A stretch of 64,000 nt of DNA from Adineta vaga (taxonomy: Eukaryota; Animalia; Rotifera), in NCBI GenBank assembly GCA_021613535.1, contig CP075495.1, positions 14,880,001 through 14,944,000 of the forward strand, in the 5' to 3' direction. Below are positions 1 to 64,000 of this stretch, one piece after another. The translations under genes were made by a program, and so were the position numbers. The number at the start of each line of letters is the position of its first letter. Position 1 is the stretch's first letter. Under the pieces are notes generated by a model. That model did not search any database, had not been told where the DNA came from, and saw only the letters and a program-made list of their open reading frames with translations.

Positions 1-253
1 AAGATTCTAAGTTCTTAATGTAAACTGTCGAATGGTATTAAAAAAGCTTTCTTTCTCTCTCTCTCTTTATTCAATATGTGTAATCAGTGAATTAGTTTTG
101 CTTCATTGATTAGTTTGACTGGTCAGTTGGATACAAATGGTTCAAAACTGATTGGAATACTTTCTGTTTTTTGTTTGATTTATAAAACAAAATGACTTTT
201 TAATTTGATTTGAATTGAAGATAAAAACAAGATGAACAATATCTTTGTCAAAT

Positions 254-718
254 TCAATATTGACTAACAAGTTTATGATTACCAATCGCGGCTGGAATTT
301 CCATTTGTGCATTTAACATATCGAGTTTTGATAGATGAAGTATTTCTGAACCAAATGAACCTCGTAATTCCATATATTTTGGATTACTTATACAACAAGC
401 ACAACATTTAGCAAATAAACGTGAACAACAATCTTGTGCATCAGTAGATTCACGCATTTCAGCTATATCACGTAAGAAAATTGAAGCATCTGTATAACTT
501 GGATTACAACAACAACTACAACATTTTGTATCTTCGGATCGTAATAATAATCTCGTATCTGTCAAACTTGTATAATAAGATCCCGTACATCCACATGTTT
601 CTTCTTTAAATATCCACGAATGTAATAGATTTTCATTACCTAATAAACGAAAACTATTCGTAATATTATATCCCTTCGGTTGAGCAGTTATATATCCCGA
701 GGAAACGTTTCTTGACAT
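254..718 (-). CDS. Small Cys-cluster protein of unknown function
   Basis: Clean 154-aa ORF with CGC, CCSCCC and CCACC clusters. A tttag splice acceptor lies just upstream of the ATG (about 725). No family recognised. Confidence 0.6.
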   Translation of the reverse strand: MSRNVSSGYITAQPKGYNITNSFRLLGNENLLHSWIFKEETCGCTGSYYTSLTDTRLLLRSEDTKCCSCCCNPSYTDASIFLRDIAEMRESTDAQDCCSRLFAKCCACCISNPKYMELRGSFGSEILHLSKLDMLNAQMEIPAAIGNHKLVSQY

Positions 719-1456
719 TGATGTCTAAAACGAAACGTAAAATAAAACTTGAGTGTTTTTCTTCGTCGAAAGAAATCACATATCCAGAAGTGTGTTCGAA
801 ATGTTACCTTTTCTAGTAACCTATTTTACGTTTTGACAGTAAGTATTTTAATGAGATGTTATGTACAGTAACTGTTGAATTTAAATTTTCGAAACCATAG
901 AAAGATGTTAATAAGTAAATATACATTAAAAAAAACATTTTTTTCCGATGGAAAAGAGACAGACAGACAATTGTTCGTTTTCATAGATTTATGATATAAG
1001 AACAACTTTAAAAATCAATTTCAATCAAAGATTTTTGATTAGAATGAATTTATACAGTTGAATAATAAATTTATTGGACCGATAAATCTTAAACGCATGA
1101 TTGTATAAGGTATTTTTGATTAGTTTGAAGATCAATATACTCCTTTATTTAATTAAGCGTGTGTCTTTTTTTTATCAGATTTTCTTTGTTCTCTATTAGA
1201 ATAAAACTTATTCAAAATATGTTCTTCTATGTACAAACATAAAAAAAATTGGATGAGAATGGAATTTGTTACTCGGGATGCACACAACACACGAATTAGT
1301 CGAATAAAATATATGTAATGGGATGGATAGATAGATATAAAAGCGACGAAAAGAAAATAGAAGCAAATAAAAATACTGCTAGCTTATAAACACAATAGTA
1401 AGGATAAGAGTAAAAAAAAAAGAAGAACACAATCAATCCTGAGTCAATGTTTGTTT

Positions 1457-3389
1457 CTAAAAATTTAATTGTTCGCCTTCTAATTTTTGACCCGCACTTG
1501 AAAAGACATCATAATTAGCCAAGACATCTTTCAAATCTGATGCTTTTATTTGTACATATTTTTCTCCACTAAGACCCGGTGCTGTTTCACCTGTTTCCTC
1601 AACAGTTGATTCATAACCAATTTCTCCTGGATTTGCTGTATAGTATCGTGTTGTTGTTCGTCGACTACTGGTAGATAAATCGACTTGATCAGATGGAATA
1701 TCATAGATTTGAGAACCAAGTTTTGTTAGAAGATGTGTAGGAAATTTACCATCATTGTTTGCATGTGATCGTAATAACATTTCTTCAGTAAGTGCAGCTC
1801 CACCACGTGATACATTTTCATTGAAATTGTAACTATTTCCATCATAAACAACTGTTGCAGAATTATTTGGTGAACTACCATAGAGAACTTGTTGTTCACC
1901 ATATTCATCAACAGCAGCTGCATGTGATGCTGAACGAATAAGACGCCTAACGGTACCATTTGAAGTTGTTGTATATGCTTGTCTGGACGACGATGATGAT
2001 TGCCCATAACTATAAAAGAAAAGAAAAGATGAGAATTTGTTGTTCGTCTACATTTGTAATAATGAAGATGAAATTTCATACCCATTTAAAATTTGTCGAA
2101 CATTATATTCATCAGCTTGCTCCAGAGCAACATCTTCTTTTGCTGCAGATATATGTTGTTCTTGCATTAATGCTAATTCTTCTTGTAAACCTAATTCAGT
2201 TAATTTTCGTTGAACAAATTCTGTCGCATAAAGTTTATCTCCATGTTGACTATAATATCTCTGAGGATCAGCATCATGTACTCCAAGTTTTTTCACATGC
2301 TTAACAACTTCAACTTCAGGTGGACGCCATTCGATAATGGTATTTTTTATTCGACTCATCGGTTCTAATGGTTTGGCTTTTTCATGAATAACTTGACGTT
2401 TTTGTTTGTGATATGGAAGCCAACGTTCAATAATAACTGGCCGAGGTTTTGGTGGAAGTTTTGGTAAACGTTCAATAATTAATTTACGTGGTGGAGGTGG
2501 TGGAGGAGGAATAACCTCTAGAACGAGAAAGAAAAGTGATGTAAGAATTCTTTCTTAAGACTTAATCATTGAGTATTACTTTTAATAACAGTTGTTGGAA
2601 CGGATTTTGGACGAGAAGGTGGTTTTTCACGTATGATCACTGGTGATGGTGTACGAGGTGGAGGAGGACGTTGACGAAGAATAATAGGCGGAGCAGGTGG
2701 TGGTTGTGGCGCACGAATTTCTCGAATAATGATTGGCTAAAATAAAGAAAATTAAATCATTGTTTCGGATAAAATCAATATTCTTCTTTTCTTACGCCTG
2801 GAGGTGGTGGTGTACCCGGTTTCAAATATCGTACAGCAATATCTTGTGTATACGTTAATCGTTGTGTATTTGGTCGAACAATTAGTTCTGGATTTGCATC
2901 AACGTTAATTGGATAATTTTTCACATCAGGTGTTGCTCTTGCTGTTAATTCTTGAACTTCTTGATCTTCCATAATACTATTAGTATAAGCAACATTCGAT
3001 TGAACTAATTGTTTAATAGATGCATCTTCAAAATCACTACTACCATCACGATAATAATATTCTCGAGAACCTGAACGAGATAATTGTTCTCCACCATCAG
3101 TTGTATAACCTGTTGTAACCAATGTTGAATATGTTGTTGCTCCGCCTGCTGAACGACTACGTGTATTATATGCATCATATTCATCTGCTACTCGAGTCGT
3201 TGTTCTCATACGATTTGTTCGTCCTGAAGGTACATCCAAAACATATCGACGAGGTGGCGTTGATACAGATCCTGCTGATGATGATGGTGCTATACCACCT
3301 GTATTTCTATCATTTGACGCAGTTGCATTAGCATTAGCATTAGCATTACTTGTTCCTCGACGACCATACTGACGAGTTGCAGTAGCCAT
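1457..3389 (-). CDS. Four-exon proline-rich protein of unknown function
   Basis: Exons 3389-2796, 2736-2580, 2517-2052 and 2009-1457 join in frame across GT-AG introns of 59, 62 and 42 bp. The core reads VRYLKPGTPPPPGPIIIREIRAPQPPPAPPIILRQRPPPPRTPSPVIIREKPP...IIERWLPY. An acceptor directly before the ATG implies upstream exon(s). Confidence 0.8.
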
Positions 3390-6199
3390 CTACAAATAGA
3401 GCAATGTTTTCAAGTTATTTTTCTCTCCGATTGTCTTCTAATCAAATAGAAAAATGAATAAGAAATAACAGTTAACAATTCATTAAAGTTTCACTTTGAA
3501 AATATTGATCTAGACATGTCGAAAAAAACCAATAAGAAAGAAAAACCTCGGCTTTCAAACGGTAAATATTAGTCTTCTTTCTTCTTATATCTATCAATAG
3601 AAAGAAAGAAAAAACGTTTTTCATACTGGTTTTTTTGAGTAAAAAATCGGAAATGATTTCTACTTTTATTCTTCTTTTTCTTTGTACTTAACATTCATTG
3701 AGTACTTACGATAAAAAACGTCTAAGAAAATAATATTATTAAAAAAGATTTCATTCTAAATAAGAACGGAAATCTAACACATATGTTATAGTGACTAGAC
3801 TTTAAACGAGAAAGAAAAAGAAGGATAAACGTATTAGGATCATTCCTGTTCCCGTACTTTGAAGAGAAAAACGAGAAAAAATAGCCTTGACGCATATCGA
3901 GTAAAAGAAGCAAAAGAAGAAGAAGAAGAAGAAAAAAAATAAAGAAATGAAAGTGAGAATTTATGACAACAATATAAAAATAGAAAGTAACACTACGATG
4001 ATTTGACTCTTATCATCTTATTGATGGTACAGTAAAAGTCAAGAGAAATATATTGATAATATATATAACCCGTTTCTTTTTGCGAACGAGTTTTCTTACA
4101 CCTATGAACAATGTATTGCTTCGAAAAAAAAACAAAATTGACATGAAATGACAAACACATGAGTGTATCGTCATCAAATCCTGAAAAAAATCTCATAACA
4201 TGGACAATTTCTTTCTTTTTTAGTTAATGTACATACTTGAAAAAGAAATGAAAAAAAAATAAATATGAATTTTCACTTCAAGTAACCTCCATACATTAAC
4301 ATATGGCATAAGAAACCATATCAGAGAAAAAAGTACATATTTCATTTCCCTCCTCTCTCTCTCTTTCTGTCGCTCTCCCTCTACCGCTTTCACCTATATG
4401 ACGTTGTTGTATAAAATACAATGATACTCACGTGTATCAATTGGTAAAGAAATATACTCGTTTCGATTTATTTAATTGACCGATCGAGCGCAGCTAATTG
4501 CTCCTCTCACTGTGATAATGATTAGAGCTAGAAAGAAAAAATGCGCATAGTCTTTATAATTTATGGAAATTTATCAGTGATCAGGTATTGCCACTAGAAC
4601 ATTTTGATTACGAATATGTATAGATGTGTTATTACCTTTTCTCATTTTCTTTTCTTTTCTTTTTTATGCTTCTTTTTATTTTCACTATCCAACCTACATT
4701 ATAAATTCCTTTTCTTTTCCTCGTTCTTTTTTTCCTTCTTGTCGCGTTCTCGTCCTTTTTTACAATGTTGATCGAAAGATTTGACGGTAATGTTAGTGCG
4801 CGTCTATCAGAACAACAAATATTGTTTGTCAAAGTTTTGCTATTCGACTATCGTTTACTGGCGGTTTCAAGGACACCTGCTGCTGCTACTGCTGCTTCTG
4901 CTATAACTACCTGAATATAAACGAATCTAATTGACATGTGCAAGCGACAGAATCTTAGTCATTTATCGCGTAAAAAATCGTTCTTCTTTTTTGGCGTCTT
5001 CTTAAGAAAAAAAAGTTAATGATGAAAGAATGAAAAAAAAACAACTATAGTATTTCTTCCTTTCACTTACGATAAAGAATGAAAAGACTGAATTACACAT
5101 CTCTATTTTCTTTTTTTTTCTTCTTCTTTCATAAATTTAACTATTTTCGATTATAATAACAAGATTTCTTTTTCTTTTGTATTCATTTGAAGTTAATCTT
5201 CGTACTTCATTCAAACTGGCTCATTGATCAATGAAGAATGCGAAAACAAAACAAAAAAAACAGATAAAAGAAAAGGCCAATATAATGTGATACGAAAAGA
5301 TATCCGTACAGAAGACAAAGTGCAACCTTTCTGCTTTCGTTCGATGTCTTATAGTAAAAAATATTATTTAAAAATCTTTATCTATTAAATGTCAAAATTA
5401 TTTCATTTTTCGTCGATGACAGAACTATTCTTATCTTTCTTTTCTTTTTATTCTGAGGAAATAGAACTATAGATAACAATTCAGATTTAGATAGTTTTGT
5501 TTTAATTTTCATCAAGGTCTTTTTCTTTTCATTCATTTATCCTGACATTAAGTTATAGAAGAAGAAAACTATTTTAATAAATGTCTAATGAGCAGTCTTT
5601 TTACACGCTCGAGAGCATTATCATTAGAAATGATATTCAGAAAAATATGTATTTTGTCCTTTTTGAGTATTGAATCTATAAATAGGACTTTTCTCTTAGA
5701 TATGAATAGGTCAATTATAATAGATATGATGCTATATCTCAACTAAACTCAATTTTATCATCTGCCCAGGATCGATTGAAATCTGATTCCTGGAAGTTGC
5801 GTGATAGTATACAATGGTACGAACAGTTCGATATAAAACCAGAGTGGTCATAAGAGAAGAGAAATAATAACCACAACAAAAATAGTCGAAGAAATATATA
5901 TTGACCGTATACAACTTTCCTTTTTTATGTTTAATATGTTAGATATATTTGATATCAAGATAAATAACAAATCTAATTAAATCGAATAAGAACATGATTT
6001 TATTTCAACACTCTATTATGAACTAGTTAATGACAATATTTTACTCTGATTTATGATTAGAGAAAAAGAACAAGAAATTGTCTATGTTTGACGAAAATGT
6101 ATGAATATTAGTCCCATGACAACACTTCCGTGCAAAGATGACCATAGTTATAATAAAATAATAAATCGGCATTGCTTGCTTCACTAGTTTTGAGAGAAC

Positions 6200-7060
6200 A
6201 ACCTAAATAAACAATACTGAAGAATATTTCTATAATATGACGAAATTATTGCATACCAATTTCAGGCAAAATCTTTTTCCAAAGAATGCGCTTTGACGAA
6301 CATAAGTCATTACTACCGAGCGATTCAAATTGATTATCAATTTTAGATAAGTTTTTTTCTCGTCAATATGTTTGAGCAATAATTTGAGCCAAGTATTGAA
6401 CTATTTTTTCATTTTTAATCTGTTCAACACGATCCAAAACAAAAGGTATTATTTTGTTGACTTAGATGGTTTGATTTTCAATATATTGTTGTAACAATTC
6501 AACTGGATCGCTTGTAATTAATTTTTTGAAGATTTCTTCGTGTTTCATTTCCGTGTTAAAAATTCGCTGAAAAAATGCCAAAAGATGAATATATATATAT
6601 ATGTATTGCACTGCGTGATTATATAAGAACAGTGCATTTATTAACCTAACGACTTCCCTATTCAAGATGCATCATTTGAATAGTCGAAGTATAGTTCACA
6701 TCTACATATACAACCAGGAATCAATTTTCATTAATAATTACAAGTAAACATATACCTAATTCTTTAAGTTCAGTTATTAACTGTGTTTGTCGATCACCAT
6801 TGAAATCAAATGTACTTTTCGCGCCCGTATTACCGAAATTGATGAGTACGTCTTCAGGTAAGACTCTTTTTACTAGTTAAATAAGACTTTTACCTGTAAC
6901 AACGAACTGTGTTAATCGCAATTGTAATTGTTTATTTGCAGCTGGATATGGTTCAGGTATTTTGTTATCGACGTATGCTTCTTTCGTTTTCAAACATAGA
7001 TCATCGAAAAAATCACTTATCAGTTTAGATAATACTGTAGCATGAATAGAGCTCGATTGA
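6200..7060 (-). pseudogene. Possible spliced gene remnant of unknown family
   Basis: Coding-like segments (LISDFFDDLCLKTKEAYVDNKIPEPYP; VLPEDVLINFGNTGAK; RIFNTEMKHEEIFKKL) are bounded by GT/AG-like sites, but I could not build a continuous ORF. Confidence 0.25.
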
Positions 7061-7627
7061 AATAGAAACTAATATTGGTAGATCTTTTAATTTCTTTTCC
7101 TAGAATATATGTCTAGATTTACAATAATCATGTTTCTGTGTGCATTCATATTCGTTGATGCAGTTAATTTTCCACTTTACAGTGTCATTTTAAATTGACA
7201 TAGAGGATAAGAAATTGTAACATAGGGAATAATGTATAAGATACGAAATCATTGGTAATGAAACACGTATGTAATGATTATGATTTGTTTTTTTATTTAC
7301 ATTTATATTTTTCTTAGGATGGCACTGATCCTTTTATATTTTCATAAATGAAATCTTTTTCATAGTATAATCAGAACGTCGTTTTTAGTAAAAAAATATA
7401 ACCCATGTTTTGTGATTAAACTATTTTAAACATGCATCAAACCTAAATCGATTAAATGCGGTAGCTGGTGACAAGATTATAGCCTATAGACCTACAATAA
7501 GCATATAACCTGTTTAATAAGAAATACTATAAAGGAATCAGGCATTTCTTCTAAGATGCGTTACAAGAACGAAAATGAGTAAAATAAATATTTATATTTT
7601 GAAACAAAAGATGATTTAGTTCATAAT

Positions 7628-8921
7628 TCATTGATTTGTTTCTTCGTTATCGTTTGTCGATGTTTGATTAGCACTTGACATAGCTTCTTTCAGTTCTTGT
7701 AATTTTTCATTTAATTGATCAATATGAACAACAAATGATTGTTGTGGACGTACATCTCGATGTTTTTCAACATATTTTAATGCTTCTTTCGAACTCATTC
7801 TCATATGAAATGATATAAATGCAACAATCACAGCTGCTGATCGACTAACACCATGATCGGAATAAACAAGAACAGGATCTCCACGATCATAAGCCACAGC
7901 TAGAATTCAACAATCATACGAATATTTCAAAATAGATGTAAAATCGTTTACATATGAAATTGACAGCATCGCGTAGTAATTCAGCAATATTTTTCGCATC
8001 ATGAACATCATCGATAGGAACACGAAAATATTTTCTTGAATCTTCATTCTGTACACTAGAAATAACGTAATTAATCTATGATTAACATATATTCTTATAC
8101 AAAAGAAGTACGAACATAAAATCATCATGTTTTGTACAATTAACATAAGCACGAATTTTCAGATCTTTGACTATTTGTGAATTAATCCCATGTTCACGTC
8201 GACCCAAATAAACTAATTGTGGACAAATTTCATTTGGATATGTTTGTATTAATTCTAATTCCTATTGAACATCTTAAAATATTACTCACATCAACGAAAG
8301 AATAATCTGCATCTTACTTTTGGTGAATAAAGTGATTGTTGTGTACGTAAAAATGGATATAATTTAGTAAATAATTGATATCCACCTCGAACAATTTTTA
8401 TAACTGTCAAACCACCAGTATATTGTTGTAGCAAATTTGCACATGCATAAACATCATCTTGATAACAAAAAAGAGAATCTTATATCAATAAGAAAAATGA
8501 TAATCTTAAATATATATACCTTGTTCGTTCAATGGTAAACTATCAGTAAGATTATCATACAGAACAATATGTTCACGTGTTTCAAGATCAGCATGCCATG
8601 GTATTTGATATTGTCCTTCTTTATTCTTTGGAAGAAACATATACATATACATGTTATTAACGGAATCAATTTTAGAATCAACTTACACGTTGAATATGAG
8701 TAGCACTTATAACATGACTTTCATCATATTCTTTACGTGATCGACAATCTAAGAAAAACGTTTTATTGAAGAGAACAATAAATAAATCGATATAGCAAGA
8801 AAAACGAACCAAGTAGATAGAGATAATTCGTGTCGCTAATACGAGCTAATCCATTAATTTCCGCATTGAGAATATTAAATAGATTGATGCATTCAATTAA
8901 TTCATAAGGTGGTGGAAACAT
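7628..8921 (-). CDS. STYXL1: STYXL1/MK-STYX pseudophosphatase (rhodanese domain plus inactive dual-specificity phosphatase domain), multi-exon
   Basis: Spliced exons give LFNILN...YLYLLDCRSRKEYDESHVISA, HIVLYDN and RGGYQLFTKLYPFLRTQ. The P-loop VYSDHGVSRS has Ser in place of the catalytic Cys, as in STYXL1. The start could lie further upstream (frame open to about 9000). Confidence 0.88.
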
Positions 8922-9378
8922 TGTTCGTTGTATATCTTGAATGCGAACGGATCTACAATTCTGTAGTATTGATCGTCGATAGACATTATTACTTTCATCT
9001 CTATGGACAACGAGTATCGATTATAGTGCCATCTATGGAAAAGGTGTATGAAAATAAAAATTTCAAGATAAAAATAAAAAACAAAATACTAATGGAAAAT
9101 AAGTTTTTTCACATTTTATATTGAAAAAAATATCTTGAGGAGCAAAAAAGAGTAAAGTATATACTGATAGGAATACCGATTAGTTCAATCATGAATCATT
9201 TCTTTCTTTCGTCTGATTCTAACCTCTTGTTAATACTTGTCTTGTCTGTCTGTGTCTGCAGCTTTTATCTGTCAAGTTGAAAAATGTATGTTTATTCTTT
9301 TTTTTTCCAAAGAAAATATAAATGAAAACATTTTAAAACTAAATTTAGTAAAAATCATCATTTCTATTTTCAGATCAA

Positions 9379-9831
9379 ATGATCGTACCTCGTCTTCGGA
9401 GTGAAGCCCGTGGCGGGTCATCATCTGGCACGTCAACTCGTTATAGTAGTGGAGGCGGTGTTTATGGAAATAAAGTCAATAATAATCATCATGCTAATGA
9501 TCCTGATCTTAAACGAGCTCTTCAATATTCTTATACATCACAAGCTGTAAGAAAATGGGAAAAACGTTGGATTGTTATTCATGAAACATCCATGCGTGTT
9601 CATAAATGGATGCCTGCACCAGCATCAGCACCTACACTTGCTTCACAAATTGTTGCTGATAAAACAGCTGCACTTGCTAATAATAATAATGATAATACAG
9701 AACAATCTCAAGAAGAAACCCAAACATCACAACAACAACAACTGCAGCAAGAAGAATCAACACCTACTACAACACAAGATACTCAAATGGTTGTCGATGA
9801 AGAAAGTACTAGTCAATCAAGTCAAACCTAG
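9379..9831 (+). CDS. BCL7: BCL7 family protein (SWI/SNF subunit)
   Basis: RLRSEAR...DLKRAL...VRKWEKRWIVIHETSMRVHKWMP matches the BCL7 N-terminal signature, followed by a low-complexity acidic/Gln tail. A 5' UTR intron ends at about 9373. Confidence 0.88.
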   Translation: MIVPRLRSEARGGSSSGTSTRYSSGGGVYGNKVNNNHHANDPDLKRALQYSYTSQAVRKWEKRWIVIHETSMRVHKWMPAPASAPTLASQIVADKTAALANNNNDNTEQSQEETQTSQQQQLQQEESTPTTTQDTQMVVDEESTSQSSQT

Positions 9832-10122
9832 ATCAAATTAACTGTCTAAATCTCAATATTTCTTCTTTCTCTTTACAATCTGCAATACTTTACTATTTGT
9901 TCTTTATGTATGTGAATTCTTTTTTTCCTTCTCTATTGTACAATAAGTGTATGTGTACGTGTTCTTGTCGATTTGAAAATTCTGAAGACAAATATATATA
10001 TATATATATATGCATTCTCTAGATATCTTAATATATCGTTATATGATGAACGAAAGATAAAAAGAATAACTATAACATTCACAACAAATTGTCTATTGAT
10101 TCATTGTATTTTCCTTTGTCAA

Positions 10123-11145
10123 TCATCCATTTTGTGGTTTAAGTTGATTAGTACGTCTCAGTGCACGTCTTACTTCAGGTAAACCTGCCAGACAAACAAA
10201 TGGACAAAGAAGACTAGATAAATATTGATAATAACTAAGATAAGCTGAATATAAAGATGATAAGAAAGGAGCAGATGTAAAAAGTGTAATAACAAAACAG
10301 ATAACACACGGTAACCATACTAATATAAAGAGTGCAGATAATGCTACTAACTGAACAATAACACGACGACTTCGATTCCATACAGATCGTTGGGTTGTTA
10401 CTCGACGTTTTTGTATCAAGACACGAATAATAATTAATGATGTCGCAAAAATACTCAGAAGAACATTAACACACCCATTCACTATCCAATCAAATGTACC
10501 AAGAAGAGGCTAAAATACAAATCAATTGAATATGATACATCAATATTTGATCGAAAACTTCAAACTTACTTCATAAAGATAACATGCACCTCCACATGTC
10601 CATGATAAATAATCATAGGTGTTTATACATGAATATCGAGTCACTAGATAACTATAAAGTAAAATTGGATATAGAATACAAAAACTTAATGGAATATAAT
10701 GTAAAAGAATAAGATGATTATCAAAAAATGTTCGATGAAACACCAACCAATATCGTTGAATACTTGCTATGGCCATCGTCCATAAACTACTAGTAAATAA
10801 CATATAATTAAAAACGATCCAAAATTGACGAATCCTTTTGATAATACAGCCGCCGAACCAGTACGTAGAAAAATTAATGTTAATGGTAATTCACTTGTTA
10901 CCTATAGAACATCGATTATAGAAGAATGATTTTTTTTTATTTTAAAATTATTTTACTTGTATAAAAGTAATGATTAATAAAATAAGTACAACATGATTAT
11001 TAATTCGTTGACGTATTTCACGTGATCGAAAGAAATGATAAAAGATTAAAAGTGAACATAAAATTGATGGAATTATCAAAATCAATAATATTATAGAAAT
11101 AATCAAACGACTTTGTGAAGTATCTAGTATGAACGTTGTTGTCAT
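10123..11145 (-). CDS. Rhodopsin-like 7TM GPCR, 3 exons, with an apparent 1-bp frameshift near 10830
   Basis: Hydrophobic helices with ASIQRY (DRY-like), VWLP (TM6) and LCPFVCL (TM7). Introns at 10902-10956 and about 10509-10568. The sequence GGA TTC GTC AAT TTT GG needs one extra base to read GFCQFWIV, matching the paralog's GFCLFWIV. Confidence 0.8.
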
Positions 11146-11988
11146 GTTCTTGTTAGATGATAAAATTGAATATTAGTTGTTTTAGGTATAGAAAATATAC
11201 TTAATCGCTATGTGATAGTCATGTGTAAAACTTCATATGTACTTTAGAAATGTTTTGAAACAAATAATATTGTATATTTAAATTCTAATAGAAATCTAAA
11301 TAAAAATGCACTCTAATTTGTTTTTCAACCTCTTGGCAATAATATCTTTATTTTTAATTACCTGTAAATTGAGAAAAGTTTTTTCTATTAACAATAAAAC
11401 TGACTCGCTGAATGTGTAAATTGTAAGGAAGTTGATATTTCTTTACATTTAATATTGTTATTATTAAATGAAGAGAGAAAAAAATATCCAACGCATATTT
11501 TATTAGTAGTTGTCTATTAGAATAGAAACATTAATCATCAATAATAAGATTGTCACATATAAGTAAGACAAATGACATGATGAACAAGATCTTGCGATTT
11601 ATTCATGAAATCTTATTTAAGACAGATAACGAGATTCATCTGTCCCTCGTACTATATTGATTCTAATTCTAATAAAGAAATTTACATCGGTTTCTCACAG
11701 AACATCCTTACTTCGATATATTTCTCGCTATTGTCATTGTTTAAACTATATGATGGAATGAGATAAATCTTATGTTATATTATGATTGTTATTTATTGAT
11801 AACACGTGGCGCTTATCTTTCCATCAATTTTTTGTCCTTTCATATTATTCTCTTATTCTTACTTTTATTTCAGATTCAAGTTTTCATACTGCAAAAAATC
11901 ATTATTCTCTATTTAGAAATACATTCTATATAAACACAATTCACAAAAAAAGTAAATAAACATCATATAAGAATAAACAGTCAAATTT

Positions 11989-14363
11989 TTAACACACGTG
12001 ACGAAAAAGTAAAATACAATAAGCAGGTACAATTACCATATCACTTGCGTGATATTTTCTTCCTATAATCGTCCGTTATGACTTTATCTTTACTTGTATC
12101 TAAAATTAATATCCAATTCTTTGCATATTCTTCTGTAGGTAATTTATAATTGATATATCCATAATGAGCATTAAATATAATATAAAAACTATCGTCAATT
12201 AATTGTCGACCTAACGATGATCGAGAACATATTTCTCGACCATTAATAAAAATACCAAATGATTTCGCATAATCATGTTGCCAATCTTCCACTTGCATAT
12301 GTTGACCATCGAATTTAAACCAAGCAATATCTTCGACGGTGCCAGGTTTTACAGGTTTACCACAAAACCAAGTACATCGACGAAAAACAGGATGTTGACG
12401 ACGTAAACTGATTAAGCGTTGAGTAAATTCCAATAACTGTTGATCAGCATTTTGCCAATCTAACCATGAGATTTCATTATCTTGACAATAGGCATTGTTA
12501 TTTCCCTGTTGAGTTCGACTCAATTCATCTCCTAATATTCAAATGGATAAATCAGAAAGCAATTCTTTATGTCATATAAAATTACTTACCAGCAACTAAC
12601 ATTGGTATTCCTTGTGATAAAAATAATGTTGTCAAGAAATTTCGCTTCTGACAATCTCGAAATGCATTGATATGAACATCATCGGTTGGACCTTCAACTC
12701 CACAGTTCCATGATCGATTATAACTTTCACCATCAACATTGTTTTCACCATTTCTTTCATTATGTTTGTCATTATATGTCACCAAATCATTCAATGTAAA
12801 TCCATCATGTGCTGTTAAAAAATTGATCGATGCTGTTGGTCCTCGACGTTCTTCATGATACAAATCTGAACTTCCAGTGAAACGTTCAGCAAATTCAGAC
12901 AGCATACTTGGTTGACCACGCCAATAATCTCGGACACAATCTCGATATTTTCCGTTCCATTCTGCCCAGCCTGGTGGAAACTTTCCAACTTGATATCCAC
13001 CTTCACCAAGATCCCATGGTTCAGCAAGTAGTTTCACTCGACCAATGACTGGATCTTGATGAATAATATCAAAGAAGGCACTGAGACGATCAACTGCATG
13101 AAGTTCGCGAGCAAGTGTTGCTGCCAAATCAAATCTAAACAATACAAACAATACAAACATGAAATGAACGTGTGAGTAAGAAGTGTTTTACCTAAAACCA
13201 TCAACATGCATATCTAAGATCCAATATCGAAGACTATCCATGATTAATCGAAGAACATTTGGTAATCGACAATTGAGTGTATTTCCAGTACCAGTATAAT
13301 CAAAGTAAAATCTTTTATCATCTTCAGCAAGACGATAGTAACTTCGGTTATCAATACCTTTGAATGATAATGTTGGTCCAAATTGATTTCCTTCACCAGT
13401 ATGATTATAGGCAACATCAAGAATAACTTCGATTCCAGCTTTATGTAATTTCTTGACCATTCGTTTAAATTCTAAGACTTGTTCACCATATGTTCCTGTT
13501 GATGAATATCGAACATCTGGAGCAAAGAAACCAATCGTATGGTATCCCCAATAATTCGTCAAGCCACGAAATTTAATGTGACGATCTGTAACAAAATGTT
13601 GAACTGGCATTAACTCAACAGCTGTTACACCAAGCTTTTTAAAATAAGCTATAGTTACTGGATGCGCTATTGCAGCATATGTTCCACGAATTTCTTCGGG
13701 AATATCTGGATGTAATTTTGTAAAACCTTTCACATGTAATTCATAAATAACAGTTTCATGCAATGGTGTGTTGGGTGGTGTATCACTGCCCCAATTAAAA
13801 CCATTCGAATCAATAACAATACATTTTGGAATATATGGTGCACTATCTTCAGTGTTTATTGTAAGATCTTTATCAGGTGATGGATCATGAATATCATAGC
13901 CAAATAATGAATCGTGCCATTCTAATGTACTAGTGATAGCACGTGCATATGGATCGATAAGAAGTTTGTTGACGTTGAAACGATGGCCATTGTGCGGATC
14001 AAAAGGACCATCAACACGATAAGCATAAATTTGTCCAGGTTCAAAATCCGGTAAATAGATATGCCATATTCGATGTGTTTGTTCTAGGAAAAAAAACAAA
14101 TTGGATTCATATATAAACTAGTGTATTTCTATTGAATAAATTAAATAATACATACCTTTAATATTAATTCGTGTATATTCAATTAGATCATGTTTATTTT
14201 TATGACTTGCTTCGAATAGACATAAATAAACTTTCGTTGCAAATTCTGAGTATAATGCAAAATTAATACCATGACCATCATAATATGCACCCAATGGATA
14301 TGGTCTTCCTGGAGCAGTTGGAATCATACTATCTTCCCAGTCCGAATGAAAATGTACTGGCAT
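11989..14363 (-). CDS. glgX: Glycogen debranching enzyme/isoamylase (GH13, bacterial GlgX type), copy 1; 3 introns and a C-terminal frameshift
   Basis: Motifs [44 protein letters not shown] and [12 protein letters not shown]. Introns at 14084-14155, 13135-13191 and 12532-12589. The read frame stops at 12041; the ancestral tail runs in another frame to a stop at 11989. Confidence 0.93.
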
Positions 14364-15149
14364 ATTTATTTATATGTACAGGAAAATTATTTAAGAAAAC
14401 GAATTACAGAAACAATGTACAAGTGATGAATTCTATTGAGATGAGATGAACTAATCACCTTTTATACGATTCGTCACTGCCTGAAAAGAAATGTTTCGAA
14501 TGATCGATCGATCGATCGATATATGACAATGCATTCAGAGAGGACATTTATTCTGTCCACAGAAATGTTTTCTTCTCATTCTCTTTCGTTCTATCGCTAT
14601 GATGATATAGAATTGAAAGACACATTGTATGTGAAATCATTCTTTCTAATATTTTTCTTTGGGAAAATACTTTCACTATCTGATGTAAACAAGGATTTAT
14701 AAACCTAATATCGAACTAAGATAATTGACTCAACTTTGAAATTTTTGTTACACTCAATCAAGATACTATTTTTTATTATTCAGCACATAATAAAAATATT
14801 TTCTTTTTCTCATTCAATAATGTCGTATGTCCAGTGTTAAACTATTGATTCAAAGAAACAAATTGTATTCAAAGTGGAAAAATCATTAGGTTTTAAAAAG
14901 TCTACTACAAAGTTGAATACGATAAAAACGCAAATGACGAATGTTATTCAAAAGTTGAAAAACAAAAACAACTTCACTAACGTATGATAAAAAGAATCAT
15001 CTATATCAGATTAAATGGTGGCGTATCTAAATATCCACAATTAGAAATATTTCTTGCTAATAAATTTGAAGAATTTAGTCGATAATATTCATGTAAATTT
15101 AAAATAATATTCAACGAAGAGATTGTATAAGGATATATACATGAATCTA

Positions 15150-16850
15150 ATTTAAGGCAATCATCAATTGCTGAAAGAGTAGCCTGGAGAAAATATAAGT
15201 GAATAAAGAAGATTGTATGTAAAACATGTAAAGAAATGAATTGTCTCTGTTCTTTGTAGTTGCACAAGAATTCAACATATTCAAATCTGTGTTGATGCGT
15301 GTTCGACATCAATTGAAAAACGAATGAAATATTTTTTTATACACTGACTTTCTTTAGTGAATAGTTGAAAATCTTTGAATAAGTCAATTGTTTGTATAAA
15401 TTAACCAGCAAACACACATAGAATAGCCATTGAAATCGATTAGAAACTTCTTTTCATATTGTATAACGTCCTATATACTTGACGAGTCCATGTTCATGTA
15501 GACGAAGAATATACAAGGTCGAAAGAACACCATCAATGTGAACAACTTCACGAGAAGCTAACAGGTGAACTGATCAATCTGAATAACAACTAACAAAACA
15601 ATCAAGACAATTAGATACTATTCGATTATAAGAAAGTTAGTTTCACTAATCCTCTTTCAAGACCAATATCTCAAATATCTGCTTTTCTCTTTTGCTTCCA
15701 TTTGAATATGTATGGTCTTATCTAAAGACGATAGCTAGAAAAGTGTTACCAATGAAGTGTTTGTTGATATCTAACGTTTTGGAAAGATTTTTCAATAGCG
15801 CCACGAGATAATCTGTCCGGTAGATTATTATCCATTGGAACATGACTTTGGATATAAAATATAAACAATGGAAGTGTGACATGCATGTAATCATTTTTTC
15901 ATGAAGATTGTTACCATCAATGAACATTACTTGAGTTTCGATAGCAAGACTCAAAGTGAATTCTTTTATGTGTAACATACGATGAAATAGAGATACAATC
16001 CGTGTATCATAACCAATAAGGAAAGGAGATGTTAATGAAAAGCATTTAATATTAGGCAAATCATTCTAACGAATATAAAAAATATCTATGAGTTAAACAA
16101 TACCATTAAAGAGAATATTTCGCTTTCAACTGTATTATACATTCTGTGATGAAATATCCAGGATAATCGGAAAGTTAATTACTTTGTAGGTTAGCACATA
16201 AATGATACAAACAGCAATTGGTGTATGTTAACCGATATCAAACTCTTCTCATGTATATCAAGAGATTTTGATAATGAGACAAACTTACCGTTTTCTGAAC
16301 AATGACTGATTCTTCTCCGATGCAACTTATGACAGCAATCACGGTCGAAAATTTTTCTCGACGGCTATCAAGTAATGAAAGGCAATCATCAAATTCATAC
16401 AGATTAATACGTATCCGAGTCAAAATTGTGGAGGAAAATATAGTTGATGGATAATCAATCAGTTTTAAAGATCGTTATTGGTTCATAAATGATTCAATAA
16501 TATCGAAACGCTTTAGCTTTTTGAACGAAGATAATGTATTCGCATCCAAATATATAGCATAACATTTCATGACGATTTCTTACTATCTTCACCATAAACA
16601 AGAGTAAGAACAGTTATTTGTTCTCTTGAATGCCTTGAACAGCTAATTTATCTTAATGGAAATACATGTTTTACTATTTAAAATAATGATTGACCTCGCC
16701 AAAAAGGCTATGATCTGAATGTACCGTTCTGTTTTCTTATGTACAAATGACGTTTTCATCTTCAGCCGTCGAATATCAATATAGGATTCTTGAAACGAAA
16801 ATAAAAGGACAACATCATTTTCAAAAAATACAATACAACTTTCTAGGAAT
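15150..16850 (-). pseudogene. Degraded F-box/LRR-like family gene
   Basis: Fragments RIRINLYEFDDCLSLLDSR and IKCFSLTS...EFTLSL...FIDGNNLHEKMI resemble the gene at 30133-32119 (NIKVQSLSQFVYLLDGRF; FIDENYLKKNLL). They are broken by stops and frameshifts. Confidence 0.6.
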
Positions 16851-17099
16851 CAAGAAAAATGAATCAAACAATAATTTCTTCTGTAATTTTTCGATGATGA
16901 GATAGAGAAGATAATCACATTCTTATAGCTATTGATTTGTATTTTCAAGTTTAAATGCTTCAGTTTTTCATTATTTTCGATCGTTTCTACTTAATTCTCT
17001 TGTAGGAAAATGTTAAATGAGTTGACGACGATCAAACTTTACATGAAATATCGTAAAGGAAAAAATCTATCGAAACAAATAAATATTAATATGTTCACT

Positions 17100-18377
17100 A
17101 AAACCCATGCTGACTTTGCGTATGAAAATAAATCAATTTATTGTTGAACATTGTTTTTGTGTTTTTTTATTCGTAGAGAAACTTCAAATAGTTGATGATT
17201 TCATGTAAATTCTACTAATATTTATCTGACTTTTTAATGAAACATATATAAAAAGAAAGAAACATTATTTAAAAGTTTATTGAATGTATCCATATCCACT
17301 TGGTTTCTAAGATTATAGAAAAAGAATGAATACAAAAATAGGAAGTGAAGAGTATGAAATCTTACATATTTAGTTTTTCTAATATATTTAACAAGCCATT
17401 GACTTTTTTCTATTAAACTCGTGTTACGAGTTGAACAATAACTTTGAAATTCTTCAATGAATTGACCGTATAAAACACTATTTGTTCTTGCTTTCATTGT
17501 AAATTCATATAAATTCTCTGAATGCCAACATAAACTGTGTTGTATTAAAAAAACAAATTTTTGAATATCTATTTGAAAAAGAAATCACTGCTTCTCGATA
17601 CATAATCAATCAAAAGTATTATTACCTTCAGAATTGATTTGCATATTTTTCTTGAAAAAATGATTTATCTTCTGTGTTGTTACATATGTATGTGTAACTT
17701 CTTCTACAATGAAACTTGATCGAATCGTTAAACCCTTTGATTGTACATCATAATCTGATGCTTCTTCAATATTAAAAGACCAATCTGTTGTTTCACTTTT
17801 TTTATTGACCGGTTTCTATAAAAGCTTAGAAATAATAACTACGAAACTATACAGTGAATATTATACTTCTCTATATTTCATTTTAAAACTCTCTTCAATA
17901 TCATTCGAACGATCACGAATTATTGTCGATAAAGTATTTGAACTTTTTCGAAATCGCTTTGGTTCATTTTCACATTGAGTAGAACTACTATTATCTGTAA
18001 ACGATTGAAAATAAAAATTTACCATAAATTTTTATGCAGTGAGACAAACCTGAATTATTTCGACCATTGTTAATTTGTTTGATACATTCATTTTGAAAAA
18101 AATTTAATTCTCGTATAATCGCAGGTTTAACTCGCATTGTCGATGATGTATTAGAATGCAAAAATAAATTTAATTTATCCTTTTCATTAACCATATCATA
18201 TACATTAAGTATTTCTGCATCGAAATCATTAATTTGCAAAAACATTCCAAATGATCGAATACCAATGGTGAGAATAATAATGTCGGCAATATCAGCCGCT
18301 AAATGAGTTCTAACAAATGATTCAAATTCATGGTGGTCAATAGCTCGAACAATTTTCTTTCTTTTATTGGTGGACAT
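17100..18377 (-). CDS. Multi-exon gene of unknown function (possibly decayed)
   Basis: First exon MSTNKRKK...IKIYG ends at a GT donor (about 18021). Further short exons with GT-AG boundaries continue down to about 17100. The 3' end is uncertain. Confidence 0.45.
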
Positions 18378-18632
18378 TTATTACGTATGCCAATATGCTA
18401 ATCTATGACATGAATTAGTATTTTTATACAATAGTCGTATACATTATCTCAATGAAAGCCAATCAATACTGTATTCCATTACTCGATACGACATCTATAA
18501 AAATATAGACATGTACTGTATTCATAACACGAATGGTTTAGCGAACACTAATTTTCCTTCTTTCTAAGAGTAAATTATACACAGGCATTTCGATTACGTT
18601 TTCACAAAGACAAAGAAATCAATGTAGTCTAT

Positions 18633-20045
18633 CTAATTAGTCTGTACATAAATTTCCGCTACTTGCAACAATTTCGTTCCATGTTCATCTACACCGTACG
18701 TAACTGGCACAACTTGAAAATATCGTGCTAGAACAGGAATCATAAAGAAACAATTCACTATTGAGGTCAAATTTGAATAATGTTGATCTAAAATATGGAT
18801 AAAATTTTGACTATCATTGCTTGCTTGCACAGAGAAATCAATTGGAAAACCATAGCCCATCATGCGTGGAACAAGAGATAATGTTTTAATTGATAAAACT
18901 GTTCCTAAATTAATTGTTACAAATTCATTATTAGCTGATTGAGATGACCAGTAAGTAGTTAAATTATGATCCCATACGAAAGGACTTGATATAGACCAAT
19001 TCATATTTGATGAAACTATACCATCAATGACAGTACCTAGTGGTAATTGTACGATTTGAACGGGTGTTAAATATGTTGGCCAATTACCCCAACTTGAACC
19101 ATCTGATTGATAAGCATACGAAACAAAATGGTATTGATTCTCCAATTGAAACCAACCTGCTGTTGAACCACTGATACCAATATTATGCGCACCTTGTTGA
19201 ACACGTTGACCAATATAAGGTGTGGATTGAAATTGTAAACCATATCGATCCAACGATTGATAAACACCAACAGTTGCTTGGGAAGAAAATCGATTGATAG
19301 TTGTCACACCAATAAATAGTTGTAATTGTGGACACCATTTAATATCTGTTGAATCTTCGCCGAGACTAACACGTCGATAGATAACATGTCCTTTGTATTG
19401 TAAATATAATGGCCATGTATCTTGATTTGTGGAATTGAGTTGTGCTATAGCTAGATCAGTATATGAACCAGTATCATCAGAATTCGTATAATAAACATAA
19501 ATAAGATTATCAATGAGAACCAATGATGGTTCACCAATACCATATTTTATTGACGGACCAAGATATGCAACAATAGGTTGAGGACTACTTGAATTCCAAC
19601 CAGTACCGTTCCATTTTTCATAGTTTCCATTTGGTGTTAAAGATCTTGCTAAAAATAGTTGATTTTGTGTTGCATTTGGATTTATTGTCGATGTATAACC
19701 AATATAATAATAGTTATTTATTTTAACAACACTAGGATCACATGCTGAATATGTATCAAGAGAACCAGGTGTTGGTTTCAATGCTATTTCATCTGGTGAC
19801 CATGTTTTACCATAATCATTAGAATAATGATAACGAATAACATCCCATTGGGTTGAACCTGTACCTGGTGAACATGTCCACATATGAATGAGATTATTTT
19901 TACTATCATCGATCATAATCGATGGACCATAATGATAACTACCATTAGGATAAACTTGCCATCCAGAAGAAGTACCATTTAAACCATTAAGAATAGCTTG
20001 TATTCTTGTGCATAAAAACAAGAAATACAGAACAAGAATAGTCAT
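18633..20045 (-). CDS. Secreted beta-propeller glycoside hydrolase-like protein (GH43/GH32-like) with C-terminal F5/8 type C (CBM32-like) domain; intronless
   Basis: Signal peptide MTILVLYFLFLCTRIQA. Propeller motifs YGPSI, SNDYGKTWS (Asp-box), CDPSVVK and IGEPSLV. C-terminal DHNLTTYWSS...VTINLG...FPIDFSVQASND is discoidin-like. The ORF track start at 20090 is upstream of the likely Met. Confidence 0.75.
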   Translation of the reverse strand: MTILVLYFLFLCTRIQAILNGLNGTSSGWQVYPNGSYHYGPSIMIDDSKNNLIHMWTCSPGTGSTQWDVIRYHYSNDYGKTWSPDEIALKPTPGSLDTYSACDPSVVKINNYYYIGYTSTINPNATQNQLFLARSLTPNGNYEKWNGTGWNSSSPQPIVAYLGPSIKYGIGEPSLVLIDNLIYVYYTNSDDTGSYTDLAIAQLNSTNQDTWPLYLQYKGHVIYRRVSLGEDSTDIKWCPQLQLFIGVTTINRFSSQATVGVYQSLDRYGLQFQSTPYIGQRVQQGAHNIGISGSTAGWFQLENQYHFVSYAYQSDGSSWGNWPTYLTPVQIVQLPLGTVIDGIVSSNMNWSISSPFVWDHNLTTYWSSQSANNEFVTINLGTVLSIKTLSLVPRMMGYGFPIDFSVQASNDSQNFIHILDQHYSNLTSIVNCFFMIPVLARYFQVVPVTYGVDEHGTKLLQVAEIYVQTN

Positions 20046-21129
20046 TATTATTATTTCTACCAATGAAAAAAGTACAAATGCTTCGAACAAAGATTCTTAT
20101 CAAGTACATTAATATTAGTATGGAATGAGAATATATCCAGATTGTTTTTTTTCTCAAAGCTATGTTTTCATTAACTATGTAGTCTATTACGATCAAAAAT
20201 TTCAACACATGACATGAATTAAATCGTTTGTATTTAAAATATCTTGACAAAATTTGGTGATTTTAATGTATATAAAAAAAGTGTACTCATAACTAAAACA
20301 TTTAAGAAAAACTGATTATTATTTATTGTAGTACCATAAAAAGGCTGGTCATACACTATAACCATTCTAATTCGTTTACTCAGTGTAAGCGTACTTTATG
20401 ATATCGAGATTATATCACTACCCGAATCTTATTTTAAAATGTATTTTTCAGAAGAGTTCATGCCGGAAATGAATTAGAGTATAATTCAAAATTTCTATAT
20501 AATATTGTTAAGTATTTAATTTAGTTTTATCGATCTATGCATATATATATAAATTATATATATATTATTCCTTTACTTAACGCTTAGAATATTTTGCCAG
20601 GCTGTACAAGGATCTATCATGCTTTTGCACAGCGAAGATAAGCGTGATTGAGGTTCAAAAGAAATATTCTACACCCTCCTCTTCCCTGCCTCAAGATGAT
20701 ACCCGCACCCTCTCTAAGGTTTTAGTAAATAAATGATATATATATATATCGTTAAGTAAGTCTTGATTAAAAACTGAATTATTCTGTAATTTATTTATAG
20801 TACGCAGTATTTCAAAAGTTTTTCTCATTCGAAGGGTTATTAATTACAAAATGAAAATTGTTTTTAAAGCATATCATGTTGCTATTTCTAAATTTTTAAT
20901 TGAGAAAATTAATTTCATTGTTGGATAACACTATTATAGTATTAGAACGACGGATCCGATTAGAATATTCTATTGCACAAGGATTTTCATATACTTAATT
21001 TTGTTATTAAAAATTTGAAATGACGCATTCATAAAACTATATACCAGGAGACGAACTAATACATTCGACAAAAAGAACAATTCAATCTACTCTTTATTCA
21101 GATTTGAGACAATAACAACAACAACAAGA

Positions 21130-22182
21130 ATGAATCTTGCACAAATTATGCAAATTATTTTTGGAATAATTACAACACAATTGATATTGTCACTTGCATG
21201 TTCACTATTTTTATTATTTCAATTTGCAACAAATCGGAATTTACGACAACGAACAAATAACCATATATTTATAGTTTTACTACTATTAACATTCCTACAG
21301 GTAAGCATAATGTCTTTTTCTCAAAAATATAAATCATACTAAACTTGAAACATTATTTAGAGTACGATTGAAATGCCATTGGCATTAACATTTCTTCGTA
21401 ACAATATTGCAGCATATTCATCGGATGGCTTTTGCCTTTTTTGGATTGTAGCAACATGTACACTGGATCTTGCTGGAATATTTTTAATGGCATATGCTTC
21501 AATCGAACGATATTTGTTTATATTTCATGGTAACATACTCAAACATCATCCTATTCTCTTTCGATATGCACCTTTTACATTTTGTGCTATTTATCCATTG
21601 TTATACGTTATAGGAATTTTATTTCTTGTACCCTGTCAAAATCATTTTATATATTTTGCTTTTTTATGTTCGGGTGGATGTTATCTCAATGATCCATTTT
21701 GGAATGCCATGACATGGGTTGGAAATATCAGCGCATCTGTATCCCTTATATTGTTAACCAATATTCTTCTTATTGGTCGTACACTTTATCAAAAAAATAA
21801 AATGAAACAAACGCGTGTTTGGTTGAAAAATCGAAAAATGGTTTTACAATTAGTTTCCGTTGGTATACTTTATTGTTTTGCTTGGTTACCAAGTGTTATT
21901 CTTATGTTAATTGTCACATTTCCTCCTCTAAATGTTGATACTGAACAAATATTTTTCATCTTTCAATATGTGGTTTTTATGACAAATTTTCCACCATTAT
22001 TCTATCCATTTGTTTGCCTTTCTGGTCAACCATTCATTTTAAATAAAATCAAAAATATTTTTCAACGACAACGAACTGCAGTTATTCCTTTCCAATCAAA
22101 AAATATATCAACAAAAAATCAATTAAATCCACATCATCGTCGTCGAACTAATAGAAAAAATCATATACTTCCCATGAACTAA
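21130..22182 (+). CDS. Rhodopsin-like 7TM GPCR, 2 exons
   Basis: Exons 21130-21300 and 21361-22182 with a 60-bp GT-AG intron. Motifs ASIERY, FAWLP and FYPFVCL. Paralog of 10123-11145. Confidence 0.85.
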
Positions 22183-22390
22183 TCATTGATTTTCTTTAGA
22201 TTTTAAACTGTACTAGACAAATAATCCTTAATACTTTTTCCATAATAAAGTATACCATAATTTAAAACTTATTTTGAACTATACGACTTGGATAATCTAC
22301 TTAAACGATAAAAAAGATTTATTTTTCTTTGATCATAAAAAACAACGTAACGTATAAAGCAAATCTAAATATGCAAGTTCAGATATAATA

Positions 22391-24771
22391 TTATACAACA
22401 GCTTCATGGTCTCGAATAGGATGATGCAAAAGTAAAATCGAACTATCATGCACAGTGATTGTTTCACCTGGGAGATATCTTTTGCCTTCATCACCTTCAA
22501 TAATAACTGCATCTTTGCTTGTATCTACGATTAATGTCCAATCTGCAGCATATTCTTCTCCCGGTAATTTATAATCAATATAACCATGATAAGCGTTGAA
22601 GATTATATAAAAACTATCATCTGTAACTCGAACACCTAGTGCTGTGCGATGACGCATTCCTCGACCATTGATAAAAACACCAAACGATTTTGCATGATCA
22701 TGTTGCCAATCTTCTTCTTTCATATGTTCACCGTCGAATTTAAACCAAGCAATATCTTCAATTTCACTTAATTTAACTGGTTGACCACGAAACCACGTTC
22801 GACGACGAAACACAGGATGTTGACGACGTAATTTAATTAATTTCTTTGTAAATGCTAATAGCACATTATCAGCAGTTTTCCAATCTAACCATGAGATTTC
22901 ATTATCTTGACAATAGGCATTGTTATTTCCCTGTTGAGTTCGACTCAATTCATCTCCTAATATTCAAATGGATAAATCAGAAAGCAATTCTTTATATCAT
23001 ATAAAGTTCCTTACCAGCAACTAACATTGGTATTCCTTGTGATAAAAATAATGTTGTCAAGAAATTTCGCTTCTGACAATCTCGAAATGCATTGATATGA
23101 ACATCATCGGTTGGACCTTCAACTCCACAGTTCCATGATCGATTATAACTTTCACCATCATCATTGTTTTCACCATTTCTTTCATTATGTTTGTCATTAT
23201 ATGTCACCAAATCATTCAATGTAAATCCATCATGTGCTGTTAAAAAATTGATCGATGCTGTTGGTCCTCGACGTTCTTCACGATACAAATCTGAGCTTCC
23301 AGTGAAACGTTCAGCAAATTCAGACAGCATACTTGGTTGACCACGCCAATAATCTCGGACACAATCTCGATATTTTCCGTTCCATTCTGCCCAGCCTGGT
23401 GGAAACTTTCCAACTTGATATCCATCTTCACCAAGATCCCATGGTTCAGCAAGTAGTTTCACTCGACCAATGACTGGATCTTGATGAATAATATCAAAGA
23501 AGGCACTGAGACGATCAACTGCATGAAGTTCACGAGCAAGTGTTGCTGCTAAATCAAATCTAAACAATACAAACAATACAAACATGAAATGAACGTGTGA
23601 ATAAGAAGTGTTTTACCTAAAACCATCAACATGCATATCTAAAATCCAATATCGAAGACTATCCATGATTAATCGAAGAACATTTGGTAATCGACAATTG
23701 AATGTATTTCCAGTACCAGTATAATCAAAGTAAAATCTTTTATCATCTTCAGCGAGGCGATAGTAACTTCGATTATCAATACCTTTGAATGATAATGTTG
23801 GTCCAAATTGATTCCCTTCGCCTGAATGATTATAGGCAACATCAAGAATAACTTCAATTCCAGCTTTATGTAATTTCTTGACCATTCGTTTAAATTCTAA
23901 GACTTGTTCACCATATGTTCCTGTTGATGAATATCGAACATCTGGAGCAAAGAAACCAATCGTATGATATCCCCAATAATTAGTTAAACCACGATCTTTC
24001 AAATGACGATCCGTTGTGAAATGTTGTATCGGCATTAATTCAACAGCTGTTATTCCCAGACTTTTCAAATAATCAATTGTTACTGGATGCGCTATTGCAG
24101 CATATGTTCCACGAATTTCTTCGGGAATATCTGGATGTAATTTTGTAAAACCTCTGACATGTAATTCATAAATAATTGATTCATGATATGATATGTTGGG
24201 TGGTGCATCACCACCCCAATTGAAACTATTTGAATCAATCACAACACATTTTGGAATATAGGGTGCACTGTCTTCAGTGTTTATTGTTAGATCTTTATCA
24301 GGTGATGGATCATGAATATTATAACCAAATAATGAATCATGCCATTCGAGTGTACCAGTAATAGCACGTGCATATGGATCGATAAGAAGTTTGTTGACGT
24401 TGAAACGATGACCATTGTGAGGATCAAAAGGACCATCAACACGATAAGCATAAATTTGTCCAGGTTCAAAATCCGGTAAATAGATATGCCAAATTTGATG
24501 TGTTTGTTCTAAAATGAATTTGAAAGGACATACTAATTATGAAAGAAAACTTTCACAACATACCTTTCATTCTAATTCGACTATATTCGATTAATTCATC
24601 TTTGTTGTCATGATGTGGTCGAAATAAACATAAATAAACTTTCGTTGCAAATTCTGAATATAATGCAAAATTAATTCCATGACCATCATAGTATGCACCT
24701 AGTGGGTGTGGATTTCCTGGATATGTTATTAATTTTGATTCTTCCCAATTTAAACTACACGATCCACTCAT
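22391..24771 (-). CDS. glgX: Glycogen debranching enzyme/isoamylase (GH13, bacterial GlgX type), copy 2; 3 introns, apparently intact
   Basis: Same GlgX motifs and the same three intron positions as copy 1. Full C-terminus ...[16 protein letters not shown]. Likely start MSGSCS at 24771. Confidence 0.93.
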
Positions 24772-26357
24772 ATCGATTGAAGAATTTAATTCTACAAAAA
24801 AAGAAAATAGAAGATATTCGTTACTGTTTAAATTGTACAAGAATGTTAAGTACAAATGCAATAGACTAGTCTGTTCTCTTTCTTTTATAAATTTACTTTA
24901 TTTCGTTAACACAAACCGATTACAAATACCCTTTATCTACCATCGTTGCACTCTTATTGGATATCGAATATGTGTATGCAGTTGGAGAGCAACGTTATTT
25001 ATAGTCACTATGATTGTTAGTCAACCAATCGGTCAATGACTTTGTGATTGAAAAAGAAGTTAAAGCTAATAAAAATTGTTCTTATGAGGGTTTTTCAAAA
25101 GAAATTCTTGTATTGACAAGAACGTAAAACACACAATAATATAAAGGTTATACCGAACATATGTTACCAATGCGAGCGAGTTGAAACATGCCTTAATATA
25201 TTTTTCTCTCGTTTGTAAACAGTAACTACCAACTTATTTTTAATTTTGTTATCAAACGCAATATAAACGAAAGAAAAAGATATCTTCAGGGTGTATGATA
25301 TTGACACGTGATAGAGTTTCTTTGCGTATTCTATTTTCTACTATTTGACTTTACATATAGTTTTTGTTTTTATTTATAATCTGAAGAAAAACTCGGAAGA
25401 ATATAGCACGTGGTTCTCACTACGATAAAACATCCTCAATGACCTCTGTCGTATACTATAAGAACGAGTATAATCTATTATTAGGTCTATGCAAATGTAA
25501 TACTTGCTTTTCCTACTTTTGACCTTAACAGAAAATTCAATTGAAAACTAGTGGTTATGTTCGAAAAGTGTATAAATGATTCATTATTCGACATACTTTC
25601 ATCTCTAAGGTTATCTTTCATAGTATAACTATCTCAACTTTTATCAACCTATATTTAGTGTATGTAATAATAGAATATCAGATGAATCATTCCATTGCAT
25701 GAAAAATGAGAATATTTGATTGTCATCCAATAGTTCGTAAATACACAATAAGTTTACAAAATGACTTTCCTCTCTTATTCTATCGATCGAAACTAACCTG
25801 AACATCAATAATAACAAACTATTTGTTATCGTTGTCTTTTATGATAAATTTATCTTTCGAACTTTTGAATTAGATTTCAATGAGACTGATCGAATATAAA
25901 TTGTATCAATCAAACATAACTTTTTTCCTTTTGTTTTTTTTCCACATTCTTCATTCTAAAATGCCTAACAATGACCTAAAAAAAATATTTAAAGAACTGA
26001 CGTAATATATTCATGCAGAGGAAATACAGACCAGTATGTACAATTTGTTTACATATCATCTATTCTGTATGGTAGATTACTTACTAATCGCTGTTCGGGT
26101 ATTAGAGAAAAGAACAGAAAAATAACGTGAGATTATATTTCATAGAGACAGATAGAGACTACCAATCTGTTCTTGTTTTCTTAGACGTTATTTTCTCTTT
26201 ACTTGCTCTCTTTCATCCTTTGTGATTTTGAATACCAGTGATTAATTACTAATATGTTATAGTTTCTTTTACATCTATTAAAAACAAAAAGTAAAGATGG
26301 ATTCTGATAAAACATCATCAAAATATTTTTTTTTTAAAAACGCAAACAATCATTCGT

Positions 26358-27559
26358 TTATCTATTCGAATTAAATGTCTTTATGGATGTTTCAGATGAA
26401 ATCATTTCGCTTGATATTCGATGTACTGTATCAATAAAATGTTTCACATTATCAATATTTGCATCTGGATAAATTCCATGTCCTAAATTTGCAATGTAGT
26501 GTTTTGTTCCGAAAATTTCAAGCATTTGTTTTATCATTTTTTCTAAATCATTAGTTGATGCATAAAGTGCACATGGATCAAGATTGCCTTGTAAAGTTAC
26601 TGTTGGATATTTTTCTCGTATTGTTCGAATTTGTTTTCGTGTTATTGACCAATCGAGACCAACGACATCAAATGATGATGAACATAGCTCATCTATTGCA
26701 TAGTGAGAATCTTTTGCAAAAATAATTAATGGAACATATGGAATATGACGACGTGTTAATCCTTCACGAACACCTTTTGCAATCTGACGTAAATATGGAA
26801 GAGAAAAACGAACAAATAAATCATGATTTAAACAACCACAATGTGATTCAAATAATTGAAGAAGTTGAGCACCTGCACAAACTTGTTCAACAAGATGATC
26901 GATGACAAAATGAGTTAAAAATTGAAGAAGATCATGAGATTCTTCAACATATGTATATAACCATTTTTTTGCTTTCGAATGAGTTTCACTACCTTTTCCT
27001 AAAATCAAAAGCAAACTTTTTAAATATGTTTTAAAATTTCATTTTTACCTTCAACCATATATGACATCAGCGTCCATGGTGCACCACTAAAACCAATTAA
27101 TGGACATTGACCATTTAATGCATGTCTTGTCAAAGTAATTGCATCATAAACATATCTTAATTCGACACTTGCTTGTCTCGTTCGATCAACACGTAATTTA
27201 ATATCAGCGGGCACATCTAATGGATGTGCAAAACGTGGTCCTTCTTTTGCAACCATATCAACTTGCATACCAAGTGCTTGTGGTACAACGAGTATATCAC
27301 TGAAAATGATTGCAGCATCAAGATCAAATCGTCGCAATGGTTGAAGAGTCACTTCACAACATAATGCTGGTGTTCGACAAACATCGAAAAAGGAATGTTC
27401 ACTTCGAAGTGATAAATATTCCGGTAAATAACGACCTGCTTGACGCATTATCCATATTGGAACACGTTCAACTGGTTCGCCACGACATGCGCGTAGTATT
27501 AAATTATTCTTTATGGGTGGAAATTCTTGTTGAAGTTGTTTTATCGTTGAATTAGACAT
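26358..27559 (-). CDS. UROD: Uroporphyrinogen decarboxylase, 2 exons
   Basis: Motifs [40 protein letters not shown] and IANLGHGI. One 50-bp intron at 26999-27048. Confidence 0.96.
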
Positions 27560-28602
27560 ATCTAAAATTGATTTTAGAAAACAAATTAACAATCATGTAG
27601 ATATTGTAATTAATATTCGTCGTACTTTCACAAAGAGAAAGAGAGAAGAACTTTTGACATATGGAAAGTAAAATGAAATTTAATACTATTATGAACAGTC
27701 AACTATAGAATCATGACTGATACAAACAGCTATTTTGTATTGAATGATGAATAGATAAAGACATGAATATGAGTAAGAAAAGAATGACTGACATTGTTTT
27801 TTTGGAATTAATTTATTTTCTTGTGTACATCCCAAGAGATATTATGTTTCAACTAATAATGTCGACAAAATATCAAATTCTTCTATTATTTCCTCTATAT
27901 TTCATTCTCTTTTCTTAAAGAATATTATATTGAATTACCTTTTTAATATGTCTCTATCAAAAAAATCTATTGTTGTGATACGTTTCGTGCAAAACAACCG
28001 TCTTAGTTATAATATATCAATCCAATTTCAAACAAACCATCATTTATCTATTGATAGAAAAAATTAGAAAGATCTTATTGGTTGATACTAGATACAAATC
28101 ATGTGTTTTCTATCAATTCTTTCTTCATGACTATTGACATCTATATTGAATAAATGCTTATTTTAATTTTTAGTTTATCAAAAAATTCATTTTCTGTATG
28201 ACATACCGAATTTTTTTCTAATAGAAACTATCAAATGTCCTTAAAAGCGACATCTATAATAGTTATTTGTATAGATAAAAGAGATTTTCGATGTTTTTCT
28301 TCTTAAAATAAATAAAAAAAAATGAAAAACTAAACTTTCTAAAAGATACGAAGGTCAAAATCATACGGCAATGGTAATGTCTATAATGGAATATATAAAA
28401 ACGTAAACACACGCGAGTTAATGATTCATCGATCAATTTACGCTCGTTTCTTTGTCTTTCTCGAATAGAAGGTTCTTTTTTTAGTTCAAAGAAAAAATCA
28501 AATTAATTCTATTTAGATAAACGTTTAATTTTGGAAAATCCTCACAACGAACAACAATTTTGTTAATTCATCTAAAAATTTCTTTTTCTTATTTGTTATG
28601 AA

Positions 28603-29385
28603 ATGGATCAACGCGAATTAATCGATGAAATCAAAAAAGATACGAAAACTAAATCATCTTCAATATCTGATATTGATCAATTATGTGATTTAATTGATGA
28701 AAGTACATTTGGTGGTTGTGTTCAGGGGTAAAACAAATTTATTTTGCTTTAGTTTGATTTTATCAATGAAAATTGTCGATTTAGATCTTCACAAAAATCA
28801 TCTTCAAATTTATCTGTACGATTTCGTTCAGTACCGTCGTGTCAAGTAAAAGCATTTCGTTCATCTCGTTTGAAACGTTTACATACCTGTTCATCAGTCA
28901 CAAAAATTGAAGAAGAAGATACTTCAGGAGAAAAATCTTCTTGTCGATCATTAATTCCATATACACGTCGAACATTTTCAATGCGTTTTTCACTAACAAC
29001 ACCATCATTATTAAATCGTTTTCGTTCTTTATCGACATGTCATTTTCCTCAATCTCGACGTAGTTCACATCATTCATCAAATCTTCGTTCACATCATATT
29101 CGTTATCCATCTTCAACAACAATAACTTTATTTCGTACGAAATCAATTTTACCTGCAATTGTTGAAGAAGAATCAGCGAATGATAATCTATCATCCTCAT
29201 CATTATCAACCACAACAACAACAACAGCAGCATCAACTACTCAATCTCAGTTATCATGTACGATTGTTGATACACGACGACCAGCAGCAAATTCATGTAA
29301 TGTCGAAGAATTAGCTGCCTATTTGGATAATTTCCTCTATTTACCTAAATCATTATCGGGTGCCGCTGAACTTATGTATACATAA
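28603..29385 (+). CDS. OSER1: Oxidative stress-responsive serine-rich protein 1 (OSER1/C20orf111 family), 2 exons
   Basis: C-terminal NVEELAAYLDNFLYLPKSLSGAAELMYT is the OSER1 signature, after a Ser-rich body. Exon 1 (28603-28727) splices in frame to 28785 across a 57-bp GT-AG intron. Confidence 0.82.
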
Positions 29386-30132
29386 TCTTACTAAAATTTT
29401 CATTTTGAATTTATCAAGAATATTTATTTGATAATATTTATCATTTAAATGGTTCGAAAAATTAAACCAAACAAATAGAGTGAACAGTTTGTACAGAGTC
29501 TTGTGTTCATTTATCTATATACATATATTAAACTGTATACCGTTGCTAATTAAGATCATATCAACTAATTAATAAACATGGATGGTTAATCATTTCTTTT
29601 CGTTTCTCTTCTTTTTTCAAAATATTATTTTTTCGGAATAGTTTTATCGCATCGAGGTTATATGAAATTTTTCACATATTTATATATGATAAGCGTGTGT
29701 CAATTATCTACTTGAGCAAATGAATGTTTCATTGCAAAAATTTTACTGATGCTTTGTAGCAAGAGAATGTGAATGATGACAGGTTTGGACTAGATATATA
29801 CTAGTTTGTCTAGATCGGACCAAAACGTGGAACATGGATATCTTTTTTCTTATTAAGGAAAATATTTATAAATAATCTTATCATAACTGTATATAGTAAC
29901 TCGACATAGTTTGTCTATTCTTCATATTCGCAACGATCAATGTGAAGAAATTTATGTTATTAAAATAGACAAAAAGAAAGAGTTGGCATCGACAAATTAG
30001 ATTTGTTATTTATAAAGATCAAAATAAGAACTCTATGTTTATTTTGTTATGAAATGGTAAATATAACAAAAAGAACTTATTTAATAGATGAGAATTTGAA
30101 ACGCATAGTTTCATGTTTGAATAAGGGAATAG

Positions 30133-32119
30133 TTAGCGTGTAAATGCAAATGGAAAATAATCCCGTATAAGATCTAAATTCAAATTGTTCGGTTTGTCAA
30201 GTATGCATATGTGTTCGATTTTCGAACAATTTAATCGCATGTTATCTCTTGTAAAATTGCTTGTAACTCTTTTTAATGAATTATAATTGACAACAAGATT
30301 AATATTGCCATTAAGATATGTATTTGTACTAGATAGAAATTCTTCTACATAATCATCATGAGCATCTTCTATATCCAGAAAAATAAGATGATTATATTTG
30401 GCTATTGATGAATTGTAAGATTCTTCACGTTTTTGTTGTTGATGATTAGTCAAAGATAAATGTTGAACAAATGGAAGTGATCGTGATACTTGAACTAAGA
30501 AGTTATGTTCAAAAGGACGTTCATCATATAATGATATTTTACGAACATATTCAAATAATCCACCTGGAAAATGATTTGTTATATTCAAATAATATGGTGT
30601 TTCAGATGGATATGAATAGAAATGATACTGTGCTAATTTTCTTACGGGAAAAAAATCAAAATAAGATATAGTTTTACGAGAATGAACATCAATGAATGTT
30701 TTGTCAATATCTTTGTTTAATGGTAAATCCATCTGATTAGTAATTATAAGTGAACGAATATCAAATTGAAATATATTTAATTGTGACATACGATTGAGAA
30801 GATTTTTCTTCAAATAATTTTCATCAATAAATCCATTATCAACATAGGTAGTAACATATAAACCAAGTTCTTCTAAATTTGTCATTCCATAAATAATTGG
30901 TAAAAAAAATTCTTCAAAACTTGACATTTCCCAACCACAAGATAAAACGAAACATTTCAGATTTGTGGTTTTTAACTAAAAGAATAAGGAAAGAGTGAAA
31001 TTTTTTTTTTCTTTCAAAGAAAAGCATACTTTATCATTTGATAATAATAGGGATCTTACAAAAACAGTGTTAACCACATCAACAACAAGGGTTTGAAGTT
31101 GACTGAAACGACCATCGAGTAGATAAACAAATTGTGACAAACTTTGAACCTTAATATTTAATACAATAAGATTTGAAGAAGAAAATCTCCAAATTGGGAA
31201 GGAAGACATTAACCGGAAAATATCTTCACATGATGATTCAGTTAATTTAAAGTATGTTAAATTAATAAACACAGAAAAAACACGAGTGCAAATTTTCATC
31301 GATGCCAACAAATTATCGTTTTTTCTTTCGTTCATTGTTATAATAAGCGTTGTTATTTGATTCTTGAAAACACCAGATGAAAGACGTGTATCTAAACATA
31401 TAAACACGCAACTTGTAATCAGACATATATTCAGCTACACATGAAAGTTTAAAAGAATCTTTGATATCAACAAATTTAGAAATAATTATTCATCGCCTTT
31501 TGATCTTTTCTGTTAGGTAAGTTCGTGGCAATAATAAGCCTCATGTTTTACATTTTGCTTTCCATTTGCAAATTACAAAGAATATAATTTGTTACATAAA
31601 TCCTTAAGAATGAGTCTTTTTCAAATTTAATACGGAAAAATGAATTAGACTTATGCATTGGTACGATTTTTTCAGAAATAACTCATTTGTTTACAATTAA
31701 CCGAATTTTTGGAAGACTTTCTTACCGATAAACAGTCGTCTAGCAGTCTTTTCTTTGATATTGTATAATCCAAGTCCATATAGGTTGGGATAATCGGCAG
31801 CAAGTAGAACACGTTTTGCAGATGATGCGTCTAGGTGAAACCATTTGATTTTAGGAGAAATATCGGGTAATATTTGTAGACGAAATCGATTTAATGTAAC
31901 ATCCGAGGAGAATTTACTAAGAAATTTTCTAGGCGACCATTTGACAAAATTAAGACTACTTGCAAATATTGGATCACGCATTATTCTGTTGAAACGTTTA
32001 TTGACATTGTGCAAAGAATAGAGTACATCGAAATTATCCAAGTTTTTAAAAATAATAAGAAGAATTTCATCAGACAGATCATTGAATTCGACTGTGGAAT
32101 ATTCCATATTCATCTTCAC
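30133..32119 (-). CDS. F-box/LRR-like protein of a lineage-expanded family, 3 exons
   Basis: N-terminal F-box FNDLSDEILLIIFKNLDNFDVLYSL. Downstream exons are Leu-rich (LLDGRFSQL, FPGGLF, LYDERPFEH). GT-AG boundaries at about 31725, 31029 and 30976. Confidence 0.75.
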
Positions 32120-33900
32120 CTATCTATGTGTCGCATCGAAGAAAAGTTCATATTTATATACGAACAGACACAAAATGGACTAGACAAATGAAAACGAAAT
32201 TGAGAAAAAATGATTGATGTTGCTATTGCTACTTAACAGCACCAATCATATTTCTTAGTCAATAGTGTAATTCGTCCTTTCTTTCGAAATAATATACATT
32301 CATTTTAAATGACCGACATCATCGTCAAGACGAACAATAACAAAATATTGTTCAATGAGTCAATATTTTTTCTCTTGCTTATAAAATTACTTTCATGCAT
32401 TATTACTATAATTTTATATATAAGTTGAATTAAAGATTACATCTGTTTAGTTAGATCAATACAACATATATATCTATTATAATTAACTTGAAATATTTTT
32501 ATCTTATGTTGACAGACAAAGGAAAAAAGAGAAAATGAGTAACACGAGTTGCACATTCACGCCTGTTTAATTTTGTGTACGACTTGTACGTTTTTGTTGA
32601 AATTCAGCATCAAAAAATTTTTCTAATTCATTGCATAGATCCGATAAACTTTGTAAACTAAAAAGAAAGAACTTCTTTCACATGAAAGTGTTAAAGTTTT
32701 AACTTACGAAACTGTTGTACTCGTGGTTTTTACATATTTTGTCATATCAATATCGATGCTACATTACTTTAACTAAAATTGAAAAAGGAAATTCTTCAAA
32801 TTTACGAAAAAAGTATCTTACTTCATTTGTTATTCTCATTGAATCATTGACTTTTTTCATTACCAAAGGAGTACGATTATAATTAATGCAGTAGTCCACG
32901 TAATATCTATTTTCATCTTGTTTAGCAAGTGCTATTATGGACATCGGTTTCTATAAAAAAAAGTAGGAAATGTTTTTTCAGAAATGAGAAAAAAGATATT
33001 TGCATTACGATGATATTAAATTCGTAAATAATAAACGTGTGAACAAATAAAAAGAGATGATCCTAAACCATTTTGAATTTCAGTACAATTTTTTTCAAGT
33101 ACTTTTTCGAATAATGTATCCATAGTGTTTTATCGATTGTAATAATATTGTATAATTTAAATAACAAATTTGAGAGAAAGTTTTCAAATCTTTCTGTGAT
33201 TCTATACGTGCTTTATGTGAATGTGTGTGTTTGTAATCGATCAGTTTCTATGATGACGTGAAAACGGGAAATACGTAAGTATAAATATTTATATGTACGA
33301 AGAATGGAAAAGAAGAAAGACGATAAAGAAAAAAGTGATGCATATAAAACGACATGATGCATCGATACGATATTACCTCGATTTAAATTCATTATAACAG
33401 AAAAAGAAATATTTGAACTTAGTTCTTACACCAAGAATCGAACTCTCGTTAAGAAAAACTTTCATACTTTTCCATTTGTTTTTATTAATTTTCTTTTGAA
33501 TGTCTTTTTTCAGAAGTTGAATCACCTGTTGTTTGCAGAATATCTGTTTCATTAAGTAATTTTTTTCTTCCGAATCATTCAATGGTTTTTAAATAAATAT
33601 TGCTTTGGAATCAACTGGTCCCGTTATCTTCTTTCCGTTTTCATTTTACAAAAGAAAGAAAATAACAAGCGTGGAAAGTTTTCTCTTCAGGATTGAACTT
33701 TTTGAATTGAATTTGAAATTGTCACAAGTGTTTTAATTAATTTTGGACCAATGTTTATCGATATATCAGTTAAATTCAGATCGATTTTTCTTTCATTATT
33801 CTCTATTAAAATGATTAAATCAGTTTCTAAATCAGACATTCTTATGGAGATAAAACCTTTTTTTAAAGAAAAACAAAGAAATTCTTATCTTTCATAAAAG

Positions 33901-34455
33901 TCATCTTCAAATTTATCTCTACGATTTCGTTCATCTCGTTTGAAACGTTTACATACCTGTTCATCAGTCACAAAAATTGAAGAAGAAGATACTTCAGGAG
34001 AAAAATCTTCTTGTCGATCATTAATTCCATATACACGTCGAACATTTTCAATGCGTTTTTCACTAACAACACCATCATTATTAAATCGTTTTCGTTCTTT
34101 ATCGACATGTCATTTTCCTCAATCTCGACGTAGTTCACATCATTCATCAAATCTTCGTTCACATCATATTCGTTATCCATCTTCAACAACAATAACTTTA
34201 TTTCGTACGAAATCAATTTTACCTGCAATTGTTGAAGAAGAATCAGCGAATGATAATCTATCATCCTCATCATTATCAACCACAACAACAACAACAGCAG
34301 CATCAACTACTCAATCTCAGTTATCATGTACGATTGTTGATACACGACGACCAGCAGCAAATTCATGTAATGTCGAAGAATTAGCTGCCTATTTGGATAA
34401 TTTCCTCTATTTACCTAAATCATTATCGGGTGCCGCTGAACTTATGTATACATAA
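33901..34455 (+). pseudogene. OSER1: Second OSER1 copy: exon 2 only is homologous, with a 33-bp deletion and no canonical splice donor upstream
   Basis: 33924-34687 reads identically to 28854-29617. The exon 1 of copy 1 is absent, and the putative upstream donor reads AT instead of GT (33850). Confidence 0.7.
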
Positions 34456-34904
34456 TCTTACTAAAATTTTCATTTTGAATTTATCAAGAATATTTATTTG
34501 ATAATATTTATCATTTAAATGGTTCGAAAAATTAAACCAAACAAATAGAGTGAACAGTTTGTACAGAGTCTTGTGTTCATTTATCTATATACATATATTA
34601 AACTGTATACCGTTGCTAATTAAGATCATATCAACTAATTAATAAACATGGATGGTTAATCATTTCTTTTCGTTTCTCTTCTTTTTTTCCTCATGAGTAA
34701 CGTTATCATATCCAGGTTATATGTTATTATTCACATACTTCTGTATGATAACTATGTATTAATAATGCACTTAGAAATGAATAGTACCAATATGACTGAA
34801 TCATTCGAAAATGTTTCGAGAAAAATATTTTACTGAAACTTTGTTTAATCTTAAAGTATAATGTACATAATAATGTTGCCGATTCATCTGGAAGGATGGT
34901 AGAT

Positions 34905-35418
34905 TATCATTTACCACAAATCTGGTTTCCTAAAATCATCCTTACATGAAATCCATATTTGTGGATAAATATCGGGGATTAGATATGGTGGTGACCAATT
35001 AGGGATTTTAAGTTGTGGATTTTATAATTTAGGGATTTTTTTATGAAAAAGACTTTTCACCTGCACAACATAGTTAGACGTTTAAAGTCAGAGGAACTCT
35101 AAATAGTATGTTATCACTTCGCTAAAATTGTGGTGACCAAACTCAGTCGATAAAACAAATTCACGAATAATTTTAGACAGTTTTTATAGGCCGATTCTGG
35201 ACACCATAATCTACGGTATGATAACCTATCTCGAGATGTGCCACGGTACTTGGAGGAATGTGTCCCGCATGCGTGAAACTAAAAAAATCCCTGAATTTTA
35301 AAATCCACAACTTAAAATCCCTAATTGGTCACCACCATACCTAATCCCCGATATTTATCCACAAATATGGATTTCATGTAGGGATGATTTTAGGAAACCA
35401 GATTTGTGGCAAATGATA
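34905..35418. mobile_element. MITE-like element with about 140-bp terminal inverted repeats
   Basis: 34905-35043 (tatcatttaccacaaatctggtttcctaaaatc...) is the reverse complement of 35280-35418 with few mismatches. The interior of about 240 bp is non-coding. Confidence 0.85.
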
Positions 35419-35861
35419 GACATTCGGAAGGATTGGTCAACTAGAATCTTTTTCACAGTTCTGAATAGATACAAAAGCGATCCAGATATATTCTAGTTTC
35501 GAGTAAAATGCGAAGAAACGTTTTTTGTCTAATCGAATCTGAATTTGAAAAGGAAGTTCAGTGGATAGCTATTTATGATGTCGATGACTTTCTTTCAGGT
35601 GAACTACTATTATTTGTGTTGTGTAAAGGTCAAATAAAGATTCGCACAGATACTAACAAGCAAAATTTTAATAGTTGTCTCTTTGACAAAATACTTACAT
35701 GGTATACAAAAACATATTCATGGTCAATGCAAACTTTATCGCACTGTTAAATGAAATTTGTTGTGAAAATGAATAGAAACTCAAAGACAACTACAGCTTT
35801 CAGCAAATACATTGTCTCTATATTATCATTAATAGAAGACTAAAATACATAAGGAATATCT

Positions 35862-35951
35862 TGAGGGTGTGGGTGGGTGTGGGTGAGGGTGTGGGTGTTG
35901 GCGGTTATTAGAAAGATGTAGTATCTACACCCACGCCCACACCCACACCCT
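35862..35951. repeat. Inverted interstitial telomere-like repeats (TGTGGG/TGAGGG ... CCCACA)
   Basis: tgagggtgtgggtgggtgtgggtgagggtgtgggtg (35862-35897), a spacer of about 29 bp, then acacccacgcccacacccacaccct (35927-35951). Confidence 0.75.
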
Positions 35952-36189
35952 GGACAGAATTATTCTTGATTAAAATATTCAACTTTTATATGGCGGACAT
36001 AATTATTTAGAAGAATAATAGACAGCTTGCGAGGGTGCTCAGATATAAACAATATGATGTTCTAAAGTCAATGACATGCTTTACAGTTTATTAGATAGCT
36101 ATACAATACTCTGATAAGAGCGGACAAATGTATAAAATATAAGAATGAAAAATTTATAATCAAATAATAAGCAGAAACTAATGTTTCAT

Positions 36190-36420
36190 TATGGGGTCTA
36201 AGTGGACCCCAGGTGGATAATAAGCGTATATATTACTTTGAGGTAATTTATCTCATAGACAGATAAAGAAGATAAGCGAATGCTTTCTATGGTATACTAT
36301 ACTAGTCTTCACTAAAGCATATCTAGAGTAGTGTGATATAATCTGCGGTCGCATGTGTAAAACATTAGAATGAAACTAGTTGGGGTCCGTGCGGACCCCA
36401 GGTGGGCGTTTGAGGGTTAA
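36190..36420. mobile_element. piggyBac-like terminal remnant
   Basis: Ends in ...tttgAGGG-TTAA (36413-36420). Two copies of the palindromic subterminal motif GGGGTC-N6-GACCCC-AGGTGG at 36193 and 36382. No partner end was seen. Confidence 0.5.
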
Positions 36421-37228
36421 TAATTTTTGAATGATATTTGGAAAAACAACGACTAAATACAAATTAAACATATGTTTAGGATGAAATTTATTTGATAGTT
36501 TGATCATTTTCTTGTCGAGAGTGACTGGTTCGATCGAAAAGAGATTTGCCTGTAGCGTGCTCTAAAGCTCTAAAGGGTTATTTTTATTCGTTCGATGATT
36601 CATTGGTCTTACGTACGTTAGTCTGGCCACTACTATTTTCATTCTGTTATAGTGTGTTTTCTTGTCGACGACAGAATGAACACATAAATATTTCGTTTTC
36701 TTTTCTTTGCATGTTGTTAACCAAGAGATAAAGAACGAAAAATATAATAGTTTAAACCATGCCTTCATTTCTTACACACACCATCTTCTGTTAAGTTAGA
36801 AATATCTATATACAACGCAACATGCAGGTTAGTTCACGGTATATCCAACAGAATACGCAGAGATGAGCTAAAATAATGATTCTTTTTCTTTCATAACCTT
36901 TGAGTAACCCTTGAACTTGTATGCGTTGTTCCTCGTGTTCACAACAAGAACAATCATATGAGCATATACCAATTCTATACCGATAGATAGCTTAAAAAAC
37001 ATGTGTAGGGAAAGTCATCTAGAGGACGAAAACGAAAATGATAACGTAAATTTAGAAGACCAGATAGATGTAAATTTCTGAAACCTTTTTTTTATTGAAA
37101 AACTTTGTTTTTGAATTTATTTAGGCATTGTCCAGGTCGAAAAATCCGAGCCGGATCCCGCTGGAACCAGAACATCCCGGCAATTTCATGGAAGCAGGGT
37201 TCCGAACCAGATATTTTTGTGTTTAATA

Positions 37229-38560
37229 TTATAACAAAACCTTTAAAAAGATAGATTTAAAATGTATGTTTCTGTTGAAAATAAGACCGACGTGAGGATT
37301 GTTTAGACCAAGTAATAAAATATTTATAAAGAACAGAAAATATTTCATGTTAACCATAACTAATTGATCATGAGATGATATAAAAACAGAATAAGAATCA
37401 AATATATAAAGCATACTTCCAAGAATAGAATGCCAAATACACAAAATTATTAAAATAAATATTGATACAAGTGAATATCTATCAATTGTTGTTAAATACG
37501 AAATATTTGGCTACAAAAGATGTGTTTATCAATTAGAATTCAAATCTGGAAAACAAACTTTACCAAGGAATTACAAATTGTCCATCGAAATGCAATTGAA
37601 GTCAAAAGTAGTATACATGTTATATTAATTCGATTCTGAGCGACACTATAAAGAATGGATTTAGGTTTAGTCTGATTTCGGGAAAAGATTTCTAATACTT
37701 ATATGGAAGAGCAAATGGACTAAAGGCTATCATTGTAATTAAAAAGATCAAGTAATAGCCATTCCAATAGAAATATTTTGCTCGACGAGCTAAATAAATG
37801 ATTTTTGAATTCTTTTTGGTAATAAAATGATAATATCTGCATAACATGCAACGATTAAAACCGAACGTTTTCGTTTATGTCCTGGTCTATCTAATTCATT
37901 TTCATCATCATTTTGAAATAGAAATCCTCGAAGAAATTTTGTTCGAGTTTTAATATGATCATATAATTTCCATTCTTGTTGATCAACAAATGTTTCTCGA
38001 TTGATTCCTGATATTTGATTAGGATCTGCAATTAAACTCACTTGATTATCAAATAATGCTGATCCCATTGAGATACTTAATTGTTGAACATCAGTTGGAA
38101 AATAATGTAAATCGAATTTTGAATCGAATATTCCATGAACATCACGATACTCACGGATTTCATACTGATGAGACGACGATTTTCTTAGCTATACTTCATA
38201 TTTTGAGCTTGATTGTGTGCAATATTAAGAAGAAACAATTGAGGATGCCAATAGGTTTCAGAAAAATCTTTCGACAGTTTTATTGTTTCACCATGTTCAA
38301 GTCGATTTTGTTCGATATTAGATAGTGATGAAAGAATTTCATCCTCATTGATTTCCGTCTTTAAAATCCATCGAGCTTCAATTGCTACATAAGCTTGAAA
38401 GCTTTCTTCTTGAGTATCAAGTTTACCTGATAAAATAAGTTTTGAATTATTTTGATAAATATCAATTATACATACCAATTCGAAGAAAAACTAAACGTAT
38501 ATTTATTTCAATTGGATCATCTTTTTCATAATGTTCGTGTTAGATATGTATATCACGAAT
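37229..38560 (-). pseudogene. Pentameric ligand-gated ion channel subunit, disrupted
   Basis: Motifs YWHPQLFLLN, FDLHYFPTDVQQL, QQEW, RRAKYFYWN, RINITCILLLTSIAFRW and LPNISYLTTIDRY. A 1-bp deletion near 38187 creates a stop, and one expected splice donor reads AT (37836). Confidence 0.75.
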
Positions 38561-39706
38561 ACCTACGAAGATATATTTAACAATTTTCTATTTTTATCCA
38601 ACATTAGTTGATAATCAATAGATCATAGGTTCGATGAAGAATGTCGTCTATTACATATCATTCCTCATCAATCAGCAATGTATATTCAGAAGTCAAGTGT
38701 TGTTTTTCTTAGATAAGGATATTGTATATCTTGGATGATGAAAAAATTGATTTGCTAATAACGAATGGAATTTATCATATAAGATCTGTTCGAGCTTTCA
38801 TCAATAATTCACAACATTCAAACTGAAACTACTGAATTTGAAGTTTATCTTCTAGTACGCATCTTGAATCAATTACCAACAAGAGAATAGAAAATAAGGA
38901 GAAAATTTTCTATTCAAATATTTTCTTTGTAACTCTACTTTATCATTTTATTTCTCTACTGGAAGTATATTTACATTACATATTTCAATCGAATATTAAA
39001 TTTATATTTTATTTATCTTACTTGTCTCTATAGAATATCGGATATCATCGTGTTGTTTCATATCGTTGTACTAAACAGTTTTACTACTTGATTCTATCAT
39101 CAATAAACGAGAACGACACATATATTATAACCCAGAAAGTATTAATATCATTACCTCATTCCAAACAGACATTTATATCTCAGCGAAAATCGAACGCTCT
39201 TAAGTGCAAAAATTCCTTTCCTACAATATTTCTCGCCTTAAAGAATCGAATTAGTTCTCAACAAAAATTTAATCTTTTCTGATGATAAGTACGCTAAATC
39301 TTTATACTATTCTTCTCAACCAGGTCTTGTATATAATTGAATAGAAAAAAGAAAGAAACCCCTTCTCTATTTCAATAGATGTCATACAATTACAAATAAA
39401 AATCTTATTTTGAACTTTGTGAATAAGAAAATAATTGAATTTTTCCTCGATAAAATCGTCATCTTCTTTCATAAACAAACTCTTTCAAATGAAAAGAAAT
39501 TCTCTTATATGAATAATTTCGCAATGATCTAATTGATTGGATAATACATCTTAAACAAACAAAGAACTGCATACTTTTTCATTGAGAAAGTCTTTGTAAA
39601 GATTCATTTCATTCGCCTCTGGTCTTAGTACATTCATTCAAATTCTTTTCTATTTCTTTTAGATATCTTTCTCAAAACAAAATAATACTTTTTATTTTAT
39701 CAAAAA

Positions 39707-42700
39707 ATGACAGCACCATTGAATGTTAATCCTCAGGAAGAACAACTCTTTCTTGACACACTTCAAAATTGCTTACAACAAGACAATGCTAAACGTACCG
39801 CAGCTGAGGTAAATACACAGTTATCTTCAATAGAAAAGCAAAGTCGATCTTTCAAATCTTTTTTTTCTTTTAATTAGCAAATCTATCAAGATATTCCTGA
39901 TGAGAAAAAAGGTATTTTACTTATGTCAACAATATGTAATACGACAAAAGATGTATCAGTAAGTTAAATGAAATGAATAGATATTTGTCTAAGAATTATT
40001 CTTATTCATTTAAGGTTCGTTCAATGGCATCGATTATGTTTCGACGTTTAATTCAAACACAATTTGAAAATTTTTGGCCAAAATATTCTCCTGATCAACA
40101 AGTGATTTTCAGAAAAGAATTACTCACACGATTAATTCAATTAGATGATGATGAAGATATTCGAAAGAAAATTTGTTATATCGTTGCTGAATTAGCAAAG
40201 AATTTAATGGGTAAAAATTGAATGATTTAATGAAATGTATTGAATTTGATGAATTTTAGATGAAAATGAACAATCACAATGGCCAGAAGTTTTGGATTTT
40301 CTTTTTCAATCGGCTAATTCACCACATAGTACATTGAAAGAATCAGCGTTGATTATTTTCGAGTAAATTTCTTTTTTCGAGAAATAAAAACTATGAATCA
40401 ATGAAATCTTTTCTTCTTATTTCTAGAGCTTTTCCAGGTATTTTTGGTAATCAAGCTGAACAACTAATACAAATTATTCACCAAATCTTTTTAAATTGTT
40501 TAAACGATCAAGAAAAGAGAGTTCGTTATACAGCTGCAACTGCTTTTGCAGCTTATCTTAAACATAATGCGGAAAATACACAATTGTTGAATGTTTATCG
40601 AGATTGTTTACCACCTCTTCTCTCAGTAAGAAGAATTCGCAGGCGAAACATTTTCTATATAATGTTCACTGTTTTTTAGACAATAACACATAGTTTAGCT
40701 AATTCCGATGATGATACAGTATTGAAAGCATTAATTGATATTGCTGAAAATACAGCGAAATATCTTCGACCAGCTATTGACGAAGTTTTCAATTTATGTC
40801 TTCATGTTTGTATTTCATTTGTGAAAAAGAAATTTCTCTTGATGAATGTTTGTTTTGTATTCCTTAGACAATGGAACAAAAAGATGATTTTGAAGAATCA
40901 CGTCGTCATTTAGCTTTGGAAGTCTTAGTTACTTTATCGGAAACAGCAAGTGCGATGGTTCGAAAAGTTGCCAAGAAATATATGCCTAGACTCGGTAAAT
41001 AAACAAGTTGTGAAAAAAATGAATTCTTTGAAAAGTTTCTTTTAAGTTCCTCAATTACTTGAAATGATGGTTGATTTGGATGATGATTCAGATTGGTCAA
41101 CAAAAGATATAATTGAAGATGAAGAAGATGATAGGTAAATGATTATTCCATTCGATAGAATCATTTTAAGAAATTTCAATCATTTATTTAGTAATGCTGT
41201 TGTTGGTGAAAGTTCATTGGATCGTCTTGCCTGTGCACTTGGTGGAAAAACAATGCTAAACTATATTCTAACAACTGTTCAAACAATGTTACAAAATCGT
41301 ATGCTATTTATCTTTTTACAAATCTTATCATATGAAAATGAATTCTATAGCTGATTGGCGTTATCGTCATGCTGGTTTAATGGCAATATCAGCAACTGGT
41401 GAAGGTTGTCATAAAGAAATGGCACTTTTACTTGATGATCTAGTTAATGGAATATTAGTTTTTCTTAAAGATTCAGTAATATCATTTCACTTGATATTTC
41501 TATTTGAAAAAGATCTCTCTTTTCTTCTCTTAGCATCCACGTGTTCGATATGCAGCTTGTAATGCACTAGGACAAATGTCAACAGATTTTCAAGGAACAT
41601 TTCAAAAGAAATTTCATTCAAAAGTTATTCCCGGTCTTCTTTTAATTCTCGATGATCATGAAAATCCTCGAACACAAGCACATGGTGGTGCTGCTTTAGT
41701 TAATTTTGCTGAAGATTGTCCACCACGTTTACTTATTGAACATTTACCACAAATTATTGAAAAATTAGAACAAGTTCTCAATCGAAAATATCAAGAAGTA
41801 CGATCTTAAGATTTCAATCAAATGAATTGTTTTTCTTCTTTCTTAGCTTGTTCAACATAATCGTAAATTAGTTCTTGAACAAATTGTCACAACACTTGCA
41901 GCCATTGCTGATACAGTTGCACAAGATTTTTCACCTTATTATGATCGGTTAGTTTGGATTTTTCTTTTAGAACCAAATCTTCTCTTGTTTCTATTTAAGT
42001 TTCATGCCACAATTAAAATATTTATTCAAAAATGCCATTACACCTGATTATCGAATGTTACGTGGTAAAACAATGGAATGCATCAGTTTAATTGGTTTGG
42101 CAGTTGGCAAAGATAAAGTTTGCATTTCACCTCTTCCAGTGTAAAGATAAAAGAGACTTTCATTTTATTCTTGTAGTTTATCAATGATTGTTATGAAATT
42201 ATGCAAGAATTAGTTAAAACTCAAGTTGATTTCGAAAATTTAGGCAATGATGATCCACAGATTTCATATTTGATTGGTGCATGGACACGTATATGTAAAA
42301 TCTTAGGCAAAGACTTTGAACAATATTTACCCATTGTTATGGGACCAGTTTTAAAAGCAGCTTCATTTAAACCAGAAGTCACTGTACTTGCTGATGATGA
42401 AACTGAAGTTGACGAAGATGATAATTGGGAAGTTTTAAACGTGGGAGATCAAGTATGAATCACTTATTTTGACGTTGAAATTGATATATCTGATTATTTA
42501 TTTAGGCATTTGGTATTAAAACAACAGGTCTTGAAGAAAAAGCAAGTGCTTGTTCAATGCTTGTTTGTTATGCAAAAGAATTAAAAGAAGGTTTTGTTAA
42601 TTATGTTGAAGAAACAACAAAATTGATGGTTCCACTTCTTCGATTTTATTTTCATGAAGGTTTGATATGATCAAAATAAATAAAAAGATTTATTTTTCTT

Positions 42701-44101
42701 CTTTGATACAGGTGTTCGTGCTGCAGCTGCTGAATCATTACCACATTTACTTGATTGTGCTAAATTACGTGGTGATGATTATGTTCGTCAAATGTGGCAA
42801 TATATGAATAAAGAATTATTTAAAGCAATTGAAATTGAACCTGATCATGAAGTTCTCGGTGAATTATTTTCATCTGTTGGCAAAGTAAATTCAAAGTGTT
42901 GATTTTATTAATCAATGATTATCTTCTTTTCGTTTCTCTTTATTTAGTGTATTGAAACGTTAGGTGTGACAAGTTTAACAGCTGATGAATTGAAAGAATT
43001 AACAACAATTCTTGACAGTCATTTGAAGAAACATTTTGAACGTTCAAATGAACGTGCTGAAAAACGACGTGATGAAGATTATGATGAAGAAACAGAAGAA
43101 GAAATGCTCGAAGAAGATGATTTTGATGCATATATATTAAATCGTTTATCTGATATTATTCATTCACTTTTAGTTACTTATACCGATTCATATTTGACTT
43201 ATTTCGATACATTAGTTCCACATTTTTATGCACTTCTTCAACCAACACAATCAATCTCTGATCGTCAATGGGCATTATGTGTCTTTGATGATGTCATTCA
43301 ATTTACTGGTGCACATTCACATCGTTATGCACAATTCTTTCTCTCACGAATGGCTGAAAGTCTTGCTGATCCATCCGCTGAAGTAAATCGAGATTTCATA
43401 TTCTTTTCACATCTCTTTTTTCTCTTCTTGAAAGATTCGTCAAGCTGCTGCATATGGTTTTGGTGTGATGGGAATGAATGGTGGTGCTGTTTATGCACGT
43501 GCATGTGCTGAAGCTTTACCACGTTTATTTGCAATGATTGGTGCACCAGATAGTCGTGCACCTGAAAATAACACAGCAACAGAAAATGCAGTTAGTGCAG
43601 TGACAAAAATCTTCAAATACAATAATTCATGTATAGATAATCTTGATAAAGTAAGTCAAGGTTGTGAAATAGGAAAAAACTATTGATTTTATTTTGTATA
43701 GCTTCATCAAGTATGGTTGAGTTGGTTTCCAATCTATGAAGATACTGAAGAATCACCTCATGTTTATGGTTATTTATGTGATCTAATTGAATCGTATGTA
43801 AAAAAACAAACGAGAAGAATAAAATGAATATGCATGAAGAGATTCTTTTTCTTTTTAAAGAAATAATCCAATCATCATTGGACCAGAAAATTCGAATATA
43901 CCCAATGTGATGAAATTATTTGCTGATGCATTTGTTAAATCTTCAATTGAATTTAGTTCAGTCGTTGGTCAACGTATGGTTCTCATTCTTCGACATGTTC
44001 AAACAATTCCAACAATATTTCAAACATGTATGAATGCTTTGACAAATGATGAACGTCACGCATTAGCCAATGCATTAAATACAGTTGCAACATCTCAATA
44101 A
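39707..44101 (+). CDS. IPO5: Importin-5 (karyopherin beta-3), about 20 exons
   Basis: HEAT-repeat motifs [72 protein letters not shown] and ATENAVSAV. About 19 short GT-AG introns. Confidence 0.95.
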
Positions 44102-44426
44102 AATCATTCTCATTGTTTCAAACTAAACTACTTTTATAGACATATATTTTTTTTCGTTTTCTTTCATTTCTATTTTGTTATGATCTCTTCTTATATCTAT
44201 TTGTGTTGACCGGTCGACGAACATAAGAGAAACAGAATTCGATTAACATTCTTGATTTTCTTTTGTTCATTATTATTATTTTCTATTTTATAAAACGAAA
44301 ACGTTGATTAGCATAAAAGAAGTAAGAGAAAACGAAATAAAAAAAATCAGATGAAATATCTTATAGAATTTCGAACATAAAATAAACAAGATTTCTCTTC
44401 ATTTTAATGATGTCTTTGATATACTA

Positions 44427-44682
44427 CTATTCATGTTCATATATCTTATTTTCTTGATATAATCTCATAGCAGTGACATATTTCTGAATAATAACTCTAT
44501 ACAATTGTAATATAATTAAATATCCAGTTAATGAACTTATAACAGTCAGAGTAGTTTTCCGTATATCAGAAGGAATACCAGCACGCATATAAATAATTAA
44601 AGAAACTGTTGTTATTTCAATCAGAATTCCAAGGATGTGAAATAGAAGAGTAATACGCAAAATATTACACGTTGACAGTACA
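44427..44682 (-). pseudogene. Internally deleted copy of the 4-TM gene at 59257-59721
   Basis: Starts MYCQRV like the intact copy, then jumps out of frame to ILGILIEITTVSLIIYMRAGIPSDIRKTT. TM1-TM2 are missing. Confidence 0.7.
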
Positions 44683-45816
44683 TCGTATATGGTAATATGA
44701 TGTAGCTTTTACCTAGACATATACGATTAAGTACCTCAAGGAGAAGCAAAGAAGCATAATTTCATTTTTTTGTCTTTTGCTTTGAATTTATGGGAATTGT
44801 ATTGTTATGATGATATGGTAGGTAGTAGGTATTCCATCGTTCTTGTACTGTGTATAATAGGGGTACACGAAACGTTCATTTCATAAAAAATCATCAATAA
44901 TTCACAAACGATAGATAAGACATGCATTATGATAAAAAATTGTTGAATTTCATGTTCATTTAGAGTATTTTGTTTTGTTATATTCGTATAAATTCAGATA
45001 AGTTGTTCAAAGTCAGTCTATACTTTTTTATATTTCAAACTGATTTTCAAAACAAAATCGACTTTCATGTATAATTATCATCAAGAACGACGAGATTTAA
45101 CCGAATCACTCTTCGATTCACCTTCATACTCAAGATGGTAAAAAAAACTGTGTGAAGGAAAGTATTCATATTGCAAGAATGTTTTCACTATCTTAATGAA
45201 TGTGTCGTATCATCAGGACGACGAAAAAGTCAATAATGTTCTTTCTTCAGACGAACGATTATTTAGCCTTTCATTGTATGGAATCAATGGAAAATTTATC
45301 GTCCAACTTATTCGCTATGTAGAAATGAGAAGCAAATATTATTTCTCTGACAAATAAAGAACACTAAAAAAGTAAGACAAATTAAGGGATTAATCGCAGT
45401 GAAAGAAATGAACCAATTGGCGTTTCTACGTAACAATGGTTATTGTATTAGCTAATGGATTGTTAATTTATCTTGATTATTTTCGATCTGATTAATTCTT
45501 ACGATATATCATTGACAAACTATCACAGCATTGGTCGAATATTTAGCAATATATAACACATTGTGATAACCAGTATGTATTTCATGTTTGTATTTATTAT
45601 TTGAATACACAAAAAATAATATCCTCAAAGAAAAGATGAACACGTCGTTTTTGTGTATATTGATTTAATGGAATGAACTTCAATAATATTACTATACATA
45701 GTCTGAAGACGTCATAGATAGTTTCTTTGTTTTTCCTTACTTTAAGTATCCTATCAATTATCAAAAATAATCTGATGAAGGAAATAATTCTCATATATTT
45801 TTATATTTCAGAGAAC

Positions 45817-48800
45817 ATGATCGCTAGATTAGAATTACTATCTAATGAAATTATCTTGGATATCTTCTCTCATCTCTCATGGTTTGATATGATAACATCT
45901 TTGTGGTCGATAAACACTCGTTTCAATTCTCTTGTTTGTTCAAGTCTTTCAATAATTAATGATGAATTAGATAGTGGTCTTACTACACATGGTTTATCTT
46001 ATACTACATATTGTTCAACATTTCCGATACTTTTGAATTCATCATCTCTTTGTTCTTCTATTCGATGTATTCATTTGGATGGAAGGAACTCATCTGCGGA
46101 TGGCTTTTGTTATGAATGGTTATTCAATGATAATAATCTCCTTAATTTTCCTAACCTTCAATCACTTGTCCTCACTCGATGTCGATCAATTCGATCAATA
46201 GTTCAAAGTTTATTGTATCTTATTGAACATCAATTAGATAATCTTACATTAACATTTGATGATAATGTTTTGCAAGATATGCTTTATCAAAGAATGTCTT
46301 TAGTGGTAGTTTCTGATACAGGTAATTAATCAACTAGTAAAAACCACTTTCCCGTGCATTCTGTTTGGGCGTGAACTATGTAACAATTGTTGTACGAATG
46401 CAAAACATTTTCAATGAAATCTCCGGTTAGCCTATTCAATTTACGAAATGATCTTTTCGTATTTATTTATGTTCACCAAGATCAATGATGAGAGGAGGCA
46501 GAGTGTCACTTTCAATAAATAAGGCAGATGTATACTTAAAGGCAATATTCTGTAAGAGAAGTTTGATTGAGATCTAAAAACATCCACGTCACAACGTTTT
46601 TCATCATTTGTAAGTATTTAATTATAGAATAAAAGATCTATTTGTTTATTTTTTAAAAGACATATTCGAAAAACAAATGATTATGTTTAAAGAATTTGTT
46701 TACAAATTATTCTCGAACAAATGTCAATTAAAAACTCTACAACTTGATATCAGTAGTGATTGTAGCGATGGTACACTTCATCAATGTTTATCACCAAATT
46801 CTTGTCTTTCGGAATTAATTGAATATCAACATCCGTTCTATTGTCTGACTCTTCGTCATTTATACATTCGACTTAATCAAACTCGTTTTCTGGAAAATCT
46901 TATTGAACATACACCTAATCTCGAACAAATAGTAGTCGAATTTAGTTGCTCATTAGGTTCATTTGCATCATGGAAATCAAATATCGAAGCATTAAAACAA
47001 TCGAAGACAAATTGGTTCAATAAAGTAAGAAATGATTGAATTAAAATATTCTTTAGTTTGTTTTTTTTAATGCATAAAACTAATTGACTCTTTACAGATA
47101 CCAAAATTACGACTTTTTAGTTTAAAAAGTTTCATGGAAGATGATCTAGACTTTATCTATTTAAAATGGCTTCTTAATAATGTAAATTATATTGAAACAC
47201 TTCGACTTCATATTGAACAAGATAATTTAAACGAATCAACATGCCAAAATATATGGAAATCTTGGATTGATGCCAATTTTATCCACAAATATTGTTTACC
47301 TGATATAATACCAAATTTAATTGATTTCACTTTTTATATTTGCAAAGAATGTCAATTATCATCGAATGAAATGAAAAATATTAAAAATTCATTTAAAATT
47401 CATCCACTTTTTATTGAACATCAATGGACGAATGTTGAATGTTTATTTGATTCAATTATGTCATGTCAACATCTTTTTTGTTCTTCTAATAGTTCAATGT
47501 TAGTTATTGCTTATTAGAAATTTTTAAAGAACTTTTTAGCTAAATAATATATCTTTTTCTTTAGAAATTATTCAAATATTTTCAATTGGACAGGTTGTAA
47601 TGATCTATGGTATAATAAACATCCATCAATTGCTTTTTTGTTGGATAAATCTGTTCAATTATCTTTTAAAATTCCTTATACCAAAATACATAAAGGTAAA
47701 TATCGAAACATGTGTTAGTGAGGTGATTTTTGTTGAATTTACCATTTGATATAAGACTATCTAACTGACTAACGATAGTCTCATGAAATAAGTAAAAAAT
47801 TGGAGTAAAAGCTTTTATCGAATCGAAAAAAAAATCTACAAGAAAAGATATATTTATATTTTACATCGAACTCAATCTAATAGATAATTAGTAAATAATA
47901 TGTAAAATGAATAAAGTTTTTTTTTTAGATGTTTGTGATAATGATAAATTTGACCTTGTAGTATCATTATCAGTTCTGTCCAGAATGAGAAAAAACAAGA
48001 TCATTGCTAATCCTTTTCGAAATGTGACAAAAATTCAATTTGGAACTCCTTGTAATCAACAATACGGTAAGTTCTAACTTTTATTGCTATGATGAGATTT
48101 AAAACAAAAGAAAACTTATGTCTTATTTGTGTATATGCGATGTATTATGATGTTTTAAAACACCCTTTATTTTGCTTACATTTCAGCTTAAGAAAATAAG
48201 AAAATCTTTATCTTTTGTATTTAAATGTATAGCGTTGAATGCTATACAAAAAATGTGCATTATAAAGCTTATTGATTTATTCGAACAATTCTCTTATAAA
48301 CATTGTTAACAAGTTCGCTATAGTATTGCGAGTTGCTTATCAAAGCCAAGATAAATGCAAAACAAAGAAGAATATTTATACCTGAGAAGTAACAAAGCTA
48401 TCGCGTTGATTGCTCTACTTGAGTTGGACAGAAAGAAAATTAGAAATTATCATGAAGTTTTTGTACTTATTCTCTAGTTTTTTCAATAACACATCATATA
48501 AAATGAAAATGTGCATTTTATTATTTTCGTTAGTAAAGATATTTTCAGAAGAAAAATTCGATACAATATAAAATCGGACTGACAGTTGTGCATGTTTTTA
48601 TCTTTTAAGAATAGGAAAATCATCAGAATTTGTTAGTGTAGATTTATTGATGAAGTTCTAAGAGAAGCGCATCTTTTAAAACCAAAGCAACGCATTAAGC
48701 GTGTATCATTTGCGAATATTTCGCAATAGAAGCAGTTGAATCGTGTCATATTTAATGCTAAATATTTAAATCTCACTTACCATTTCGAAAATATTGAACA

Positions 48801-50386
48801 CAAAATAAATATATCTAACCTATTACTCATGAAGTACCTTCAATGATATGACAGACAGATAAAATTGAAATTCATATCAAACATTTTGCTCTCCATTTGA
48901 CATTGATATATATATATATATGATTGTTTCATTTTAGTTCGTACTGAGAAATCAAATAAATTAGATGAAATACGTGCAAGAGTGCTTGCTCATCTCATTT
49001 CAATGACTGTACAACTTAAATATCTTATTATTGAAAAATTTGAATGGCTTTTGCATATTATTCAATACGTAAGTTAATGCTTTATTTACACTTTCAATGT
49101 TTAATTATGAATATAATATTTTCCTATATATACAATTGATTTAAATATGTAGCAAAATGAAGAATATAGATCAGGATCAGAAAGAAGAAACGATATTCTC
49201 ACCATGAGCTTTATTTTTTTACCTCCATTCACAAGATTTATTTGTTTTCTTTTTAGGCATTCACGGATGTGAGAATGAATGCATTAAGAACTGTTCAACA
49301 TGTTGAATTCCATTGTCATTCTATTAACAAGAATGTAGCCTCTATGGGCAACCAACTTGTACGTATTGTTAGCTTATGGATGCCATATTTACAAACATTA
49401 CGTATTTGTCGACCTGATGATTTTCCATGGACATCTCGTAAGTTAATTTTGCATAAACAATACCATAACGCTATGATAAATATGGTTTTATTTCATTGTT
49501 TCTTCATGAAAGAGTGTTAAAGTAATGACGTATAATTCCAAAGATAATTCTCTCTTTTTTCGTGTATTATATGAATTGTTCATCTCGGTTCATAAAAGAA
49601 CTTTTATATGAAAGACTTACGAGAATTTTATGAGAAAGTATCAATTAAATTTACCGTGTCTTTATCATTATTTAGTCCAAAAATCAAAAAATCATCTCAT
49701 CCATAGCAATTAGATTTCTCTACCAAATTAAAATGAACAAATAATAAAAATATATAGTGTAAGAGTTTGAAAAGAATTTTAAGCGATTGTGAAGAAAATT
49801 GCGAGAAAAAACAATTTTTTATAGATCGATTTCCTACACTCACGGTCAGTGACTTTTTAAAAACTATGCGCAAGAAAATTCATATACGAATTGATTTTGT
49901 AAAAAAAAGGATGAATCAGCAGCAAAAACCATCCATATAGAAGATTTTAAATGATCTATTAAAAAAGTGACATGGATATATTTTGCAGTACTCGTCTAGA
50001 TTCAATAAAAAAGAAAAATTTTTAAGTATCATTGATCATGTTTTTACTGTTATTTTATTTTAATTCGATTAGACAACTCATATCTTCATTCATCTGCACG
50101 TCTGAAACGGCTGAAGTCGTCGGAAACATCTAAATCCATTGGTATATGTATATCTGCATGAATATAACGCTTTTATAACAATATGATTTATTTTTTAGCT
50201 CGACATGTAATTGTATTTAGGCATGATCTTTCTCAATTGGTCAAAAGCTTAAACGAACTTACTTATCTCGATATTTCTGGAAAAATTACTGGCGAAATAG
50301 TCGAACCATATCGTCAAATGGCTCAAACTCTCTTTCCTCATAGTCGAGTAGATGTTGAAATATTACGATTTCGTTTGTGGCTTTAA
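45817..50386 (+). CDS. F-box/LRR-like multi-exon protein of a lineage-expanded family
   Basis: F-box LELLSNEIILDIFSHLSWFDM. Successive Leu-rich exons at about 46660, 47100, 47930, 48940, 49260 and 50200 have GT-AG boundaries. Not every junction was verified. Confidence 0.65.
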
Positions 50387-50587
50387 TTGTTTGTTTAATG
50401 TATATAAAAATGTGCTCAAAATTAGTTCTCATATAACTGATTACTTGTTTTCTTTTCTCCCCTTCCTCATTGTTTCTTATTAATTACAATATAATTGTAC
50501 TTGATTAATAAAACTAAAAATATAATTTTTGAAAGCAACTATTGTAACCTAAGGAAAATGAATTTTGCATGAATCTATTTTATATAT

Positions 50588-51522
50588 ATTGGAGAATACT
50601 TCCTATTCCCAAAAGTTACACATTCCGGAATCGCTTAACCTACATAACTAATCATAATTCAATTCCGGAATTCCTCTTATTTCAATCCGGAACTCCTTGC
50701 GTTCCATTTCTACGAATGCTATCAAATTCCTGCACATTCCTGCCTATTCCGGATGTGCATGAATTCCGGAATTCCGCTTTTATGTTTTATGGCTACTAAT
50801 GCATGGTTATATGATTATACCATATAAATTTGCAATTCCCGAATGTACAGGAATTCCTACATTTCCTGCCAATTCCGGAACCGCTAAGATATGTTAGTTG
50901 ACTAAAAGATCATCCTCATCGATCGATCGAATTCCCGAGCGGAATTCCGGAATTCGTGCACATCCGGAATAGCTGGGACTTGGCAGGAATTCCTGCATTT
51001 CCTGCCTATTCCGGAATTGCTAATAAATGTTAGTTAACTAAAGACCATCCTCATCGATCGATCGAATTCCCAAGCGGAATTCCGGAAATCATGCACATCC
51101 GGAACAGCTGGGATTTGGCAGGAATTCCTGCATTTCCTGCACATTCCTGCCTATTCCGGATGTGCATGAATTCCGGAATTCCGCTTTTATGTTTTATGGC
51201 TACTAGCACATGGTTATGTGGTGATGCTGTATAGATTTGCAATTCCGGAATGTGTAGGAATGACCAGGAATTCCTGCATTTCCTACTAAATCCGGATGTG
51301 CACGAATTCCGGAATTCCACTTTTATATTTCAGGACTCCTAATGCATAGTTATGTGCGTATACCATATAAATTTGCAATTCCGGAATTGGCAGTAGTTGC
51401 TAGGAATTTGATTGCGTCAGTAGGAATCGAGTATAAGAAATTCCGGAATTGATTCATAGTCATTTTGGTGAGTTAAGCAATTCTGGAATGTGTAACTTTT
51501 CGGAATAGGATGACTGCTCATA
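50588..51522. mobile_element. Foldback/MITE-like element built from ATTCCGGAAT palindromic subrepeats
   Basis: TIR tcctattcccaaaagttacacattccggaat (50601-) pairs with attctggaatgtgtaacttttcggaatagga (-51510). Many internal (A)ATTCCGGAAT units occur in direct and inverted blocks. The flanks are TATA. Confidence 0.8.
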
Positions 51523-51633
51523 TATTGAACAGCTTCCTGTAATTATCCTTATCTAATTTCTATAACCATCGCTCGACTAGAGATAGGGATGTGCAGTTTC
51601 AATGAAACGATGAAATACTCACAGTTATACACT

Positions 51634-51810
51634 GATATTGTCTGCACTGAGTACGGAGTGCACCGACATAGTATTCACTGAATCAGTGAGTACATTGAGT
51701 TTAATTGCACTGTCGTACTAGTACTGAAGACATTCATTCCTAAATGATCATCAATGCTTCAGTGAACATCAGAATCAACGTGTACTGTACTCGCAGTACA
51801 GACAACATCA
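51634..51810. mobile_element. Small degenerate inverted-repeat element
   Basis: tgatattgtctgcactgagtac (51634-) is an imperfect reverse complement of gtactcgcagtacagacaacatca (-51810). Confidence 0.5.
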
Positions 51811-51825
51811 ACTCTCTCGCTAATA

Positions 51826-52178
51826 TCGATGTGAAGCTAGCACGACGAAACAAAGATTTAGGTAAAACTTTTTTATAAAGTAAGTCCCGTCCATAAAAAC
51901 GAGTCCATTCGGCTCAGAATTTAATTCTGCATCGGATGGTGCTACTTTTATTCACGGGACAAGTTTTGGAAAAAGTTTTGTCTACATCTTTATTTTCCTC
52001 CTATGTAAGAGAAAAAACATAGATAAAATTGTTCCAAAACATGTCCCGTGGATAAAAGTAGCACCATTCGATGCAGAATTAAATTCTGAGTCGAATGGAC
52101 TCGTTTTTATGGACGGGACTTACTTTATAAAAAAAGTTTTACCTAAATCTTTGTTTCGTCGTGCTAGCTTCACATCGA
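51826..52178. mobile_element. 353-bp near-perfect palindromic (foldback) element
   Basis: Arms of about 160 bp (tcgatgtgaagctagcacgacgaaac... / ...gtttcgtcgtgctagcttcacatcga) separated by a spacer of about 25-30 bp. Confidence 0.88.
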
Positions 52179-52179
52179 C

Positions 52180-52355
52180 TTTTTTTGTCTTTTGCTTTGA
52201 ATTTAACGAAATTGTATTGTTATGATGATATGGTAGGTAGTAGGTATTCCATCTTTCTTGTACTGTGTATAATAGGGTGACACAAAACGTTCATTTCATA
52301 AAAAATCATCAATAATTCACAAACGATAGATAAGACATGCACTATGATGAAAAAT
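52180..52355. repeat. Near-identical duplicate of 44765-44940
   Basis: Shared ttttgtcttttgctttgaattt...gtaggtagtaggtattccat...aaacgatagataagacatgc with few differences. Confidence 0.85.
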
Positions 52356-52577
52356 TTATTCTATTGTATGTTTAATTAAGCCGTTCTTTATATGTTTTGA
52401 TTTATGCATTTTTAAAAACAGATTTTACACGTTCCTCTTAAACTTTCCAATTATGATGTGCCGTACATTGATTTTATTTATAATATAAAGAAAAACTTTT
52501 CATATACACAATCTAATTGATTAATGTCTAGAAAAGTCAAGTGATTCACAAGATTTAGTGGACCATTGAACAAATAT

Positions 52578-53091
52578 CTAGACTGGAGATTCTTTGTAGA
52601 ATAATTTTTTGTTTCTTGACAAAAGATTTTCATTTGTAACCACTTGATTTGTATCAGCTTTTTCGACAATTTTCTCTTTTTTAATTGTTTCTTCTATCTT
52701 CTTTAGATTCTTTTTCATTTCCTCTTGGTTTTCATTACCTTCTTTTAACATCTTCTTTATTTCCTCTAACGTTTTTGTTTGATTGTTGAGAATTAACATA
52801 ATTTTGTTCAGGACTTTTCCATGATCAATTTGAGCGTTCACTAATCGACCCAAATAAATATCTTGTTTCTTTTGAAACTTGAGCGACTCCAGCATAAAAG
52901 TGGTAAATATACTTTTCATATCACCTTGATGATCCTACATTAAAAGAAAAAAACCATTTACATTAGTGGAAATACTCGTAATATCGGTTTTCTTTCAAAG
53001 AAAGTAAAACACATACGCATTCAGAATCATCCTCACTTAACCACATATCGTCTTCCTCCTTATGTGCAGAATTATTTATGAATGAATCCAT
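52578..53091 (-). CDS. Small two-exon coiled-coil-like protein of unknown function
   Basis: Exon 1 MDSFINNSAHKEEDDMWLSEDDSEC splices in frame (gtatgt...tgtag) to DHQGDMKSIF..., followed by a Lys/Glu-rich heptad region. Confidence 0.55.
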
Positions 53092-53130
53092 TGTATTAGT
53101 AGATCAATTAGCAACACGTATATATATATA

Positions 53131-53299
53131 TGTCGCAGGACAAATTAAAATTTAGGACAATTTAAAATTGTCCTAAAATTTTAGGAATATTTAAAATTTT
53201 CCTAGGAATAATTAAAATTTTTACACACACATTTTAAGTTTTCCTAGACAAGTTTAGGACAATTTTAAATTGTCCTAAATTTTAATTTGTCCTGCAACA
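53131..53299. mobile_element. 169-bp MITE with TGT...ACA ends inserted in a (TA)n tract
   Basis: TIR of about 47 bp, tgtcgcaggacaaattaaaatttaggacaatttaaaattgtcctaaa, and its reverse complement. (TA)n runs on both sides. Confidence 0.85.
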
Positions 53300-54398
53300 T
53301 ATATATATAGGTTAACATCTTATGTGAAATCATTCATGTAGCGGACGAAACTTTCATTCATTTCATCCAGAAAAAGAAATGTCGACAGACGATAAAAATG
53401 ATTACCTTTATTTGTCCGTTAACTCATTTATATCAAACACAATATCAACAATGCAGCCAATAAGAGTGAGTTCATTCCGACTACAAATATACATTTATGG
53501 AAAAATTTCCAGAGCTTGCCGTATTCGATGGATAATTGTTTGTAATCGTCTGTTGAACAGGAGTTGATCTGTGTACTAGACCAAAAGGCATAGCTGATCT
53601 ATCTGATATAATAAAGAAGAAATAAAAACAAAATTTCTTTTGTATGTAAGTTATGTCAGAAACAAACTGTAGCACGATGCACTCGGATAGTTAACTTACA
53701 TCTCTTTCGATGATCACGTGGTACATTTTGTCTTGTACACAGAGATGATTTTCTTGTTGATGAACGCAGCATGTGTGCCATTATTGATGATGTGAAACTA
53801 GTCTTGATAACAGAAGTAATATATTATATATCGAGTTAGATCGTTTCAATAATTCATCATTTCATTTGTCAACTTATTCTTTCTTTGTATTTATTTACTA
53901 TTACGCATATAATCCTATCAGATACAGCGAAAAGATATACATAAATCAAGATGGCGTTATTATATTATCGATAGTAATGGATAAGTTACATTTTGATAAA
54001 TTTGGTATAACATCTTGCCAGTGAATGTATGAATGGAATCCCAATATAATGTTTAAATAACATCGAAACCTATCATACTTATTCCAATAAAACCTAAACA
54101 ACATGTTAACCTTCAAGAACAAAACAATTCATTATCATCCCTACTTAAATCTTGAAATTGAGAATCTAGTTGTCAATTTTTCGTGGCGAAGATATATTAA
54201 AAAGTTCTATCTATATTGCGTTAAAACGTCAAATTATTGATCAAGCTTCATCAAGTATGGTTGAGTTTGTTTCTAATCTAACTAGATAAACTCTCTTATA
54301 GAACTTCGAACATAAATAAACAACTTCTTCTTCTTTTTATTTCATTGAAAGATTCTATATACTAATGTGGTCTTTCGCAGATCTGTAGGAATAACTGT

Positions 54399-56008
54399 TC
54401 ACATAAAAATCATTAATGAAACTGCCATTATTTCTAGTAGAATTCCAATGATAAGAAAAATCAGTGCAATTCGGAAGAAAAAAATCTTCTTTTGACAATT
54501 AGATTCAATAATAATATGAATAATACTAGTAATGATGATAAATAGTGAAATTCCCCCCAATATAATATCGATCAAGATGACTGACATGTGATCCATATCG
54601 TTTGTATTATGTATGAAATGAACAATATTAATCAAAGTTATACCAATAGTAACGCTCATCCTCTGGATTCGCTGACCCTTTTCTGAAAGAATGATAACAG
54701 TGCTCAGTAACATCCGCAAGCTGGACCTAGACTTGACAGGATCTCGGTCCAAGCAAACTTTATACATAAGGGTTTTTTAAAAGTGTTTTTCATCTTTTCA
54801 CCATTTCAAAGTATTATTAAATCATTTATTGAAAGAGAAGAGCAAAAACAAGTGCTGTTTGTAAATATTCATGAATCTGATCGCTTCATAATTACTTCTA
54901 AAAAATGTATGACCCATACTTATTTTCCTTCATATAAGGCTCTTAAACAAACGTCTAATCGCTCGTTGGCCTCCCCCGGTCGGTTACTCGCGACTAGTCG
55001 CTAACATGCATGGCCTTTTCTCTATTTTCCTTTCAATCATGTGAGTGTAATGCAAGAGATTCGCTCATCATAATAGATCAATTCATAACCGAAGACTTGA
55101 AAAATTTGCATGATCGCACCGTTTCCAGTACAAGTTTCATTTTTATTTTCAGGAAACAGAACTTTGTCGGATTCGTTCTCGTAGATCATCAATTAAGTTA
55201 CTTCGAAGAAACATCCAAAGCACGTGAAAGTCATTCAAAACTATATTCTGAACTATCACTCTCTAAATCAACGTCTAGTCGTTCGTCGGCCTCCCTCCGG
55301 TCGGCCACTTATGGCTAGCCGTTAATATGAACGCTTTCATTGTTTCATCCACTTTTGATTCATTTCCAAAACGAATTAGTGAATTTCCTTTGGTCTTTTC
55401 TTCAAAAAGGCACTGACTTTGTATTACTATAAAGGATTCCAATTCCTCAATCTCGATTACCCTTTTGTCAAACTTTACACGAAATATTAGAAGTCATCAT
55501 TTTTTAATTAGCTAATTAATTAATAAGTAATCAAGTAGAACCGACGTCAGATTCGAGATCCTCGACCTCGATAACTCTTCGGTCAACCCCTATGTAACAG
55601 CATAGTAATTTATAATTAGCTAATTAATTAACTAATTAGAATTGCGAAAAAGTAACGTCAGATTCGAGATCCTCGACCTCGATTGCCCTTCGGTCGACCC
55701 TTATATGATAGCATAATGGTTGATGATGAGTTAATTAGCTAATTAGCTAATTAATTAATTGGAATTTTCAAAAACTAACATCGGATTCGAGATCCTCGAC
55801 CCCGATTACCCTTCGGTCAACCCTTATGCGATAGTATAAGAACAATTTACTGAATGCTGAATTCTGATTGGATGGGCCGGACAGACAGACAAACTTTTTG
55901 CATTTCAAGCCGCTGATTTTAACGCTGTATAACCCTTTCTTTCAGAAAAGAGAACTAAAATATATATGAAAAGAACTATCCGAGAAAGCATACGTTGACA
56001 TAGTACAT
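54399..56008 (-). pseudogene. 4-TM gene paralog split by a Helentron-like insertion
   Basis: The 3' part (54399-54645, FFRIALIFLIIGILLEIMAVSL) and the 5' part (55955-56008) both align to 59257-59721. The ORF-track N-terminus MYKVC... is derived from the insertion. Confidence 0.75.
54646..55954 (-). mobile_element. Non-autonomous DINE-1/Helentron-like element
   Basis: 14-bp subterminal inverted repeats cttttctgaaagaa (54678-54691) and ttctttcagaaaag (55937-55950). A (GTCT)n tract lies near the 5' end (55880-55891). Three tandem units of about 110-125 bp carry gattcgagatcctcgacc. There is an imperfect 3' hairpin at 54653-54672 and no clear TSD. Confidence 0.75.
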
Positions 56009-56199
56009 TTTATATATTATTATGATGAAATTTTTACTTAGACATATAAAATTAAGTATCTCAAGCATAAATGAAGAAACATAGTTTCTTTTTTTTTACT
56101 TTTTCGCTTCTTTATTTCAATACAACTAAATTGTATTATATGACGATATAAGTAGTGGGTGTTCCATTGTTCGTATATTTTATGTCATACACAAGGAGG

Positions 56200-56800
56200 C
56201 AAAAGGTTTATTTCATGATGAAACTTCAGTAATCCACAAGCGATATATACGGCATGCATTATGACGAAAAACTTATTGGATTTCATGTTCAGTTAAACCA
56301 GTTTCTTTCATTATATTCATATAAGTACGAATGAGTTGATCAAATAAATGTTGTATTGAGTTTATCAACAGGAAAATTCGATCCAAAGAGACATCGATTT
56401 GAACCAAATGCATTCATTGTATTCATCCGATGTTGATAAGTTTGTAAATTAGAGTTAATATTTATCTATTAAACTAAATCCATTCTTTTTATCTGTCCTT
56501 AATTAACACACCTTCTAGATGATGCAAACCGTTGATAGGTCATAGTGCAGAGTAAGTAAAAGTATTATTCCACATAGCAGAGATAGCAAATTATGTAGAA
56601 AAGAAAAGTACCTTAAAATGGAGCGGTTTTATTATCGAACTGGTTTTTTGTGTTCGAAGAAAGGACAGAAAAGGCAGATCGAACTATGTGTACATATACT
56701 GCCCTCTTGTGCTATTTTTTTTTTATTGGTAGAAAGAACGAATCGATGTAAGACAATGATTGAGGAATAAAAGAACGATTGTTTCATTGCAAGCTATTGA
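56200..56800 (-). pseudogene. Decayed amidohydrolase-2 family gene copy
   Basis: 56350-56430 encodes EYTMNAFGSNRCLFGSNFPVDKLNTTF-like sequence and is colinear with 59900-60700. Multiple indels. Confidence 0.6.
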
Positions 56801-56916
56801 TGATTGATATTGATCGTTGTCTCTCTCTATCTGTGAAAGTGTTCGACAGTTCATTGTCAGACAAGACTTTAATCGATTGACTTTTATATTTCATATTCAC
56901 TTATTAATTTCTAGGA

Positions 56917-58565
56917 TGTTCACGATAAGTAATGATAATATTTTCCAAAATGAAACGTAATAGTTTTTCATCTTGCAGCTAACACTTGATCGATTTTCCA
57001 CTCACTTGGCTAGTGCACATCCTTTTCTGAATGATAGTATTCAACGTGCACTGATCATTCTCAACCATAAACAATTTCAGCACGAAATCCTCAATGAATT
57101 ATGTTCGAAAGTAGTCAAAACCCGTCGAAGTGATTGTGAAGATCTTCAAGAATTTGTTCGAAATGCTTGTTCTCAATTAAAAATTCAAGTTTGCGTTCAA
57201 ATGTTAACTGTACCCGATGCTCTTATGCAATGTGAAACTTTCAATTATGATGAAAATAAACCTTGTAAAATTTTCATCAATCAGTCGGTAAAATAATTTT
57301 TTTGCCCCGAATCTGTGCTACTCTTCGTTTTAGTGGTATCAACGTATTCTAGAGATCGAGCCAACTGATAAAGAATATTCTTTTCATATTGTGCTTGGTT
57401 GTATCAAGATTATTCATGAAGTATGTCACTGTTGCACGAGTATCTTTTGTGCATTTTCTTTAATGATCAATCCTGATAAGAAACAGTAAGTGTCGATTAT
57501 TTCTTATTCATACATCTCATTTCTATTATCTTTTTTAATAGAATCAAAATCACACCACCTTCAATTGGACGTAAGATCATCAGAGCATCTCCCTATGTGA
57601 AAAGGTCACCATGAGAAAGAAGAAAGTAAAAATGGTAAATGAAATTGATTAAATATTGAATGAATACAGTAATAACGGGAGAAGGAATAAACGATCATTT
57701 TCACATAATTATTGAAAAAATAGTGTTGATTCGAAGGGAGCTTCATATCTTTTTTTATTATTATTGATAGGAATGGTAAAGTCAAGTCGAACGAAAAAAT
57801 CAACAAAAGAGATAGGTGATATGGGATTTGGTGGTGAAGAATTATTATTAGGTGGTCGACTGTTTCCGGTTATAGATGTTCCAAAAGAATACAAGTTTAA
57901 GGTATGTATCATTGAAGATAAAGAGATAATATAGTAAAATTTTCCTTGAAGATTGTTGATTTACGCATCGATATACATAAACAATCATCAATTCCCGTGA
58001 AAAAAGCAACACTTGATTTGAATTTCATCAAACATTTCTTCGATCTTAATCAATTGCAAAGTAAGAGTGTTTATGTCAATAATTCTGATCTTCTAATCCG
58101 TTCAGATATCGAGAATTTCAATCACTTCAAAGTTCAATTCGATCAATTATTTGATATTAATGAAGCAACTGAAGGTGCACCGTTTCATGTCACTCCAATT
58201 CGTGTAAAACGACAAAAGCTCAAACATGCCGATTCTGATTCTTCTCCATGTAAGTATTAGAAACAAAAGAATGATTTCATTGAAATTTTCGATTATCTCT
58301 TGTAGCTTCATCAAGTTCTACGAGTGAAAGCTCCATTTACATGAATAACTTATCCAATGTGGATCCAAATGATCCAAATGTATTGTATCCATCATTTTAT
58401 ATTCCACCTCCAGATTTTGTTCCACGTTCACCACATTCAACAGAAGATGAAGATAGTGATACTGAACCTTACTGTGTTAATGGAATGCCACCAAATTTCC
58501 GAGGTAATCTTTAATTAATTCTTATTTTCATTAATAATTTATCTGATATTTATAGAATAAGGTAA
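56917..58565 (+). CDS. Multi-exon protein with HExxH zincin-like motif
   Basis: Exons join LTLDRFST...IFINQS / WYQRIL...KIIHEVCHCC / TPPSIG / GDMGFGGEELLLGGRL / IVDLRID..., with GT-AG boundaries. One junction near 57570-57770 is ambiguous. Confidence 0.6.
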
Positions 58566-59256
58566 CAGGAATGGATATTGAACAATTCTATTCAATGATA
58601 TTCGAAATGTTGAAACATGCTGTTTATGCATAAGATGCTGATGTTCAAATAATTAGATTTTATTCATTCCTCTTCAATATCTTAGTATTCTTATTCTTTG
58701 AACAGAATGCTTGAATCGCTTTCTCTTGTCACATTTGTTTCATTCGTTTTTTTGATTTTTCACAATCTGTATCGTAAAAATTCTAACCATTTTTTTTAAT
58801 TGATATTGATGAAATCATCTCTCTATATGATTATTATCATTGAACAAAAATTCCCTCGAATTCATACGATTAGTCGCAAGGACAATCTGTAAAGTTTTTT
58901 AAAAATGTTATAAAAATTAATTAAATAAATCCTGGTAAATTGTTCAATCTCTTGTTTATGATTGATTAGAAAGAGTTTTCTATCAGAGCGACATCGACTT
59001 ATTTTATTTCATTGATGAATAACTTAAATTAGTGTCAATCATCATATTTACAGAAAGTATTTCATTTTATACAGATTCTTTTCTTTTTTGTTATTAAAGA
59101 AAAAGTGGATATTGTGAATCCATCTTAAACTCATATAGCTTCACATCGATTGAATAAGCAGCTTCTTTTTATTTCAATAACGGTTTCAATGTATATATAT
59201 TAATCGTATTATGTCGTTCAAATAATGTCTTCATATCGAATATACGAAGAACTGTT

Positions 59257-59721
59257 CTATTTCGATGCTACAATTTCGTAACTATGACGTAATTCAGAAT
59301 AATAACTTAAACTAGCAATAATTCCATACATTTGTAATATAACTAAATATCCAGTTAATGAACTAATCACAATTATGGTTGTTTTTCGTATATCCACAGG
59401 AAAACCTGCACGCATGAGAATAATTAAAGAAACAGCAGTGATTTCAACCATTATACCAACAACGAGAAAAATAAAAGCAATTCGAAAGAATAACAATCTT
59501 TTTGTACAAAGAAAACCAATCATAATATGAAGAGTACCAGTAATTAGAATATATACTGCTATTCCACCAATATAGTATCGACCAATATCACTAATACGTG
59601 ATCCATATTGTTTGTAACCTTCATTTGTATTATTTATGAAATGAGCAACAACAGCTAAAATAATACCAGTTAAAATATATATGACGAGAAATACCCAAAA
59701 AAATACACGTTGACAGTACAT
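59257..59721 (-). CDS. Small four-transmembrane protein (only intact family member in the window)
   Basis: Single-exon 154-aa ORF with four hydrophobic segments. Broken paralogs lie at 44427 and 54399. Confidence 0.75.
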   Translation of the reverse strand: MYCQRVFFWVFLVIYILTGIILAVVAHFINNTNEGYKQYGSRISDIGRYYIGGIAVYILITGTLHIMIGFLCTKRLLFFRIAFIFLVVGIMVEITAVSLIILMRAGFPVDIRKTTIIVISSLTGYLVILQMYGIIASLSYYSELRHSYEIVASK

Positions 59722-59909
59722 CGTATGTGATGAATATGTTAATATGATGTGGCTTTTACCTAGACATATACGATTAAGTACCTCAAGGATAAATGAAGAA
59801 ACATAGTTTCTTTTTTTCTCTCTTTTACTTCTTCATCGTCTCTTTATTTCGATACAACTGAATTATATTACATGACGATAGGTAGTGGGCGTTCCATTGT
59901 TCTTATAGT

Positions 59910-60700
59910 TTATGTAATATAAGGAAGAAAAATGTTTATTTCATAATAAATCTTCAGTAATGCACAAACAATAGATACGACATGTATTCTGATAAAAAAA
60001 ACTTGTTCGAATTCGTGTTCAGTTAATCCTGTTTGTTTTTTCATACTCATATATATACAAACAAGTTGTGTAAAAGTTGAATTGAGTCTATCAACAGGAA
60101 AATATGATGCAAAAAGACATCGGTCTGAACCAAATACATTTAATGTATATTCAATATAAGTTCGAAGTAATTCCAACGTCAACTTATGTTGAAACATAAC
60201 TAAACCATTTAATTTACATAATATATTTGGTTGTTGTGATACTATAGACATACCTGCTGTCTATTTTTCAACTGAATTGAAATCATAAAGCATATCTAAG
60301 TTAAATTTGAGAATAATAAAAATGTTTGGATATTGACGTACAAGTTGTGCAACGTATTTCATTTGATGTATTAGGAAATTAAATCCATTCTCTCTATCTA
60401 TCATTATAGTTAACACCTTCAAGGTGAAATAAACCGCTCGTAGGTCACAATACAGGGTGAGTAAATATATTATGCCAAGGAGCACATCTAGCAAAGTTGA
60501 TACAAAAGTAAAGCGCATAAAAGAAGGGGTCGACTGTATTATTGAAATGAGTCGTTTTATTCGAAGAAAGAAAAGAAAAACTCAGATCGGAGCACGTCTA
60601 TATATACCTCCTTCTTACGTTAACTTTCTTATTGGTGGAAAGAATGAAATCAATGTAATATCTAATATGACAATTGAGTCAATGTCGATCATTTCACGTC
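59910..60700 (-). pseudogene. Amidohydrolase-2 (TIM-barrel metal-dependent hydrolase) pseudogene, bacterial-like
   Basis: PNILCKLNGL...YTLNVFGSDRCLFASYFPVDRL resembles the FGxDRxMFxSNFPVD motif, with upstream QLVRQYPNIFIIL. Frames are broken and no intact N-terminus was found. Confidence 0.7.
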
Positions 60701-61627
60701 ATTTTGTTAGTTAATAGTGATCAGTGTCTGTGTCTGTGAACGTATTCGGACAGGCACATTCTCAAACAAGATTTCAATTGGCAACTTTTTTATATTGCAA
60801 ATCCATACAGTAATCTTTAGCAAGTTTACGGCAATGGTAATATTTTTCAAAAATCCAACGTAATTATTGTGTTGTTATAGCTACTCAAGTGAAACACGCC
60901 CGACCAGATCCTCTCGGATTCTGACGTAATCCAAGCCGTGATACTAAGGCAGATAATATAGTAAAATATGGTCGTATCGTGAGCGTATGCCACCGTTTAC
61001 AATTCCCGAAGCAAGATGTTCTATTAGAATTTATTTATATGTAAAGTATGATTTTATTTTTTTTAGTGTCCAAATGTTTGAGATACGCATCCTATTTTTG
61101 TAATCAAAATATATCAATATGTAGCTCGAATATTCAACATATCAATTACTGATTTGGTCGAAATGATCATCAACAGCATGAAAAAATTATATGAATTGAA
61201 TTGACCTTACCAAAAGGTTCATAATGCCGTTTTGCCATTGATGTATCGTGGACTTTCAAAATAAATAAAATTTCTAACATTTCATTTACATTAAATATTA
61301 CTATGAATATTTATGACTGTGAAATTTTTTATCTACTATAAATCATCCATGAACAAATACAATGCTACACTTCTTCTCATAAAAAAAAAACAGATGAAAT
61401 AACTTTTTATATATAAGTCCATTCTACATAAAAAGATAAGAAAGCAGAACATCGCTGAATTACTCTTGGATAAGCCGGAAATGCGTTAAATGTGATTTTT
61501 CTTGTATTTGTTTTTGAAAGTGATACTAGAGATGATATACTTATATATAGGACAGTTTCGTATTACATTTTAAAGGAAAAGCATTTGCAACAAGTATAAA
61601 ACGCATTAGTAATAAATCAATAAACTG

Positions 61628-62548
61628 TTATTCAAATAAACGAATAAGTAAACCATATGGTATAATAGATGATCGCACTATAGTGAAATATTCGATTTCA
61701 CTATTAGGAATAACAGGACATAAACGTATATTTTTTTTATCTGCACCAATCGTTTCCGATTGAATTTTATATGTTTGAGGCTGCTGACGACATTGAATGA
61801 CACTTTTAGCTTTATATACTTTTCCTGAAGTTGAACGAAAAGGAACCGCATTACTGTAAACATCACAACCAGAATATGCAATAGTTGGCGATGTATAAAC
61901 TTCAAATTTATCAGGAATATGACCGTCACCTATACCAATACGATCCCCACTTATTGTTTGATCTCCTGGAATAAGAAATTGATGATGTTCTATAATCGAT
62001 TTTGCTGCTTTAGGACTAGTACCATGATAACTTACAATCCATTTATCCCAAATATTTTCCACTTTTGCTTGCGCTTCGTCAACATACAAACCAAAACGAA
62101 CCCAACCACGTGGAATAACATATTTCGAATTTCCTGCTGTAAGAAAATCTCGGCTAGTTACTGAATAACAGTTTTTACAATAACATCTATTTTGTTGTCG
62201 ATTGAAAAGTTTTTTTGAAATTCCTAATGTTAACATATACTCTAAGCACAAAAAGAAATAACCACAAGAATTTACTGTTGTAGTGCTTGGCGAACGAACT
62301 AAACCTGCTGTAGAATGTGCTCGTCGATCTATACCAGTTCGATGTGGTAGGTCAGTAGCTCCTTCAAATGTTCGTTTAGGCGAAGAGAATGATAGGCCAG
62401 GTTTTACAGGTGAATGTGTTGAAGCAACGGCTGTGGTATTGGAAACAAATTGTCTATCACATTTACATGTGAGACAATACCCAATTCCATTTGATGGTGG
62501 TCGAATAAACGATTTCGATACTTTACAAAAAGTACATTCATATAACAT
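61628..62548 (-). CDS. Soluble NEURL4-type (PARP-like) ADP-ribosyltransferase domain protein with N-terminal CxxC/CxxC zinc ribbon
   Basis: RCYCKNC, YVIPRGWVRFGL, WIVSYHGT, VYTSPTIAYS, VIQCRQQP, EIEYFT and IIPYGLLIRL follow the NEURL4 C-terminal domain pattern in order. N-terminal CTFC...CLTC. No NHR repeats. Confidence 0.8.
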   Translation of the reverse strand: MLYECTFCKVSKSFIRPPSNGIGYCLTCKCDRQFVSNTTAVASTHSPVKPGLSFSSPKRTFEGATDLPHRTGIDRRAHSTAGLVRSPSTTTVNSCGYFFLCLEYMLTLGISKKLFNRQQNRCYCKNCYSVTSRDFLTAGNSKYVIPRGWVRFGLYVDEAQAKVENIWDKWIVSYHGTSPKAAKSIIEHHQFLIPGDQTISGDRIGIGDGHIPDKFEVYTSPTIAYSGCDVYSNAVPFRSTSGKVYKAKSVIQCRQQPQTYKIQSETIGADKKNIRLCPVIPNSEIEYFTIVRSSIIPYGLLIRLFE

Positions 62549-62943
62549 GATAAAAGTATTAAAATTATATTCAAAATCTAGAAATAAATAACAAAATCTT
62601 TCACCATCATGATTTATTTTTAGGAAAATTTCGAAATTATGTCATTTTCTTCACTGAAAATGATCTTATGTCAAATGTGATCATCTATTAATAATGCTTC
62701 ACCGAAAGAAAGAGTAAAATATCTTCCAATATAGTTAGTTGGAAATTTTGTCTTCGATACAGCACATGTTATATATAACTTAAGATTTTGTCTCAGTAAC
62801 GATATGCTGATAAGCATCGGTAGTTACAAAATAAAAAAGCAAATGTTGACAAATCTGTATGTTGCCGAGTGAAGTCGATAAGACAATCGCACAAGAAAAA
62901 ATCGTGGAATAGAAATACACACTGATATACAAAGAAACAAATT
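62549..62943. promoter_or_regulatory. Probable bidirectional promoter and 5' UTR region of the divergent ART pair
   Basis: Only 395 bp separate the two divergent ATGs. Inferred from geometry only. Confidence 0.45.
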
Positions 62944-64000
62944 ATGCCATCAGTTGATTTCTCAAATATCAAAAATGAAACATTATCTCCTACTAATTCA
63001 AATAAAACTTTTGAAATAGAGAGACCTTTACAGACCATGACACCATTATCATTCAAAGTACTAACAACTACAGGTAAGATTTTCGCCGAAAATGATGATT
63101 TATAAAAGAGATTTATTTATTGATTTAGCACAATCACCATCACCACGAAATGGACTCAGTGGTGGTCAAATTGCTGGCATAGTTTCTGGTGTCATAGGTT
63201 TTTTTATTGTATTTGCTTTAATTTATTATTGTTATCGGCGACAAAAACGCCGTAAGTTAGAATAGTATATTTGCTCGATTAAAACTCATATAAAGTTTAA
63301 TGGAGTTCAGATAAACCATCTTCATCAAGTCCAGTTACTCCACCTGCTAAACCTTCGTAAGTATATAAATATAACTTCATTATGTTATTTCTTATATTCA
63401 TACTGGATTTGTCTTTAGTCAGCCAAATCCCATTGTATCACCTCCATCAGAACCGCCAATAGCTCATACGATACTTCAGTGTAGGCAACCACTCTGTGAA
63501 GAATATCTTAAAAGATTTAAAATTCCAGATGCTTTCTTTAATAAGAAATATGACAAATGTTTCTGTAGAAAATGCCATAGTCCATCAGATAAAAAAGGTA
63601 CATGTGGACATTGGTGCAATGAACTACATCGTTGGACTCGTTTTGGTTTAAGTATAAATGATGCACATGCAAAACAATGGAAAATTTTTCGTGATTGGAA
63701 GACGAGCTATTATGGAACAACATCGGATCGACTATTTGCAATTATACGTAATCGTTTCGTTCCATTGGATAATGATCAACTTGCTGATGGAAAGTTATTT
63801 ATTAGTGGACATGCCGATAAGACACATTGTAACACATCACCTTCCCTAATGTGTGCCAGTCAACCGAAGTTTAGCGCTCCCTCGAGATTTCGAGCACCCG
63901 ATGGGAATAATTACAACGTTCAAGTAGTATTACAATGTAAACAAAATCCAGATACAATTATTGGTGATAAAAGTGCAGCATCTTCCACCAGAGGCATCGT
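62944..64000 (+). CDS. Single-pass membrane protein with cytoplasmic degenerate NEURL4-type ART domain (runs off the window)
   Basis: Exons 62944-63073, 63129-63251, 63311-63356 and 63419 to beyond 64000 splice in frame (all gtaag...ag). The product has a Ser/Thr-rich N-terminus, TM GLSGGQIAGIVSGVIGFFIVFALIYYCY-RRQKR and a Pro-rich linker. It then reads KCFCRKC...RWTRFGL...WKTSYYGT...CNTSPSLMCAS...VVLQCKQNP. Confidence 0.78.

Follow-up and report, generated by a model that had tools for sequence, protein, structure and literature searches.

Near one end of the 64,000-nucleotide stretch of Adineta vaga DNA analysed here (the window) lie two divergently transcribed genes that encode ADP-ribosyltransferase (ART) domains of the NEURL4 class. 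Gene 1 encodes a soluble protein with an intact predicted active site, and gene 2 encodes a membrane-tethered paralog (the partner) in which the corresponding site is degenerate. The pair is real, conserved, and apparently undescribed, and the sequences suggest an old, bdelloid-wide, two-gene module. Pseudoenzymes commonly regulate active relatives. In the mechanism that we propose, a short shared promoter region would co-express the soluble NEURL4-class ART and its tethered paralog; the partner, with its remodelled NAD+ site, would be a non-catalytic regulator that sits in the membrane with the N-terminus outside and the ART-like domain in the cytoplasm, where it would most likely bind the enzyme, hold it at the membrane, and restrain or direct its activity. 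We would give an even chance to the core of this proposal, namely that the two genes are co-expressed and that the enzyme is bound, and thereby positioned or held in check, by its tethered partner. Co-regulation and physical contact are putative, as are a role of the pair in defence or stress and the recruiting, restraining, or decoy function that the initial annotation had suggested for the partner.

Two NEURL4-class ART genes in divergent orientation

The start codons are at 62548 (-) and 62944 (+), with 395 bases between them (Table 1). Gene 2 has four exons and an intact frame that reaches a TAA stop 67 nt beyond the window end; the four-exon model translates exactly to a database protein of 315 aa (P0061). 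Both genes are covered by contigs from three runs that we guessed to be RNA (X1-X3) and that give presence and splicing, not expression level; the intergenic stretch is nearly bare. The contigs over gene 1 (61458-62578) are pieces without any splice joint. That gene 2 is a pseudogene was rejected, as it is intact, spliced, and has a dN/dS below 0.35. One low-depth X2 contig uses an alternative acceptor at 63295 in the intron 63252-63310, which adds an in-frame stop on the reference sequence, so that the product would be TM-only. Differences between the reference and the other strain represented by the RNA-like contigs are mostly non-synonymous (8 versus 2 synonymous in gene 1, 10 versus 5 in gene 2), contrary to the between-species pattern, at low depth and in small numbers. 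Two GATAA motifs between the genes (62809 and 62877) are held at near-constant spacing relative to the gene 2 ATG in five species (-123 to -135 and -64 to -67); such conservation is seen near gene 2 only and in pair 1, the pair of the window, only.

Table 1. Features of the gene pair and of related loci. Positions are those of the window unless a locus is named.
Feature	Position	Strand	Description
Gene 1 CDS	61628..62548	-	Single exon, 306 aa (P0001); putative zinc ribbon, Ser/Arg-rich linker, NEURL4-class ART domain
Gene 1 N-terminal C4 zinc ribbon (putative)	62465..62536	-	C5, C8, C25, C28
Gene 1 ART domain	61631..62269	-	Model pLDDT 92; structural and sequence matches
Gene 1 H175	62024-62026	-	Catalytic position by alignment
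Gene 1 Y218	61895-61897	-	Catalytic position by alignment
Gene 1 Y225	61874-61876	-	Catalytic position by alignment
Gene 1 E286	61691-61693	-	Catalytic position by alignment
Intergenic region	62549..62943	.	395 bp; candidate bidirectional promoter
Gene 2 exon 1	62944..63073	+	Ser/Thr-rich N-terminal segment, two N-glycosylation sequons, no signal-peptide-like stretch
Gene 2 intron 1	63074-63128	+	Outside contig cover, as is exon 1; orthologs have the same exon layout
Gene 2 exon 2	63129..63251	+	Single TM helix, then basic residues; donor 63252 in contigs of two runs
Gene 2 TM helix	about 63170-63235	+	Residues 58-79, hydropathy 2.5
Gene 2 intron 2	63252-63310	+	GT..AG; skipped in RNA-like contigs
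Gene 2 exon 3	63311..63356	+	Pro/Ser-rich linker; both flanking introns skipped in one X1 contig
Gene 2 intron 3	63357-63418	+	GT..AG; skipped in RNA-like contigs
Gene 2 exon 4	63419..64000, then 67 nt past window	+	ART-like domain
Gene 2 Y198	63711-63713	+	At His position
Gene 2 N238	63831-63833	+	At first Tyr position
Gene 2 C245	63852-63854	+	At second Tyr position
Gene 2 V294	63999-64001	+	At Glu position
Rotaria pair-2 partners without TM helix	L052:4361-5112 and L055:641-5515		Gln for catalytic Glu
Third ART beside pair 3	L056:4452-5178 and L061:5593-5763		Metagenome contig and Didymodactylos

The domains of the two proteins share 31% identity across 146 aa (E 9e-22). Sequence searches against Pfam and PDB returned nothing useful for either domain (in gene 1, Pfam gave zero matches for the zinc ribbon and the ART domain alike), so the class assignment rests on profiles and folds. 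Confident AlphaFold models were obtained for gene 1 (pLDDT 92) and for gene 2 (pLDDT 89, from an input alignment that contained enzyme-type rows). The top 17 matches in a structural search were PARP-family ART domains for both models, among them PARP16 for gene 1 (Z 10.6, rmsd 3.3, 139 aligned residues) and PARP10 for gene 2 (Z 10.9, rmsd 3.2, 139 aligned residues), and Foldseek matched the gene 1 domain to PARP4 (E 8e-5). Both domains, as modelled, fold as PARP-type ARTs.

A profile search at E 0.001 recovered 1657 clusters, among which are Lingula and Glandiceps proteins that contain NHR and bear the name NEURL4; two matches, P0174 and P0180, have both this name and the PF07177 domain. Gene 1 aligns with the C-terminus of Lingula NEURL4 over the whole domain (33% identity, E 8e-41), and gene 2 matches the NEURL4 C-terminal domain with E 5e-21. 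NHR repeats are absent from both N-termini, which are too short and of different make-up. Alignment with NEURL4 along the full domain places both in the NEURL4 class of ARTs, while neither protein is a NEURL4 ortholog. In amphioxus, the same ART domain is joined to LRR, ZU5, Mind-bomb SH3, and ARM modules (P0099, P0162, P0190, P0211).

In gene 1, the H-Y-E triad and the stacking Tyr are complete (H-Y-Y-E), as they are, in the form H-(Y/F)-Y-E, in 188 of 237 family domains. H175, Y218, and E286 sit in predicted strands, their equivalence being given by motifs and strand order, not by atom superposition. NEURL4 requires its HGS and ELEW motifs for activity in vitro (PMC8932523), and the gene 1 equivalents of both are intact. 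From these residues we infer that the gene 1 product is an ADP-ribosyltransferase enzyme. The Cys pattern of its N-terminus predicts zinc binding; the CxxC...CxxC motif also opens the enzymes of pairs 2 and 3 (described below), giving a C4 ribbon motif in all three enzyme lineages, and the N-termini of unpaired paralogs are unlike it.

The initial annotation had described a divergent pair with ATGs 395 bp apart and a series of shared motifs, all of which lie where it had placed them. It had further ascribed a single domain to both genes, likened this to the NEURL4 C-terminal ART, and called gene 1 active-looking; the pairwise and profile matches, the predicted fold, and the intact H-Y-Y-E positions bear out each of these points. 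Its proviso that the TM gene should be transcribed and unbroken beyond 64000 also holds, given the introns skipped in RNA-like contigs and the downstream TAA.

Linkage and descent of the pair in bdelloids

We found 12 head-to-head loci in Adineta, Rotaria, Didymodactylos, and one metagenome (species named as in the protein sources), which fall into three paralogous lineages (pairs 1 to 3), with start codons 217-888 bp apart where measured; the initial annotation had proposed that related rotifers be searched for conserved linkage, and it is indeed present. The partner was found in all seven look-ups that started from the enzyme, and the enzyme in three of the five that started from the partner. 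Pair 1 was recovered in all five sources examined (A. ricciae, A. steineri, R. socialis, R. sp. Silwood2, and a metagenome contig), the gene 1 ortholog being head to head with a TM partner in each. Public annotations merged this partner with the adjoining gene in two species and left it out in one. A genuine fusion with GH43 was rejected, since a stop codon closes the partner frame and the GH43 gene begins separately, with a start codon and a signal-like N-terminus; the fused models of A. ricciae and R. socialis are probably in error.

GH43 and S1/P1 nuclease genes are syntenic with pair 1 as well, so pair 1 by itself is ordinary microsynteny. The GH43 neighbour, which lies beyond the window (L010:4342-6049), encodes a secreted protein with EGF and GH43 glycoside hydrolase domains, is single copy in A. 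vaga, and keeps its synteny with the pair and the S1/P1 nuclease across Adineta and Rotaria. On the other side, window 59257-59721 (-) encodes a 154-aa multi-TM protein without a Pfam match, whose A. ricciae ortholog (71% identical) is also beside the enzyme, and 59910-60518 (-) holds a split or decayed amidohydrolase gene in the form of two short frames, of which one weakly matches Amidohydro_2 (E 8e-6).

The stronger evidence is the recurrence of the pair in several lineages, beyond pair-1 microsynteny. Pair 2 has the same layout in the A. vaga genome (C3:4756143-4758402, with flanks known for 1.5 kb only) and occurs in A. ricciae, R. magnacalcarata, and R. sp. Silwood1, where the partner gene has a 4-kb intron and the pair survived the intron expansion. 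Two loci carry pair 3, one on a metagenome contig and one in Didymodactylos carnosus; at both it is followed by a third ART, tail to tail, which contains the His and derives from the pair-3 enzyme clade. No flanking gene is common to pairs 1, 2, and 3, nor to the four pair-2 loci. Both A. vaga members of the enzyme clade and both of the partner clade are paired, and none of the paired-clade enzymes examined lacks a partner-clade neighbour. Two intact solo partners have no enzyme within 5-6 kb: one, in R. magnacalcarata, has a mariner-like transposase remnant upstream (L059:3794-4300) and then an unrelated gene, and the other has zero genes within 6 kb. Enzymes that had the neighbour in every case examined and partners that are sometimes alone fit restraint of the enzyme by the partner, on few cases.

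In a tree of 70 sequences, the partners form one clade (support 100/99) and the paired enzymes all fall in another (97/93), with the other A. vaga paralogs outside the latter. The enzyme and partner clades each recover pairs 1 and 2, with a solo gene among the pair-2 partners; for pair 3, the grouping is firm in the enzyme clade and weak in the partner clade. Origin of the pair by local inverted duplication was rejected (forcing the pair-1 genes together gives an AU p of 3e-6). An ohnolog relation between the two A. vaga pairs was likewise rejected: their contigs (2 for pair 1, 3 for pair 2) are not a homoeologous couple (PMC8494291), assuming that contig numbers equal chromosome numbers, and the flanks are unrelated. 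The tree is most simply read as a single origin that predates the divergence of Didymodactylos from the rest, followed by copying of the whole unit.

For pair 1, dN/dS is about 0.16-0.36 in the enzyme and 0.18-0.33 in the partner, rough values with dS near saturation, and these estimates indicate that purifying selection acts on both genes; the partner changes 1.3-2.6 times faster than the enzyme at non-synonymous sites. The A. vaga genome holds at least 39 matches of the ART family (paralogs L003-L042 were examined), with fusions that include MORN repeats and Cys-rich repeats. Decayed paralogs are found at C5:5465350, with an in-frame TAA, and as fragments at C3:14.64 Mb and C2:15.07-15.09 Mb.

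Neighbouring genes separated by under 1 kb are prone to joint copying and relocation regardless of function, and the two genes could be linked yet functionally independent, brought together by an ancient rearrangement, kept together by a short shared upstream region that is hard to split, and employed in separate jobs. We consider this rather unlikely. The syntenic neighbours of pair 1, the intact solo partners, the many stand-alone family members in bdelloids, and a TM version with an intact His that exists without any partner (P0035) would all be expected from it; less so that each of at least two unit duplications left both genes intact and under purifying selection while other copies decayed, and that every paired-clade enzyme examined adjoins a partner-clade gene.

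Active site and membrane tether of the partner

All four catalytic positions are replaced in gene 2 (Y-N-C-V), its D-loop is shortened, and it is missing the QxETIGA loop that is present in every enzyme-type member and in NEURL4. The His-to-Tyr change, the shortened D-loop, and the loss of QxETIGA are common to all 14 aligned partners, together with several new invariant residues. Beyond these, the decay is graded. The partners of pair 3 and Adineta pair 2 retain Y-Y-E after the His-to-Tyr change, and the Rotaria pair-2 partners have Gln at the Glu position. Both tyrosines are lost from the pair-1 partners, where the positions vary among N/E/T and C/H/D; their Glu is retained in four of six, the exceptions being A. 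vaga and A. ricciae. The resulting series is Y-Y-Y-E, Y-Y-Y-Q, Y-T-C-E, and Y-N-C-V. Replacement of the His by Tyr also arose beyond the partners: one further bdelloid-type clade and a choanoflagellate protein show it (P0103, P0214).

Loss of the His marks inactive ARTDs (PMC8932523; PMC8568172), and the gene 2 product is probably catalytically inactive, judging by its residues. The term pseudo-ART used in the initial annotation is apt for the degenerate site with its invariant Tyr, less so for the partners at large, as the decay is graded and most orthologs keep the Glu. Because the partner Glu is mostly kept while NAD+ residues are lost, the partner might complete the acceptor site of the enzyme: the pair would then be an obligate two-component ADP-ribosylation switch of animals, made from a single domain family, in which the membrane-anchored pseudo-ART holds its paired active ART and gates it or completes that site, acting in defence or stress signalling and multiplied as pair-specific units. 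We regard this elaboration as unlikely.

More improbable still is that the partner is itself an enzyme, or an NAD+/ADP-ribose binder, with an altered site, so that two co-expressed enzymes would serve different compartments. Apparent pseudoenzymes have sometimes proved active (discussed in PMC7955679), and the idea is most plausible for pairs 2 and 3, where both tyrosines are kept; the Glu is present in pair 3, Adineta pair 2, and four of the six pair-1 partners. The fully replaced site of A. vaga gene 2 argues against it, as do the Gln of the Rotaria pair-2 partners, the absent His, and the free drift of the pair-1 Tyr positions, which is expected without catalytic constraint.

In most partners a single TM helix follows an N-terminal segment of 19-61 residues. 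The helix is preceded by N-glycosylation sequons and usually followed by basic residues, which implies an N-out, domain-in topology without a signal peptide; we infer from this pattern that the ART-like domain is cytoplasmic. A signal peptide and a domain were both looked for in the segment before the helix, and neither was found, and this outer segment is not conserved between pairs. Two Rotaria pair-2 partners have no TM helix, and their N-termini, MGSS or MGSC, possibly provide a lipid anchor through putative myristoylation or palmitoylation. The conserved feature of the partners, as far as their sequences indicate, is a membrane tether, not a receptor. The initial annotation had cast the pair as a candidate sensor/effector system; the sensor role finds no support, and the short, unconserved outer segment argues against a sensor of the receptor type. 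No ligand- or effector-sensing domain, of the kind that characterises paired NLRs, was found in the outer segments. Sensing may take place through the partner's cytoplasmic domain itself.

Guard/decoy immunity, on the model of head-to-head sensor/executor NLR pairs and with the fast-evolving membrane partner as bait for a parasite effector whose disturbance of it would release the enzyme, is the most doubtful reading: it draws on the faster change of the pair-1 partner, on the fusions of domain relatives in other animals to LRR, ZU5, and ARM, and on the proposed descent of NEURL4-type ARTs from conflict effectors (PMC3417536), but lost catalysis also predicts faster change, positive selection was not seen between species (dN/dS well under 1), a receptor-like outer domain is absent, and ARTs are unmentioned in the text of a pathogen study (PMC11258130).

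The reading that we favour, binding of the enzyme by its tethered partner, bears on the question of how the activity of NEURL4-class ARTs is triggered and targeted. Small single-domain proteins, three natural pairs, and graded active-site decay make binding and activity of cognate versus non-cognate combinations directly testable. If true, it would add a candidate signalling or defence module in animals about whose immunity little is known.

Comparison with known systems

A literature search that covered few subscription journals found neither NEURL4-class ARTs in rotifers nor pairs of this kind, and, within the same scope, no ART regulated by an adjacent, dedicated inactive paralog of its own family. 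Paired NLRs (RRS1/RPS4, RGA4/RGA5) are head-to-head paralogs, one of them faster-evolving, that are inherited as a unit. The rotifer genes share the head-to-head paralogy, the faster-evolving member, and the joint inheritance, but lack NB-ARC/NACHT, LRR, and integrated domains. PARP16 is a tail-anchored ART of the ER with a single TM helix and a cytoplasmic domain, and it is catalytically active. It ranks first or second among the fold matches of both models and resembles the partner in being a single-TM ART with a cytoplasmic domain; however, it is active, its TM helix is at the C-terminus, the identity is 12%, and it has no partner gene.

NEURL4 (the de Souza and Aravind class; PMC8932523) is similar over the whole length of the domain, including the Cys-rich start and the HG(S/T) and E(L/I)E motifs. 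In contrast to NEURL4, which has 1000-1500 aa, the bdelloid proteins have about 300 aa, are without NHR repeats, and belong to a large family; a TM-anchored, His-less paralog or a gene pair has not been described for NEURL4.

PARP9-DTX3L is a head-to-head, interferon-responsive pair near PARP14, whose complex, with an inactive ART, regulates the active ART PARP14 (PMC11251020). Like the rotifer pair, it is divergent and closely spaced and includes an inactive ART domain; unlike it, PARP9 is paired with a ubiquitin ligase, there is no membrane anchor, and the ART class is different. Its products also form a demonstrated complex, whereas contact between the rotifer products is putative. ZAP-L/PARP13 has an inactive, membrane-targeted ART domain (Y-Y-V) in which the residues at the triad positions still matter (PMC8568172). 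It resembles gene 2 in the Tyr for His, the Val for Glu, and the membrane targeting, but it has a C-terminal farnesyl anchor, RNA-binding fingers, and WWE domains, and no paired active paralog; the likeness is convergent, not orthologous. PARP9-DTX3L and ZAP-L each share part of the logic of the rotifer pair, and neither shares its architecture.
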